Source: Octopus vulgaris (taxonomy: Eukaryota). Taken from it: a DNA stretch of 64,000 bases. Where the stretch lies: assembly GCA_951406725.2 (NCBI GenBank), contig OX597821.1, forward strand, positions 43,710,001-43,774,000, in the 5' to 3' direction. The notes under the pieces are model-generated. The model saw nothing but the letters and a program-made list of their open reading frames with translations. It was not told the DNA's origin and did no database searches. Position numbers and translations under genes: made by a program. This document shows positions 1 through 64,000 of this stretch, piece after piece. The first letter of the stretch is position 1; every line of letters starts with the position of its first letter.

Positions 1-465
1 AGATAGTCTCTGACAGCTGTTTCTGGGATATCCTAGCTATTGAAACATTGTATCAAGGGAAGACTCTGTAAGTTGGGTTTTCCATCATCGGAGAAATATA
101 GATTAGACAGTGGAAAAATGTTCCTCATCAATGGTATTTGTTGTGGTTCATTATATCCAGGAAGGTGGGAGCGTCTAATTAAATCCAATTGGATAGGGTC
201 TTCTTTAGGTAAATCCGTGATCAGAAAGACTGGTTAAGTGATACAGCATGGTGAGAAGAGGGAAAGAATTCTTATGCAGAACTCCATATTGAGGGTAAAT
301 GAAAATGAATGCTAGTAGATCCAAAGATGTGCAAATACTGGTGGCACACCTATTTCAGCATTCAGAATGCACACCTATTAGTTTGAGTCATGTTTGACAA
401 AAACTCCTCACATTCTCTATATGTATATATGTATGTACTTATAATATAGAAATGTGGGTATATTA

Positions 466-590
466 TAGCTATAACATTGGCAGAGTATGTCATAGCTATG
501 ACATTAGTACAAAATATATAATAGCTATGACATCAGCACAGAATATGTCATAGCTATGATATTGTCATCAGATAATCATTGCTAAGACTT
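466..590. repeat. Degenerate ~28-30 bp minisatellite (ATAGCTATGACAT core)
   Basis: Four to five recurrences of atagctat(g/a)a(c/t)at at roughly 28-30 bp spacing. Confidence 0.6.
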
Positions 591-1410
591 TGGCACATAT
601 TGACTTGATAACATATTTCTACCATATATTTCCCATTGCCATTTAGTTTCATTGACCTACCCAATCAAGACTGGAGATATATTCTATATTTAACTGTCTT
701 TTTTTATATATCTATATTGATTCTATAGTCTACAATCAATAACGATCTTTTGTTTTATCATATTTTAATAGCTAAACATTGATCTTATTCAGCTAAAATT
801 AGATTTTCAGTTTCTATGTTTAGACCAGAGCTTTTGAGTCATTGTTAAACTATATAGTCTGGATCATTTCATCTCTGTCCAGTCTTGTAAGATATTGACA
901 AAACATCATCAGTTTTTCATTATTTGTTGAGCTCAATTTTGATTTTAACTAATTTTTTTTTACATCATCTTCTTCCATTTTGTCTTTCTCTAAACCTTTA
1001 ACCTTCAGTTTATTTTTACCCTAGCTTTGAATTACATACAAAGAAAAGCTTTTTATTTTAGCCATGTTATCATATTACATTAATCAGTCTACATTTACTT
1101 TACTTCTAAATATTGTTCTTAATCCATTGTAGTTACTTTGTAATAGCTTATCATTTATTACAAACTGTCGTTGCTCTGTGTATGTGTATGTATGTGTGCA
1201 TCTGTATGTATTTGCATGTGTGTGTATGTGAGTGTGTATATGCATGATGGTGTGGATGTGTGGGTATGGATGTGTGTGTGTTGTGTATGTGTGTGTACAT
1301 GTTAAGTAAAGCCTATTGATATCGGCTTTAGGAGCATAGGTTCAGATAGAATATAGTGTCTAGTTTTCATGCTTTTCTTTTTATTATTTAACTCCTTTAG
1401 TTCACTTAGA

Positions 1411-1730
1411 TTCCATCCATCCATCATTTCACCCAGCCATCCATTTATCCATTCATTCATCCACCTGTTCATACACCCAACTCTCCGTCAATTTGTCCAA
1501 CCATACACCCATCCAATGATATATCCATTGACTCACCTCTCCATCCATCTATCCATCCATTCATCCTTCTACCCATTCATTCATCCATCCATCTATCCGT
1601 CCATTCACCATCCATCCATCCATCTATCCATCCATCCGTTCATTCTTTCATTCATTTATCCATCTACTCATCCTTTATCCATCTCTCCATCCATCTGGCC
1701 ACCCAACCATCCACCCATTTACTCATTTAC
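1411..1730. repeat. Degenerate (CCAT)n microsatellite
   Basis: Direct reading; explains ORF 1369..1791. Confidence 0.85.
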
Positions 1731-1949
1731 CTTATGGTCTACTTTTCCTGTAAGAGTCATGTTGTCAGAGTTCTTAGATATATCCCCCTGATAGATCAAT
1801 TAGAACGACCCACCACCAATTGATCCAGCTAAATCCCAGGTAAAACCAACAGACATAAGGGTATTATCCAACCATTTTGCTCATGATCTACCCTTATGTC
1901 TCCTACTTGTCACATTGGCTATAAAATCTGTAGAGACTTAACTTTTATC

Positions 1950-2335
1950 ATTTTACTTTTACTTGTTTCAGTCATTAGACTGCAGCCATGCTGGGACTCT
2001 TTCTTGAGGAATATATAATCGAATGAATTGACTCAATTACCTCCTTTTTTTAGCCTGGTACTTATTCTATCAATCTCTTTTGCTGAACTGCTAAGGTATG
2101 GGGATATAAACATGCCAACACTGGTTGTCAAGTGGTGATGGGTAACAAACACAGACACAAAGACACACATACACACACACACATGCACACAATAAGCTTC
2201 TTTCATCAACCAAATCCACTCACAAGGCTTTTGTTGGCCTAAGGTAATTGAAGAAGACACTTGCCCAAGGTGCCATGTGGTGAGACAGAACTCAGAACCA
2301 TGTGGTTGGTAAGCAAGCCTCTTACCATAAAGCCT
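1950..2335 (-). mobile_element. tRNA-derived SINE, family A (Octopus-type), diverged copy
   Basis: Reverse-complement similarity to the copy at 16129-16525 (ccttgggcaagtgtcttc core, gactgaaacaagtaaaag tail). Confidence 0.8.
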
Positions 2336-3755
2336 TCCATTTTATGACAGGGACAGCTGGTGTGTTTATGCCTATTATCTTATTTTGACTTATAGTGTCA
2401 ACCTGATGGACCCTTTTCAAATTTTCTCCTTCATTTCTGTGTGTTGTTTCTAGCCAGTTCACCTAAATACCTGTAGATGGTAATGGTGGTGGTTGTTGTG
2501 ATGGTGGATCCTATCCTAATTCTCAGAATTCCAAAGAAAATGGACTCCATGTCTAACAGACACAGAGTAAGGGCAGCTATGAAATGCTACTTTTCAATTA
2601 CTCAGAATTCTCACTAGAAGCAGCTGACAGTCTCTGTTACTTTGGTGATCTTAAATAGCTGTGAGGGTGGATGTTGTAAACACACATCATATACTGCTGA
2701 TTTCTCCAAGTTCTTCATTGTCTTATATTTTAGACATAAAACATGTGTTCTCATTTCTTTTTAAAGATTCTAGAGAATATATTTAATGCAATCCTTTAGC
2801 TTCTTTATACTTGGTCAAAAGATGGTAAAGAAATAGCTTTAATGGCTCAATTCTTGGGTTAATATTGTAATTGGTTCAATAATTTTCCTAATCCAGATAT
2901 TAGAAAACAGCAGCATTGAATGGACCACTAAATATTCAATACATGAATCAATTATTTTCTGTAGAAAGAACAAACCCAAAACTGAAACAAAAACACAATA
3001 GACATCCTCACCATACTTCATCAGAAAATCTTTAATTTATATTTGGAAATAATTGATTGCTAAAAGAAAAAAACAAAAACAAACTAAGCAAAAGCAGAAC
3101 CAACTGACCTGGAAGTAATGCATAAAACAAGGAAACAAATGATTAGTGTATATAGTTAATATATACATATATATATATTAATATATATAGTGTATATCGA
3201 TAATATATATAATATATTAATATACAATACATATAATTAAGAATCTAACTTCTTAACAGCAGGTTTTCTTGAAAATTTCTATTAACAGAACTTTTGGTGA
3301 ATGGATTAATTCTAACTACAATCTTTTAATTGCTTGTTAACTCATCATTATCATCAAGAGAAAATAATGATTGATGGATTTCAACCAGACATTGAGTCAA
3401 TACTTGATAATTGACTCAGAATATAGTGACTGGAATACCTGACAGTGATTTCTATGACAATGGAAATATCTGAAGAGTTGTCCAACAGCCTCTTCAGTAT
3501 CACATAACACAAATTCAGTCTACTTATTCACCTACTTAGCTGACCTAACTACCTTCTTACATAACTACTGAACTAGCTAGACAGTCAGGGAAAGCATATT
3601 TAACAAATATCTCATGTTGTTATATTCATGGCATGCCAGTGATGTGAACTTAAATTCATAGATTTTTCAGTTTGATTTATTCACAATCGATTCTACTCTC
3701 AGACTAGCTGGCACCTCTCTGTCTCATCATTTGCCTAAGAGATCAACTGAAACTC

Positions 3756-4078
3756 TGATCTAAATTACAACCTTCCAACAAAATTTCATGTTAATTTATA
3801 TTAAAAACATCAGCTCAATATCTACCCAGTTAATTCATTAAATTTTTAGTCATTTTCAAAATTAATTGAAACAAAGACAGTGCATTTCAGTAGAAATATG
3901 GTAACACTGGAGTGAAAGTGATCTAAATTATAACCTTCCATCAAAATTTCATGTTAATTATGCTTGAAATAACAGCAGAATCCTGAAAAGGTTAATTTAC
4001 CAAGTTCTTTGTTAATTTCAAAATTAATTGAAATAAAGCCAGTGTATTTAAATGAAAATATGGTAACAAAAGGCTTAA
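3756..4078. repeat. Two tandem ~160 bp copies of a MITE-like terminal segment ending near TTAA (piggyBac-like end possible)
   Basis: tgatctaaatta(c/t)aaccttcca...aaatatggtaac repeated at 3756 and 3918; the second copy ends ggtaacaaaaggcttaa. Confidence 0.5.
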
Positions 4079-4094
4079 CAAGTTTTCCTTGTTA

Positions 4095-4313
4095 CTGGTT
4101 TCAAATTTTGGCACAAGGCCTGCAATTTCAGGGGAGGGGGTTAAATCGATTACATCAAACACCTGTGTTCATCTGGTACTTATTTTATCAACCCTGAAAG
4201 GATGAAAGGCAAAGTTGACCTTGGTGGCATTTGAGCTCAGAGTGTAAAGGCAGACAAAATGCTGTTACACAATTTGCCAAGTGTGGTAATAATTCTGCCA
4301 GCTCACTGCCTTA
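4095..4313 (-). mobile_element. SINE family B (gttgactttgcctttcatcctttc...gataaaataagtaccag central domain, Meta-domain-like)
   Basis: Same family recurs at about 10920-11131(-), 11285-11490(-), 14418-14620(+), 15895-16070(-), 16555-16765(-), 18628-18850(-), 27155-27350(-), 27868-28065(-), 29065-29282(-), 35560-35720(-), 36310-36425(-), 40225-40402(-). Confidence 0.8.
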
Positions 4314-4610
4314 ATATTCCTTGTCATTAAGGATGATAGAGGCCTAAGTAAAAGAGCTTAATAACTGACATTGTTGGCAGTAGTCATCGGGCATATTAAC
4401 AACTGAAAGTCACTACCTTACCAATTAATATGATGCAGGGTGACATGACTGGGCTTTTGAAATTGATGGTTCAGTTGATCTGCTGAGATTTCATGTAGTT
4501 TCCATCAACTGAGTTTCTTTTACAAGGTTTGGGTTGACCCAAGAAAGACCATTGTAACACTTGTGCTCAAGATATTACAATTGACTTGGCCATGACCTCA
4601 TCCATATGTA

Positions 4611-5115
4611 TATAATAATAACAATAATTCTAGGATGGAATTTATAAATATTTAATACATTGCTGCACATGCTTCCACAAATCACATGGTTTTAACATCG
4701 AAGTCCATATCCTTGGGATTGGTACAGTATAGTCCGTATTATCCATTAACATCTAGTTGACATCATCATCGATTCATTTCATCAAGTGATACTGCATTAT
4801 CAGATGAATCACAGAGGGATGTTTATCTTGCCAGTATGAAGGTCAATCTAGCAATGAAGGCCACATAGCTAGATTGACCTTCATAGTGGCAAGGAGGGAT
4901 AAACATCCCTCTGTGATCCATCCGATAATGCAGTATCACCCGATGAAATGAATCAATGGTGATGATCAACTGGATGCCAATGGATAATACGGACTATATT
5001 GTACCAATCCCAAGGATATGGACTATGATGTTAAATTCATGTGATTTGTGGAAACGTGTGTAGCGATGTATTAAATATTTATAAATTCCATCCAAGAATT
5101 ATTGTTATTATTATA
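4611..5115. repeat. ~505 bp fold-back palindrome (arms ~245 bp, loop ~7 nt)
   Basis: tataataataacaataattc... pairs with ...gaattattgttattattata; centre at about 4857-4863. Confidence 0.9.
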
Positions 5116-5312
5116 TTTAACCTACATTATATCGGTATAACCATTATGCAACTCTGAAAAACTGACTCTCTAATCAGTATCATTAGATGGTAGCTAGCAT
5201 AATGAAACAAGAGCTTTATTTGCATACCCATAATGCTACCATAAATGAATTTTTAAAATATATATTTATGTGTATATATATATGTATGTATATATATATA
5301 TATCTATCTATA

Positions 5313-5345
<33 letters not shown>

Positions 5346-5484
5346 TTTATTTAAAAGCATTCACAGACACACACACGCATACACAAGCATATGTATTTTT
5401 TTTTAATTCATTTATGGTAACATTATAGATATGCAACTAAAGCTCCTATTTCATTAAGCCAGCTACCATCTAATATATATCACT

Positions 5485-5610
5485 CTAACGTCGTGGAGGT
5501 CTTCCGGGTGGTCTTTTCCACTCACGCGGGTACCACTCAGCAACTGCGTGCATCCACCGATTATCGGTAAGCCGGGCGACATGTCCAGCCCATCTATACT
5601 TGCTGCGAGT
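5485..5610 (-). mobile_element. RTE-clade LINE 3' ORF fragment
   Basis: Peptide RWAGHVARLTDNRW...WYPREWKRPPGRPPRR, typical of the RTE C-terminus. Confidence 0.8.
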
Positions 5611-5640
5611 ATACATATTTATATATATATATATATATAT

Positions 5641-5922
5641 ATATCTCACCTTCACTCGCTTCCACAGGCTTAGCCAATACCGCAGGATGAAAAACATCAG
5701 CTAAGTTCCCGACCTGTTTCCTCTTTTCATTGTTTTTGCAAGCCTTATTATTATTGTATCCCCATATATTAGCGTTATCGTTGTCTTTCGTCTCAAATGC
5801 TAGCTGAAGCATAAAAACTTTCACTCACAAAAACTTATTCACACCACCGCAAAGCATTTCATCTCAATCCTGTCTTCTTTCTGCCGCCTAAAACCTCATC
5901 TTCTCCCAATGCGCGGTGTCAC

Positions 5923-5967
<45 letters not shown>

Positions 5968-6185
5968 ATGTGGTGTCGGTTTCTCCCTCTGTTTTCACTG
6001 TCTCTCTCTCTCTCTCTCTCGGTATATATCTCACCTTCACTCGCTTCCACAGGCTTAGCCAATACCGCAGGATGAAAAACATCAGTTAAGTTCCCGACCT
6101 GTTTCCTCTTTTCATTGTTTTTGCAAGCCTTATTATTATTGTATCCCCATATATTAGCGTTATCGTTGTCTTTCGTCTCAAATGC
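5641..6185. repeat. Near-identical ~160 bp direct duplication (5641-5800 and 6026-6185)
   Basis: atatctcaccttcactcgc...gtctcaaatgc present twice, separated by (TC)n tracts. Confidence 0.9.
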
Positions 6186-6544
6186 CCGCCCTCCCACCCC
6201 CACCACCAATACCGGTGAACACTGTTCTCACCATCTACACCGGATACTCCCTCCTCCTCCCCCACCACCCCTTCCTACCCCTTCTCCTCATATGCTTTCA
6301 CTCTGAAAAGACAAGCTACTAGCGTCACAGCTCTTCAACCGCCCACTGATCTTACGCTTCCTTCCTCCTGTTTTGAATCTGACACTGCCTCAATCCGACT
6401 ATCTCCTTCCAGTCCCCTCCCCGCCTCGTAATTATCCTACGTTTTTATTTCTTACAAACCTGCACCAACCCTTCCTGGCCATCGTTCCTCCTTACCCCCC
6501 AACCTTCCCCACCCCCACCCATTCCAAGTACCCCGGATCCCTGT

Positions 6545-6803
6545 TGCCCCCGTGCCGCGGGCACGTTAAAAGCTCGAACCGATCGTGACCGATGCCGGAC
6601 CCCCCGGCCCCTGTGCAGGTGGCACGTAAAAAGCACCCACTCCACTCACGGAGTGGTTGGCGTTAGGAAGGGCATCCAGCCGTAGAAACTCTGCCAGATC
6701 AGACTGGAGCCTGGAGCGGCCCCTGGCTTCCCAGACCCCGGTCGAACCGTCCAACCCGTGCTAGCGCGGAAAACGGACGTTAAACGATGATGATGATGAT
6801 GAT
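6545..6803 (+). mobile_element. SINE family C (ggcacgtaaaaagcacc...ggacgttaaacg(atg)n tail), CpG-rich young copy
   Basis: Family recurs at about 20212-20485(+), 21035-21390(+), 36660-36900(-), 42255-42370(-), 48950-49190(-), 52430-52812(+), 53780-54157(+), 55884-55975(-), 61580-61825(+), 62492-62785(-). Confidence 0.85.
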
Positions 6804-6880
6804 ATATATATATATATATATATAGCTTCTGCACACATTTTTTTCTCTCCTTGTTTCTCTCCGTGTTTCTTTTCTGTGTA

Positions 6881-6918
6881 TCTTTCTGCTGAAGAGCGTA
6901 GGCTCGAAACATAAAAGA
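6881..6918 (+). ncRNA. Type I hammerhead-like motif, core variant CUGCUGA
   Basis: tcttt-CTGCTGA-a-gagc(gtag)gctc-GAAA-ca-TA-aaaga; stems I and II pair; related copy at 43358-43395. Confidence 0.55.
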
Positions 6919-7029
6919 CTTGTTTTATTTGTATTCCTGCGTGCCATACTAATACAATTGTTTGTTTGTACTCCACCTGCCTTCGTCTTTAGTTTATTTT
7001 CATAAAGCTTCCCGTTATATATATATATA

Positions 7030-7221
7030 CCTGAGTAAGCACATAAATGTGAAACAAGGTGGAAAAAAGAGTACTCAAATACCAGAGGTAGAGTAATATG
7101 CTTTATTTAAAAGCAGCAGAAATATAACAAAAGCTGTTACTCAGAGTTTCACGTTTACTCTACATCAGGTATTTGAGTACTCTTTTTCCCACCTTGTTTC
7201 ACATTTATGTGCTTACTCAGG
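7030..7221. repeat. Fold-back element flanked by (TA)n, ~66 bp arms, with a 3' half HHR motif on the minus strand
   Basis: cctgagtaagcacataaatgtg... pairs with ...cacatttatgtgcttactcagg; minus strand reads gaaa-ctc-t-gag-ta-acag near 7135-7150. Confidence 0.8.
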
Positions 7222-7978
7222 TATATATATATTAGATGGTAGCTGGCATAATGAAATAGGAGCTTTAGTTGCATATCTATAATGTTACCATAAATGAATT
7301 AAAAAAAAAAATATATATATATATGTATATGCTTGTGTGTGTGTGTGTCTGTGAATGTGATATGTGTATATGTTTATGTGTGTTCATATCCATTTGTATA
7401 TATATATAAATATTTAGTAAACCAATGTAAATTCCTTGGGTGGATTTACTCTCTAAGAGGAGATAATTACTTAAAAGGTAAGCCTAACCATTCAATAAAG
7501 AGGGATTGGTAATTTGGGGACTAGACAAAGTAATGAACAGATAAAGTAGTGACATATCTAGTTAAAACCCTTGAAAGTAGTACCTAGCATAACCATAATC
7601 CAATGACTTAAGTCAGTGAAAGAATATTAGTACGTAAAAACGTAAAGTATTTTGCCTCAGCAGATAAGGGAGACAACTGTTAACATGTTCCTTTTTTTTT
7701 CACCTGGAGTCTTCTTCAATGGAATGTATCCAATCTGTAACTTGATAAAGAATATTTTAGTCACTGACTAATATGTATTTATTTTTTCTCCCCACCAATG
7801 TAAATATACTTCAAGTTGTCTAGTGTTTAAGCTATTTGAAAAACTGCCTAATAATAAAGCAGCTAGCATTCAAAACATTTTTAATCAGTCTGTGTATTTT
7901 CAACACTGCTGACTATATTGCATGTACTACATGTCTATCTAACTCTCCACCTAAATACCTTCCTATTTGTCTGTCTCT

Positions 7979-7984
<6 letters not shown>

Positions 7985-8047
<63 letters not shown>

Positions 8048-8132
8048 TACATATATACACACACACATACATACACACATACATACATACGTACATACAT
8101 ACATACATACATATACACATCTATATATATAT

Positions 8133-8200
<68 letters not shown>
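7985..8200. repeat. Compound (TC)n/(TA)n/(CA)n/(TACA)n microsatellite
   Basis: Direct reading; source of several spurious ORFs. Confidence 0.95.
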
Positions 8201-8202
<2 letters not shown>

Positions 8203-8529
8203 TCTCTCTTCCCATCCCATTACCAACTTTCCATATCCTCTCTCCTATGTTCACCTTCTTATACCTTGAGTTTTTGCTCTGGCAATCCATCATTACCTTC
8301 TTTTTGTATCTTTTTCTCAACAACTCCCACCCATTCACTCCTACATATAATGTGAAGTAGTTATGTATCTCCTCTATAGTAAAGCACCTGTGCTTATATC
8401 TCTATCATACTTTAGCCTTTCAACACTTGGCTTAAAGTCACCTGCTCCTCGCAAATGTTACACCACTTAGTAGTGAGAGCTTTTTCCTTTTCCTTTTCCT
8501 TTTTCTGTTCTTTTTATGTTGTTTTAGTG

Positions 8530-8945
8530 ACAACACTGTATTGCATAAGGGTACCTTGATGACATTTTGGGGCTGCTGCTAATTACATGTGCAATGTCTT
8601 CCACAGAAATATGGCAATCTACATTTTTTAGCTGCATCTTGGGACTCCAAAAATATCACTGTCTCCTATTCTTGGATTGCAAATGCATGGCTTCGAAGTC
8701 TGATATCATAATCACAAGTCTGAGCAAGGTCGCACTTCATGTTGATATTGCTATCTTCAAGTCTTTGGGAAACATCCATGCAGTCTTTTTGTTTTGGCAT
8801 ATGGGGAATGTTTCACATCCAGGTTTTCTTTGGGCTATGTTCATCCAGCTGCTTTATATGAGAAGTCTTCAGGAAGAGAGTGATTCTTGAAGAGCTCACT
8901 ACCAGCATGTAGGATGTTGTTCTCTTCCCTTTTCAGCACTAGGGT
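8530..8945 (-). mobile_element. RLE-type (R4/Dong-like) LINE fragment, decayed
   Basis: Minus-strand remnants LHG...FAIQE...CRL...EDIAHVISSSPKMSSRY, matching the copy at 45888-46690. Confidence 0.6.
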
Positions 8946-8993
8946 TTTGTATGTATGTATGTTATGTATGTATATATGTATGTACGTGCGTGC

Positions 8994-9024
<31 letters not shown>

Positions 9025-9849
9025 TGTATGTATGTATGTATGTATGTATGTATGTATGTATGTGTGTGTGTATGTGTGTATGTGTATGTGTGTATGTATG
9101 TATGTATGTATGCATGTATGTATGTATGTACAAATGTACGTGTATGCATATGTATGTATGTGTGTATGTATGTATTTACTTGCTAGTTAAGGGGAAAGGG
9201 GCCATGCCCATGGCTTTTTCGGGCTCTCTAGAACCAGTGAAACTGTTTATGTTCTGTTTGTTTCGTTGCCAGCTGAAACCTGTCGGAAAGACATGAGCAA
9301 GATCTCAGAGTACTAAACTTCTGCATAAGAAGGACTGGGTGTAGGGATTAATGTAAGGCCTGATTGAGGGTGGGGAGTAGACACAGCGAGGAGGACAAGA
9401 GTTGAGTGTTTTGAAACAGTCTGAGTGGCAAATATACAGGAGCTGCCAGATTTAAGCAACAGAGGCCATTATAGTAGTAATAGAAAAGACCAAGAGGAGA
9501 CAGCATATGGACCAGAGCCTGGAGTATGTCTATGAGTGACTTTATACTAATCAGGATGTCTGTGTACCTAGCAGCAGCATTATTCTTCGTGAGGGAGCAA
9601 TTCTCCACTGGGACAGGGTGGAGACCTCATTTGAGCATTGCAAAGTGTCAGCACTTATTGTAATGTGATTCTGGCTGTCTTAAGGATGAATTTTCACCAG
9701 GAAAGATCCTTGGTGACAGTGAGTATTTGGAGTGATTGTCAGGGCTTTAGTTGAGTGACTCTTATGTTGAGTGACTCTTATTGTTAGTAGGAGTGAAGTA
9801 TGAAGATGTTTTGACATAAGTAGTGCTGAGAATTTGTTTTGCTGTTAAA

Positions 9850-10135
9850 ATGACAAGAGTTGCATGACCCCACGAGAAGATGTTTTTGAGGTCATTATTC
9901 ATGAAATGAGAGCAGGTTTACCCTCTGGTGTGGTTGGGAAAGGTTAGAGAGGAATGAAGGGTTGTATCACCTGCATGAGTGAGGGTATTGTTGAATGTTG
10001 TGGCAAGTAAATTATTAATGTATAGAAGGAAGACTGAGAGACAAAACTGAACCCTAACACACCCCTGAGTACACTTTCAGGCACAACAAAAAGTACTCTT
10101 TCAACACATGCTGTGATTTGATAAGAAGTTAATGA
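9850..10135 (-). mobile_element. Decayed LINE reverse transcriptase fragment (CR1/L2/Jockey group)
   Basis: Frameshifted GSVLS...FLLYINNLL...THAGDTTL, a remnant of PQGSVL / YADD motifs. Confidence 0.5.
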
Positions 10136-10234
10136 TCTAAGGCTTGTGCACGTACACACACACACACATACACACATACACATTTATATATTATTTATAT
10201 ATTTATATATATAAATTATTAACCATCTTACAAA

Positions 10235-10592
10235 CAATAACTCTGAGCACCTTTTCAAAGTCCACCTGTCTAACACCCGTGGACATGTTTACAAAGTCAG
10301 AAAACATCACAGCTTTTGGAAACATTTTTTCATGCTAAGCATTGCTGAAGCATGAAACAGACTGCCGGCATCAGTTGTTAGTTGTTGGAGCACTGCATCC
10401 TTCAAAACTTCCATGCTTCCTGAGATTCGCCAACACTACACCTGATTTTCTCCCCACCCTCATACACACACAAGCATGTTTCTGACTCATACGCTGTTCA
10501 CTTTCCAGACATTTGTACATTACTGCATATACTTTATACACACTTTTGATAAGTTGTGGTGCACCTGAGCACTGTATACAACAATTTCATTG
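10235..10592 (+). mobile_element. CR1-type LINE 3' end
   Basis: SNTRGHVYKVRK...(W)NRLPASVVSC.STASFK remnant plus 3' UTR; weaker minus-strand copy at about 27430-27700. Confidence 0.7.
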
Positions 10593-11206
10593 CACACAAA
10601 CATACACATACTCTCTCTTTTACACATACACACACACCCTCTCTCATGCACATACAATACACATATAGGAATCTGTCTATCTACACACAATTACATATAA
10701 TTATCTCTCCTTATTATCTACTTGTTTATCAATTCGTCCTTCTGCTTGATTTTGTTTATATGTGTGTGTGTGTGTGTGTGTGCTTGCACTTACACTCAAC
10801 ACAGTTGGTGGCACTTTGAGAGTTGATCCTCAGCCAGTCTACTCGAAATTCTGCTACGAATCTCTTGTCTTACCTACTATATGCACTCTTATACATAACT
10901 GTAAAAATAATAATAATTCTCCCAGTAATGGGTAGAAGGTCTGAAATTTTGTGGGAGGAGCCTAGTTAATTACGTTGACCCCAGTGCCCAACTGCTCCTT
11001 ATTTCATTGGCACCAAAAAGATGAAAGGCAGAGTCGACCTCCGTGAAATTTGAATTCAGAATGTAAAACTGGAAGAAATGCCATGAAGCATTTTGTTGGC
11101 ATACTAATGATTCTGCCAGCTTGCTGCCTTAGTAGTAGTAGTAGTGGTGGTGGTGGTGGTGGTTTTAGCAGTAGTAGTAGTAGTAGCAGCAGCAGCAGTA
11201 GTAGTG

Positions 11207-11263
<57 letters not shown>

Positions 11264-11999
11264 ACGATAATTATGATAATAACAATGCTTTCTACTGCAG
11301 GCACTAGGCCTGAAATTTTTGAAGAAGGACCTAGTCAATTACATTGACCCCAATGCTTCAACAAGTTCTTAATTATCGACCCCAAAAGGATGAAAGACAA
11401 AGTCAACCATTGGTGGAATTTGACTCAGAACATAAAGACGGACAAAATACCACTGTACATTTTATCCAGTGTGCAATTAAGCCAGCTCATCACCATAATA
11501 ATAATAATGATAACAACAACAACAACAACAATGTTACACTGCTGCTCACACACTCTCTCCAGTCAAGGGAATGGCTGATGGTGGTGCTCAGAATTGAAGA
11601 TACTTACTCCTCACTAATGCCATTGTCTTGGACAGCTTTACTTTGTGGACCTTAGACAACTTTACTCCTTCCCATTGTCAAAAACCAGTGAGCATAGTTT
11701 TGAATTAATTTAGAAATTAGAGCCAAGTTGTCTTCAGTGCTGGAATTATGGTAACAGAATGCTTTTCAATTCCAATCTATACTAGAATACCTTTATCACA
11801 CCAAACAAATGGTATTTTGTAATTTGTTTCTCTACCTTGAGAATATTTGTTAATCTATTGTACTTTCTTAATACTATTCTTCAAGATAGTTGTAGCACTA
11901 TAAACAATATCTGGTTTATTGACAGCACAGTATGAATCTGATATATTTAAATAAATTTAGATATTACAAACCTTAGCTGTTATAAAGAAATATAAGTAT

Positions 12000-12850
12000 A
12001 TAAATACATTTCTATGATTTGTTAAATGAATAATGCACTGTCTAAAGCACAAATATACAAATTAAGTTATTCACCATGGTAATATCTCGATTCTGTCCGC
12101 TTTATATATATTAGATGAATATTCTATGCTATTAAATGGGGAAGGAGATGGGTTATTATTTACATTTCATTCGGTATTTCTGATTTACATTATGTTGGAC
12201 ATAAAATATACTTTGTTTACTCAATGATGAGGCATTTAAAACACAAATAATTAAATTAAATTATCTACAGTAGTAATACCTTAATTACTGGCTACTTTAT
12301 ATATTCAGCTGAACTCTCTATGCTGTTGGCTGGGAAGCAGATTGGAAGTGATTTAAATTTATTTAAGTGTTTCTGATTCACACTGTGTTGTGCATAAAAT
12401 ATATCTTTATAATTAGATGTCTAAAGCACAAATATGTAAATTAAGCTATCTACCTTGGTAATAGCTTAGTTCCTGACTGTTTAAAAATTTTTTTTTTATA
12501 TTAGATGACTATTCTACACTATCCATTAAAGAAGGCAATTGAGTGTGTCTTCTTTATAAAGCAGCCAAGAAATATTGAAATTGTTTATCAGGAGACTCTC
12601 CTGTTATCACATATCAAAAGCTTAAAAGAACTGCATTTGCATTCTTACAGTTCACTGTCACAGTTAAAGGCTTTCTAATATTTAAATTTATTTCAGCATT
12701 TCTGATTCACTCTATTTTCTGCATAAAATATACATTGTTTAATTAATGATGAGCCAGCTGAAGCACAAAAAGGTAAATTAAATTATCCATAATGGTAATA
12801 GTCTAACAACTGACTGCTTTATATAGTAGCTGAACATCCTTTGTCATAGA
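12000..12850. repeat. Diverged tandem array of ~190 bp AT-rich units
   Basis: (t/g)ctaaagcacaaata...aaattaa...ggtaata block at about 12041, 12234, 12420 and 12757; ttctgatt(c/t)ac...cataaaatata block at about 12180, 12370 and 12700. Confidence 0.65.
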
Positions 12851-13251
12851 CTATGAAAAAAAAAAACTTGATAGGTCTTCTCTGAAGAGTGATCAGCAAA
12901 TCATAAAATGGTCTGTCCCTATTTTTTTTTTTTTGATACAAGAAACATGTTTACATTTTTAAACAGTTTCTCATTCCAACTAAAGGCTTCCTAATAGTTG
13001 AATATATTTCAGTAACTTAAAAATGTTATTCATTCAATTCTCTGAGTTCAAATCCTACAGGGGTCAACTTCACCCTTCCTCTTTCTGTGATCAACAAAAC
13101 AACTACCAATCACCTACTGGGGTTAGTTTAATTGACTGGCAGTTGCTAGGAGGTCATTCAACCAGATACAAATAGCAGACAAATCTCCTTTAAATCTCAT
13201 CCATACTGTCTTTAAACAGGAAGGACACATTAAACAATGTAGTCAGATATA

Positions 13252-13766
13252 TCTATATATATAAAACTGTAGTTGTGTGAGTGTCTGTCCCCTTCGATTT
13301 AGATTCCTAACTCCTCCCACATTTTGCGGTGCAGTTTAACCAAAACTTTGCCTTATAGTCGTGATTAATATCGAGCCCGTCTGGCTATTAGCGCGCGTCT
13401 ACGATGAGTCTACGATTTTAAAAATAATTTAACATCATTTTTTATTCCATTTTAATGCATAATTTTTCGTGTGTCGATGGCGGTGGAGTTGGCGTCCATG
13501 CTCAAACACCTGCACCTGTGTTTGCTTCTCCCCCTTCTTCCCTCCCTCGTGAAGCTGTGGGGAAGGGAGTTTAAGGAAATCAACGTCGTAATGCGTTGTC
13601 AAGGAGACCAGCGTTCTTTTAGAACAACGACTTCATGGCTTGAAGACACCAAAACAGAAATGGCTAAGAAAGCCCGAATTGGCATCTATAAGTGAAGTAA
13701 CTCTCTAAAAATGCTTATATAGTTATTTCCCTTACAAACCCGAGCAACGCCGGGCGATACTGCTAG
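13252..13766 (+). mobile_element. Non-autonomous Helitron
   Basis: 5' TC(tatatatataaaa), 3' GC-rich hairpin cccgagcaacgccggg then CTAG; inserted between A and T; CpG-rich. Confidence 0.8.
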
Positions 13767-13774
13767 TATATATA

Positions 13775-13985
13775 TATTCTTTTATTTGTTACAGTCATTT
13801 GACTGTGGTCATGCTGGAGCACCTCCTTAAAGGGTTTTAGTCAAAGAAATCAACCCTAGGCCTTATTCTTTGTAAGCCTAGTACTTATTCTACCAGTTTC
13901 TTTTGTCACACCAGCATTGATTGTCAAGCAATAGCAGGGGGACAAACACAGATACACACACACTCAAATATATACGTATATACGA

Positions 13986-14056
<71 letters not shown>

Positions 14057-14205
14057 ATTTCTTTCAGTTTCCATCTACCAAATCTACTCACAAGACTTTG
14101 GTTGGCCCGAGGCTATCGTAGAAGATGCTTGCCCAAGATGTCATGCAGTGGGACTGAACCCAAAACCATGTGGTTGGGAAGAAAACTTCTTACCACACAG
14201 CCATA
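13775..14205 (-). mobile_element. SINE family A
   Basis: Reverse-complement match to 16129-16525 with an internal (CA)n(TA)n tract. Confidence 0.8.
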
Positions 14206-15487
14206 TATATACAAAAAGAAAAAAAACAAAACCTAAAACACAGGATGGTCATGTTTGGAATGCATTTGGTTTCAGGTCTGTTTTTATCATTGCTGAAGTA
14301 GGGGTGTGTGTGTGTGTGTGTTCATATCAGAGTAAAATGGTAACCAATTAATAGTCATCAATAAAATAATACCAGATTAAAATATGTTCTGAGGTTAGTA
14401 TAACCGACTTACAAAAAGATGGTGAGCTGGCAGAACTGTTAGTACATCAGACAAAATACTGTGCTTAGCAGCATTTTGTCTGTCCTTAAGTTCCACCATA
14501 ATTGACTTTGCCTTTCATTTTTCTGGGGTTGATAAAATAAATGTTAGTCAAGCACCAGGGTCGATATAATCGACTTAGCTCCTCTCCCAAAATCATCAAC
14601 CTTGTACCAAAATGTCAAAGCAATATGATTGACTAAAACATTTTATTGTGGTGCCTCAGTATGGCCATAGATTTTCAGTGACTGGAGACAGTAAAAAAAA
14701 ACAAAAAACAAAACAATAAAAGAGCATCTACTAAAAACTAACATTTAGAAAAATATGCAAATTTGCTCATCTTAGCATTTGTCTAATTAAAAACTGAAGC
14801 CAATAAATCACCTAATTCTTTATCACATCAGAAATATTAATTAGAAACTTAATTAATATTTCTTAAATTCATTGGGGGAATTTCTTTGAGGGGGTGTGAT
14901 TAAAAGTTATTTTCTTTCTTTTACTTTTTTATTTGTTAAATAATTTATCAATATAACAAATAATAATGATAATGATAATAGTAATAACAACAATATTGGT
15001 ATAAAAGATGGGCTAAAGCAAATATCCTGCTCAATACCACAGATTTGCTTGACAGTTGTTTGACCATAACCAGTTGAGTATGTTCCTTAGTGGCTGATGA
15101 TATGTGCCTCTCTGATCATGAGCAGAAGTAGTGGGAGAGCATCATAGCTATGTGTTGAAAGGAATTTTGGTGGGTTTGGATAATTCACCTTTGGAAACAT
15201 GGGTGTTTTGTTGAACTTCTTTTAACAACCCTATTCAGAGACCTTTTGAGTGGGATAGGCTACTTGACCTGAAGAAAATTGTAACTGGTCCCCATCTGTA
15301 AGGTCATGTGCTGTTTATCTTGATATGAGATCACTATGTTGCCACATATGGTTGTGATGCGTGTGCCTGGTGTACCCTTATTAGATGGGTAGTCATGATG
15401 GGTATACTGGACTTTGTATATTTTATCTCAGTGTCACTTTGATGGCATGCACTGTTCTCTCGCTCAATGATGATGATGATGATGATG

Positions 15488-15555
<68 letters not shown>

Positions 15556-15850
15556 CTGTTGTGTCTGGGCAGAGCCATTTTCTTTTTGTGCCTTATAATT
15601 TAACACTTACCAGTAAAATTTCCACTTATTCCTTATTGCGTCTGGCAACCTTTTCAATAGTCAAGACTAATGAAAAGGTTGCAAAATGCAACGAAAATTT
15701 TAGGAAAATAAAAATAAGGAGTAAGGGGGAATTTTACCAGTGAGTGTGTTAAATTATATGGCACAAAAAGAAAATGACTCTCCCCAGACACAACAGAATA
15801 TACTTCAACACACGAACTCACATAAAGAATCTTGCAAACCAAATCCAAAA
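15556..15850 (+). repeat. Fold-back element (arms 15556-15660 and 15667-15796) with HHR-like motif and unpaired 3' tail, inside (TAA)n
   Basis: ctgttgtgtctggg... pairs with ...cccagacacaacag; cta-ATGAAAA-g-gttgca(aaa)tgcaac-GAAA-at-TT-tag at 15667-15703. Confidence 0.75.
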
Positions 15851-16075
15851 ACGAAACAAAATAATAATAATAATAACAACAATAATACTGATAATAATGG
15901 TTTCAAATTTTGTTACATAAATAGGCGTATCAGGGTGGCGGGAGTTTGTAAGTTACACCAAACCCAGTACTTAAGCTGATATTTTATCTTATCAGCCCCA
16001 AAAGGATGAAAGGGTATAGTTGACTTTGGTGGTATTTGAACTCAGAATGTAAAGAACATTCTGCTAGTTCACTAC

Positions 16076-16127
<52 letters not shown>

Positions 16128-16128
16128 T

Positions 16129-16525
16129 TAGGAGTGGCTGTGTGGTAAGTAGCTTGCTAACCAACCACATGGTTCCGGATTCAGTCCCACTGCGTGGCAT
16201 CTTGGGCAAGTGTCTTCTGCTATAGCCCCGGGCCGACCAATGCCTTGTGAGTGGATTTGGTAGACGGAAACTGAAAGAAGCCTGTCGTATATATGTATAT
16301 ATATATATGTATATGTGTGTGTGTTTGTGTGTCTGTGTTTGTCCCCCTAGCATTGCTTGACAACCGATGCTGGTGTGTTTACGTCCCCGTCACTTAGCGG
16401 TTCAGCAAAAGAGACTGATAGAATAAGCACTGGGCTTACAAAGAATAAGTCCCGGGGTCGATTTGCTTGACTAAAGGCGGTGCTCCAGTATGGCCGCAGT
16501 CAAAATGACTGAAACAAGTAAAAGA
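16129..16525 (+). mobile_element. tRNA-derived SINE family A, well-preserved copy
   Basis: A-box-like tggctgtgtggtaag, B-box-like ggattcagtccc, CORE-like cttgggcaagtgtcttc; flanked by (TAA)n; partial copies at about 21985-22122(-), 57700-57858(-), 60845-61000(+). Confidence 0.85.
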
Positions 16526-16794
16526 TTATAATAATAATAATAATAATAGTAATTCTTTCTAATCCTGACACAAGGCCAGTGATTTTGAGGGAGGAGCAAA
16601 TTGATAATATTGACCCCAGTTCTTGACTGGTATACTGTCTATATCAACCCCAAAAAGATGGAAGGTAAAATATCCCTTGGTAGGATATGAACTCAGAAAG
16701 TAAAGAACCAGAAGAAATATTGCTAAGCATTTTTTATAATGTCCTATAATTCTATCACAGCCTGAATAACGAGTATTGATGATGATGGTGATTA

Positions 16795-19160
16795 TGATGA
16801 AGCAAAGGAAATAGGAGAATTTAAACCAGGCAGACAGAATGATACTCTGAATAGATGGAAAAAATGTATGGCCAGTTCTTGTGGGAAATGCCAGAGACAG
16901 TTGACAAAGATACAAAGGTGGACTGAAATAGCCATAGGCTGATTATGAAGGAGTTATAAAAGAGCTGTGAAATCTTACATACATTAATTTCAGATCTTCT
17001 TATTAATAATGGCATTATTTCTTTATAGATAAACTAACATCTGACAACTCAAAGAAGACTTCAAAAATAACTGGTAGTGACTTCTCTTGAAAATGGACAA
17101 AATTTGGCATTGTGGTGTTATCATGTACTTACAGAAAAAGGATTTTAGTCCCAACAAGGACATTCATGCTGATATGGTGACTACATTGGAGGATGGTGCT
17201 CCAACTTTATCAACAGTGCAAAAGCAGGCAGCCAAATTTAGGAGAGGAATGGAGATGACCCAAAGTTTGGACATCTTGCAACTGCCACCACAAAGGAAAA
17301 CTTTCGTTGTGTTCACCACATGGTGATGGATGACAGGTGATTGACTATAATTCAAACAGCCAATGCCCTTAGCATATTCTGTGAGTGAGTTGAGAATTTT
17401 CTGCACAATGTGGCATGATGAAGGTTTTTGCTTGGTGGGGGGGTCACATCTTCTGACACCTGATAAAAAGTGCACCAGGCTGATCACATCATGGGAAAAT
17501 CTGACATTGTTTGAGGAATATCCAGCTGGTTTTCTTGAATGATTCCTAATCCTGAATGGGTGTTGGGTTCATCACTTTGAGCCAGAAACAAAGAGACAAT
17601 TCATGCAGAGGAAACATTTCCTCTTCACCTGCTCCAAAAGGCCAAGGTTGTTTCATCTGCAGGGAAAGCAATGGCCTCAATTTTTGAAGATGCAGAAAGT
17701 ATTGTGTTTATCGACTACTTTGAAAAGGGTCACTCCATCAATGGAGAGTACTATGTCAACTTGCTGAGAGAGTTATGAAAGACTATCAAGTCCAAATGCC
17801 CAGGAAAACATTGCTTCAGTACACCTCGTTGGTTACAGTGACTGCTGTGCATGACTGTGATTTTGAACTTGTTGATCAACTGATTTGGGTCCATCTGAAT
17901 ATCATTTGTTCTCAAACATGAAAAGATACTTGGCTGGGAACCAGTATTGCAGTGATGATGATGTATCTGCTGTTGATGACTTTTTTTGACCAACAGGATG
18001 AAAGCTTGTTCACTAATGGGATTCAAATACTGCAACACTTATGGAACAAGTTCGTGGACCACAAGGGAGACTATATTGAAAAATAAATCTTATTTGGTCA
18101 CATTCTATGAGAATATCTTTGTCAGCCTATGCACTTTTCACTTGACCCTTGTAAGAACTGGGAATGGATTAAGAAAAGCAACTTGAAATTTGAAACTAAA
18201 GTCCTGGTCTATGCAGCCCAATGACAGGCACTAAAACAAACTATATTGAGTTCAATATTGTCAAGTCAGTGACTTCACTTCTTTGTAGGTTGTGTGGTGA
18301 GAAAGGTGAAGTAATAAACCACATTTTTAATGAATGTAATGTGTGCACAAAAAAAATACAAGACAAGGCACGACAACATTGCCAGATTGGTTCCCTGGAA
18401 GCTTTGTCAGATGTATGACATGAGCAGAAGTGAGAAATGGTATGAGCACCAGCTGAAAAGGGTTGTAGAAAATGAACAATATAAGATCTTGTGGGACATG
18501 ATCATCTTATTGTGGATAGAAAACGTGAAAATAGTTGTTGCAAAAAAGAACAAAGCAATTATTGTGGATATTGCTTCACTGTGGAATCACACAGTGAATG
18601 GAAAGTAAAGTGAGAAAAGTGAGAACTACTGGTTTCAAATTCTTACACAAAACCAGGAATTTAAGAGAATGGGGGTGGTTAGGGGAAGTCAATTACATCA
18701 ACCCCAGTTCGTAATTGGTGCTTATTTTATCGATCCTGAAAGGATTAAAGGCAGAGGTCAACTTTGTCAAAAGTTTCATCCAAAAAGATGGATGAAATGC
18801 TGCAAAGCATTTTGCCGAGTGAGCTAACAACTCTTCCAGCTTGCTGCCATAGAAAGCTGAGAAATATCAAGAGCTGAAGAGGAAAATCAGGAAACTATAA
18901 AAAAAGTCAGGTACTTAGAAGTGGTACCAATTGTAGTTGGCACACTGGGAGCAGTTAGTGTAAGATTGAATGCTTGACTTGAGAAGAAAGGAATTACTAT
19001 CAGGATGGAACTGTTGCAGAAAACAGCCTTGTTAGGAATGGCAAGAATTCTAAGTAGGGTGTTAGAAAGTTGACAGAGAAGGAATGACCCAAAGGACCTT
19101 TGGCCATTGGATCTGGCTTGCTCTTTGGTATAGTGTTGGTAGCATCTGCCACAGCAAAAG
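16795..19160 (+). mobile_element. R4/Dong-like RLE LINE 3' portion, interrupted by a mariner and a SINE
   Basis: MYGQF...DKD|KNWEW...CRLCGEKGEVINHI..C..KTRHDNIA...KILWD...IVDIA...KYQEL...VPIVVGTLG...QKTALLG (CCHC knuckle plus restriction-like endonuclease). Confidence 0.85.
16913..18151 (+). mobile_element. Full-length decayed mariner transposon (irritans-like)
   Basis: Imperfect ~30 bp TIRs (caaaggtggactgaaatagccataggctga / tcagcctatgcacttttcacttgacccttg), TA duplications at 16911-12 and 18152-53; transposase remnants IHADMVTTL, WVHHFEPETK, SAGKAMASIF, IDYFEKGHSINGEYY. Confidence 0.9.
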
Positions 19161-19811
19161 CATCATAGATGATGATGATGATAATGATGATGATGATGAT
19201 GATGATCATGATGATGATGATGATGACAATTATAATAATAAAACATTCATTAAAAGTATTGAATATTTTAGATTTTATTTCTGGCATTCAATCAGAAATA
19301 TTTACAAATGTTGGAAAAAGAGAAATAAAATATAATTAAATTATTATTTTTCTTAGAATTTTGAAATTACTTCAAAAAAATAGTAAACAAAGATATTTTT
19401 ATCCAGTCATTTATTTATATAATTATTTTCTTTTGTGCAATAATAATTTTTTTCTGATTGAAATTTTATTTTTCATCTATTTCTTGGTTCTAATCAAAGG
19501 AATGTCATAAACATTGAAAATTTGTTGCTGCTGATCAGAAAACCATACATTGACTACAGGGCCACATTAAACTAATATGGGACCTTGCAGCATATATTAC
19601 AAGGCATCCCAAAATTAAGAATGTGGGTCCTAAATATAAAGTATATAATAAAAAGAGTTCAAAGTAAAAACTTTGCTATTTTAGCGAACGTATGTGTGTG
19701 AGTGTGTATATGCATGTGTGTGTCTGTCTACATCAAAATAAAATGGTAGAGATCAATAAAATAAATATGACTGACTAAAACATTTGATTGTGGTGTCCCG
19801 TCATGGCCATG

Positions 19812-20150
19812 TGATGGTACATGGCTCAGTGGTTAGAGTGTTAGGCTCACAATCGTGAGGTTGTGAGTTCGATTCCCAGACTGGGCTGTGTGTTGTATTC
19901 TTGAGCAAGACACTTTATTTCACGTTGCTGCAGTTCACTCAGCTGTAGAAATGAGTTGCGATGTTATTGGTGCCAAGCTGCATCAGCCTTTGCCTTTCCC
20001 TTGGATAGCATTGGTGGCATGGAGAGGAAAAGCTGATATGCATGGGTGACTGCTGGTCTTCCATAGACAACCTGCCCAGACTTGTGTCTCAGAGGGTAAC
20101 TTTCTAGGTGCAATCCCATGGTCATTCATGACCAAAAGGGGTTTTTACTA
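19812..20150 (+). mobile_element. tRNA-derived SINE family E
   Basis: A box tggctcagtggttaga, B box gagttcgattccc, then cttgagcaagacact...cactcagctgtagaaatgagt core. Confidence 0.7.
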
Positions 20151-20171
20151 TGTATATGTATGTATAGATTT

Positions 20172-20212
<41 letters not shown>

Positions 20213-20484
20213 GCCTCGTCTGGCACCTGTGTTGGTGGCACATAAAAAACACCATCCGAGCGTGGCCGTCTGCCAACCTCGTCTGGCACCTGTGTCGGTG
20301 GCACATAAAATCACCCATTACACTCTCGGAGTGGTTGGCGTTAGGAAGGGCATCCAGCTGTAGAAACACTGCCAGACCTGATTGGCCTGATGCAGCCTTT
20401 GGGCTCGCCAGACCCCAGTTGAACCGTCCAACCCATGCTAGCATGGAAAGCGGACGTTAAACGATGATGATGATGATGATGATG

Positions 20485-20515
<31 letters not shown>

Positions 20516-20605
20516 ATCCAAACAAAGAAGAACAAACAAGAAAAAACAATAACATGAGGATGTGGAAAGGAAGGAAGTATGTGTATAGAGTAAAATCTAT
20601 TTGTC

Positions 20606-20863
20606 AACATAAAGTGGCAGTCCTGATTAGGACGATGTTACTACCTTTTTTTAGCCCCAGGAAACATCTTTTCCAGCTGGCTACCAATGCACAACTGCAT
20701 CCTTATACTTCAAACAAGGAGCTAATGTCCCCACTCAGCTCCAAAGCTGCCTTGTTTGAGGTATAAGGACACAGCTGTGCATTGGTAGCCAGCTGGAAAA
20801 GATGTTTTCCTGAGGCTAAAAAAGGTAGTAACATCATCCTAATCAGGACTGCCACTTTATGTT
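20606..20863. repeat. ~260 bp fold-back palindrome
   Basis: aacataaagtggcagtcctgattagga... pairs with ...tcctaatcaggactgccactttatgtt; arms ~113 bp. Confidence 0.9.
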
Positions 20864-20929
20864 TTACTCTGTAGTATCATTACTACTTACTTCTCATTCA
20901 GAGATTTAAAACTAATTGTTTTCCTCACT

Positions 20930-21036
<107 letters not shown>

Positions 21037-21838
21037 CAAGTAAAGTGAGATCACAGCTGAAGCCTATACCAGTGTCACATAACCAGCTCATTTAAAAGTA
21101 CCCTTGAATCATCGGGTGATATGCTGCACTTGAGAAGACCTATTGAGTCAAGTAAAATCAAAAATCAAAATCAAAAGAAAATCAAGATTGAAATCAAAAT
21201 GGAAATTGTAGTTGTGGCTGATGCCAGGGCTGCCTGACTGACACCCATGCTGGTGGCATGTAATAAGCACCATACAAACATGGTCAATGCCAGTGCCACC
21301 TGACTCCTGTGCTGGTGGCATGTAAAAAGCACCTACTACACTCTTGGAGTGGTTGGCATTAGGAAGAGTATCCAGCTGTAGAAAACTTGGAATTTCAGAT
21401 GGAATTTCATGAAGTGGAATTTTCTATGGCTGGATGCCCTTCCTGTTGCCAATCCTCACCTGTTTCCAGACATGGTTGGATGCCCTTCCTATTTCCTACC
21501 ACTTTACCCAGTGAATTGGATGCTCTTTCCTATGGCACCAGCACTAGAAGATGTCAGGTCCCCAGTAAGACAAAACTAATGGACCTTCACAACCCTATAC
21601 TTTCTTCTCTCATTCGTCACTTCATGACCAGATATGTTTACATGAAAGATTGGGAATGAAGGACATCACTTGCATAGTGATGCACTTGTTTACATCTATT
21701 ATGTGATGTCAGAGTAAGGAGACAGTAACATGCACACACACACACATGCAGACACACATACACTACATACATACACACACACACACACACAGATATATAT
21801 GTTTTCTGTTCTCATGGAGGCTGCTATCATGGCAATGT

Positions 21839-21883
<45 letters not shown>

Positions 21884-23958
21884 GGGGGGAGGGAGGGTTT
21901 AAGAGGGAATTTTTGTGCTTAAGGAGAGAGAATTGCTTTTAAGTCTATTTATTGCTCTAGTTTTAAGGTGGAAAGTTTTTTCTATTACAGGTTTCTTTTA
22001 GTTTCTCTTTATCAGATCCACTTTGATTGAATTGAGGTTGCAATAGAAGACAATTGCCCAAGGTGTTATACAATGGGACTAAATCTGGAACCAAATGGTT
22101 GGGAAATAAACATTTTACCACTCAATATTTCTTAAATTCATTAAGGCATTTCTTTGGGGGCCAAGGCAAATGTATATGGGTCACATAGTTTCTACATCCC
22201 CCTCCTAACACCTCTCTTCCTTACATCACTCCTTCATTCCAAAATTTGACCACAATAGCAACTCCTTTCTCTCTCACTTTCTTTCAGTCTCTGGCAAAAC
22301 ATTAGAGGCAAATTTAAACGGATGACCTTTTCCGCTTTAGATCCTGGTTCCATTTTTAACTAAGCCAAAAAATACAGTTTCAATGATGTGCTTATTAATT
22401 AATTATATTGTTTTATCAGTTTCAGCGTAAAGCAGTTGCCATGCTGGGGCACCACCAATTTTCTGAGACAGGTCTTATTTTTCATCCTGCATGGTGTCCA
22501 ACAATCACCCTCCTCACCAAGTAAGCTTAGTGGGGTTGCCGGTTTAGTTGTCAACAACCTGACCATGCAACAGGTTGTACTGGGTTACATGTTGCCAGTA
22601 GTGCTTGAGAGCGACCCGAGATATATAGTATTGTTTTTTTAAGCTGCAGAGATGCACAAATTAAATATTCTCACTTGATTCCTAACCTTGATATATTGTA
22701 GGCATGTATGAGCAGCAGTCTATGTGAGTAGTGGATCCCAATAAGAAAGAATTTGGATCATGAGAAACCATTGAACCCAAGCTAGCATAGAAAACGATGA
22801 TGATAAAAACATAAAACAATGATGATAATGATGACAACGAGAATAATAGTGATGACAACAATAATGATGATAATAATGGTGATGATGACAATGACACGGT
22901 AAGGACAGTTATCTCCCTTAAATTAAGCCAGGGGTTTTTAATAGGTAAGAAACATTTGATGCATGCAGTTCCTTCTTTGACATCATACTTTTAAACAAAA
23001 TAACAACAGCACAGACATGCTGGCTTGGGTTGGATGGTTTCTCATGATCTAAGTCCTTTAATTGGGATCCCTTATTCACATAGACTGCAGCTCATACATG
23101 TCATTTGGGTTATTTTCTATGGTTCGATGTCCTTCCTATTACCTACCACTTTACCCAGTGAATTGGATGCTCTTTCCCATGGCACCAGCACTAGAGAGGT
23201 TGCCAAGTCTCCAGTAAGACAAGACTAAAGGACCCTCACAATGCTATACTTTCTTTACTCATTTGCCACCTACATTACAGTGTGTATTGGGTGTAATTTT
23301 TGAGGCACTGGTACCAGGGAGTCCTCAGTGAGATAAAGCTAATGGATCTCTCAACACTGCTTTACCCTTGCTCTCTCCAAACATAAAATAGTGCATTATC
23401 CCTTTACTGCAATGAAGGTAACTTAGCAATTCAATGAATAGAGCTTGATAAAATAAATAGCAGCCTGACATATATACTAATGTTGATAACGACAGACTAA
23501 AAGTCTTGAAGAGAGTAACCTCAGCATATCTATAATAATATATTAATAATGATCTGATTCATTTGACTGATAATTAAGCTCAGTTAATGTACTGATGAGT
23601 TTAATATATCAAAATAGAGAAATAGAATAAATCGTCTGTTAATTAACATCAAATAGTAATGAAGTAAGTCTGCCTATTTATCATTGTCATTCAATTTGAT
23701 TATGGTAATATATTTAATCTTAAGTCTATTGGAAATATTGTTCCGAGTATAGTAACAATGGTAAACATACTAATCATTCATAAAAGTTGAGGCTGTATAG
23801 TAAATAAAGTAAGAGTATATGATTAAGTATGTACATGCATTTGTATGTGTTTATAAACTGGACAGAAATAGAGTCATAAAAAAATGTTATGGGAAAAGTC
23901 ATAATTTTGGTTAGGATAGCTTACTGCCTCAACAACAACAACGACGATGAGGAGGAGG

Positions 23959-24012
<54 letters not shown>

Positions 24013-24039
24013 AAAGAGATTAAAAAAAGAACAAGGAAA

Positions 24040-24300
24040 CAGAACTACAAAATATACTAAAGAAGAAATGAAGAAAGAAATCACTCTATGGCCAATACTC
24101 TGCAAGGCTTGTTAGAGAAGAAGTGAGCCTAACTGAATGCCAACAATGGCTCAAAAGCTCTGGACTAAAAGCAGAAATGGTAGGACTGGTTATTGCTGCA
24201 CAAGACCAATGCCTGACTACAAACAACTATAAGAGCAAAGTAATGTAAACAGGATGTAACACCAAATGCACAATGTGCAGCCAGAACAATAACACAATTG
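24040..24300 (+). mobile_element. R4/Dong-like LINE fragment
   Basis: LYGQY...QWLKSSGLKAEMVGLVIAAQDQCLTTNNY...CTMC. Confidence 0.7.
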
Positions 24301-24829
24301 TGTTAAACATTAAAAAAAATATTTTGTAATGTACATAAAGTTCAATTAGTGCTTTCATATGTTCATAATAATCATCAGATTTCAAAATGTATTTAACTGA
24401 CAGTTGAGTTCTTGACAACTGTAGTAAAATGACTGACTTCTTCCTTTTGAGCGAACATATAGAAACATGTGGTCAGAAGATGTCTCTAATTTTTCCTTTC
24501 CACAAACCACATGACACAAGTGAGACTGGAAGAAGGATAAAAGAAAAACGTTTTATTAAGACGTTCAAACTTGTTCTGAATGGAAACAACAACAATAATA
24601 TAACAACCAGTTAATGCTGTGGATTAAAAAATATCTTTAACATACAAATATAAACAAATTACAGAAGACTCACACGGATTGAAATAAAAACAACCAAAAC
24701 CAACTAAGTTTGCTCACTCATAAAACCATTAAATGTAAACCACAAGCTAGTTGGTTAAAATGAAGGTGAGATTTGTGCTAGTAATATCGGTGCACACAGC
24801 AAACTGTAATGTTTAACCTGCATGCTGAT

Positions 24830-25858
24830 TGGTCAAAACTGTATTGTATCACATTGTATTGATCTTCTCTGGATCACCTCGAGTTCTGTCATTAATTTTA
24901 CACTGTTTGGTGACCACAGATGGGAGTAGTATTCCATGTGGTTGAGAACGAAGATCCCCCAGAGGACCATCATGGTTTCCTTTTCTCTTGTTTTGAAAGT
25001 TTGAAGGATCCACCCAGTCAGATGTCTGCATTTTAATGCCAACTTAGTAATGTGCACCTGGAAAGATACATAACTACTCATGTCAATGCCCAGGTCATGC
25101 ACTGATTTTGATTCAGGGATTGGAATATTTCCTGGGCTAGTATATCCTATCTGCTTTTCATTGAGCTTCCTCTGTTAGTAGTGCAGGGCTTGGAATTTTC
25201 CAGCATTAAACTGCATGTTATTTTCCTCAGCCCACCTGTATATTGTGTCTGACTCACGTTGCTGATGCACAACGTCTCCAGGGTTCTGTATCCTCTGAAA
25301 GACTTCTGTATCATCTGCATAGCTAGCAAGGGCAGCTACTTGAGCAGCTATGGGCATATCAGGCATATCAGAGAGGGCCACTACGAATAGCAGTGGTCCT
25401 AGAACAGTGCCCTGTGGAACATCATTCATTATTTGTGTTTTCTTGGAGGTGGCCCCATTGACCACCTCTACCTGACTTCTATCTTTTAGAAAGTCAATGT
25501 AGCCATTCTCCAAGTTTTCCAAGTATGCCAAAATTTCAGAGCTTGTGACAAATCATACCATGGTCAATTTTGTCAAAGGCTTTTGCAAAGTTGATGTATA
25601 TCATGTCCACATTTGAGTTGTTGAGCAGCTGCTTAAGCACCCAGTTGTAATGCTGCAAGAGCTGTGTTTAGCAACTTCTACCTGGTTGAAAACCATGTTT
25701 GGTGTCAGTCAGCAAGTCATTCTCTTCAAGGAATGCAATTAATTTCCTTCGGACTATTCATTCCATGACTTTGCTTATATGTGAGGTCAGAGAAATAGGC
25801 CTATAGCTTTTAGCATCTGCTCTGCTTCCTTCTTTATAGATAGGGCATATCATTCCCT
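24830..25858 (-). mobile_element. CR1/L2-group LINE reverse transcriptase fragment (pseudogenised)
   Basis: YRPISLTSH, FAKAFDKIDHG, VPQGTVLGPLLF, SYADDT, WAEENNMQFNAGKF. Confidence 0.9.
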
Positions 25859-25859
25859 T

Positions 25860-26060
25860 GAAATATCATTCACTAGATAACAATGGCACTCTTCTTTTAA
25901 TTTTGACTCTATATCTTCAGGAGGAGTTACCTCAATCCTTTATATATTAACCAAAATGAAGTAGATTGGCAAATTTATTTTTTGAACCAGTTGAAGACAC
26001 ACAAGATGTCGAAATATCGTTCACTAGATAACAATGGCACTCTTCTTTTAATTTTGACTT
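25860..26060 (+). repeat. 151 bp-period partial tandem repeat with an HHR-like motif at the junction (retrozyme-like)
   Basis: gaaatatc(a/g)ttcactagataacaatggcactcttcttttaattttgact at 25860 and 26011; gaac-CAGTTGA-a-gaca(cacaaga)tgtc-GAAA-ta-TC-gttc at 25984-26022. Confidence 0.65.
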
Positions 26061-26063
26061 TGA

Positions 26064-26097
<34 letters not shown>

Positions 26098-26099
<2 letters not shown>

Positions 26100-26545
26100 G
26101 ATGGTAAGCAGACTGAATCATTTAGATTCTGGACAAAATGCTTACAAGCATTTTGTCTGTCTATACATCCTGTGTTCAAATTCTACCATGGTTGACTTTG
26201 CCTTTCATCCTTTCTGGGTCAACAAAATAAATAGAAGTTGAACACTGGGGTTGATGCAAATTGACTCTCCCCTTCCTCTAAAATTTCCAGCCTTTTGCCT
26301 ATAGTAGAAAGGATCATAATCACTAATGCTAATAAGGCGGTGAGCTGACAGAATCATTTTCACATTGGACAAAATGCTTAGTAGCATCTCTTCTGTCTCT
26401 TGGCAATGAGCTTTAATTCTGCCAAGGTCAGCTTTGCCTTGCATCCTTTTGGGGTTGATAAAATAAGTTCCATTTGAGCACTGGAGTCAATGTTATCAAC
26501 TTGCCCCATCCCCAAATATTTCAGGTTTTGCACCTGTAAGAGAAA
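26098..26545 (+). mobile_element. Two tandem SINE family B copies
   Basis: aag(g/a)(c/t)ggt(g/a)agc...agaatcat heads at about 26098 and 26334, each followed by the family-B central domain. Confidence 0.8.
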
Positions 26546-27836
26546 AGTAACTCAAAATTTACCTTGGCATTATTTGAAGTCAGAACTAACAAAAATAGAA
26601 TTAAATACATCAGATATTTAGTCTATCACTCTACTGTTGTTGCTATTTTGTTATCTTTATAAAATATCTCTGATTCCTTACAATGGTTCAAAATCACAAA
26701 TATGTTGGCAAGCAGTATAGGGTATTTAACTCATTTAATGGCCTCTCATTAATTCCATAGTTACATATTAATTCCATTGAAGCCAACCTGGCAATCATCC
26801 AGAGATATTTATTCAAGGTATTCAAGATGAGCACTGCACATCTACTTAACTTAGTTCTTACAGTGTTAAGTTATAATTTATTTCAAATCTAATAATACAC
26901 CCTCAGGAACAAATATTAAGTCAGCTTGAAGTCATAACATGTAATCAAAAGCCTAGATTTGATACGTTTATACCAGGTTAGCAGCAAAGTTTTGTAACAA
27001 TAATCTACCAGACACAACTGCAATCCTCTTGTTGGCACTCCTTCTATGAGTCAGTACTTAGGCTTGTAACTAATTACTGAACTTTATCCTTCCTTCCCAG
27101 AGCAACAAGTCTCTCCAATTCCCTCTCCAACATTATATAATAACAAGGATAATAATGATTTCAAATTTTAGCATAGGGCCAGCAATTTTGAGGAAGAGAC
27201 GACTAGTTGATTACATCAACTCCAGTGTTCCATTAGTACTTATTTTATTGATCTTGAAAAGATGAAAGACAAACTCAGCAGAACTCAGAATGTAAAGTGC
27301 TGGAAGAGATACTACTAAGTATTTTGTCAGCTGCAATAAATATTCTGCTGTTGTACACACTGCTCAGTTGCACTACAACTAATCAGAAAAGGGTAAAAGA
27401 AGGGCAGAAAGAACCATGAAAAAGTAAAGAACAACAACAATGACAGGCAAAAGAGTATGCATAGGCATGTCAGGGGTAGGGTTAGGAAATTTCAGGAAGC
27501 ATGTTGGTGAATTTCAGGAATTTCAGGAAGTTTTTTGCAGGGTGAAGTGTCCTGACAGCTTATAAGTGATGCATGTAGGTCCAGCTTACAGATTTTCAAG
27601 TTGCATGTGGACCACATGAATGGTAGCAGTCATGGAAGACCTGCAATATAAAAGTTGTGGGTTTAGCTCCATCTTTTGATGACAGTAAAATAAATGACTA
27701 ATATTTATTCTTGGAGAAATTAAAGTTGACTCCAGCATATCTTGAATTCATAATGTTAACTGATGTAACTAAATACTGTGAGGTATTTTGTCTGGTAGTC
27801 CTCTATGTCAGCTATTTTACTGGCTTTTACTTCTTC

Positions 27837-27869
<33 letters not shown>

Positions 27870-28146
27870 CCTTTCTACTATAGGCACAAGGCCAGAAATT
27901 TTGGGGGAGAGGGTAAGTTGATTACATCAACCCCAGTATTCAAATGGTACTTATTTCATCGACCCCAAGAGGATGAAATGCAAAGTCAACCTTGGCAGAA
28001 TTTGAACCCAGAATGTAACAACAGATGAAATACTGCTAAAGCATTTTACTTGGTGTGCTAATGATCTTATAATAATTTTGCTTGTCATTGTGTTACTTAG
28101 CCTGTCAGTAACATTTTCACATGATTAGAGAAAAAGAGGGAAAAAG

Positions 28147-28185
<39 letters not shown>

Positions 28186-30714
28186 TGGGAGAGAGAAAAA
28201 GAGGTAGGGAGAAAAAGAGGGAGAGAGAAGCGTCCATGATGTGAGGTAGAGGGAATGTAATTGTAACACTTTCATGTGATTAGTTAAAGGGAAAGAGAGA
28301 AAAAGGATAAGCGAAAAGTGAGACAAGAAGAGGGAGAGACAAGCGTCCATGACATGAGGTAGGGGGAATGTAATATTTATTACGTGGTTTAAAAAGTTAG
28401 TTTAAAGTAGAGGAGGAGAGTTAAAAATATAATTGTAGCAGAGGGGTGGTGTTCTGATGGTGAGGTTAAAGAAAGGAAGAGAGAGAGAGAGAGAGAGAGT
28501 GAGAGAGAGGGGAAAGGTGGGGAGAGAGAGGAAGGAGACAGAGGGGAGAGAGATGATGATGGGGATGGTGGTGGTGGTGGTGGAGATGGAGGTGTGGTGA
28601 TAGAGATGGAGCTGGTGGTGGTGATTGGATAGTGAAAGTATATATATTTTTTCAATTGAACTAAGTTTTTTATATCACCTATCACCTAACACATGCACAT
28701 TAGTGCAATTCCATGAAATATTCATGCTTATTTAACTAAAGGCTGTATCATATGTATGGGACATATTTTTTTTGTTTATGGGAGAAATGGAAAAATAAAA
28801 GTGCATATTTATTTTATGAGTGCTCTATATTAAGTATATAATATTGTGCATAAAGTATATAAAGTGTATATATAAAGTGCATTAAGTAATCATTGGATTC
28901 CAATTTCTTTCACATTTCAATGGTTAGCAGGTGAGTAACTATCTTTTCATACAGACACAACACAGGCTACGCTCTCAGGCTTTTTGGATAAAGTTTTCAG
29001 AAATAACCCAGTAGGTTTACCATTAATTCCATGAAGTATTCACTGGTCCCACTAGTAATAATAATGGTTTCAAATTTTGGTATAGATCCCACAATTTTAG
29101 AGGAGTGGGTTACTCTGTTATATTAACTCTAGTGCCCAACTTGTACTCATTTTATCAATCCCATAAGGATGAAAGGCAAAGTCAACCTCAGCAGGATTTG
29201 AGTTCAGAACATAGAGAGCCAGAAGAAGTGCCACTAAACATTTCATCCAGTGCTATAATGAGTCTGCCAGCTCACTGCTTTTTATTAATGCTAATAATAA
29301 AAATATTGATTTCTACCTTTAGCACAAAATCACATATTTTAGAAGAAGAATATAATTAATTCAATCAACCTGAATTATATTTATTTTTAGTTATGTCAAA
29401 GGATATAACTAGATATCTCAAGGCTTTAGTTGTCCACAAATTAACAGTAATTTAAATGAATCAATTATACCTTCACACACACACACACACTTGCACACAC
29501 ACAAATGTGTGCATGCGTAAGCATATATATATATATATATACATATGCATATATAGATGCATAATATATGTATGCATATATATGCATATATATATATATG
29601 AGAAATCAAATTCGTACTTTAATGAAAGAATTCTATGTTAATTAAGACTAGACATCCATTTTAAAAGTTATTGATCAGGTCAGCCCTGATTCAGTTGACC
29701 AATGAGCAAAGGTGTTCTACTTATGACTATACCTTTTCATAGATCTGGGACTGTAATGTTTAATTCATTCTATTCTTTTGTGGATGGTAGAGTATAGTTT
29801 GAAGGAAATTTTGTAGCTATTTCTAGCAAGTTGGTTAGCTGCATGGAACCCCTTCATTGGCTCATGGTTTTATGAGGCAAAAGCATTTCTCAGTGGCTCA
29901 GTCCATTCAGGTGTAAATATGTAAAGAGTGTAAGTAGTGATAAGCAATTTTTGCCTATAAATATGTACTGTAAAGGAGTGTATGTAGTGGGAGTACTGTG
30001 CAATTGACAATTGTGATATTTGGTGTAGTTTTCATTTAGTTGTTGTTGTTGTTTAATACCAGGTCATCTCAAATTAAGTGTGGCTATACCCCATTTTCGA
30101 CACATCCTTTGCCCCAGACTGCATTATCAAATGTCTTTCTTTGTTGTATATTGGTTTAGTAATGAGATAGGACAGAAGTAGTCAATGATAAGAGTTTTGA
30201 GACTAAAATCTTGTCTCAACCAAAAATATCAACAGACTGGCAGACTGTTTAGGGAAGAAGAAGGTCTTAAATGCCAGTCCCTTTGAATATATAGAGGGTT
30301 TGGAATATAGTAAAATATCACAGAATAAGAGTTGGTTGGGGTTCAAAAAAAGAAGGAAGAATATGTAAGATAGTCAGGCTGGAAGTAGATTTCCAACTGA
30401 GATATTAATATATACATTAGTGACAAAGGTAGTATTAATACAGAGAGGTAATGTCTAACCTCACTTGAATGTGGATGTGCTGTTACAACAAACTTTACTG
30501 CAGGAGAAACTATAAGAGAAACTCTTATATAGGCTTTTGGTGCAAAATACATGCTTGTTTATATTGCTAGTGGGGAGTTTAAATTCTCGCCACCTCCAGC
30601 ACTTCCCCACTAGTGAGATAAACATGTGTGCATTTTGCACCAAAAGCCTACATGGGAGTTTCTGTCATAGTTTCTACTGCAGTAGAAGTTTGTTCTAACA
30701 GAATATTCATGCTT

Positions 30715-31155
30715 TGTTAGTTAGTTAATTTTTTGGCTCAAAAAGCAAAAAGCAAGGCCATGTAGGGGGACGTGGAGTTATGTACAGGGTGGTGTTCATG
30801 TAAAGAGTTCAGGCCACTTGAGGTCAAGGGAGACTTTGAACCGAGCGGTTGTCGTCATCTTCACCATCTTGTCTGGCAGCTTATTCCACGGATCCGCAAC
30901 CCGGACGGAGAAAGCCCCTCTCCTTCGATTGAGATGAAATCGTTGCAGATAGAGCTTTTCAGAATGACCCCGCAGCCGATGCTCTGGAGGAGGAGTGAAG
31001 AACAGCTCTTTCGAGAGGTTACACTTTCCGCTTATGATGTGAGCAAGAATGAGATCTCCACGGCGTCGTCGTTTTTCTAGAGAATAAAGGTTGAGTGTCT
31101 TCAGCCTTTCTTCATAAGACAAATTCTTGAGACCAAGAACCATGCGGGTAGCCAG
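30715..31155 (-). mobile_element. CR1 LINE 3' end, relatively young
   Basis: ORF GLKNLSYEERLKTLNLYSLEKRRRRGDLI...RLRGHS..L...FSVRVADPWNKLP; (CTAA)n tail; CpG retained. Confidence 0.9.
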
Positions 31156-31452
31156 AAAATTATTACATCTAGAGATGTAATATTTAAGTTGAATATAAAT
31201 GGATAAAATTACCCAATGTCTTTATTTAAAATGTTTTTTATTAGTAAATAATTTTCATGCAAAAACCTTATATCCTTTTGGTCATTTGAAGTCCTGGTAA
31301 ATAAATATTAGACTATACTTCACTGAAGAAGTTAAATATGACTGCAATATGTGCAGAATTGTCACTGTTTACTGGACATTACACTCACTCATTACTGCAT
31401 GTACTTACTTAATTTTTAATTAATTAAAATTTCTTGTCGTGTTTGACAATAA

Positions 31453-31980
31453 TTGTCACTAACACTCATGAAATATTTTTCATTACAGGTGTAATTTCAA
31501 CGAGTTAAAAATTAACTTGGATTCATTCAATTTAGCTTGTTAGCCTGCACTTGAGTTTTTCAGATTTTGTCCTTGATACTTTTCAATTTAAAACTTATCT
31601 TTATAAAATATCTTTTTAAAATTGTTCTGTATATTTTTGCATTTTTTCTCATGGCTAGATTTCATGACTCGTTTTGAGCTGTAATTAAATTGTATTGTTT
31701 ACTTCAATGCTTTTAAAAATCTTTATTTTGTCTCTCCATTTATGTAGGTATTTGCATGTATCTACACATTACATGTATGACAACAAACAGACAGAATCAT
31801 TATCACTTCAGACAAAATGCCCAGTGGCATTTCTTCTGGCTTTACGCTCTGAGTTCAAATTCCACTGAGGTCAGAATTTATTGTCACCAACACTTATGAA
31901 ATTGTTTTCATTAAGGATGTAATTTCAATTGGTTAAAAACTCACTTGAATTCATTCACTTAAGCATGTTAGCCTACACTT
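31453..31980. repeat. Diverged ~100 bp direct repeat (31453-31552 and 31881-31980)
   Basis: ttgtcac(t/c)aacact...gttagcct(g/a)cactt occurs twice. Confidence 0.7.
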
Positions 31981-32644
31981 CACTATATGTTCTTTATGCA
32001 GAAGGCATCCCTGGGTAACTTTCTAATGTAAATATAGATGCTTAAGATTTAATTGTGATGAGTATCATTGTTAAAGCCCAAGACACAGTCCTGTCATAAG
32101 CCAATCTTAATGGCGTTGGTTAATGGCCTGTCATTAAAAAGCTGTTACTGAGAAGTCAGAGATAGTATCTTTGATTTATATCTGACCTCTTCTCCCCGGA
32201 CAGCGATTTACCAGAGATTGGTGTCAATGTCAAACATGACAAGATTAAATATAGTATCAGGCTCTCTTTGGAAAATATTGAATGGAGAGTTGTGTAAATC
32301 TATTTTATGATTAATATGTCACTGCTCTCCCTTATAAATATTCAACAGTGAGCTAACACCTAGCAACAACCAACCCACAACCCTGTCTTTTGTCATTTAT
32401 AAACTGAATTTATTGCTGAGTAAATTTCACCATTTTCACAGTGAAGCTTATTAATTTCATCTTGCTAAGTTGTTATATTTTAGCTCTAGGATTACTCTAC
32501 TCAAGAAGATCTATGATCAAAGACATTCCCATTTTTTTATTTTCAGGCATTGCAACCATCCTGCCCTTATTTTCAGGCATAGTATTCTTTTCTTTCATTC
32601 TTTTACTTGTTTTAGTCATTTGACTGCAGTTATGCTGGAGCATC

Positions 32645-33765
32645 ATACTCAGTAACAAAACAGGCAAAGGAATATCTAAGTGAATTCCAAATACAATAAA
32701 TTCTGGAATTAGACATATAAGAAACAAGTGCAGAAAAAGCTAAGTGCATGAAAACCCGTGCTAAAACTGCTGCCTTAGATATTCTGACTGATAAATGGCA
32801 AGAAAATCCTCTCAATGGCAAATACCCAAAGAGAGTGAATAATGCCGATGTTGATAAAGTCCTTACCCATCAATGGCTAATGGCTTCTGGCTTAAAATCT
32901 GGAACAGAAGGGTTTATCATAGGTGCCCAAGGTCAATGCCTACTGACAAAGAACTTATCAGACCAACATATTAAAGAATGACAGCTTCCCAACATGTCAT
33001 GTATGTCAACAACAAAATGAAACCATTGATCATGTTGTCTCCAAGTGCAGTCTTCTTGTGCCTACAGAGTATCTCAACAGGCATGACAGAGCTGCACAAT
33101 ATATTCACTATATATATAATTTGCAAAAATCTGGACTTGCCCTATGATAAAAACTGGTGGGGACACAAACAACTTCCAGTGCTTGAAGATGATCACATCT
33201 CACTCCTCTGGAACTTCACCATTCAAACTAACAGAAAGATAGATACAAATAGGCCAGACGTTATATTGAAAGACTTCAGACAAAACTCATGCCACCTCAT
33301 TGATATAACTGTCCCAATCGATATAAACATATCTGTCAAGACCTTCCAAAAACTGAGCAAGTATAAAGATCTTGAAATAGAAATTAGCAAAATGTGGAAC
33401 CTGAAGACTAAAACAATACTTGTTGTCATAGGTGCCCTGGGAATGATAGCAAAAGGGGCTGGTTACTACCTAGCTCAGATACCAGGGAACTCCAAAATGG
33501 CAGAAATTCAAAAGATAGTGCTCATGGGAACTGCCCATATCCTATGCAAAATACTTTCTATGCAATCTCAAATTTTAAAACAAACACATAATTTTCTTAT
33601 GGTTTCTTAAACATTCTCTAGAACAACACTATGTACAAAACCAAATATATATAGCATCCTAGGCATAACACCAATATGAACTTCTAACTTGTCTCTTGAG
33701 GTCTCTGGGTGAGACTTGGAGCCAACTTGTACAAATGTTGTACAAACATAAAATAATAATAATGA
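32645..33765 (+). mobile_element. R4/Dong-like RLE LINE 3' end
   Basis: WQENPLNGKY...HQWLMASGLKSGTEGFIIGAQ...LLWNFTIQTNRKIDTNRPDVIL...LIDITVP...KYKDLEIEI...VVIGALG; (TAA)n tail. Confidence 0.9.
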
Positions 33766-33949
33766 TGATGATGATGATGATGTTTTCTTTTATTGGCGAC
33801 AAGGTCCGAAGTCATGGGGAACAATATCAAAGGACAAATTATGACACAGAAAAGCAAAAACAAAAACAAAAACATGTAAATAATAATAATAATCATAATG
33901 ATAGTAATGAGCTTATTGTATACAATGCTCAATTGCACTACAACCTGTC

Positions 33950-34145
33950 CTTATAGCTGACATCTCCCATGTAGTTAATACTGAACTTATAATTAACATC
34001 TCTCTTTCATTATAATTAATAACTCTCATTATAATTGATAGCTGTCATTATAGCTGACATCTCCCATTATAATTAACATCTCATTGTAATTAACATCTCC
34101 CATTGGAATCAGATTTTCTCTCCTATTGTGGTTGACATCTTTCAT
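33950..34145. repeat. ~19-20 bp minisatellite (tata(g/a)(c/t)t(g/a)acatctcccat)
   Basis: Repeated units visible directly. Confidence 0.7.
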
Positions 34146-35450
34146 CATATATGACACACTTGTACCACACTTTCATTGGTTGTTTCAAGACTCTACGTAG
34201 TCTCTATGTTTTAGGTCTCTGTGTAGTTGTCAACCTCTCAGTTCTCCCATTGACTCAATAGAACATTGAAGTTACAGCTGGAGGGAGAAAAAGCTGTGTC
34301 AGCGTTTAACTGGTATTCTTTTACATCTGAGTAGATAGGAGCAGTGTAAAATGAGGTTACATACTCAAAGAAATGAACCCAGCATCATATGGTCTGAATG
34401 TAACACTCAAACCAATAGGTCACACATCTTCATTCAGACCATTTATAGTTGTTCATTTTCTAGATGAAGAACTGTGAAATACCATACTAGTGTTACCAGG
34501 TTGCACCTTGAGGTTTTTGGCAACCATTCTCTAAGCTTCATTTTCTTTCTTATTTGGGGATCTTCCTCCTGTCTTTTTGCTTTTGGTACACTCTCAGGAA
34601 GTTTTGGCACACTTTGGTTCATCTTCCTTCTCCTCCTCCTCATCAAGAATGGTGCTACTTGCATATGAAAGTCTCGGTATTGTTTGCTTCTGGAACTGAA
34701 GGTGAGGCAGGCTTTCAGGCCACTCTCAGAGTAGCCTCCAAAAAGTGTGACTGATAATGCTCTAGAAACTAGAGTCTATTACTCTCACTTTCTCTTTTCC
34801 TGCGCATTTTCAGCTCTCTAGGGAAAACCCTTCAAATGGCTCTTGTGACCCATAGCTATAGCAACTAAACTTTCAACCTGCATCAGCAGTCTTGTTTCAT
34901 GCCTTTTATTCCATCCTTAAAACTGAGCACTGTTTCAGTATAGCTCTGTGATCTCCAGGAATCATTAAGGCATGTATATTCATTTCAACTAAACCAGCCA
35001 CATATTCCATGTTTGTGCTAATTATTTAGATTTATCTCTGTAATGTTCACTCACCTGTCATAAAGGTGAAAATAAATCGGATGTCAACATCATGGCAGAT
35101 ACACCTTACCATTAGCCTTGTGTTTCACTGACCAAAATATTGGGGCACTAATGCGTGTCACAATTTTCAATTTCCTTCTCATCAGGTCTACAGTTCTTGC
35201 AACATTAGATTGTACTTCTCCTTACACTTCATTAGTACTTCTCCTTACACATCAGATAAGGTCTCTCCCTACATAGGAGATAAAATCTTTCCCAACACAT
35301 CAGATGGTCTTATGGTTGATTGCGTTTTATATCCATAGCTTGCTGTATAGGTTACATGCATTGTGTCTTTCATCCTTGGGCCCTCAACTATTTTGATCGT
35401 TTATTTTTAAAACCCAGCAGAATCTTCTCCAAGTCTAATGGAATCAGTTT

Positions 35451-35562
<112 letters not shown>

Positions 35563-35959
35563 AAGAATCAGCCCTGGCATTGAACTGGTATTTTATTTAT
35601 TGTATTTGAAAGAATGAAAGATTACGTTGATCTTCATAGACTTGAACACAGAAAGCTGGGACAGATTCTGCTAAGCATTGTATCTGATGAGCTAAAAACT
35701 TGGCTAGTTATGCTGCTTTAACATGCATAGCTAGACAAAGAGCTAAGAATTTCAACAGGAAGTTGGTTCTTGAAATTATGTCTACTTGACTATGTTTAAT
35801 AGTAGTATGACCTTTAACAGAATGAAGACATTTATTAGATAATAGGAAAATTAAGGAATGAACAAACATGAAGGTAACCTAGTTTTTTAGTGGTCAAACT
35901 AAAAGTGTTATATGTTATTGAAGCTTAGTCGTGGGAGGTTTTGTTCTTATCTCTATTTG

Positions 35960-36290
35960 TGAGGTGTAACTGTGATGTAATTGGAATGTGTGCTGTAACT
36001 ACGGTATATAGGATGTGAGATGTAATTGAGGTTTAAATGTTGTGTGATTAGAATGTGAGGTGTAACTGGAATGTGTAGTGTAACTGATGTGTAACAAGAA
36101 TGTGTGAATTGTGTCTGATGTGTAAATATGATATAAGTAGAATGTGTGGTGTAACTGAAGTGTAATTAGAATATAATCAGAATGTGTAGCATAACTGAAG
36201 TGTAACTAGAATGTAACAAGAATGTAACTAGGATGTGTTGTGTAGTTGTGGTGTAACCAGAATGTAACTAGAATGTGTGGAGTAACTCTC
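35960..36290. repeat. Degenerate TGTAACTAGAATG minisatellite
   Basis: Many tgtaa(c/t)(t/a)(a/g)gaatg units. Confidence 0.7.
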
Positions 36291-36490
36291 TGAAAGGGTA
36301 ATTAATATTATTAACTGTGAAAGGATGAACACCAAAGTCCATCCTGGCAGGATTTGAATACAGAACTCAGAAAGTCAAAGCAATCACTCAAGGTATTCTA
36401 GACAGCATTCTAATCACTGCCAATTTTCTTATATGAGTGTGTACACACATGCAACATATGTATATACATCATTTACATAGACACACATAT

Positions 36491-36544
<54 letters not shown>

Positions 36545-37949
36545 ACACACATTTGCATACACATACATACACACACACATGAGTGAATGAACAAATAAAA
36601 AAATTGCACTCAACACACACACATATATATACATGCACACACACACATATGCACATTTATCATCATCATCATTATCATCATCATCATCATCATCATCATC
36701 GTTTAACTTATCTTTTCCATGCTGGCTTTGGTTGGACAGTTTGACAGGATCCAATGAGCAGCAGAACTGCATCAGGCCTCAATGCCAGCTTTGACATGGC
36801 TTCTATGGTTAGATGCCCTAACTAACACCAACCATTTTGCAGAGTATACTGGGTGCTTTTTACGTGGCACCAGCACTATTGATGTCACCAAGTAACTTGC
36901 AATACTAAAAAAAGGAGGGGAAAATAAAAAAACAAAGAAGGAAGAGGAAAAAACACCCCCTCAGCTGAGTGAGAGTGTATTTGAGAGAGGAGGAAGTGGC
37001 TTAAGGCCAACTGCTGAAGACTCTGCTGAAGCAAGCACAGGTGTCTTGGGATAGATGGCTACCCTGCATTATAGCTTGGAGATATAAAGATGGTGGTGAT
37101 AGGGTATTAGAGTGTACTCTCAAAATACAAGGTGAGTATAAGGGAGAGTATTAGGCAGTGGATCAGGAAAGAAAGAAAGAAACAGTGGGTAATTTCATAA
37201 GGGTGTGAGAGGAGAGTGACAAGTGGTTAGAGATGGGGCTAGATGTGGATGTAGTGAATGGTGAACAAGGATGGAGATGTGGTTGGTTGATATCAGTAGG
37301 GAGATGGGAGGTTAGTAAAATAGAAGCGAGAGGTGATAAACTGTGGCACAGGAGGTGTGGAGAGCAAATGTATCAAAAAAATCTGTAGAAACACCAGAAA
37401 CCAAGGAGATGATGTGCAGGATGTGAGAGAAGAGGGGAGGAAGATAAACATCTGAAGAGATAGAAGTGGGAGGTACATGAGGATGGCTTGCTGTGTACCA
37501 AGCCACAAAGGTGGGGTGGGGAAGCAATAATGTATATGAAAGGGTACTGAGGATGATAGTGGACAGGAAGTATTAAAGATGAGGTATGGTGGACCTGAGA
37601 TGTAGCTCAGTGGAGTGGGAGAGGTGACTGATGGCACAGAAAAAGAGTGGTCTGCGGAAAGTAGTATGGAACGGAATGATAATGAGAATATGGAGTTTAA
37701 AAGGGAGTAGTTCCAGCAGGGGAAGGAGGTAATTATGCCAATTCTGCTCCCAGATGATCACAGTGGCTGAGTAATGTCATGGAGCAGTGATGGAGGGTTA
37801 GATGTTAGGAAGATGAGACATGGGGTAATGCTTGATGTGGGCAGATTGGGTGCAGGGCCCAGCATATACAGGCATACATATGATGCTTTTAAGACTTCAT
37901 GCTTGCTGTGATGGGCAGGTCTTCTTGAAATACAGTGAATTGCCAATCA

Positions 37950-38348
37950 TATCAGTCTATTATCCTCTTCTCTGTGAGGCCCAATATTTTGTAATCAGTC
38001 TTCACTACTTTGTCCCATGTCTCCCTAGGTTACCCTTTTCCACAATCCATTTTAAGCATTCAGCACTTCTTTGTAGAGCTGTTCTCATCCAGACACATCA
38101 CATGCCCGAACCCTTGCAGTCTTTTCTCTTGCACACTATATCTGATTCTTCTTATGCTTAATTTTTCTCTCAACACATTTGCACTTTATTGTACAAGGAC
38201 ACCACTGACATTGCACATCCAACAGAACTTACTAACCTCACTCGTCTCTAGTCTTTGCATCTCCTATGCATTCAAACTCCACATTTCACTCCCATATTGC
38301 ATTGTTGTTCGTACACAAGCATCATACAATCTGCATTTCACTTGGAGA
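37950..38348 (-). mobile_element. RTE LINE 3' ORF fragment
   Basis: RLYDACVRTTMQYGSEMW...WMCNVS...LREKL...RLQGFGHVM. Confidence 0.8.
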
Positions 38349-38416
38349 AAGGGAGAGGGGGAAAGAGAGAGTGAGGGGGAGAGAGAGAGAGAGAGAAGAA
38401 AGTGAGAGAAGAGAGT

Positions 38417-38464
<48 letters not shown>

Positions 38465-38984
38465 TTTGTTGTTAACTGAAGTTCCCTGAATTTTTTCTAT
38501 CCAATACTTATTCTAACAATTATACTTTCAAAATTTCCTCCTCCACTGCTAATTAGGCTGCCTAGGAAACAAAAACTCTTGGGAGCCTCCTGGGCATTTG
38601 AGAAAATCTATTTACCATATATCTTTCATGTTGGCAGCAAAGAAGATAATTCTTTCCATCTTAAATCTTAAATATTCAGAATAGCTGCCAGATTACTGGT
38701 CAATGATTGAATAAAACAAGAGATGCCTGTGAAACACTAAAATGGTATATGAAAACCTGAAAGAAACCACTACAAATTCTATAAAAGGTTATGTTGCTAG
38801 CCTTGCTCAAAATCTTATTTGAAAATAATTTGGATTAATACTAGATATGTATTCTGTTATGGGATTAGTGCTGTAATGTGTCCATAGCACCAGCAGTTTG
38901 GAGATGGTAGTTTTAATACTGTGCAAATACATGTTATTCCCATTAGCCTAGTTTCTTTTGTCATAATGTGCAGCAACAGCAGTA

Positions 38985-39220
38985 ACAATGATGATGACGA
39001 TAATGACGACGATGATGACGATAATGACGATGATGACAACGATGACGACGATAACGATAATGATGACGATGACGATGATGACGATGAAGATGATGACGAT
39101 AATGACGACGACGACGGCGACAATGACGACAACGATGATGATAATGATGACGACGATGATGATGGATGATGATGATGATGGATGACGATGACGATGATGA
39201 TGATGACAACAACGACAACA
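38985..39220. repeat. Degenerate (GAT/GAC)n trinucleotide array
   Basis: Direct reading; gives poly-D, poly-S and poly-H ORFs. Confidence 0.9.
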
Positions 39221-39454
39221 GTTTACTAATGTAAGCTATGAAGGAGTCCATACATGCCATTCAGGGGGATTGTTATAAATTGCTTGTCCTGTAAGAAATA
39301 GCTGCCAAATCTTCAAATCACAGCCTACAGGACAGGATACATTAGGTAATATCATCTTACATACCATTAAAGATGGGATGGTCATGATTGGAATACTTCT
39401 GATCATAGGTCTACTCCATCAGCACGAATCACAGTTTAAACAACAGCAGCAGCA

Positions 39455-39805
39455 AGTGGAGGCTCAATGGCCCAATGGTTAAGGCAGTAGACTCGCAGTT
39501 GGAGGATTGCGTTTTCGATTACCAGACCGGGCGTTGTGTGTGTTTATTGAGCGAAAACACCTAAAGCTCCATGAGGCTCCGGAGGGAGTGGTGGCGACCC
39601 CTGTTGTACTCTTTCGCCCCAACTTTCTCTCACTCTTTCTTCCTGTTTCTTGTCCCCGACTTCCTACGCAACCACTGAGCCTGGATGTGCACTCATCCAT
39701 CTGTCGATGCTCTCGGTGCCGGGGGTTGACCTGCTTTCTATTCTGTGGGTCTTACGAATAGCAAAGGACCACGTTTTGAACTTCTCCCACTCTGGGACGA
39801 AGACC
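39455..39805 (+). mobile_element. tRNA-derived SINE family D
   Basis: A box tggcccaatgg and B-box-like tttcgattacc; highly similar inverted copy at 59598-59933. Confidence 0.85.
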
Positions 39806-40794
39806 ACTTTGCTCAACAGCAATAACAACAACAGAAACAATAACAATGATGAAAATAACAATAACTGGGACTTCTAAATGGATTATAGTTCATGAAGTTG
39901 ATCAAAAGAATGAAATAAGAATTGGAAAATAACTTTTTGCTCTAATAATTTATCCATTTATTGATGTTAAGTTGATGTATGATGTGTGTGACAGCTGTCC
40001 ATCCAGGTGTCACTGGTAGCAAGATCAGTCAGCTATTTGGTAGGTCCTAACTGTGAAACATGGTTGAAGTCAAGGATTTTCTTGCACACACTCATGCATA
40101 GACACATATGTACCCATGGATACACACACACATATGCAAATGCACACACACACACACGCACGCACACGCACACACATGCAAATGGATGCACATACACACA
40201 CACTCCCTCACTCCCACACATTATTGCTTTCAAGTTCTGGCACAAGGCCAGCAATTTTGTGGATGGGAAATAATCAATTAGATCAAACTCAGTGCTCAGT
40301 TGGTACTTATTTTATTGACCTTGAATGGATAAAAGGCAAAGTTGACCTCAGAGGAATTTGAACTCAGAATATAAAGACAGACAAAATACTGCCAAGCATT
40401 TTATCACACAACAACCAATACACACACATGCATCAACACACATCATCATCATCATCGCCATCAACCACAGCCACATCAACACCAAGTATTTCGCATGCAC
40501 AATAATCATACATTTAACAGTTTATTTAACATAATAAAAAAATTAACAGTTAAACAATTCATAATAATTTCAAGTTTAATAGTTTTATCTTTATTCCAGT
40601 TGAGAATCGTCAACAGAGTGAACAGAGGAGTTGGTGAATTTAGCCCAAGGTATGTGTCCCAACCACCAAGTCATGAACTACGACTGGGCTGCAGAGAAAA
40701 ATAAATTTTAAAATTTTATCTCTATCTTATTGATTATTCCAGGATGTTTTTGCATTACATATGTATTATAATGTAATATATATATATATATATA

Positions 40795-41200
40795 TATTGT
40801 TGTATTTAGGAATGGTCATTTTGCCAGTTTAGCCAATAAAAACACAAGCACCATATATTTGGTGTTACTTTGCTTCAGCGTTATTCATTTTTTACATTAA
40901 TCTTAATCTTATTTTGGCCAGAGTTCTTTCATCCCACTCCTGTGACCGTTAGTAAGGAGAGACACACAAATAAGAAAGAAGAAAGCAAAGGACCACTGAT
41001 GAGGTCACAGGAGTGTGACGAAAGAACTCTGGCTGAAATAAGATTAAGATTAATGTAAAAAATGAATAACGCTGAAGCAAAGTAACACCAAATATATAGT
41101 GCGTGTGTTTTTATTGACTAAACTGGCAAAATGACAATTCCTAAATACTACAATATCTGTTTCAACACACGATTTCACATCAAAAATCTTGCAAAACAAA
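40795..41200 (+). repeat. ~360 bp fold-back element with HHR and unpaired 3' tail, between (TA)n tracts
   Basis: Arms 40795-40948 and 41003-41155; tail ttcaacacacga...aatcttgcaaa is shared with the 15556 element. Confidence 0.85.
40993..41032 (+). ncRNA. Type I hammerhead ribozyme-like motif (canonical core)
   Basis: cca-CTGATGA-g-gtcaca(ggag)tgtgac-GAAA-g(aa)c-TC-tgg. Confidence 0.7.
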
Positions 41201-41410
41201 TATATAAATGTATATATATATATATCTAATATAGGATAAAATTTTCGAAACAATTTTATCAATGGCCAGCATATTAAAAAAATACCTTTAAAGGTTAAAT
41301 TTATAAATAACTTATAAACAAGGGCAAAAGCAAAAAAGATTCCAATATGCCGAAAATAGACTTAATCGTCAATAACCATATAATTTATCACTATAAGCAC
41401 GCATCTAGAT

Positions 41411-41448
<38 letters not shown>

Positions 41449-41575
41449 ATTATATATGTAATAATTAAATAATATATTATGCACTTTATTGTAATCTGTT
41501 ATATATATATATATATTCATACATATATTTACATATATGATGTATACGTATGTGTATACATATGTTTATTCTTTC

Positions 41576-41641
<66 letters not shown>

Positions 41642-41724
41642 CAAAGTGGAGCTGTAGGGTACCACACGAGTGGAATTATATACGAAAGAAGGTTTGGAAA
41701 TGCAATTTTAAAAGATGTTTATTT

Positions 41725-41765
41725 ACTTTACCAGTTTCACTCTTTGGAAAAAGATTGTCAAAAGT
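41725..41765 (-). ncRNA. HHR-like motif with U3-A8 core
   Basis: Minus strand: actt-TTGACAA-tcttt(ttcc)aaaga-gt-GAAA-c(tg)g-TA-aagt. Confidence 0.55.
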
Positions 41766-41830
41766 AGCATGAAGAAGTTTAGTTGCGTTAATTATTGGTT
41801 GTTACAAAATGCTACATTACTTATATCCAG

Positions 41831-42062
41831 TCTTTGGTAACAAGGACATGTTAAGGACATAAAAAAGTTTAACAAGTTCCTTAAAATATTGGGCACAAAA
41901 GATTACAACATAAATAATCATTCTCAAGAACATGATAAAGATAGTTTCCAGAAGGAATTATCTTGAGAATGTATAATATATTTGTTGTAATCTTTTGTGC
42001 CCAATATTTCAATGAACTTGTTAAACTTTTTTATGTTCTTAACATGCTCTTGTCACCAAAGA
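41831..42062. repeat. ~230 bp fold-back palindrome
   Basis: tctttggtaacaag...ttctcaaga pairs with tcttgagaa...cttgtcaccaaaga. Confidence 0.85.
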
Positions 42063-42177
42063 ATGTATATATATGTATTGTAGTACTCTGTGTCAACCAA
42101 TATTCTGTGCATGTTTGAATATACAGATACAATACCAATATCCTACTGAACTTACACACACACACACTTACACACAG

Positions 42178-42229
<52 letters not shown>

Positions 42230-42454
42230 ACATATATAATATATATATATATATCATCATCACCATTATCCTCATCCTCAAATGTCCATGGTGGTATGAG
42301 TTGGATGGTTTGACAGGAACAGACAAGCCAGAGGAACCTGCCATATTCTATGTCCGCTTTGGCATGGTGTGTGTGTGTGTACAAAAAAAAGTCAGATACC
42401 CGCATACATATATAGAGACACATGCACACAGACACACACACATACATCTATCTA

Positions 42455-42503
<49 letters not shown>

Positions 42504-42671
42504 GTGTAGTTATTTAAATATGTAGCACACTCAAAAGCCCTTTGTGGATGCGAAACCATTGGTCACTCTAATACTGGACGTTAACTTAATTGCATATAAA
42601 TACATTACTGCTCTATGCTTTAGAGTGTGCTCCTTTTTCAGATATATGATACATTGATGATTGATATATAT

Positions 42672-42719
<48 letters not shown>

Positions 42720-43357
42720 CTTTGTTCCGTGCTCTCACGTGACCGCATTCAAACCGGTCTTTTTCGGCTTGACCGCTGCCATGTTAATGTTTGTTTTCGT
42801 TTTTGCCGCAAAGGCATTTTTCAAATACGCCAGCCAAGATAAGTTAAAAATTGTCTAAAGTCGTAAGACGCCCGTTGTGTTTGTCCTGTTAACCATTCTT
42901 GTTTTTTATTTCTATTTTTTGTTTCTTGTATTTATATTCGTGTGGCATCCTGTCTTTGTTTCGTATACATTCGTCCTCTTTCTAAGAAATCTAATGCCTG
43001 TGGCTTAGTTCTTGGGGCTGGCCGGTTCGGAGTGATATCGAGATTAAACTGCCGAAATTGCTAAGATGATCCGGTTCCGACTGAAGATTAGAGGCTTCGA
43101 GTGACCCATCTGTTTTTTTGTATCGTCTCTTTGTGTGTTTTTGCGTTCTTGTCCCACTTTGTAATTTATGTTTTATATTTTATATTTGATTTCTATATAT
43201 ATATATACCAGACCCTATCCACACATGCATACTTACATACTCTCTCACACACACACACACACACTTCTGTCTAACTACCTTTGTCTAGCCAGTTGTCATG
43301 ATTGACCGCTAACTCCAAAAGTTTCTTTTATTCTCTCTCTGTTTATTTCCTCATGTT

Positions 43358-43395
43358 CCTTTCAGGTGAAGAGCATATGCTTGAAATGTAAAAGG
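43358..43395 (+). ncRNA. Degenerate HHR-like motif (family of 6881 motif)
   Basis: ccttt-CAGGTGA-a-gagc(atat)gctt-GAAA-tg-TA-aaagg. Confidence 0.45.
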
Positions 43396-43522
43396 CTCTC
43401 CCACCTTCCCGAGTGTCAAACTAACACACCTATCTTCGTCTTTTGTTTTTCTGTAAAATTCAACTATATATATATATATATATATGCAGAACACATACAT
43501 ATAATATATAATATATATATGT

Positions 43523-43745
43523 AATTTATAAGTAAGGCCAAAAGAAAAAAATTCTAATGCCAAAATATGCCGAAAATAGACACAACGTTAATAACGTTGT
43601 GTCTATTTTCGGCATATTTTGGCATTAGAATTTTTTTCGTTTGCCCTTACTTATAAATTGTTTATAAACTTAACCTTTAAAGGTATTTTTTAATATGCTG
43701 GTCATTCATAGAATTTTTTTCGAAAAATTTTATCCTCAATTAGAT
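43523..43745. repeat. Palindrome with 46 bp perfect arms and 1 nt loop (centre 43591), part of a repeat also present inverted at about 41222-41400
   Basis: ...gacacaacgtta a taacgttgtgtc...; right flank is homologous to the reverse complement of 41222-41365. Confidence 0.9.
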
Positions 43746-43755
43746 ATATATATAC

Positions 43756-43806
<51 letters not shown>

Positions 43807-43844
43807 CATACATACATATATATATAAATATATATATATGCAGA

Positions 43845-43895
<51 letters not shown>

Positions 43896-43917
43896 CACAC
43901 ATACATACATACATACA

Positions 43918-43950
<33 letters not shown>

Positions 43951-44037
43951 GCATACATACATACATGCCTACATACACACACACATATATATATATATAT
44001 AACAAGAATGTAACCTTCATTTAACTAAGGTATCTTT

Positions 44038-44118
44038 GCCTGATGAGTAGCTAGTGGAGTACTCCTTGTTGAATAATTATTACTTCTGAGGGTCTGCTAG
44101 TTAAGAAACATATGTAGC
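44038..44118 (+). ncRNA. Type I HHR-like motif with long stem II
   Basis: gc-CTGATGA-g-tagctagtgga...tctgctagtta-a-GAAA-catatg-TA-gc; stem III acatatgt is self-palindromic. Confidence 0.6.
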
Positions 44119-44425
44119 CTGGATTTTACCTGCTCCATTCTCTCAAACTGGATTTCTATTCACATATATAGCAACCCTAGATGCTAACTGTAAACTATAA
44201 AAAATCTTGTTTCTGGTAATTGAACTTTGATATGGGAAAAACCTACAACTTTCTACACCCATAAACTATTATTGTTCCTGAAAGTTGTTTCTTTTATACC
44301 TTTCATGGACTGCTTGAAGCTTTCTAACTTTGTACACCTAGATCCTTGTATCTGACAATTACATTATACACACCTCTCTCTTTCTCTCTCTCTCTCTATA
44401 TATATATGCACATACACACATACAT

Positions 44426-44466
<41 letters not shown>

Positions 44467-45269
44467 CAAACATACTCACACACACATACACACACACACA
44501 TACATATATAAACATACATACAAATATATACATATTTATACATACATGTATCCATTTATACACACACACACACACAGAGTTTTATGCATACATATGTATG
44601 TTTAAGTGTGTCAGTGTACGTTTGCCTATGAAACCACAAGTTCTTTGAAGCAGTTTAAAAATTTTCTTGCATATTGAAATAGGAAATTCAAATAGTTTTC
44701 CTTGGAAACTTTCCGAGCAAGTTCCGTTACTATTGTAAATTCTGTTTAGGAAAATATCAAACTAAATTGAAAAAAAAAAAAAAAATGATTAAAAAGAGAA
44801 AGATTTATAAAGAGATCAAAAGAAATAGATGAAGGGATTACGCAGAATTTTGTTTTGCGGCCAAGATAGTTAGCTCAAGAAAGGTAACTCTTTAAGAATG
44901 AAAAAATAAGAAACTTGTAATTCTCAGTAGCTTCCCTTTGTTAAACACAATTTAACAAATGATGTTTATTATAGATCGATAAATGGAAGGAATTACCGCT
45001 AACTTTATGGCGAATATTGCTTATTAATATATAAACTGAAATTTTACAGAAAGATAAAAGTGATACTGTGATGTTCGTTCCATTTCTTATAATTAAAAGG
45101 ACACCAGGAGAGAATGTAATAAAAGTTTTTCTTTTTTGTTTTGGTTTAAACATTTTTGATGTAGAAGTAAGGGCTCCCATAGTCTTCGCAGGTCTTCCAG
45201 TGCTGAGGAGACCAATTTGGCTGATGTTCTTGAACAACTGTAAATCGACTGATACAGGAGAAAAGCATG

Positions 45270-45489
45270 AGAAAGTAGGGAATTCCGCGGAACCTTAGGG
45301 TTCCGCCAGTACATTCCAGGGGTTCCGCAAGAAGTAACAAAACTGCTAAACTCGGCAGTAATTTTTAATTCTCCTGTGCAGATATGTGTGCATAAAACTA
45401 TTAAATTATTGCACATGGGTTCCTCAAGCCAGTGGAATGTTTCCTTGGGGTTCCGCTCCAGCAAAAAGTTTGAAAAGCACTGCTCTAGA
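45270..45489 (-). mobile_element. hAT/Charlie-like non-autonomous element end
   Basis: Terminal cagtgcttttcaaact (minus) next to ctctagag; repeated subterminal ggggttccgc/gcggaacc motifs. Confidence 0.6.
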
Positions 45490-45887
45490 GGAAGAATTAA
45501 AAGTGGTTAGTGCTTTGTCTAGTTAGGTAGAAATCCTGCAAGGTGGGGGTGGGGTGGGGGTCTGGTATCCTGTACAGCGGGTAATATATATGCCATAGAA
45601 ACAAGAAAACCTGCCTTATGAGTCCATGTGACTTGGGTAAGAGCGTGATCCTTTTGCTTTTCATCCCATTCAGGTAGACTCAATATATGTGATGTGAAAT
45701 GCAGAGGTTTGTCTGAAGGTGGCACAATGCTCACCACTTCCAAAGTGCTTTAGTAATAGTAGCAAAGGGTTTAGAGATGACTGGGGTGGGTGGGGGCAAA
45801 GGCAAGAGTTCACTTGTGAATCACTCCATATTGGAGTGTGTTGGTGTGAGATTCTATGCTGGAGTGTGTATATACATACATACATGA

Positions 45888-46700
45888 TGCAGACTGTGTG
45901 GAGTTAACACCAATGATATAACCCACATCACAAGCCGTTGTCCAAAAATGTCATCATGGTGTTATCAACTGATGAGACACGGTGTTGTAGCCAAGACACT
46001 GTATAATGAGATCCACTGGAAAGATAACACTGAGGCCAAAGAAATAAGAACTGATAGTACGGTAGAGGACATAGCCACTCATAATCAGGAGTACTGGTGG
46101 AATGTACCAGTGGAAATCTGAGTAAAATGTAAACACAATAGATGTTACATAGTGATTTGGGACAGGGAAACGAAACTTTGTAAAGTTATAGAAATCAGCT
46201 GCCCAGCAGATGTTGACATATAGCTAAAGAGCAATGAAAAAGAAGATACTTACGTTAACTATTGAGAAATCTGCTGTTACTCTGCCCAGATTACTAGTTC
46301 AGGTTTATACCTGTAATTATTGGGGTAGTCTGATATGTAATACACTGCCTAAATACCAATCTTGAGAAATTAAGCTTCTTAAAACCAGAAAGGAGTTGTC
46401 TGTGATGGTGAAAAACTACAGATCCAAGCCATCACTGGAACTGTTCGTAAGTTTACCATTTAAGTATATATGGCATGTCTAGATATGCAGCTATATGAAC
46501 AAGACTATGTACATAAAACAAAACATACAAATCTGTAAATGCACTGACTCCAAATATTGCACTTATACACACATACATGCAAAAATACCCTGTTGATGAT
46601 GCTGAAATTCCAATGAAGGAGCCTTGAAACTAGTTTAGAAACCAGCTCTTTCTTTATTGGAAAGAAATCTTGAAATAAAACTGAATGATAACATACATCC
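45888..46700 (+). mobile_element. RLE-type (R4/Dong-like) LINE 3' end
   Basis: CRLCGVNTNDITHITSRCPKMS...RHGVVAK; EYWWN; IVIWDRE..C.VIEISCPAD; FIPVIIG. Confidence 0.8.
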
Positions 46701-46729
46701 ACTGACACATACATACATACATACATTTT

Positions 46730-48275
46730 AGACGGCGAGGAATGCTGACTGGTCCTCTTCTCTCTTTCGCCCTAATCACCATTCAGAACTTTGCTCGCAC
46801 CAGACTGTGGTCTGTCCAGCATTCTGATCCATGCAAGGACTTGACATTACAAATGTCATAAATGTCGCGCTTGCGGATGATGACGTAATCCAGCAAGTGC
46901 CAAACTTTGGACCTTGGATGCATCCATGTTGTTGTGTGATTACCTTTGTGCACAAAATGAGTACATGCAATGTAAAGTCCATGTTCTTCGCAAAGCTCCA
47001 GTAGCATGAGACCATTGCTATTCATTTTCCCTACTCCAAAACGTCCTAGAGAATTCCATGTTTGCCAGTCTGTTCCTACTCTGGCATTAAAATCCCCAGT
47101 AGAATGACTTTATCAGAATTGGGGATTTTTCTAAGTATGGCTCTCAGCTGGGTATAAAAGATTATTTTATCTTCATCACAGCTAGTCAAAGTAGGTGCAT
47201 AGGCACTTATTAGAGTAGCAAACCGCTTACCTTTGAAGTGCAACCGTAGGGTCATTATACGTTCATTTATAGGAACAGGGAGCTCTTCCAACTTCTTCAG
47301 GATATCAGATCGGACTGCAAAACCAACACCAGCCTCTCTGCACTTCTCCTTCTGCCTTCCTTTCCAAAAAAAGGTGTATCCGCCTCCTACTTCCTCAAGC
47401 TGACCATCACCTTCTATGCGAGTCTCTGAGAGTGCAGCTATATCAATTTTATAAAGGTTCAGCTCACGTGCAACAAGTGCAGTGTGTCTTTCAGGCCTGC
47501 TATCACTCTTGTTGTCCAACAGAGTACGCACATTCCAACATGAAATGTTTAAGTTCTGTCCAGATTTTATAGATAAAAGACTCTTTGTTTTTCGAGCGCA
47601 GGGTGGACATCCGTCAGTCGCGCTAAACTGACCAGATATGGAAAGACAGGCAATTTTTGGTTCACCTTTTCTAGAACCTCCCCAGTCTCCAGGTGAGCAG
47701 TGCCCTCTCCAAATGGAGCTGCTCAGACACCCATGTAGCAACTGAATCCTACCGCTGTCTTGGGCGACAAGGAGACGACTTTATATCTAGCATGGGCCGC
47801 CTACGTGCAGGTCGCTGACTACATGCTTCCAACCTGTCAGGTCTGCATGCTTCACCACATTCCCATCGCCACAGGACTTCCGAATAAAAAAAAAATTTTT
47901 TAAATATATATATATATATACTAAAAATGAAGAAAATATATACTAAAAATAAGATAGATATATATATATAAAAAAAAAGAAAAGAAAAGAAAAAAAAGGT
48001 CGGCAATGCCTGTGTAGAGTTTTAGGTCCAATAAGGCTTGCACAACACCTCATAGACCCTCTCCACTCTATTGACATTATCCAGAGACAAGCCGGAGCAA
48101 GATGTCTGGTGCCAATATGAGTCGCAGGCTCAAGGATGTGGGGGCGCCGTGATCTCTAGCACAAACCAAAGATCCCCAAAATGTTCAATGCCATTCCCTG
48201 CATATCTGGTTTTATATCAGAGTGACCTTCTCCTAGAGACGTGCTTTAACAAAAGCTGAGGGGCGCCTCACTCCC
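46730..48275 (-). mobile_element. RTE (BovB-like) LINE 5' part: 5' UTR plus apurinic endonuclease domain, 3'-truncated
   Basis: ORF 47076-47741: ISCWNVRTLLD...IDIAALSETR...GYTFFWKG...GVGFAV...SAYAPT...LLG; continues after a frameshift as NSNGLMLL...TWMHPRSKVWHLLDYVI...CWTDHSLV. Confidence 0.92.
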
Positions 48276-48379
48276 AGTGGTCTTTCAGCATGCCAGACAC
48301 CACCCCAGAATTTCTATGTACCCGTGCATACATACATACATACATACATACACTCACACATACATACATACATACATAC

Positions 48380-48410
<31 letters not shown>

Positions 48411-48519
48411 CATACATACATACATACTTACATACACACACAAAAACACACACGCAAACACACACACACACATACACATGTACATACCCACATTTATACA
48501 GTTTAAAGGTCTCTGGAGG

Positions 48520-48900
48520 TCATAGGGAGAAAAACATTGTAAATATATACATTTTGAAAACCTATAGAGATCGGACTAACCAAAACATTGTTTATATATA
48601 AATTTTTCAAATACATATAGTCTAAACAAACTGTTGTATGTATAAATACTGCAAACATATATAATGTTCAAAATTTCTTGAGCTCAAATTGACCAAACAT
48701 AATGTATACATAAATATTGTAAATTCTACATGTTTAAGACCTCAGGGGATTGAGTTGTTCAAAACAGAATATATTGTTTAAAACATTGTACATAAAAGTT
48801 TTAAATATATACACACTAAATATCTCTGAAGATGAAACTGATCATTATACAGTGTATATATAAAAATATTGTAAATATACATGCTGAAAAATTTCTGCCG
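48520..48900. repeat. Diverged AT-rich tandem repeat (aa(c/t)attgtaaatata units)
   Basis: Recurrent blocks at about 60-70 bp spacing. Confidence 0.45.
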
Positions 48901-49111
48901 AACAAAGATGACAAAAATGATGATGATGATGAGGATGATGATGATCATGATTGTTTTTTAACATCAGATAGAGTTTATTGAAGCAGATTTTCTATGGCTG
49001 GATGCCCTTCCTGTCATCAGTCTTCATGTGTTTCTAAGCAAGGTAATTATTTTCCCATGGCCTGGCATGTTTATGCAGAATATTAGAAACAAATGGAAAT
49101 TTTGTATGACA

Positions 49112-49146
<35 letters not shown>

Positions 49147-49213
49147 CTCTCACATGATGACAAGATAAGGAGACACAACCATGCTCACACTCAACATCTA
49201 TTTGTTTGTCTGT

Positions 49214-49292
<79 letters not shown>

Positions 49293-49403
49293 CCTATCTA
49301 TCTAGCTACATATCTATCTATCTAGCTATCTAGCTGTCCGTCTGTCTGTCTGTCTGCATATGCATACATACATATATATTATAGAAAGTTCAATGTTATG
49401 GCT

Positions 49404-49895
49404 GGTCATAGAGTGACCATTGGTTTTGCATCTATAAAGCGCTTAGTAGTATAAGTGACTCATCAAACTCAAATAGCTGAAGGCACATAACCTCTCTACA
49501 ACTAGAGGAAGAACTATATCATGGTCAATTAGTTTTGTAAACAAAAAATATTTATCCATGCTCCAGATGGGACAGGGTTATCTCCCTTTCTTCACCTCTG
49601 AGTGTGATGATATTCAAAGGAGCTGCATGAATATCACCACAATCACAGCCAATCTTTGTTGAATAGACTCGCCATAGTTCCTTTGAATATCACCTGCCTG
49701 GAACTTATGTAAGGGGGATAAATTCATACTGCCTGCAGCATGGACAAATCCTTTTTGCTAACAAAACTAACTAGACATGACATATTTCTTCCTCCAGTTG
49801 TAGAGAGGTTACGTGCCTTCAGCCATTTAAGTCTGACGAGTTGCCTACACTGCTAAGCGCATTATAGGTGCAAAACCAATGGTTACTCTATGACC
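49404..49895. repeat. ~490 bp fold-back element with an HHR-like motif in each arm
   Basis: ggtcatagagtgaccattgg... pairs with ...ccaatggttactctatgacc; plus strand agt-CTGACGA-g...tataggtgc-AAAA-cca(a)tgg-TT-act at 49830-49887; mirror copy at 49411-49470. Confidence 0.85.
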
Positions 49896-49959
49896 TACTG
49901 TTCTCATGCTTTACAGTGTGCTTCTTTTTCCGACATATGAACTACTGATGATAGAGTCT

Positions 49960-50510
49960 CAGTCAGACCAAGTGTGACATGATGGTGGAGTAAAGAGGTT
50001 GACAGTGCGATAAAAGCAAAACAACAGGTCTGGAAAAATGGTGGAAACAGAGAATTATGTCAGGAAACCAAAAGCTTAACGTCAGGTATACATAGCAAAA
50101 GGAGTAGCTGAAAGTAAGAGATATTCAAATGTCCTACAGTGTGAGGATCAGAGGCATGAGGTGTTCGAGATTGCAAAGCAGTGTATCAGAGAAAATCGAG
50201 ATGTGGTAGGTGAAAAGTATGTGCAAATGGATAATGGTATTTTTGGACTTAATGACTCAGAGAAGAAAGATGCATGGAAGTGTCACTAGGAAAGGTTACT
50301 GAATGTGGAAAATGAATGGGAGAAAGAGAGTCTGCCAAATATTGAACCAGTTGAGGAACCAGCCATCAGAGTTGATAGGAGCATAATAGATAAGGCAGTT
50401 AAGGACCAGGAATCACTGCAAAGATGATTAAAATTTCTGGTGGTGTAGGATACAGCTTTGTCACCCATATAGTTAATCTGTCTATTCAGGAAAGCACCAT
50501 CCCCAATGAC
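49960..50510 (+). mobile_element. RTE LINE internal fragment (linker to start of RT)
   Basis: WWSKEVDSAIKAK...VFEIAKQ...RDVVGEK...AWKCH*ERLLNVENEW. Confidence 0.75.
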
Positions 50511-50512
50511 TT

Positions 50513-51549
50513 CATGGTGAATAGGAAATCAACTGTGTGGTGGACAGGAAGTCACGTGGTTGGGGTGTGAAAATAGAAAGTGGCTGGCAGTAGATGTGGG
50601 AGTATATAGATATATATGTGTACATGTATATGCCCACATATTTATGTGTAAGTATGTGTATGTGCATAGATGTATGTCCACATACCCGCACATGCATGAA
50701 TGCATGCATGCATGCATGCATGAATGCACACATGCATGCATACATATACACGCATATGCACAAATATGTATGCACACAATACATACACACACACACAAAG
50801 AAATATGAGGTATTGTATTTCTGTCACATATACTCTTCTGGTAAACTTCAAGCCATTGGCCACTGACAGCCAGGATTTACCTCCTTAGGACCAGCCACCC
50901 CCTGCATCACCTGCACCAAGGTCACTGTCACCAACTAACCTCCATGAACAGCACCGCTAATCCCTATGAATAGCTCAGAAAATTACCAATCCCCAACACT
51001 TCTTTACACTCTCACCCCTTGTACATAACCACATGAGTATATATGCATGCATGTACACATGTGTGTGAATACGTGTATGCATCTGCTCACTATATGCATG
51101 TGCATGGGCATGTGTACACTGGTGTACATTTAACCTTGCATGTGCTCATTTACATGTGCACCTGTGCATGTTCATGAATGCACATGTATACATGTATACA
51201 CACTTATGTGTGCGCATGTGCTCATATGCATATGTACAAGTGGATAAAAGTGTGCGCCTGTGTGTGTGTATGTGTGTGTGTGTTTGTGTGAGCATGCCTC
51301 TGTGTGTGTATATGTATGTATGTGTGTGCATGTGTGCATTCACGCATGTGCGTGTTTGCATGTGGATGGTGAACATACACACATATACATGCTCGTATAA
51401 GCACGGATACACACACACAAATATGTGGGCATATACATCTACACATATATACATGTCTACTCCGATATCTGCTGCCTCTTCCTATTTTCACTCACAACCA
51501 TGCGACCGATTTCCTTTCCACCATGCAGTTGATTTCCTGTCCGCCATGC
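50513..51549. repeat. Diverged inverted repeat (about 50513-50660 and 51400-51549) enclosing TA/CA-rich sequence
   Basis: aggaaatcaactg...atatgcccacatattt pairs with aaatatgtgggcatat...cagttgatttcct. Confidence 0.7.
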
Positions 51550-51674
51550 AGTATTTTATAAGTAACTGTTCTCACTGAAATACCAACATCAAACTACAAT
51601 ACCGCATGACCTTTCTTGACCAGTTGCAGGCTAATGTCTGGTTATAAACATTGACTCTCTCCAAGCAAACTGTC

Positions 51675-51740
51675 ATTCAAACTCCTAATGGCTGACGATT
51701 AGCGACATGCTTAAAACTCAGAGTATCAAGGAGTTTGAAT
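51675..51740 (+). ncRNA. HHR-like motif with extended stem I
   Basis: attcaaactcct...CTGACGA-tt-agc(gacat)gct-t-AAAA-ctc(a)gag-TA-tca-aggagtttgaat; G12 is lost in this copy. Confidence 0.55.
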
Positions 51741-51832
51741 CAAATTGTTTGATCCATGCATGTAACTCCCAATAATTGTGTTGAGTGCCCTTCCTTCATT
51801 TGTCTACTCACTCATATATATATATATATATA

Positions 51833-51929
51833 TAATTTATTTTATAGAAGGAGCTTCTACAGGACTAGAACTGTTTCATTCAAACGAAATCATCTAGTCC
51901 TGTAGAAGCTCCTTCTATAAAATAAATTA
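51833..51929. repeat. Hairpin with 37 bp perfect arms and partial HHR in the loop
   Basis: Arms 51833-51869 and 51893-51929; minus-strand loop gatga-tttc(gttt)gaat-GAAA-cag-tt. Confidence 0.85.
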
Positions 51930-52003
51930 ATTTACTCTGCTATGTATTGAGTACCTTATTTACTGTGGTTAACCCCGACTCAACCCGGGACCTATATATA
52001 TAT

Positions 52004-52080
<77 letters not shown>

Positions 52081-52103
52081 TACATATATATATATATATA
52101 CAT

Positions 52104-52156
<53 letters not shown>

Positions 52157-53180
52157 TATGTATGTATGATATATATTGTGTAATTAAAACAAGTTCAACT
52201 TTTTACCATAAGTGGGGAACAATTTTATTCTGTGTTTATATGTATGATAAATAAAAATATGAAGATATGTTTTCACAGAATAAATGTTCACAGTTCAATA
52301 GAAATTATATTGGTATATGTATTCTTAAGGCAAATTTGACATAATTTTTATAAGGAATATAATAAAAGTCAGATGGTTAGAAGAAAGGAAAAATAAGGAG
52401 CCACATGTTCCTTTAAGGTATTTGTATAGTAGTGGCATGTAAAAAGCACCATTTGAGTGCGGTCAATGCCAGAGCTGCCTGACTGGCTCCTGTGCTGGTG
52501 GTATGTAAAAAGCACTATTTGAGCATGACTGATGCCTGTGCCACCTGACTGGTACTCATGCTGGTAGTATGTAAAAAGCACCATTTGAGTGTGGTTGATG
52601 CCAGTGCTGCCTGACTGGCTCCTGTGCTGGTGGCACATAAAAAGCACCCACTACACTCTCAGAGTAGTTGACATTAGGAAGGGCATCAAGCTGTAGAAAC
52701 TTTGCCAGACCAGATTGGAGCCTGGTGCAGTCTCCTGGCTTGCCAGTCTTCAGTCGAACTATCCAACCCATGCCAGCATGGAAAGTGTATGTTAAACGAT
52801 GATGATGATGATTTGACAGAGAAATCTGAATGCTATCAAGTCTACCACCCAAGTAAGCCACTGCCACTTTCCATGCTGGCATGGGTTGGATGGTTTAACT
52901 GAAGCCAGGAGGCTGCACCAGGCTCACTCTACACTTGGTACAGAGTTACAGAGTTAGAGGAAATACCAGATTGGATATCAAAGAAAGCCAGCAGCAGGGA
53001 GAAGTCTAATGATTAACAATATGGAATGTTAATTGATATAATTTATTTAAATAGTATAATCAATCACCTTTGTGTGAATCAGGTAGAGCAACTCCGGACA
53101 ATAGTCATGGGTAAGAGGTTTGAATAGTCTGTTCTATCTATTATTTAACAAGAGCAGCACAAATGACTGTATCTTAGTAT

Positions 53181-53737
53181 AACTATTATATAAAATCCAT
53201 TCTGTCTGTGTGTGTGTGTGTCTTCTAGGATCTCGGGCATCCTCCATCCGATTGCGCTCAAATTTGATATGTAGATACCGACAGTATCAGGGCATGTATA
53301 AGTCTTGAAGAAATTACAAAAATCGATTCCAGGTGAAAATGTGATCGATAAGGCCGTGGGAATGTGCATTTGCACGCGCAAGTACATCAGCTGTTGCAAT
53401 CAATACTACACGTACGCAAGAAAAATGCACGTGCAGTTTGTGCAAAAAAGCCAGCTGGCTTGAAATAATGCCACAAAATGCAGTATATTTAAGAGACCAA
53501 AAAAGTAAGATGCAAAAATGATATTTTCTTCAAACTTGGCATGAAGGAAGGAAAGACTATTTGGTTTCTCAAGAAGTTTTTTTTTTGCCTTAACTTTGTT
53601 TAACAAAACCAAAAATTTTATTGAAATAAAGGCATGCTTAATTATTTTTTAATGGAAAGGAAACACCGATTGCTTTTTATTCAATAGATATGATTCAGCA
53701 CCGTCCATTGGACGGGAGGGAGGGGGCCTTTTGCTTG
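53181..53737 (+). mobile_element. Helitron-like non-autonomous element
   Basis: 5' ctattatataaaa...gtctgtgtg...ccgattgcgctcaaatttg; 3' hairpin ccgtcca-t-tggacgg then CTTG|T. Confidence 0.55.
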
Positions 53738-53783
<46 letters not shown>

Positions 53784-54385
53784 CCGGTGACACGTAAAAG
53801 CACCATCCGTTTCATGGCCGTTTGCCAGCTCTGTCTGGCCCCCGTGTTGGTGGCACGTAAAAGCACCATCCGTTCGTGTCCGTTGCCAGCCTCGCCTGGC
53901 CCCGTGCTGGTGACACGTAAAAGCACCATCCGTTCGTGGCCATTTGCCAGCTCTGTCTGGCAACTGTGCAGGTGGCACGTAAAAGCACCCACTACACTCA
54001 CGGAGTGGTTGGCGTTAGGAAGGGCATCCAGCCGTAGAAACACTGCCAGATCTGACTGGGCCTGATGAAGCCTTCCAGCTTCACAGACCCCAGTTGAACC
54101 GTCCAACCCATGCTAGCATGGAGAACGGACGCTAAATGATGATGATGATGATGATGATATATATATATATATATAATTGAAAAATTGGATAAAATCTTTA
54201 TAAGAATTTATCAAGTAGTTATAAGAGAAAAATCCATCAATTATTTCTCTTAAATATATTTATATTAAGAGCATTACTATACATAAATGTATAAGTGTGA
54301 ACAATTCTATGTACTATGCTGGATACATTTGGTATTCGTCTGGTATGTTGATCTTTTGTTCCTTTTTATGTGTCTTGATTATGCT

Positions 54386-54443
54386 TGCACTGACGATTAA
54401 AAAGTGCATTTTGTGCACTAATTATGAAATCATATGATATGCA
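54386..54443 (+). ncRNA. Type I HHR-like motif with intact canonical core
   Basis: tgca-CTGACGA-ttaaa-agtgca(ttttg)tgcact-aattat-GAAA-tcatatga-TA-tgca; stem III atcatatgat is palindromic. Confidence 0.7.
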
Positions 54444-54575
54444 GCTGAATCTGGTTTTAAGATGCTCGCTTCAAGAGTTGCCTTCCCTCACGTTCGGTAC
54501 AATGCGTTTATTTATTATGGTAGTTTTGACTTTAAGAGTCCCTCCAAGCATGAGGCGTTTATATATAGTAATGCC

Positions 54576-54617
<42 letters not shown>

Positions 54618-54753
54618 CGGAGATGTACTTGCATAGCATGTGACCTGATCTGAGATAGTGTGCTGGAATGGAAGCAATTGCAGCATAGAAGGTGTTTATA
54701 AGCCATTTAAGAAACACACAAAAACTGTTAGATTCACTTCAATATTTAAATTT

Positions 54754-54809
54754 AATTTACCAAAATATTTTCATCGCTTTGAGACCGCGACCTGTTCACT
54801 AACAAAATT
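54754..54809 (-). ncRNA. HHR-like motif with G3-C8 core
   Basis: Minus strand: tttgtta-GTGAACA-g-gtcgc(ggtctcaaa)gcgat-GAAA-atat-TT-tggtaaa. Confidence 0.6.
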
Positions 54810-54866
54810 CCATGCTGCATTTGAGAAAGTAACAGTTCTCGATATATATATGTACATATGTATGTG

Positions 54867-54898
<32 letters not shown>

Positions 54899-55045
54899 TG
54901 TATGTATGTATGTATGTTTGTATGTATGTGTGTGTGTCTGTATATGCATGTGTGTATGCATATGTGTACATGTGTATGCATGTGTGCATGCCTATACGCA
55001 TGTATGTATGTATGTATGTATGTATGTATGCATGTATGTATGTAC

Positions 55046-55076
<31 letters not shown>

Positions 55077-56167
55077 TAGACGTGTATGTGTGTGTGTACA
55101 TGTGTATGTACATGTGAACATATGTTTATGTACTGATATGTGTCTGTTGAAGTTGTATACATGACTGTTACTTTGTTGAAGGTTGTATACACACACACAC
55201 ATATACATACATATGCATATACATATATATAGACACACACACACATATATATGTACGTGTGTATGTGTTTGTCTCTCTCATCACAGTCTAACGGTGAATG
55301 GATATGTCTTAGATACATATATGCACATATAATCTTACTTATACATATATACAAGTACACACAATCATATAGACACTTACACACACTCACAAATATACAT
55401 ATAATCTTAAAGTATACACACATGTACACTTATCCATCTACACATATATATATATATATGACACTATTTTCAAGGATAACGGTTAAAATTCAAATTTGCT
55501 TCTTTTATTATTATTATTTTTTAATCTTTTTTTACACACATATACAATACATATATCTACACACATACTCATACATGCATGTACATACTCATACATACTC
55601 ACACAACACATACATCTACACATATGTACATACGTATCAAACTATGTATGCTCATATCGTTATATATAACTACATATATGCGCTTTAGTATCATGCATTT
55701 TAACATGTATGTATGGATTTCCACATGTAAATGAGAAAAAGGACTGGCCATAGAGGGGTACTCCCAAGTGGAATCTGGGTGTTACCTCATTTGAATTTAT
55801 GGTTGAGAGTGGGTTTGCCTTCTTGTATACAGACAGCTTCAGTGACTTGTCTCAGCATTGCATCAGTGGGATGTGTAGATAAGATCATCATCATCATCAT
55901 CATCGTTTAACGTCCGTTTTCCATGCTAGCATGGGTTGGATGGTTCGACCGGTGTCTGGGAAGCCAGGAGGCTGTTCATACGTACACATGTGCGCTCGCG
56001 CACCCACGTGCGTACATATACAAGCATGCTTACATGTTTACTATCAACTTTTAACCTTATCTTAATTAGCAGTCATTCGAATTAGCGCTTTTGTATAAGT
56101 AGCTGACTATAACACAGTAATTTCCCTTTGTATAACAGTCTTTTTTCATAGCGTTTTTCAGATGGCC

Positions 56168-56230
56168 AGATAACCGAAGAGATGGTGTTGTGGATTTCCA
56201 CCTCGGCATCTGAAACTCAGAGTTTTATCT
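56168..56230 (+). ncRNA. HHR-like motif (CCGAAGA core)
   Basis: agataa-CCGAAGA-gatg...catc-t-GAAA-ctc(a)gag-TT-ttatct. Confidence 0.6.
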
Positions 56231-56360
56231 TGGCTACTGAATAATTGTCACATATTATTTTACAGATAAATTTCCTCTATTTACATAATATTGAGGTCTC
56301 TTTCTTTCTTTTGTTATCTTACCATTTTTACCAATATATATATATATATATATATATATA

Positions 56361-56901
56361 CAGCGTTATTCAAAAAGAATGAGCTGATTTCATTACACAA
56401 TATTTTAATCAGGAAAAGTAATAGAAAACTCCAGCTAATGTCACAAGTATTTACTCACAATCAACTTTTATTTCCTGTCTTACAAGTGTTCAGTGTTGCC
56501 ACCACCTGCTGCATGTGTAATATCAATGTGATTAGAGAATTCCTTCCAGACATGTATCAGTATATTACGCTCCACTGTTGTGTGACTTTTTCTTGATTGG
56601 TTATGTAAATGATTGCATTTATGTTCCACCACTACCCACTCGTCTTGATGATCTTAAACATCTAATAACAACAGCGATCAACTCAGTGAATCGTGATATG
56701 CTGATACTTGTTTGGGAGGAATTCTCTTATCACAATGATGTTGCCCCTGCTGCAGATGGTGGCCACATTGAACACTTGTAAGACAGGAAATAAAAGTTGA
56801 TTGTGAGTAAATACTTGTGACATTAGCTGGAGTTTCCTATTTCTTTTCTTTATTAAAATATTGAGTAATGAAATCCAGTTTATTCTTTTTGAATAATGCT
56901 G
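56361..56901 (+). mobile_element. Internally deleted long-TIR Tc1/mariner element
   Basis: TA-flanked; ~190 bp inverted termini; retains transposase C-terminus CDFFL.GYV.D.IY.PPLP..LDDLK..I..A...WEEF......ADGGHIEHL. Confidence 0.85.
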
Positions 56902-56996
56902 TATACAAAGCATTGTCTCTGCAGAAGCCAAAGCTTGTAGAAGAGAATTTCTTAGTGAATTCTATAGTAGGATGCAATGTCAATGCAAGGAAGTAC

Positions 56997-57081
<85 letters not shown>

Positions 57082-57260
57082 CACACACGCACACACATAC
57101 ATGCAAACATATACATAAATAAAGGAGAGTATTGTAGTTTACTTAAAACATTGTGTATTGTTTGTAAAATATAACATTATAATGTGTCTTGAATGGCATA
57201 ACAATGCAGAGTTGACTATAATAACTGTTATAATTTAATTATCCATAGTCTGATATAATA

Positions 57261-57296
57261 ATAATATTTTGGAATACAAAAATTCCTTCTTCAGAT
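57261..57296 (-). ncRNA. Degenerate HHR-like motif
   Basis: Minus strand: at-CTGAAGA-a-ggaat(ttttgt)attcc-AAAA-ta-TT-at; G12 lost. Confidence 0.45.
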
Positions 57297-58564
57297 ATTC
57301 TTAGGAATTGATCGAATCACTGCTATAATCAGTTTTCCAACGGTTACTGAATTTTTTTTCTGGAAGCATCTCTGCAGTGGTCTTACGAAGCTCCTTCCAG
57401 AATTCCTCATTGGAAGTGTGTGAGGGCGGCCATATCTCAAGCTCGTGTGTGTTGGCACATTCACAGCACTGTTTCTAAGTTACGTATTATACGTGCAGTT
57501 TCTTTTTTTTTTTTATAATATGTGAGCATGTTATCAGAAATGAACCTACATGCATCCAGATGTAGCTAAATAATATATTGGTTGCCAACCTCCAGCCTGT
57601 TGTTAATTTGGGGCACCAGTCTGTCTTTGAGGATAACTTCCTTAATTCTTAAATTACCCAAATTTCTTTCATTGGTCTCAATTGTGACTGTTATGCTTTT
57701 GTCAATGTTCCAGTTTCTGTCTATTAAATCCATTTACAAGGATTTGATTGGCCCAAGGCTATAGTAGAAGAGAATTGCCCTTCTTCTCAAGCAATGGGAC
57801 TGAAACTAGAACCATGTGTTTCAGCAGAATACTTCTTAAACCACACAGACATGCCTGCTCCTCCAACCATACTTCACAGAAATAAAAAAAAAACTTTTAA
57901 AATATCTTCTTTTGCTTCATTAATGCAGCAAAAATTGATTTCTTGCTTCCATTGTAATATGAGATGAAAGATGGATTCTATACCACAACTGATGACATGC
58001 TGTATAATGGTTGAACCAATGTGGAACACCAAAACACTTTTCTAAACTGATGCTACATCAAAGTTTATGGTCTCTATACAGTGATCAACAAATAGAATTA
58101 TCTAATATTATTTCTTGAATGTTGATAAGACCATCACTGCAAAGAGGCATTGCCAGGAATCAGAACGCATCAAGAACTACAATATTTACCTCTAGCTTTG
58201 GTCAGTGAAAAAAGATCAACTCTTCTTTTTTTACAAAACTTAACTCCATATCTCTCTCAGACAAATCTGCAGATATCAAACAACTTGGGCAACAAGCTCT
58301 ACCTCACCTGCCATACACCCCAGATCTCTCTCTACGTGATGAAGCATATCAACAACTACCTACCTCAAAATATCTCCTGAAGAATTCATCAGTTCCATGA
58401 CTCTTTAGTTCTATGTTCTCAGAATAGACTTGTCTGTTGTGGGTGAACATCTGAAGATTCCAATGGTTTATTATTTCATTTACTCTATATTGAGATATTA
58501 TTGTCTGACAGGGAATAGTTCACAATGGTAATGAATACTGTACTAATCTGATAGTGTTAGTGTA

Positions 58565-59050
58565 GCTGATGATGATGATGATGACGACAATGATGATGAC
58601 GACGAAGATGATGATGATAATGTCGACAGTGGCAGCGGTGGTGGCGATAATAATGATGACAATGGTAATGATGATGATGAGGAGAAGGAGGAGGATGACG
58701 ATGATGATGACGATGATGATGACGATGATGACGACAGCAGTGGCAGTGGGGGCGATAATAATGATGACAATGGTGGTGGTGATGATGATGATGATGACGA
58801 CGATGCTGGTGGTGGTGGTGATGGTGGTGAGGATCATGATGATGAGGGTGATGATGACAATGACGACGATGACGAATAAGGATCAAAATGATGATATTTA
58901 TGATGAGGACTAAGATGATGATGGTTGATGACAATAGTGAAGACTGATGACAACGATGATGACGATGATGATGATGCAACCACTGTTGTTATTGAGATGG
59001 TGATCATCACCATCACAGTCATCATTATCACCACCATCATCATCAACAAC
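58565..59050. repeat. Long degenerate (GAT/GGT)n array switching to (CAT)n
   Basis: Direct reading. Confidence 0.9.
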
Positions 59051-59597
59051 AAAACAACAATTTTATCTTCTTTTTTTTTACCTCTGTACTAAGCATGGGT
59101 TGGATACGTTTGTAATCTCATTGTTTTTCCCCATAGCCTCTATAATAACCCCACCTCTAGTTCTACTCCCTCTCCTGTTAATTTACTGGCGTTACCAACC
59201 ACACAGTTGTATCACCAATCACACTAATTAAGTTCATTTAGACTTAACGGTTACCAGTTTATTTTACAAATATAGCATATAGTTTTTCGGTCTCTTGGGT
59301 GGAAACAGAAAGAATCGAAATCTTAGTGAATAGCAGCTAAATATTACAATCACCATTGTTATAGAATTTAATTGGACAAACAAAAGATAGTTTTTTAATT
59401 TGGTTTCTAAAATACTTTGGAAGATAAGAAATAAATAAACAAATATATAAATATAGAAGAACTGAAGCAATTTTATTTTTGATGTCAACACACTTCTAAT
59501 CCATTTTTGTTGATGTTGTTGTTGTTATTGTTGTTGTTGCTGTTGTTGCTTCTGCTGCTGCTACAGTTGTTGTTGTTGTTGCTGCTGTTGCTGCCGA

Positions 59598-59933
59598 GCG
59601 GTCCGAATCGTGGTCCTTTGCTATTCGTAAGACTCGCAGAAGAGAAAGCAGGTCAACCCCCGACACCGAAAGCATCGACGGATGGATGAATGTGCATCCA
59701 GGCTCAGCGGTTGCGTAGGAAGTCGGGGACAAGAAACAAGAAGAAAGAGTGAGAGAAAGTTGGGGTGAAAGAGTACAACAGGGGTCGCCACCCCCCACCT
59801 TCCTGCCGGAGCCTCGTGGAGCTTTAGGTGTTCTCGCTCAATAAACATGCACAATGCCCGGTCTGGGAATCGAAACCACGATCCTCCGAACGAGAGTCCG
59901 CCGCCCTAACCACTGGGCCATTGCACCTCCACT
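59598..59933 (-). mobile_element. tRNA-derived SINE family D
   Basis: Reverse complement of 39455-39790. Confidence 0.85.
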
Positions 59934-60245
59934 TGCTGTTGCTGTTGGTTGTTACAGTTGTTGATGCTATTGTTGTTGCTGCTGCTGCTGCTGTTGTTGC
60001 TGTTGCTGCTGATGTTGTTGTTGCTGCTGCTGCTGTTTCTGTTGTTGTTGTTGCTGCTGCTGTTGCTGCTGCTGTTGCTGCTGTTGCTGTTGCTGCTGTT
60101 GTTGCTGTTGCTGCTGCTGCTGTTGTTGCTGTTGCTGCTGCTGCTGCTGTTGTTGTTGCTGTTGCTGCTGATGTTTTGCTGTCATTGCTGCTGCTGCTGT
60201 TGTTGCTGTTACTGTTGTTGCTGTTGCTGCTGCTGCTGTTATTGT

Positions 60246-60277
<32 letters not shown>

Positions 60278-60437
60278 TTGTTGCTGCTGCTGCTGCTGTT
60301 GTTGTTGCTGCTGCAGCTGTTGTTGTTGCTGTTGCTGCTGCTCTTGATGCTGTCATTGCTGCTGCTGCTCTTGTTGCTGTTGCTGCTGATGTTGTTGTTG
60401 TTGCTGCTGCTGTTGCTGCTGTTGCTGTTGCTGCTCT

Positions 60438-60469
<32 letters not shown>

Positions 60470-60540
60470 CTGTTGCTGCTGCTCTTGTTGCTGTCATTGC
60501 TGCTGCTGCTGTTGTTGCTGCTGCTGCTTCTGCTGTAGTT
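59934..60540. repeat. ~600 bp mixed (GCT/GTT)n trinucleotide array
   Basis: Direct reading; yields poly-Q, poly-L and poly-SN ORFs. Confidence 0.95.
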
Positions 60541-61002
60541 ATTTTGTGTCACTTGACATCGTACTCTTATTTATAGGCAATCGATTGAAGTTGTTCTAGT
60601 TTCACGCTTCATTTCCACCTCCTCACCACCTCCCTACATCACCTCTCCACCACCCTGCATCCCATCCCTACACCTTTGAGTTACATCCCTCCCTTCCCCC
60701 CACCATATCGTACTAACTGACATCTATGACTTATACCAATGCTATAAAATTTTCCAAATCTGGAAACTGCAAAAGGGTGCCACAATCTTTTTAAGGCCCA
60801 ACAAAAATCACAACACCAACTGGACCTTATATTCTGCTATGTTCAGGTGTAGGTATGGCTGTGTGGTTAAGAGGGTTGTTTTCCAGCCACATGTTTTTAG
60901 GTTCAGGCCCTCTGCATGGCACCCTGGGGCAAGAGTCTTTTACTGAGCTGATCAAAACTTATGAGTGTTGGTAGACAGGAGCTGAAAGAGGCCCATTGCA
61001 TA

Positions 61003-61075
<73 letters not shown>

Positions 61076-61086
61076 TTGTCTGTCTG

Positions 61087-61145
<59 letters not shown>

Positions 61146-61201
61146 GTCTGACTATATATCTATGTGTGTGTGTGTGTGTGTGTGAGTGTGTGTGTGTGTG
61201 T

Positions 61202-61246
<45 letters not shown>

Positions 61247-61265
61247 TGTGTGTGTGTGTGTGTGT

Positions 61266-61480
61266 AGGTGGCAAGCTGGTAGAATCATTAGGAAGCCGGC
61301 CAAAATCCTTAGTGGTATTTCATCTATTGTTATGTTCTGAGCTTGAATTCCAATGAGGTCAACTTTGCCTTTCATCCCTTCAGGGTTGATAAAATAAATA
61401 CCAGTTGAGCACTGGGGTTGACATAATCGCCTTATCCCCTCCATCAAAATTACTGGCCTAGTACTAAAATTTGAAATCAA
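61266..61480 (+). mobile_element. SINE family B, well-preserved copy
   Basis: aggtggcaagctggtagaatcattag...gaggtcaactttgcctttcatccc...ataccagttgagcactgggg. Confidence 0.8.
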
Positions 61481-61510
61481 TATATGTGTGTGTATGTGTG
61501 TGTGTGTGTG

Positions 61511-61561
<51 letters not shown>

Positions 61562-61871
61562 TGTGTGTGTGTGTGTGTTAGTGTCCCCTTGCTGTGACAT
61601 TATGTGATAATTGTAAGCAATTGTCACCATCATGTCAGTAGTGTCCTTCATTTGGAATCTTCGTTTTAAATGTCTGGTCATGAGGAATATTACCTTGTTT
61701 GGAAACAGGTGAGGTTTCACAATAGGAAGGATGTCCAGCCAGAGAAAATCTGCTGGCCTCAACGAATTCCTTTTGACCCATGCAGGCATTGAAAACCGGG
61801 TGCTAAATTGATGATGATGATGACGATGACAGTGGTAATGATGATAATGTTGATGATGGTGATGATAATGG

Positions 61872-62320
61872 TGTTCACAAAAATTCTGGAAAGGCTAGTC
61901 ATTGGCATTATTGATCCTCATATCCTTTTATTTAAATCACAACATGGAATCAAAACTTTACACTCAACGATCACCATTACTCCAAATATTTGCACAGAAA
62001 ATAACATGATGGCTTCAATGAAAGAAAGTGAAGATAATGATGATGATGACGATGATAATAACAATAATGATGGTGATGATGATGAAGGTGGTGGTAGTGA
62101 CATTGGTGAGTGTAATTGCAATAGTGATGGTAATGATGATGATGATGATGCTGTTACTGCTGCTGATTATGATCATGGTGATCATGATGGTGGTGGTGGT
62201 GGTGGCAGTGAAGACTGTGATAGTATTCATGATGGTGGTAGTGGTTGTGGTGATGATGAGATTACAAAAGACCACCCATATGAACCAATCTTATTACCAT
62301 TGACAGCAGCAAAACTTTCA
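61872..62320 (+). mobile_element. LINE RT fragment split by a (GAT)n expansion
   Basis: KILERLV...SQHG...HST before the repeat; KRPP...TIDSSKTF (DxSKAF-like) after it. Confidence 0.55.
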
Positions 62321-63313
62321 CCCCCCACCCCCCAAAGATACTAAACATCACTCTTAGAAACCATACCTGTTGCAGGCAAACAAACTACCTATCAGGCCAC
62401 AAAGTTTATTTAGTGTACAGGAACAATACTTCCAGAGCCAACAACGTTTTAAAAAGTCTGTCCTCTGACCTGCTCTCTTCAGTAGAGACATTATCATCAT
62501 CATTTAACGTCCACTTTCCATGCTAGCATAGGTTGGATGGTTTGACTGTGGGCTGGCAAATCAGATGGCTGCACCAGGCTCCAGTCTTGATCTGGCAGAG
62601 TTTCTACAGCTGGATGCCCTTCCTAACGCCAACCACTTCGAGAGTGTAGTGGGTGCTTTTATACGTGCCACCAGCATGGGGGCCAGTCAGGCGGTACTAG
62701 CAACAACCTCGCTCAAATTTTTTTTTTTTTAGACATGCCAATGGCACAGGTGCCAGTAAGGTGATGCTGGTAACGATCCCACTTGAGTATTACTAAGGAC
62801 TTAAGTAAATCAATTAGACATCCTTGGCAGTTAGTTGTATCGATAAATTACTGGTGCTGTACTTATGTTTTGTCTCAGTTTATACTATACTATAGAATAT
62901 ATCTATAGATTATAGCCTTCATAGACAGATGTAAACACTTTGTCTTCATCTACTATCTCTTGTACAGTAGAGTATTAAGACAAAACAATGTTAACAAGCT
63001 AGTAATTTATTGATAGAAATAGATCTCATAAATACATTATATATGCAAATCAGTGGCTCCTATTTATTTAAACCTTTAGTCATAACAGGCTTATAAGCAA
63101 TACTGTTCTGGATAGTTAAAGTGGGTACTCACTTGCTGATGAAATCCCAACGCAGGTTTGAAGCTTATATAGTTGAGCAATATCCATTTAGATATTGAAT
63201 ATACCGAAATGGTGTTTACATTTGTCTCTTTCTGTCTATCTGTCTGTCAGTCTCTATCCATCTGTCAGTCAATCTATCTGTCCATCTATCTATCATTCTA
63301 TCTATCTATCTAA

Positions 63314-63379
<66 letters not shown>

Positions 63380-63380
63380 G

Positions 63381-63416
<36 letters not shown>

Positions 63417-64000
63417 ACATATATATATACACACGTATACACACAATATTGATAAGAATCTATAGCTATATTCTGTAGAACAATTTAACATTGTCATTGT
63501 TAAAACAGACATTTATTTATTAGAGGGTATAGAAGCTTTTCTGATGTTCACTGAAGATAAAACAGTGTTTTCAAGTGCAGTTGTTGTTGATGATGATGAT
63601 GATGATGATGATGATGTTGTCATCTGTGTCCAAGCTATTATGTGAAAAAATATATTACTGTTCAACTCCAAGGTGGCTCTGATTTAGCCAATCTATGATC
63701 AAAAGTGTTCCAGCCATGACAGGTATTCAAGACCATGACTATATTATCTACTTTGTATGTTCCTTCTTGTTTACAAGATGATGGTGTATGCTATGAGGGA
63801 GACTGGATTGCACTTTCTAGCTGGTTGAGCAACTGTCTAGAGGTTCCCTTTTGTTGGCTCATATATGTTGCTATTGCTGCTACTGCTACTACTGCTTCTG
63901 CTATTACTGCTACTAGTGCTACTACTACTGTTGCTGTTTCTTGTTCTATACCATTAGAGGAGAGAAATGATTCTATTTATGGTTATTCCTACTGATTTCC

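Follow-up and report, generated by a model that had tools for sequence, protein, structure and literature searches.

A minimal type-I hammerhead motif with the core GTGAACA lies on the minus strand of the Octopus vulgaris window (the whole stretch of 64 kb analyzed here), and the pair G3-C8 that it carries in place of C3-G8 is firmly established as a family trait, fixed in two subfamilies of a Penelope-like retrotransposon. We consider it probable, though well short of certain, that this is a Penelope-family minimal hammerhead with G3-C8 throughout, whose intact copies likely fold and cut weakly, probably as a dimer or together with the element's protein, and that the copy in the window is decayed and likely dead. 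This reading was drawn from sequence comparison and predicted folds.

The core, stem II, GAAA, palindromic stem III and stem I that the first-pass annotation had recognized were all found, on the minus strand (Table 1). The annotation was nevertheless incomplete: it lacked the strand, the unpaired G at 54792, the Penelope element, the decay of the copy and the origin of the inserted copies from uncut RNA. U4, G5, A6, A9, G12, A13, A14, A15.1-U16.1 and H17 are kept in both subfamilies. The literal C3 and G8 of CUGANGA are replaced by G3 and C8, which makes the motif a variant of the type-I hammerhead, and the annotation was right that a CUGANGA search would miss the family. Positions 3 and 8 are still complementary in the Watson-Crick sense, as G-C here and as C-G in a sister family. 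The location in a pseudo-LTR, the unpaired extra base between 9 and 10.1, the G10.1-C11.1 pair of intact copies and the palindromic 15.x-16.x stem III are all shared with the metazoan Penelope hammerheads (PMC4209133), as is the occurrence mostly as solo truncated copies, often in inverted pairs. The AATATT palindrome is predicted to form stem III solely between two copies, following the dimer model of PMC4209133.

Table 1. Features of the hammerhead motif and its host element in the window
Feature	Positions	Strand	Remarks
Minimal type-I hammerhead motif, G3-C8 core, decayed copy	54756..54806	-	
Stem I, 5' strand TTTGTTA	54806-54800	-	one change relative to intact copies
Core positions 3-9, GTGAACA	54793..54799	-	G3 = 54799, C8 = 54794
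Unpaired G between positions 9 and 10.1	54792	-	trait described for Penelope minimal hammerheads (PMC4209133)
Stem II (5 bp) and 9-nt loop II	54773..54791	-	GTCGC 54791-54787 with GCGAT 54777-54773
GAAA and palindrome AATATT	54772-54769 and 54769-54764	-	G12-A13-A14, then 15.1 to 16.1
Predicted cut 3' of U17	between 54763 and 54762	-	U17 = 54763; placed by standard numbering
Stem I, 3' strand TGGTAAA	54762-54756	-	two changes relative to intact copies
ORF start (ATG 54706-54704) to fixed 3' end of inserted copies	54616..54706	-	
Conserved leader upstream of stem I	54820..54842	-	5' ends of copies pile up at the equivalent of ~54822
Microsatellite-rich 3' UTR of the element	54843..55749	-	
C-terminal remnant of GIY-YIG endonuclease	55750..55885	-	5' truncation point ~55885
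(TA)n tract adjoining the 3' end of the element	54579..54615	.	likely target site

The window copy is worn: stem I contains three G-U wobbles, and the pair 10.1-11.1 is a further one. Its hammerhead fold reaches -3.3 kcal/mol against -7.0 for an alternative fold, and this copy is probably inactive. In intact copies, the hammerhead fold has -12.4 and -13.3 kcal/mol, stems I and II are the minimum-energy structure, as expected of a three-way junction open at stem I, and the pair probabilities of stem I are 0.66-0.94. The energies of a swapped dimer (-27.2 kcal/mol) and of two monomers (-26.6 kcal/mol) differ too little to be informative. A descriptor of the motif gave one match in the window and none in 200 of 200 locally shuffled windows, a significance that is overstated because the descriptor was built post hoc.

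We give almost no credence to the idea that the core is a chance pattern or a double mutation private to the window copy. It would explain why this copy folds no better than shuffles (z-score 0.09) and why no hammerhead was among the 118 matches at E<=1 in an Rfam scan of the window with this copy in it, those matches being microsatellite-driven miRNA noise. However, thousands of copies share the core and the intact ones fold as described, which rules this idea out. The consensus check proposed in the first-pass annotation gave G3-C8 as the state of the family, in the older as well as the younger subfamily.

The host of the motif is a Neptune-like Penelope element, truncated at its 5' end (55885-54616, minus strand), and the motif belongs to its pseudo-LTR. 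A first look with the 227 bases around it gave 4,275 candidates in the animal's own 2.8-Gb genome. Family copies share a fixed 3' end, are truncated at the 5' end and frequently have inverted segments, and the longer ones continue into a GIY-YIG domain (PF01541, 23.0 bits against a cut-off of 22.6), a cysteine linker and reverse transcriptase (RT) motifs (RVT_1 was weak, E 0.014, below the cut-off). The linker, CxxxCxxC between RT and endonuclease (EN), was seen by eye. One younger-subfamily copy has an open frame of 1,025 aa with RT and GIY-YIG. In a direct tandem (L225), the order is motif, ATG about 90 nt downstream, ORF and second motif, and the fixed 3' end of inserted copies falls within the ORF start, as it does in the anole element (PMC11167929). 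The pseudo-LTR tandem, the 5' truncation, the inverted copies and this position of the 3' end are those of an EN+ Penelope-like element, and on its sequence features we class the element as such, with Neptune-type architecture. RT, cysteine-rich linker and C-terminal GIY-YIG, microsatellite targets, and 5' truncation with inverted copies are likewise found in the Neptune clade (PMC8557442). A non-LTR retrozyme, which would be a short non-coding tandem array, was rejected for the window, where there is one copy, joined to an endonuclease remnant. Coding does not explain the swap: the ORF begins about 90 nt downstream of the motif, and a short upstream frame differs by one base between the subfamilies, so constraint from an encoded protein was rejected.

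Several other features of the repeats were seen along the way. An identical inverted junction of two pseudo-LTR pieces is present at many loci (L038, L040, L052, L053, L055, L056, L058, L311 and L341-L344), and such a shared junction suggests that a non-autonomous derivative, shaped like a hairpin, has spread in one piece. At one place (G000:C28:5211103-5213513), at least seven younger-motif copies are spaced at about 170 bases in a retrozyme-like tandem array. Among the 40 best hits for the endonuclease tail, 13 are on one contig (C16). Another repeat, ending in (ATG)n, has two copies in the window (55886-56000 and 53990-54160), one of them directly next to the point where the Penelope copy is truncated at its 5' end. 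The window also holds a long (TGC)n tract (59965-60661), which would encode polyglutamine if read on the minus strand and is possibly an exon.

For the older subfamily, the frequency of G3-C8 was determined with a pattern that left positions 3 and 8 free. It gave 3,315 matches (none with the reversed control), and 93 of the first 100 listed were G3-C8. As 244 of the matches are not C8 and 125 are not G3, about 2,950 are G3-C8 (~89% of 3,315). The younger subfamily was found by protein search (~80% RT identity) and has identical stems and core with a different loop II; among its 2,666 matches within one mismatch, 57 are not C8 and 18 are not G3, and the G3-C8 motif was intact in all eight loci picked by RT similarity. 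The older-type core also occurs in contigs of four organisms (A-D; loose-end consensus rows). Searching with the canonical core between the same short flanks yielded 32 matches (2 with the control), and when all 32 were read, none was a family copy with C3-G8; 18 of them resemble the end region of the sister family.

The sister family, with 55% protein identity, was found by RT similarity without use of the motif, and it has C3-G8 at the homologous place. Its loci (L231-L238; for example ~5420-5470 in L236) are young and include a 1,312-aa frame with a long Asn-rich insert; the ORF start is homologous, and stems I and II show paired changes. Its hammerhead has C at position 9 (A9C), itself a departure from the core, so core purity may be relaxed in the clade. 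Other hammerhead families in the fetched loci are mostly C-G or U-A at positions 3 and 8, and several distinct minimal hammerheads with U3-A8 lie in the fetched flanks from the same genome (L139-L141, L196, L229, L234, L238, L251 and L300). G3-C8 is most likely the derived state, given that hammerheads generally have C3-G8 (PMC4209133). Covariation over 16 rows scored 0.202 against 0.149 when shuffled, a comparison limited by the relatedness of the rows and by 12 of the 13 C-G rows having been chosen for that core.

The first-pass annotation had taken a double change that keeps the pair as a sign of selection on RNA structure. Its first half stands, as both positions are changed relative to the homologous sister family and still pair. 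The swap happened once, in a single lineage, and so does not by itself demonstrate selection on the 3-8 pair. The only two changes in the core restore a Watson-Crick pair, which is a coincidence of about 1 in 3 once G3 is fixed. All 42 positions of stems and core are the same in the two subfamilies (L222 and L239 compared), while the sequence of loop II has been replaced and, in one other pair of copies, one of them decayed, differences were counted at 18 of 61 four-fold sites of the ORF. The loop II change could be one event. As the whole pseudo-LTR is ~90% identical between the subfamilies, the conservation of the stems stands out against loop II and the ORF and hardly against their own flanks.

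These comparisons bear on a rival explanation, in which the motif is a dead relic. The fold would be kept for another job (dimerization through the palindrome, protein binding, an internal promoter or a leader structure), and G3 and C8 would have been fixed successively by drift in one master lineage, with their pairing coincidental. The near-equal conservation of the flanks and the A9C of the sister family speak for it. The coincidence that it needs at positions 3 and 8, the retention of all other core letters in both subfamilies and the prevalence of C-G or U-A in the other hammerhead families speak against it, and we consider this explanation unlikely, though it deserves to be taken seriously.

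The annotation had named independent variation of positions 3 and 8 as an observation that would count against its claim. Among genomic copies the two do vary independently, yet this is expected of dead copies that decay after insertion, so the claim is not refuted. Double changes at both positions numbered six in the first 100 of the 125 non-G3 copies of the older subfamily, with ~9 expected in all by chance, and an excess of A3-U8 doubles (four in the same first 100) was not convincing. G3 had changed to C in 11 of these 100 and in 2 of 18 younger copies.

At position 8, both subfamilies most often show a change of C to G, giving G3-G8 (loci L150-L188 and L240-L268). It accounts for 48 of the first 100 of 244 older copies and 31 of 57 younger ones and is commoner than C to T. 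In the background, C>G mutation is 0.8-1.0% against 3.7-3.9% for C>T, so the change at C8 is several times background, and this surplus of G3-G8 copies counts against our preferred reading of the motif. A control C in the same ACA context had changed to G in 8 of 33 cases (p 0.008, or 0.05 after clusters were collapsed). The G8 copies are scattered over sub-lineages, and in inverted pairs G8 was in one arm in two cases and in both arms in two. In the older subfamily, 47 G8 copies have no linked diagnostic site compared with 50 others, so G3-G8 was rejected there as a single ancestral intermediate or subfamily. The 31 G8 motifs of the younger subfamily are biased towards an older sub-lineage, and five of them are clustered locally, but they are not one clade. 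A per-copy hotspot is the simplest reading of the G8 excess, and it may be a copying error or a process linked to the ribozyme.

The 5' ends of inserted copies were compared with the predicted cut. The pattern used to pick copies begins 15 nt downstream of the cut and has 5,790 matches; the first 100 were fetched, of which 95 were distinct. None of these first 95 distinct copies begins at the cut; 91 extend at least 9 nt upstream of it, and the other four comprise the two arms of one insertion, with starts 2-3 nt before the cut, and two copies that begin after it. The template of the insertions was thus RNA that was uncut (or re-ligated), which agrees with the dispensability of cleavage in vitro (PMC11167929) and counts against a strong role for cutting. 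Such an origin also suits the dead-relic explanation, as do the insertion of the anole element in vitro without cleavage in that study and the spread of Naiad elements without canonical hammerheads (PMC8557442).

The starts pile up just before stem I, where 42 of the 95 copies begin 53-63 nt upstream of the cut (loci L300-L388). Nine of the 15 copies starting exactly at one A carry an extra G (p ~0.0003 at 18% G), or 8 of 14 when one duplicate is removed (p 0.01 at 25%). Judging from these sequences, the extra G is probably a copied cap and the pile-up a capped transcription start. A cluster of starts at -43/-44 is partly an artefact of the use of two references, and eight starts at -34 are one propagated junction. 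The pile-up stretch also resembles a branch point, a pyrimidine tract and a 3' splice site; no shared upstream exon was seen at this splice-like site.

The same ends can be set against a model in which the ribozyme is fully active and central to the cycle. A dimer of pseudo-LTR copies would cut, the unit RNA would be re-ligated to a circle, and RT would cross the re-ligated site, so the copies would look uncut. Such circles were proposed in PMC4209133, direct tandems with two motifs exist (L225), and re-ligation would leave no scar. We nevertheless regard the model as very improbable, as the stops of 42 copies upstream of the cut, with the extra G at an exact base in nine of 15, fit a linear capped template and not a circle.

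For the weakly cutting hammerhead that we prefer, the following course can be proposed. The swap would have arisen from C3-G8, and it would have been tolerated since what counts at positions 3 and 8 is Watson-Crick geometry together with the 2'-OH of residue 8, and not a G base. U17 would avoid a G3-C17 mispair, as suggested by the C3-G17 trap described in PMC3884650. The transcript would start, capped, ~15 nt before stem I, and reverse transcription would begin inside the first 90 nt of the ORF. Cutting would remove the cap and leader, and it may be a slow side reaction (in turnover, translation control or unit-length processing) and not the step that makes the template for insertion. A more far-reaching version, which the sequences allow us to advance tentatively and at less than even confidence, is that G3-C8 makes a natural, working hammerhead, fixed in an animal retrotransposon that was active recently and has several thousand copies, and that it is placed just behind the cap as a deliberately slow decapping switch, with uncut RNA going to insertion and cut RNA to another fate.

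Minimal Penelope hammerheads with the extra base, the palindrome and low activity have been described (Cervera and de la Peña 2014, PMC4209133). The motif here differs from them in G3-C8, as the pairs given there are C3-G8 and, for Schistosoma, U3-A8; the core GUGAACA was not found in the supplementary text searched. Natural U3-A8 hammerheads are also known (Perreault 2011, PMC3088659) and are a natural covariation of the same pair. However, U3-A8 takes two transitions and keeps the pyrimidine-purine order, whereas G3-C8 takes two transversions and inverts it; the sections of PMC3088659 on these variants do not name G3-C8. Engineered C3G/G8C is reported to be partly active where the single changes are inactive (PMC11167929, PMC8495972, PMC3884650), and it partly restores the protein-requiring Penelope hammerhead of the anole Poseidon element (PMC11167929). 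The octopus family has the same base combination as that mutant and resembles the anole element in using uncut RNA as the insertion substrate and in a probable internal start of reverse transcription within the ORF. The anole combination is a laboratory mutant, whereas the octopus family, which has been expanding recently, has it fixed in nature, and the anole hammerhead overlaps the ORF (PMC11167929), whereas this one is upstream of it. A full-text literature search, with Lünse 2017 (by its title on variants of such motifs) outside its scope, found no natural G3-C8 hammerhead. Within the literature searched, natural G3-C8 is novel; minimal Penelope hammerheads, natural U3-A8 and engineered C3G/G8C were already known.

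The naturally fixed swap gives evolutionary support for the 3-8 pair. The C3-G8 pair was the key finding of the full-length hammerhead structure, and its exchange for G3-C8 is the classic laboratory control. As C3-G8, U3-A8 and G3-C8 motifs coexist in one genome, they form a ready test set. The family also bears on the purpose of Penelope hammerheads: a weakened core in a thriving family, and likewise uncut, probably capped templates, argue that such elements can spread without fast cutting. In this genome, at least about 5,500 motifs would escape descriptor searches, and if the reading as a slow decapping switch is true, an entire layer of animal ribozymes is missing from censuses based on CUGANGA.
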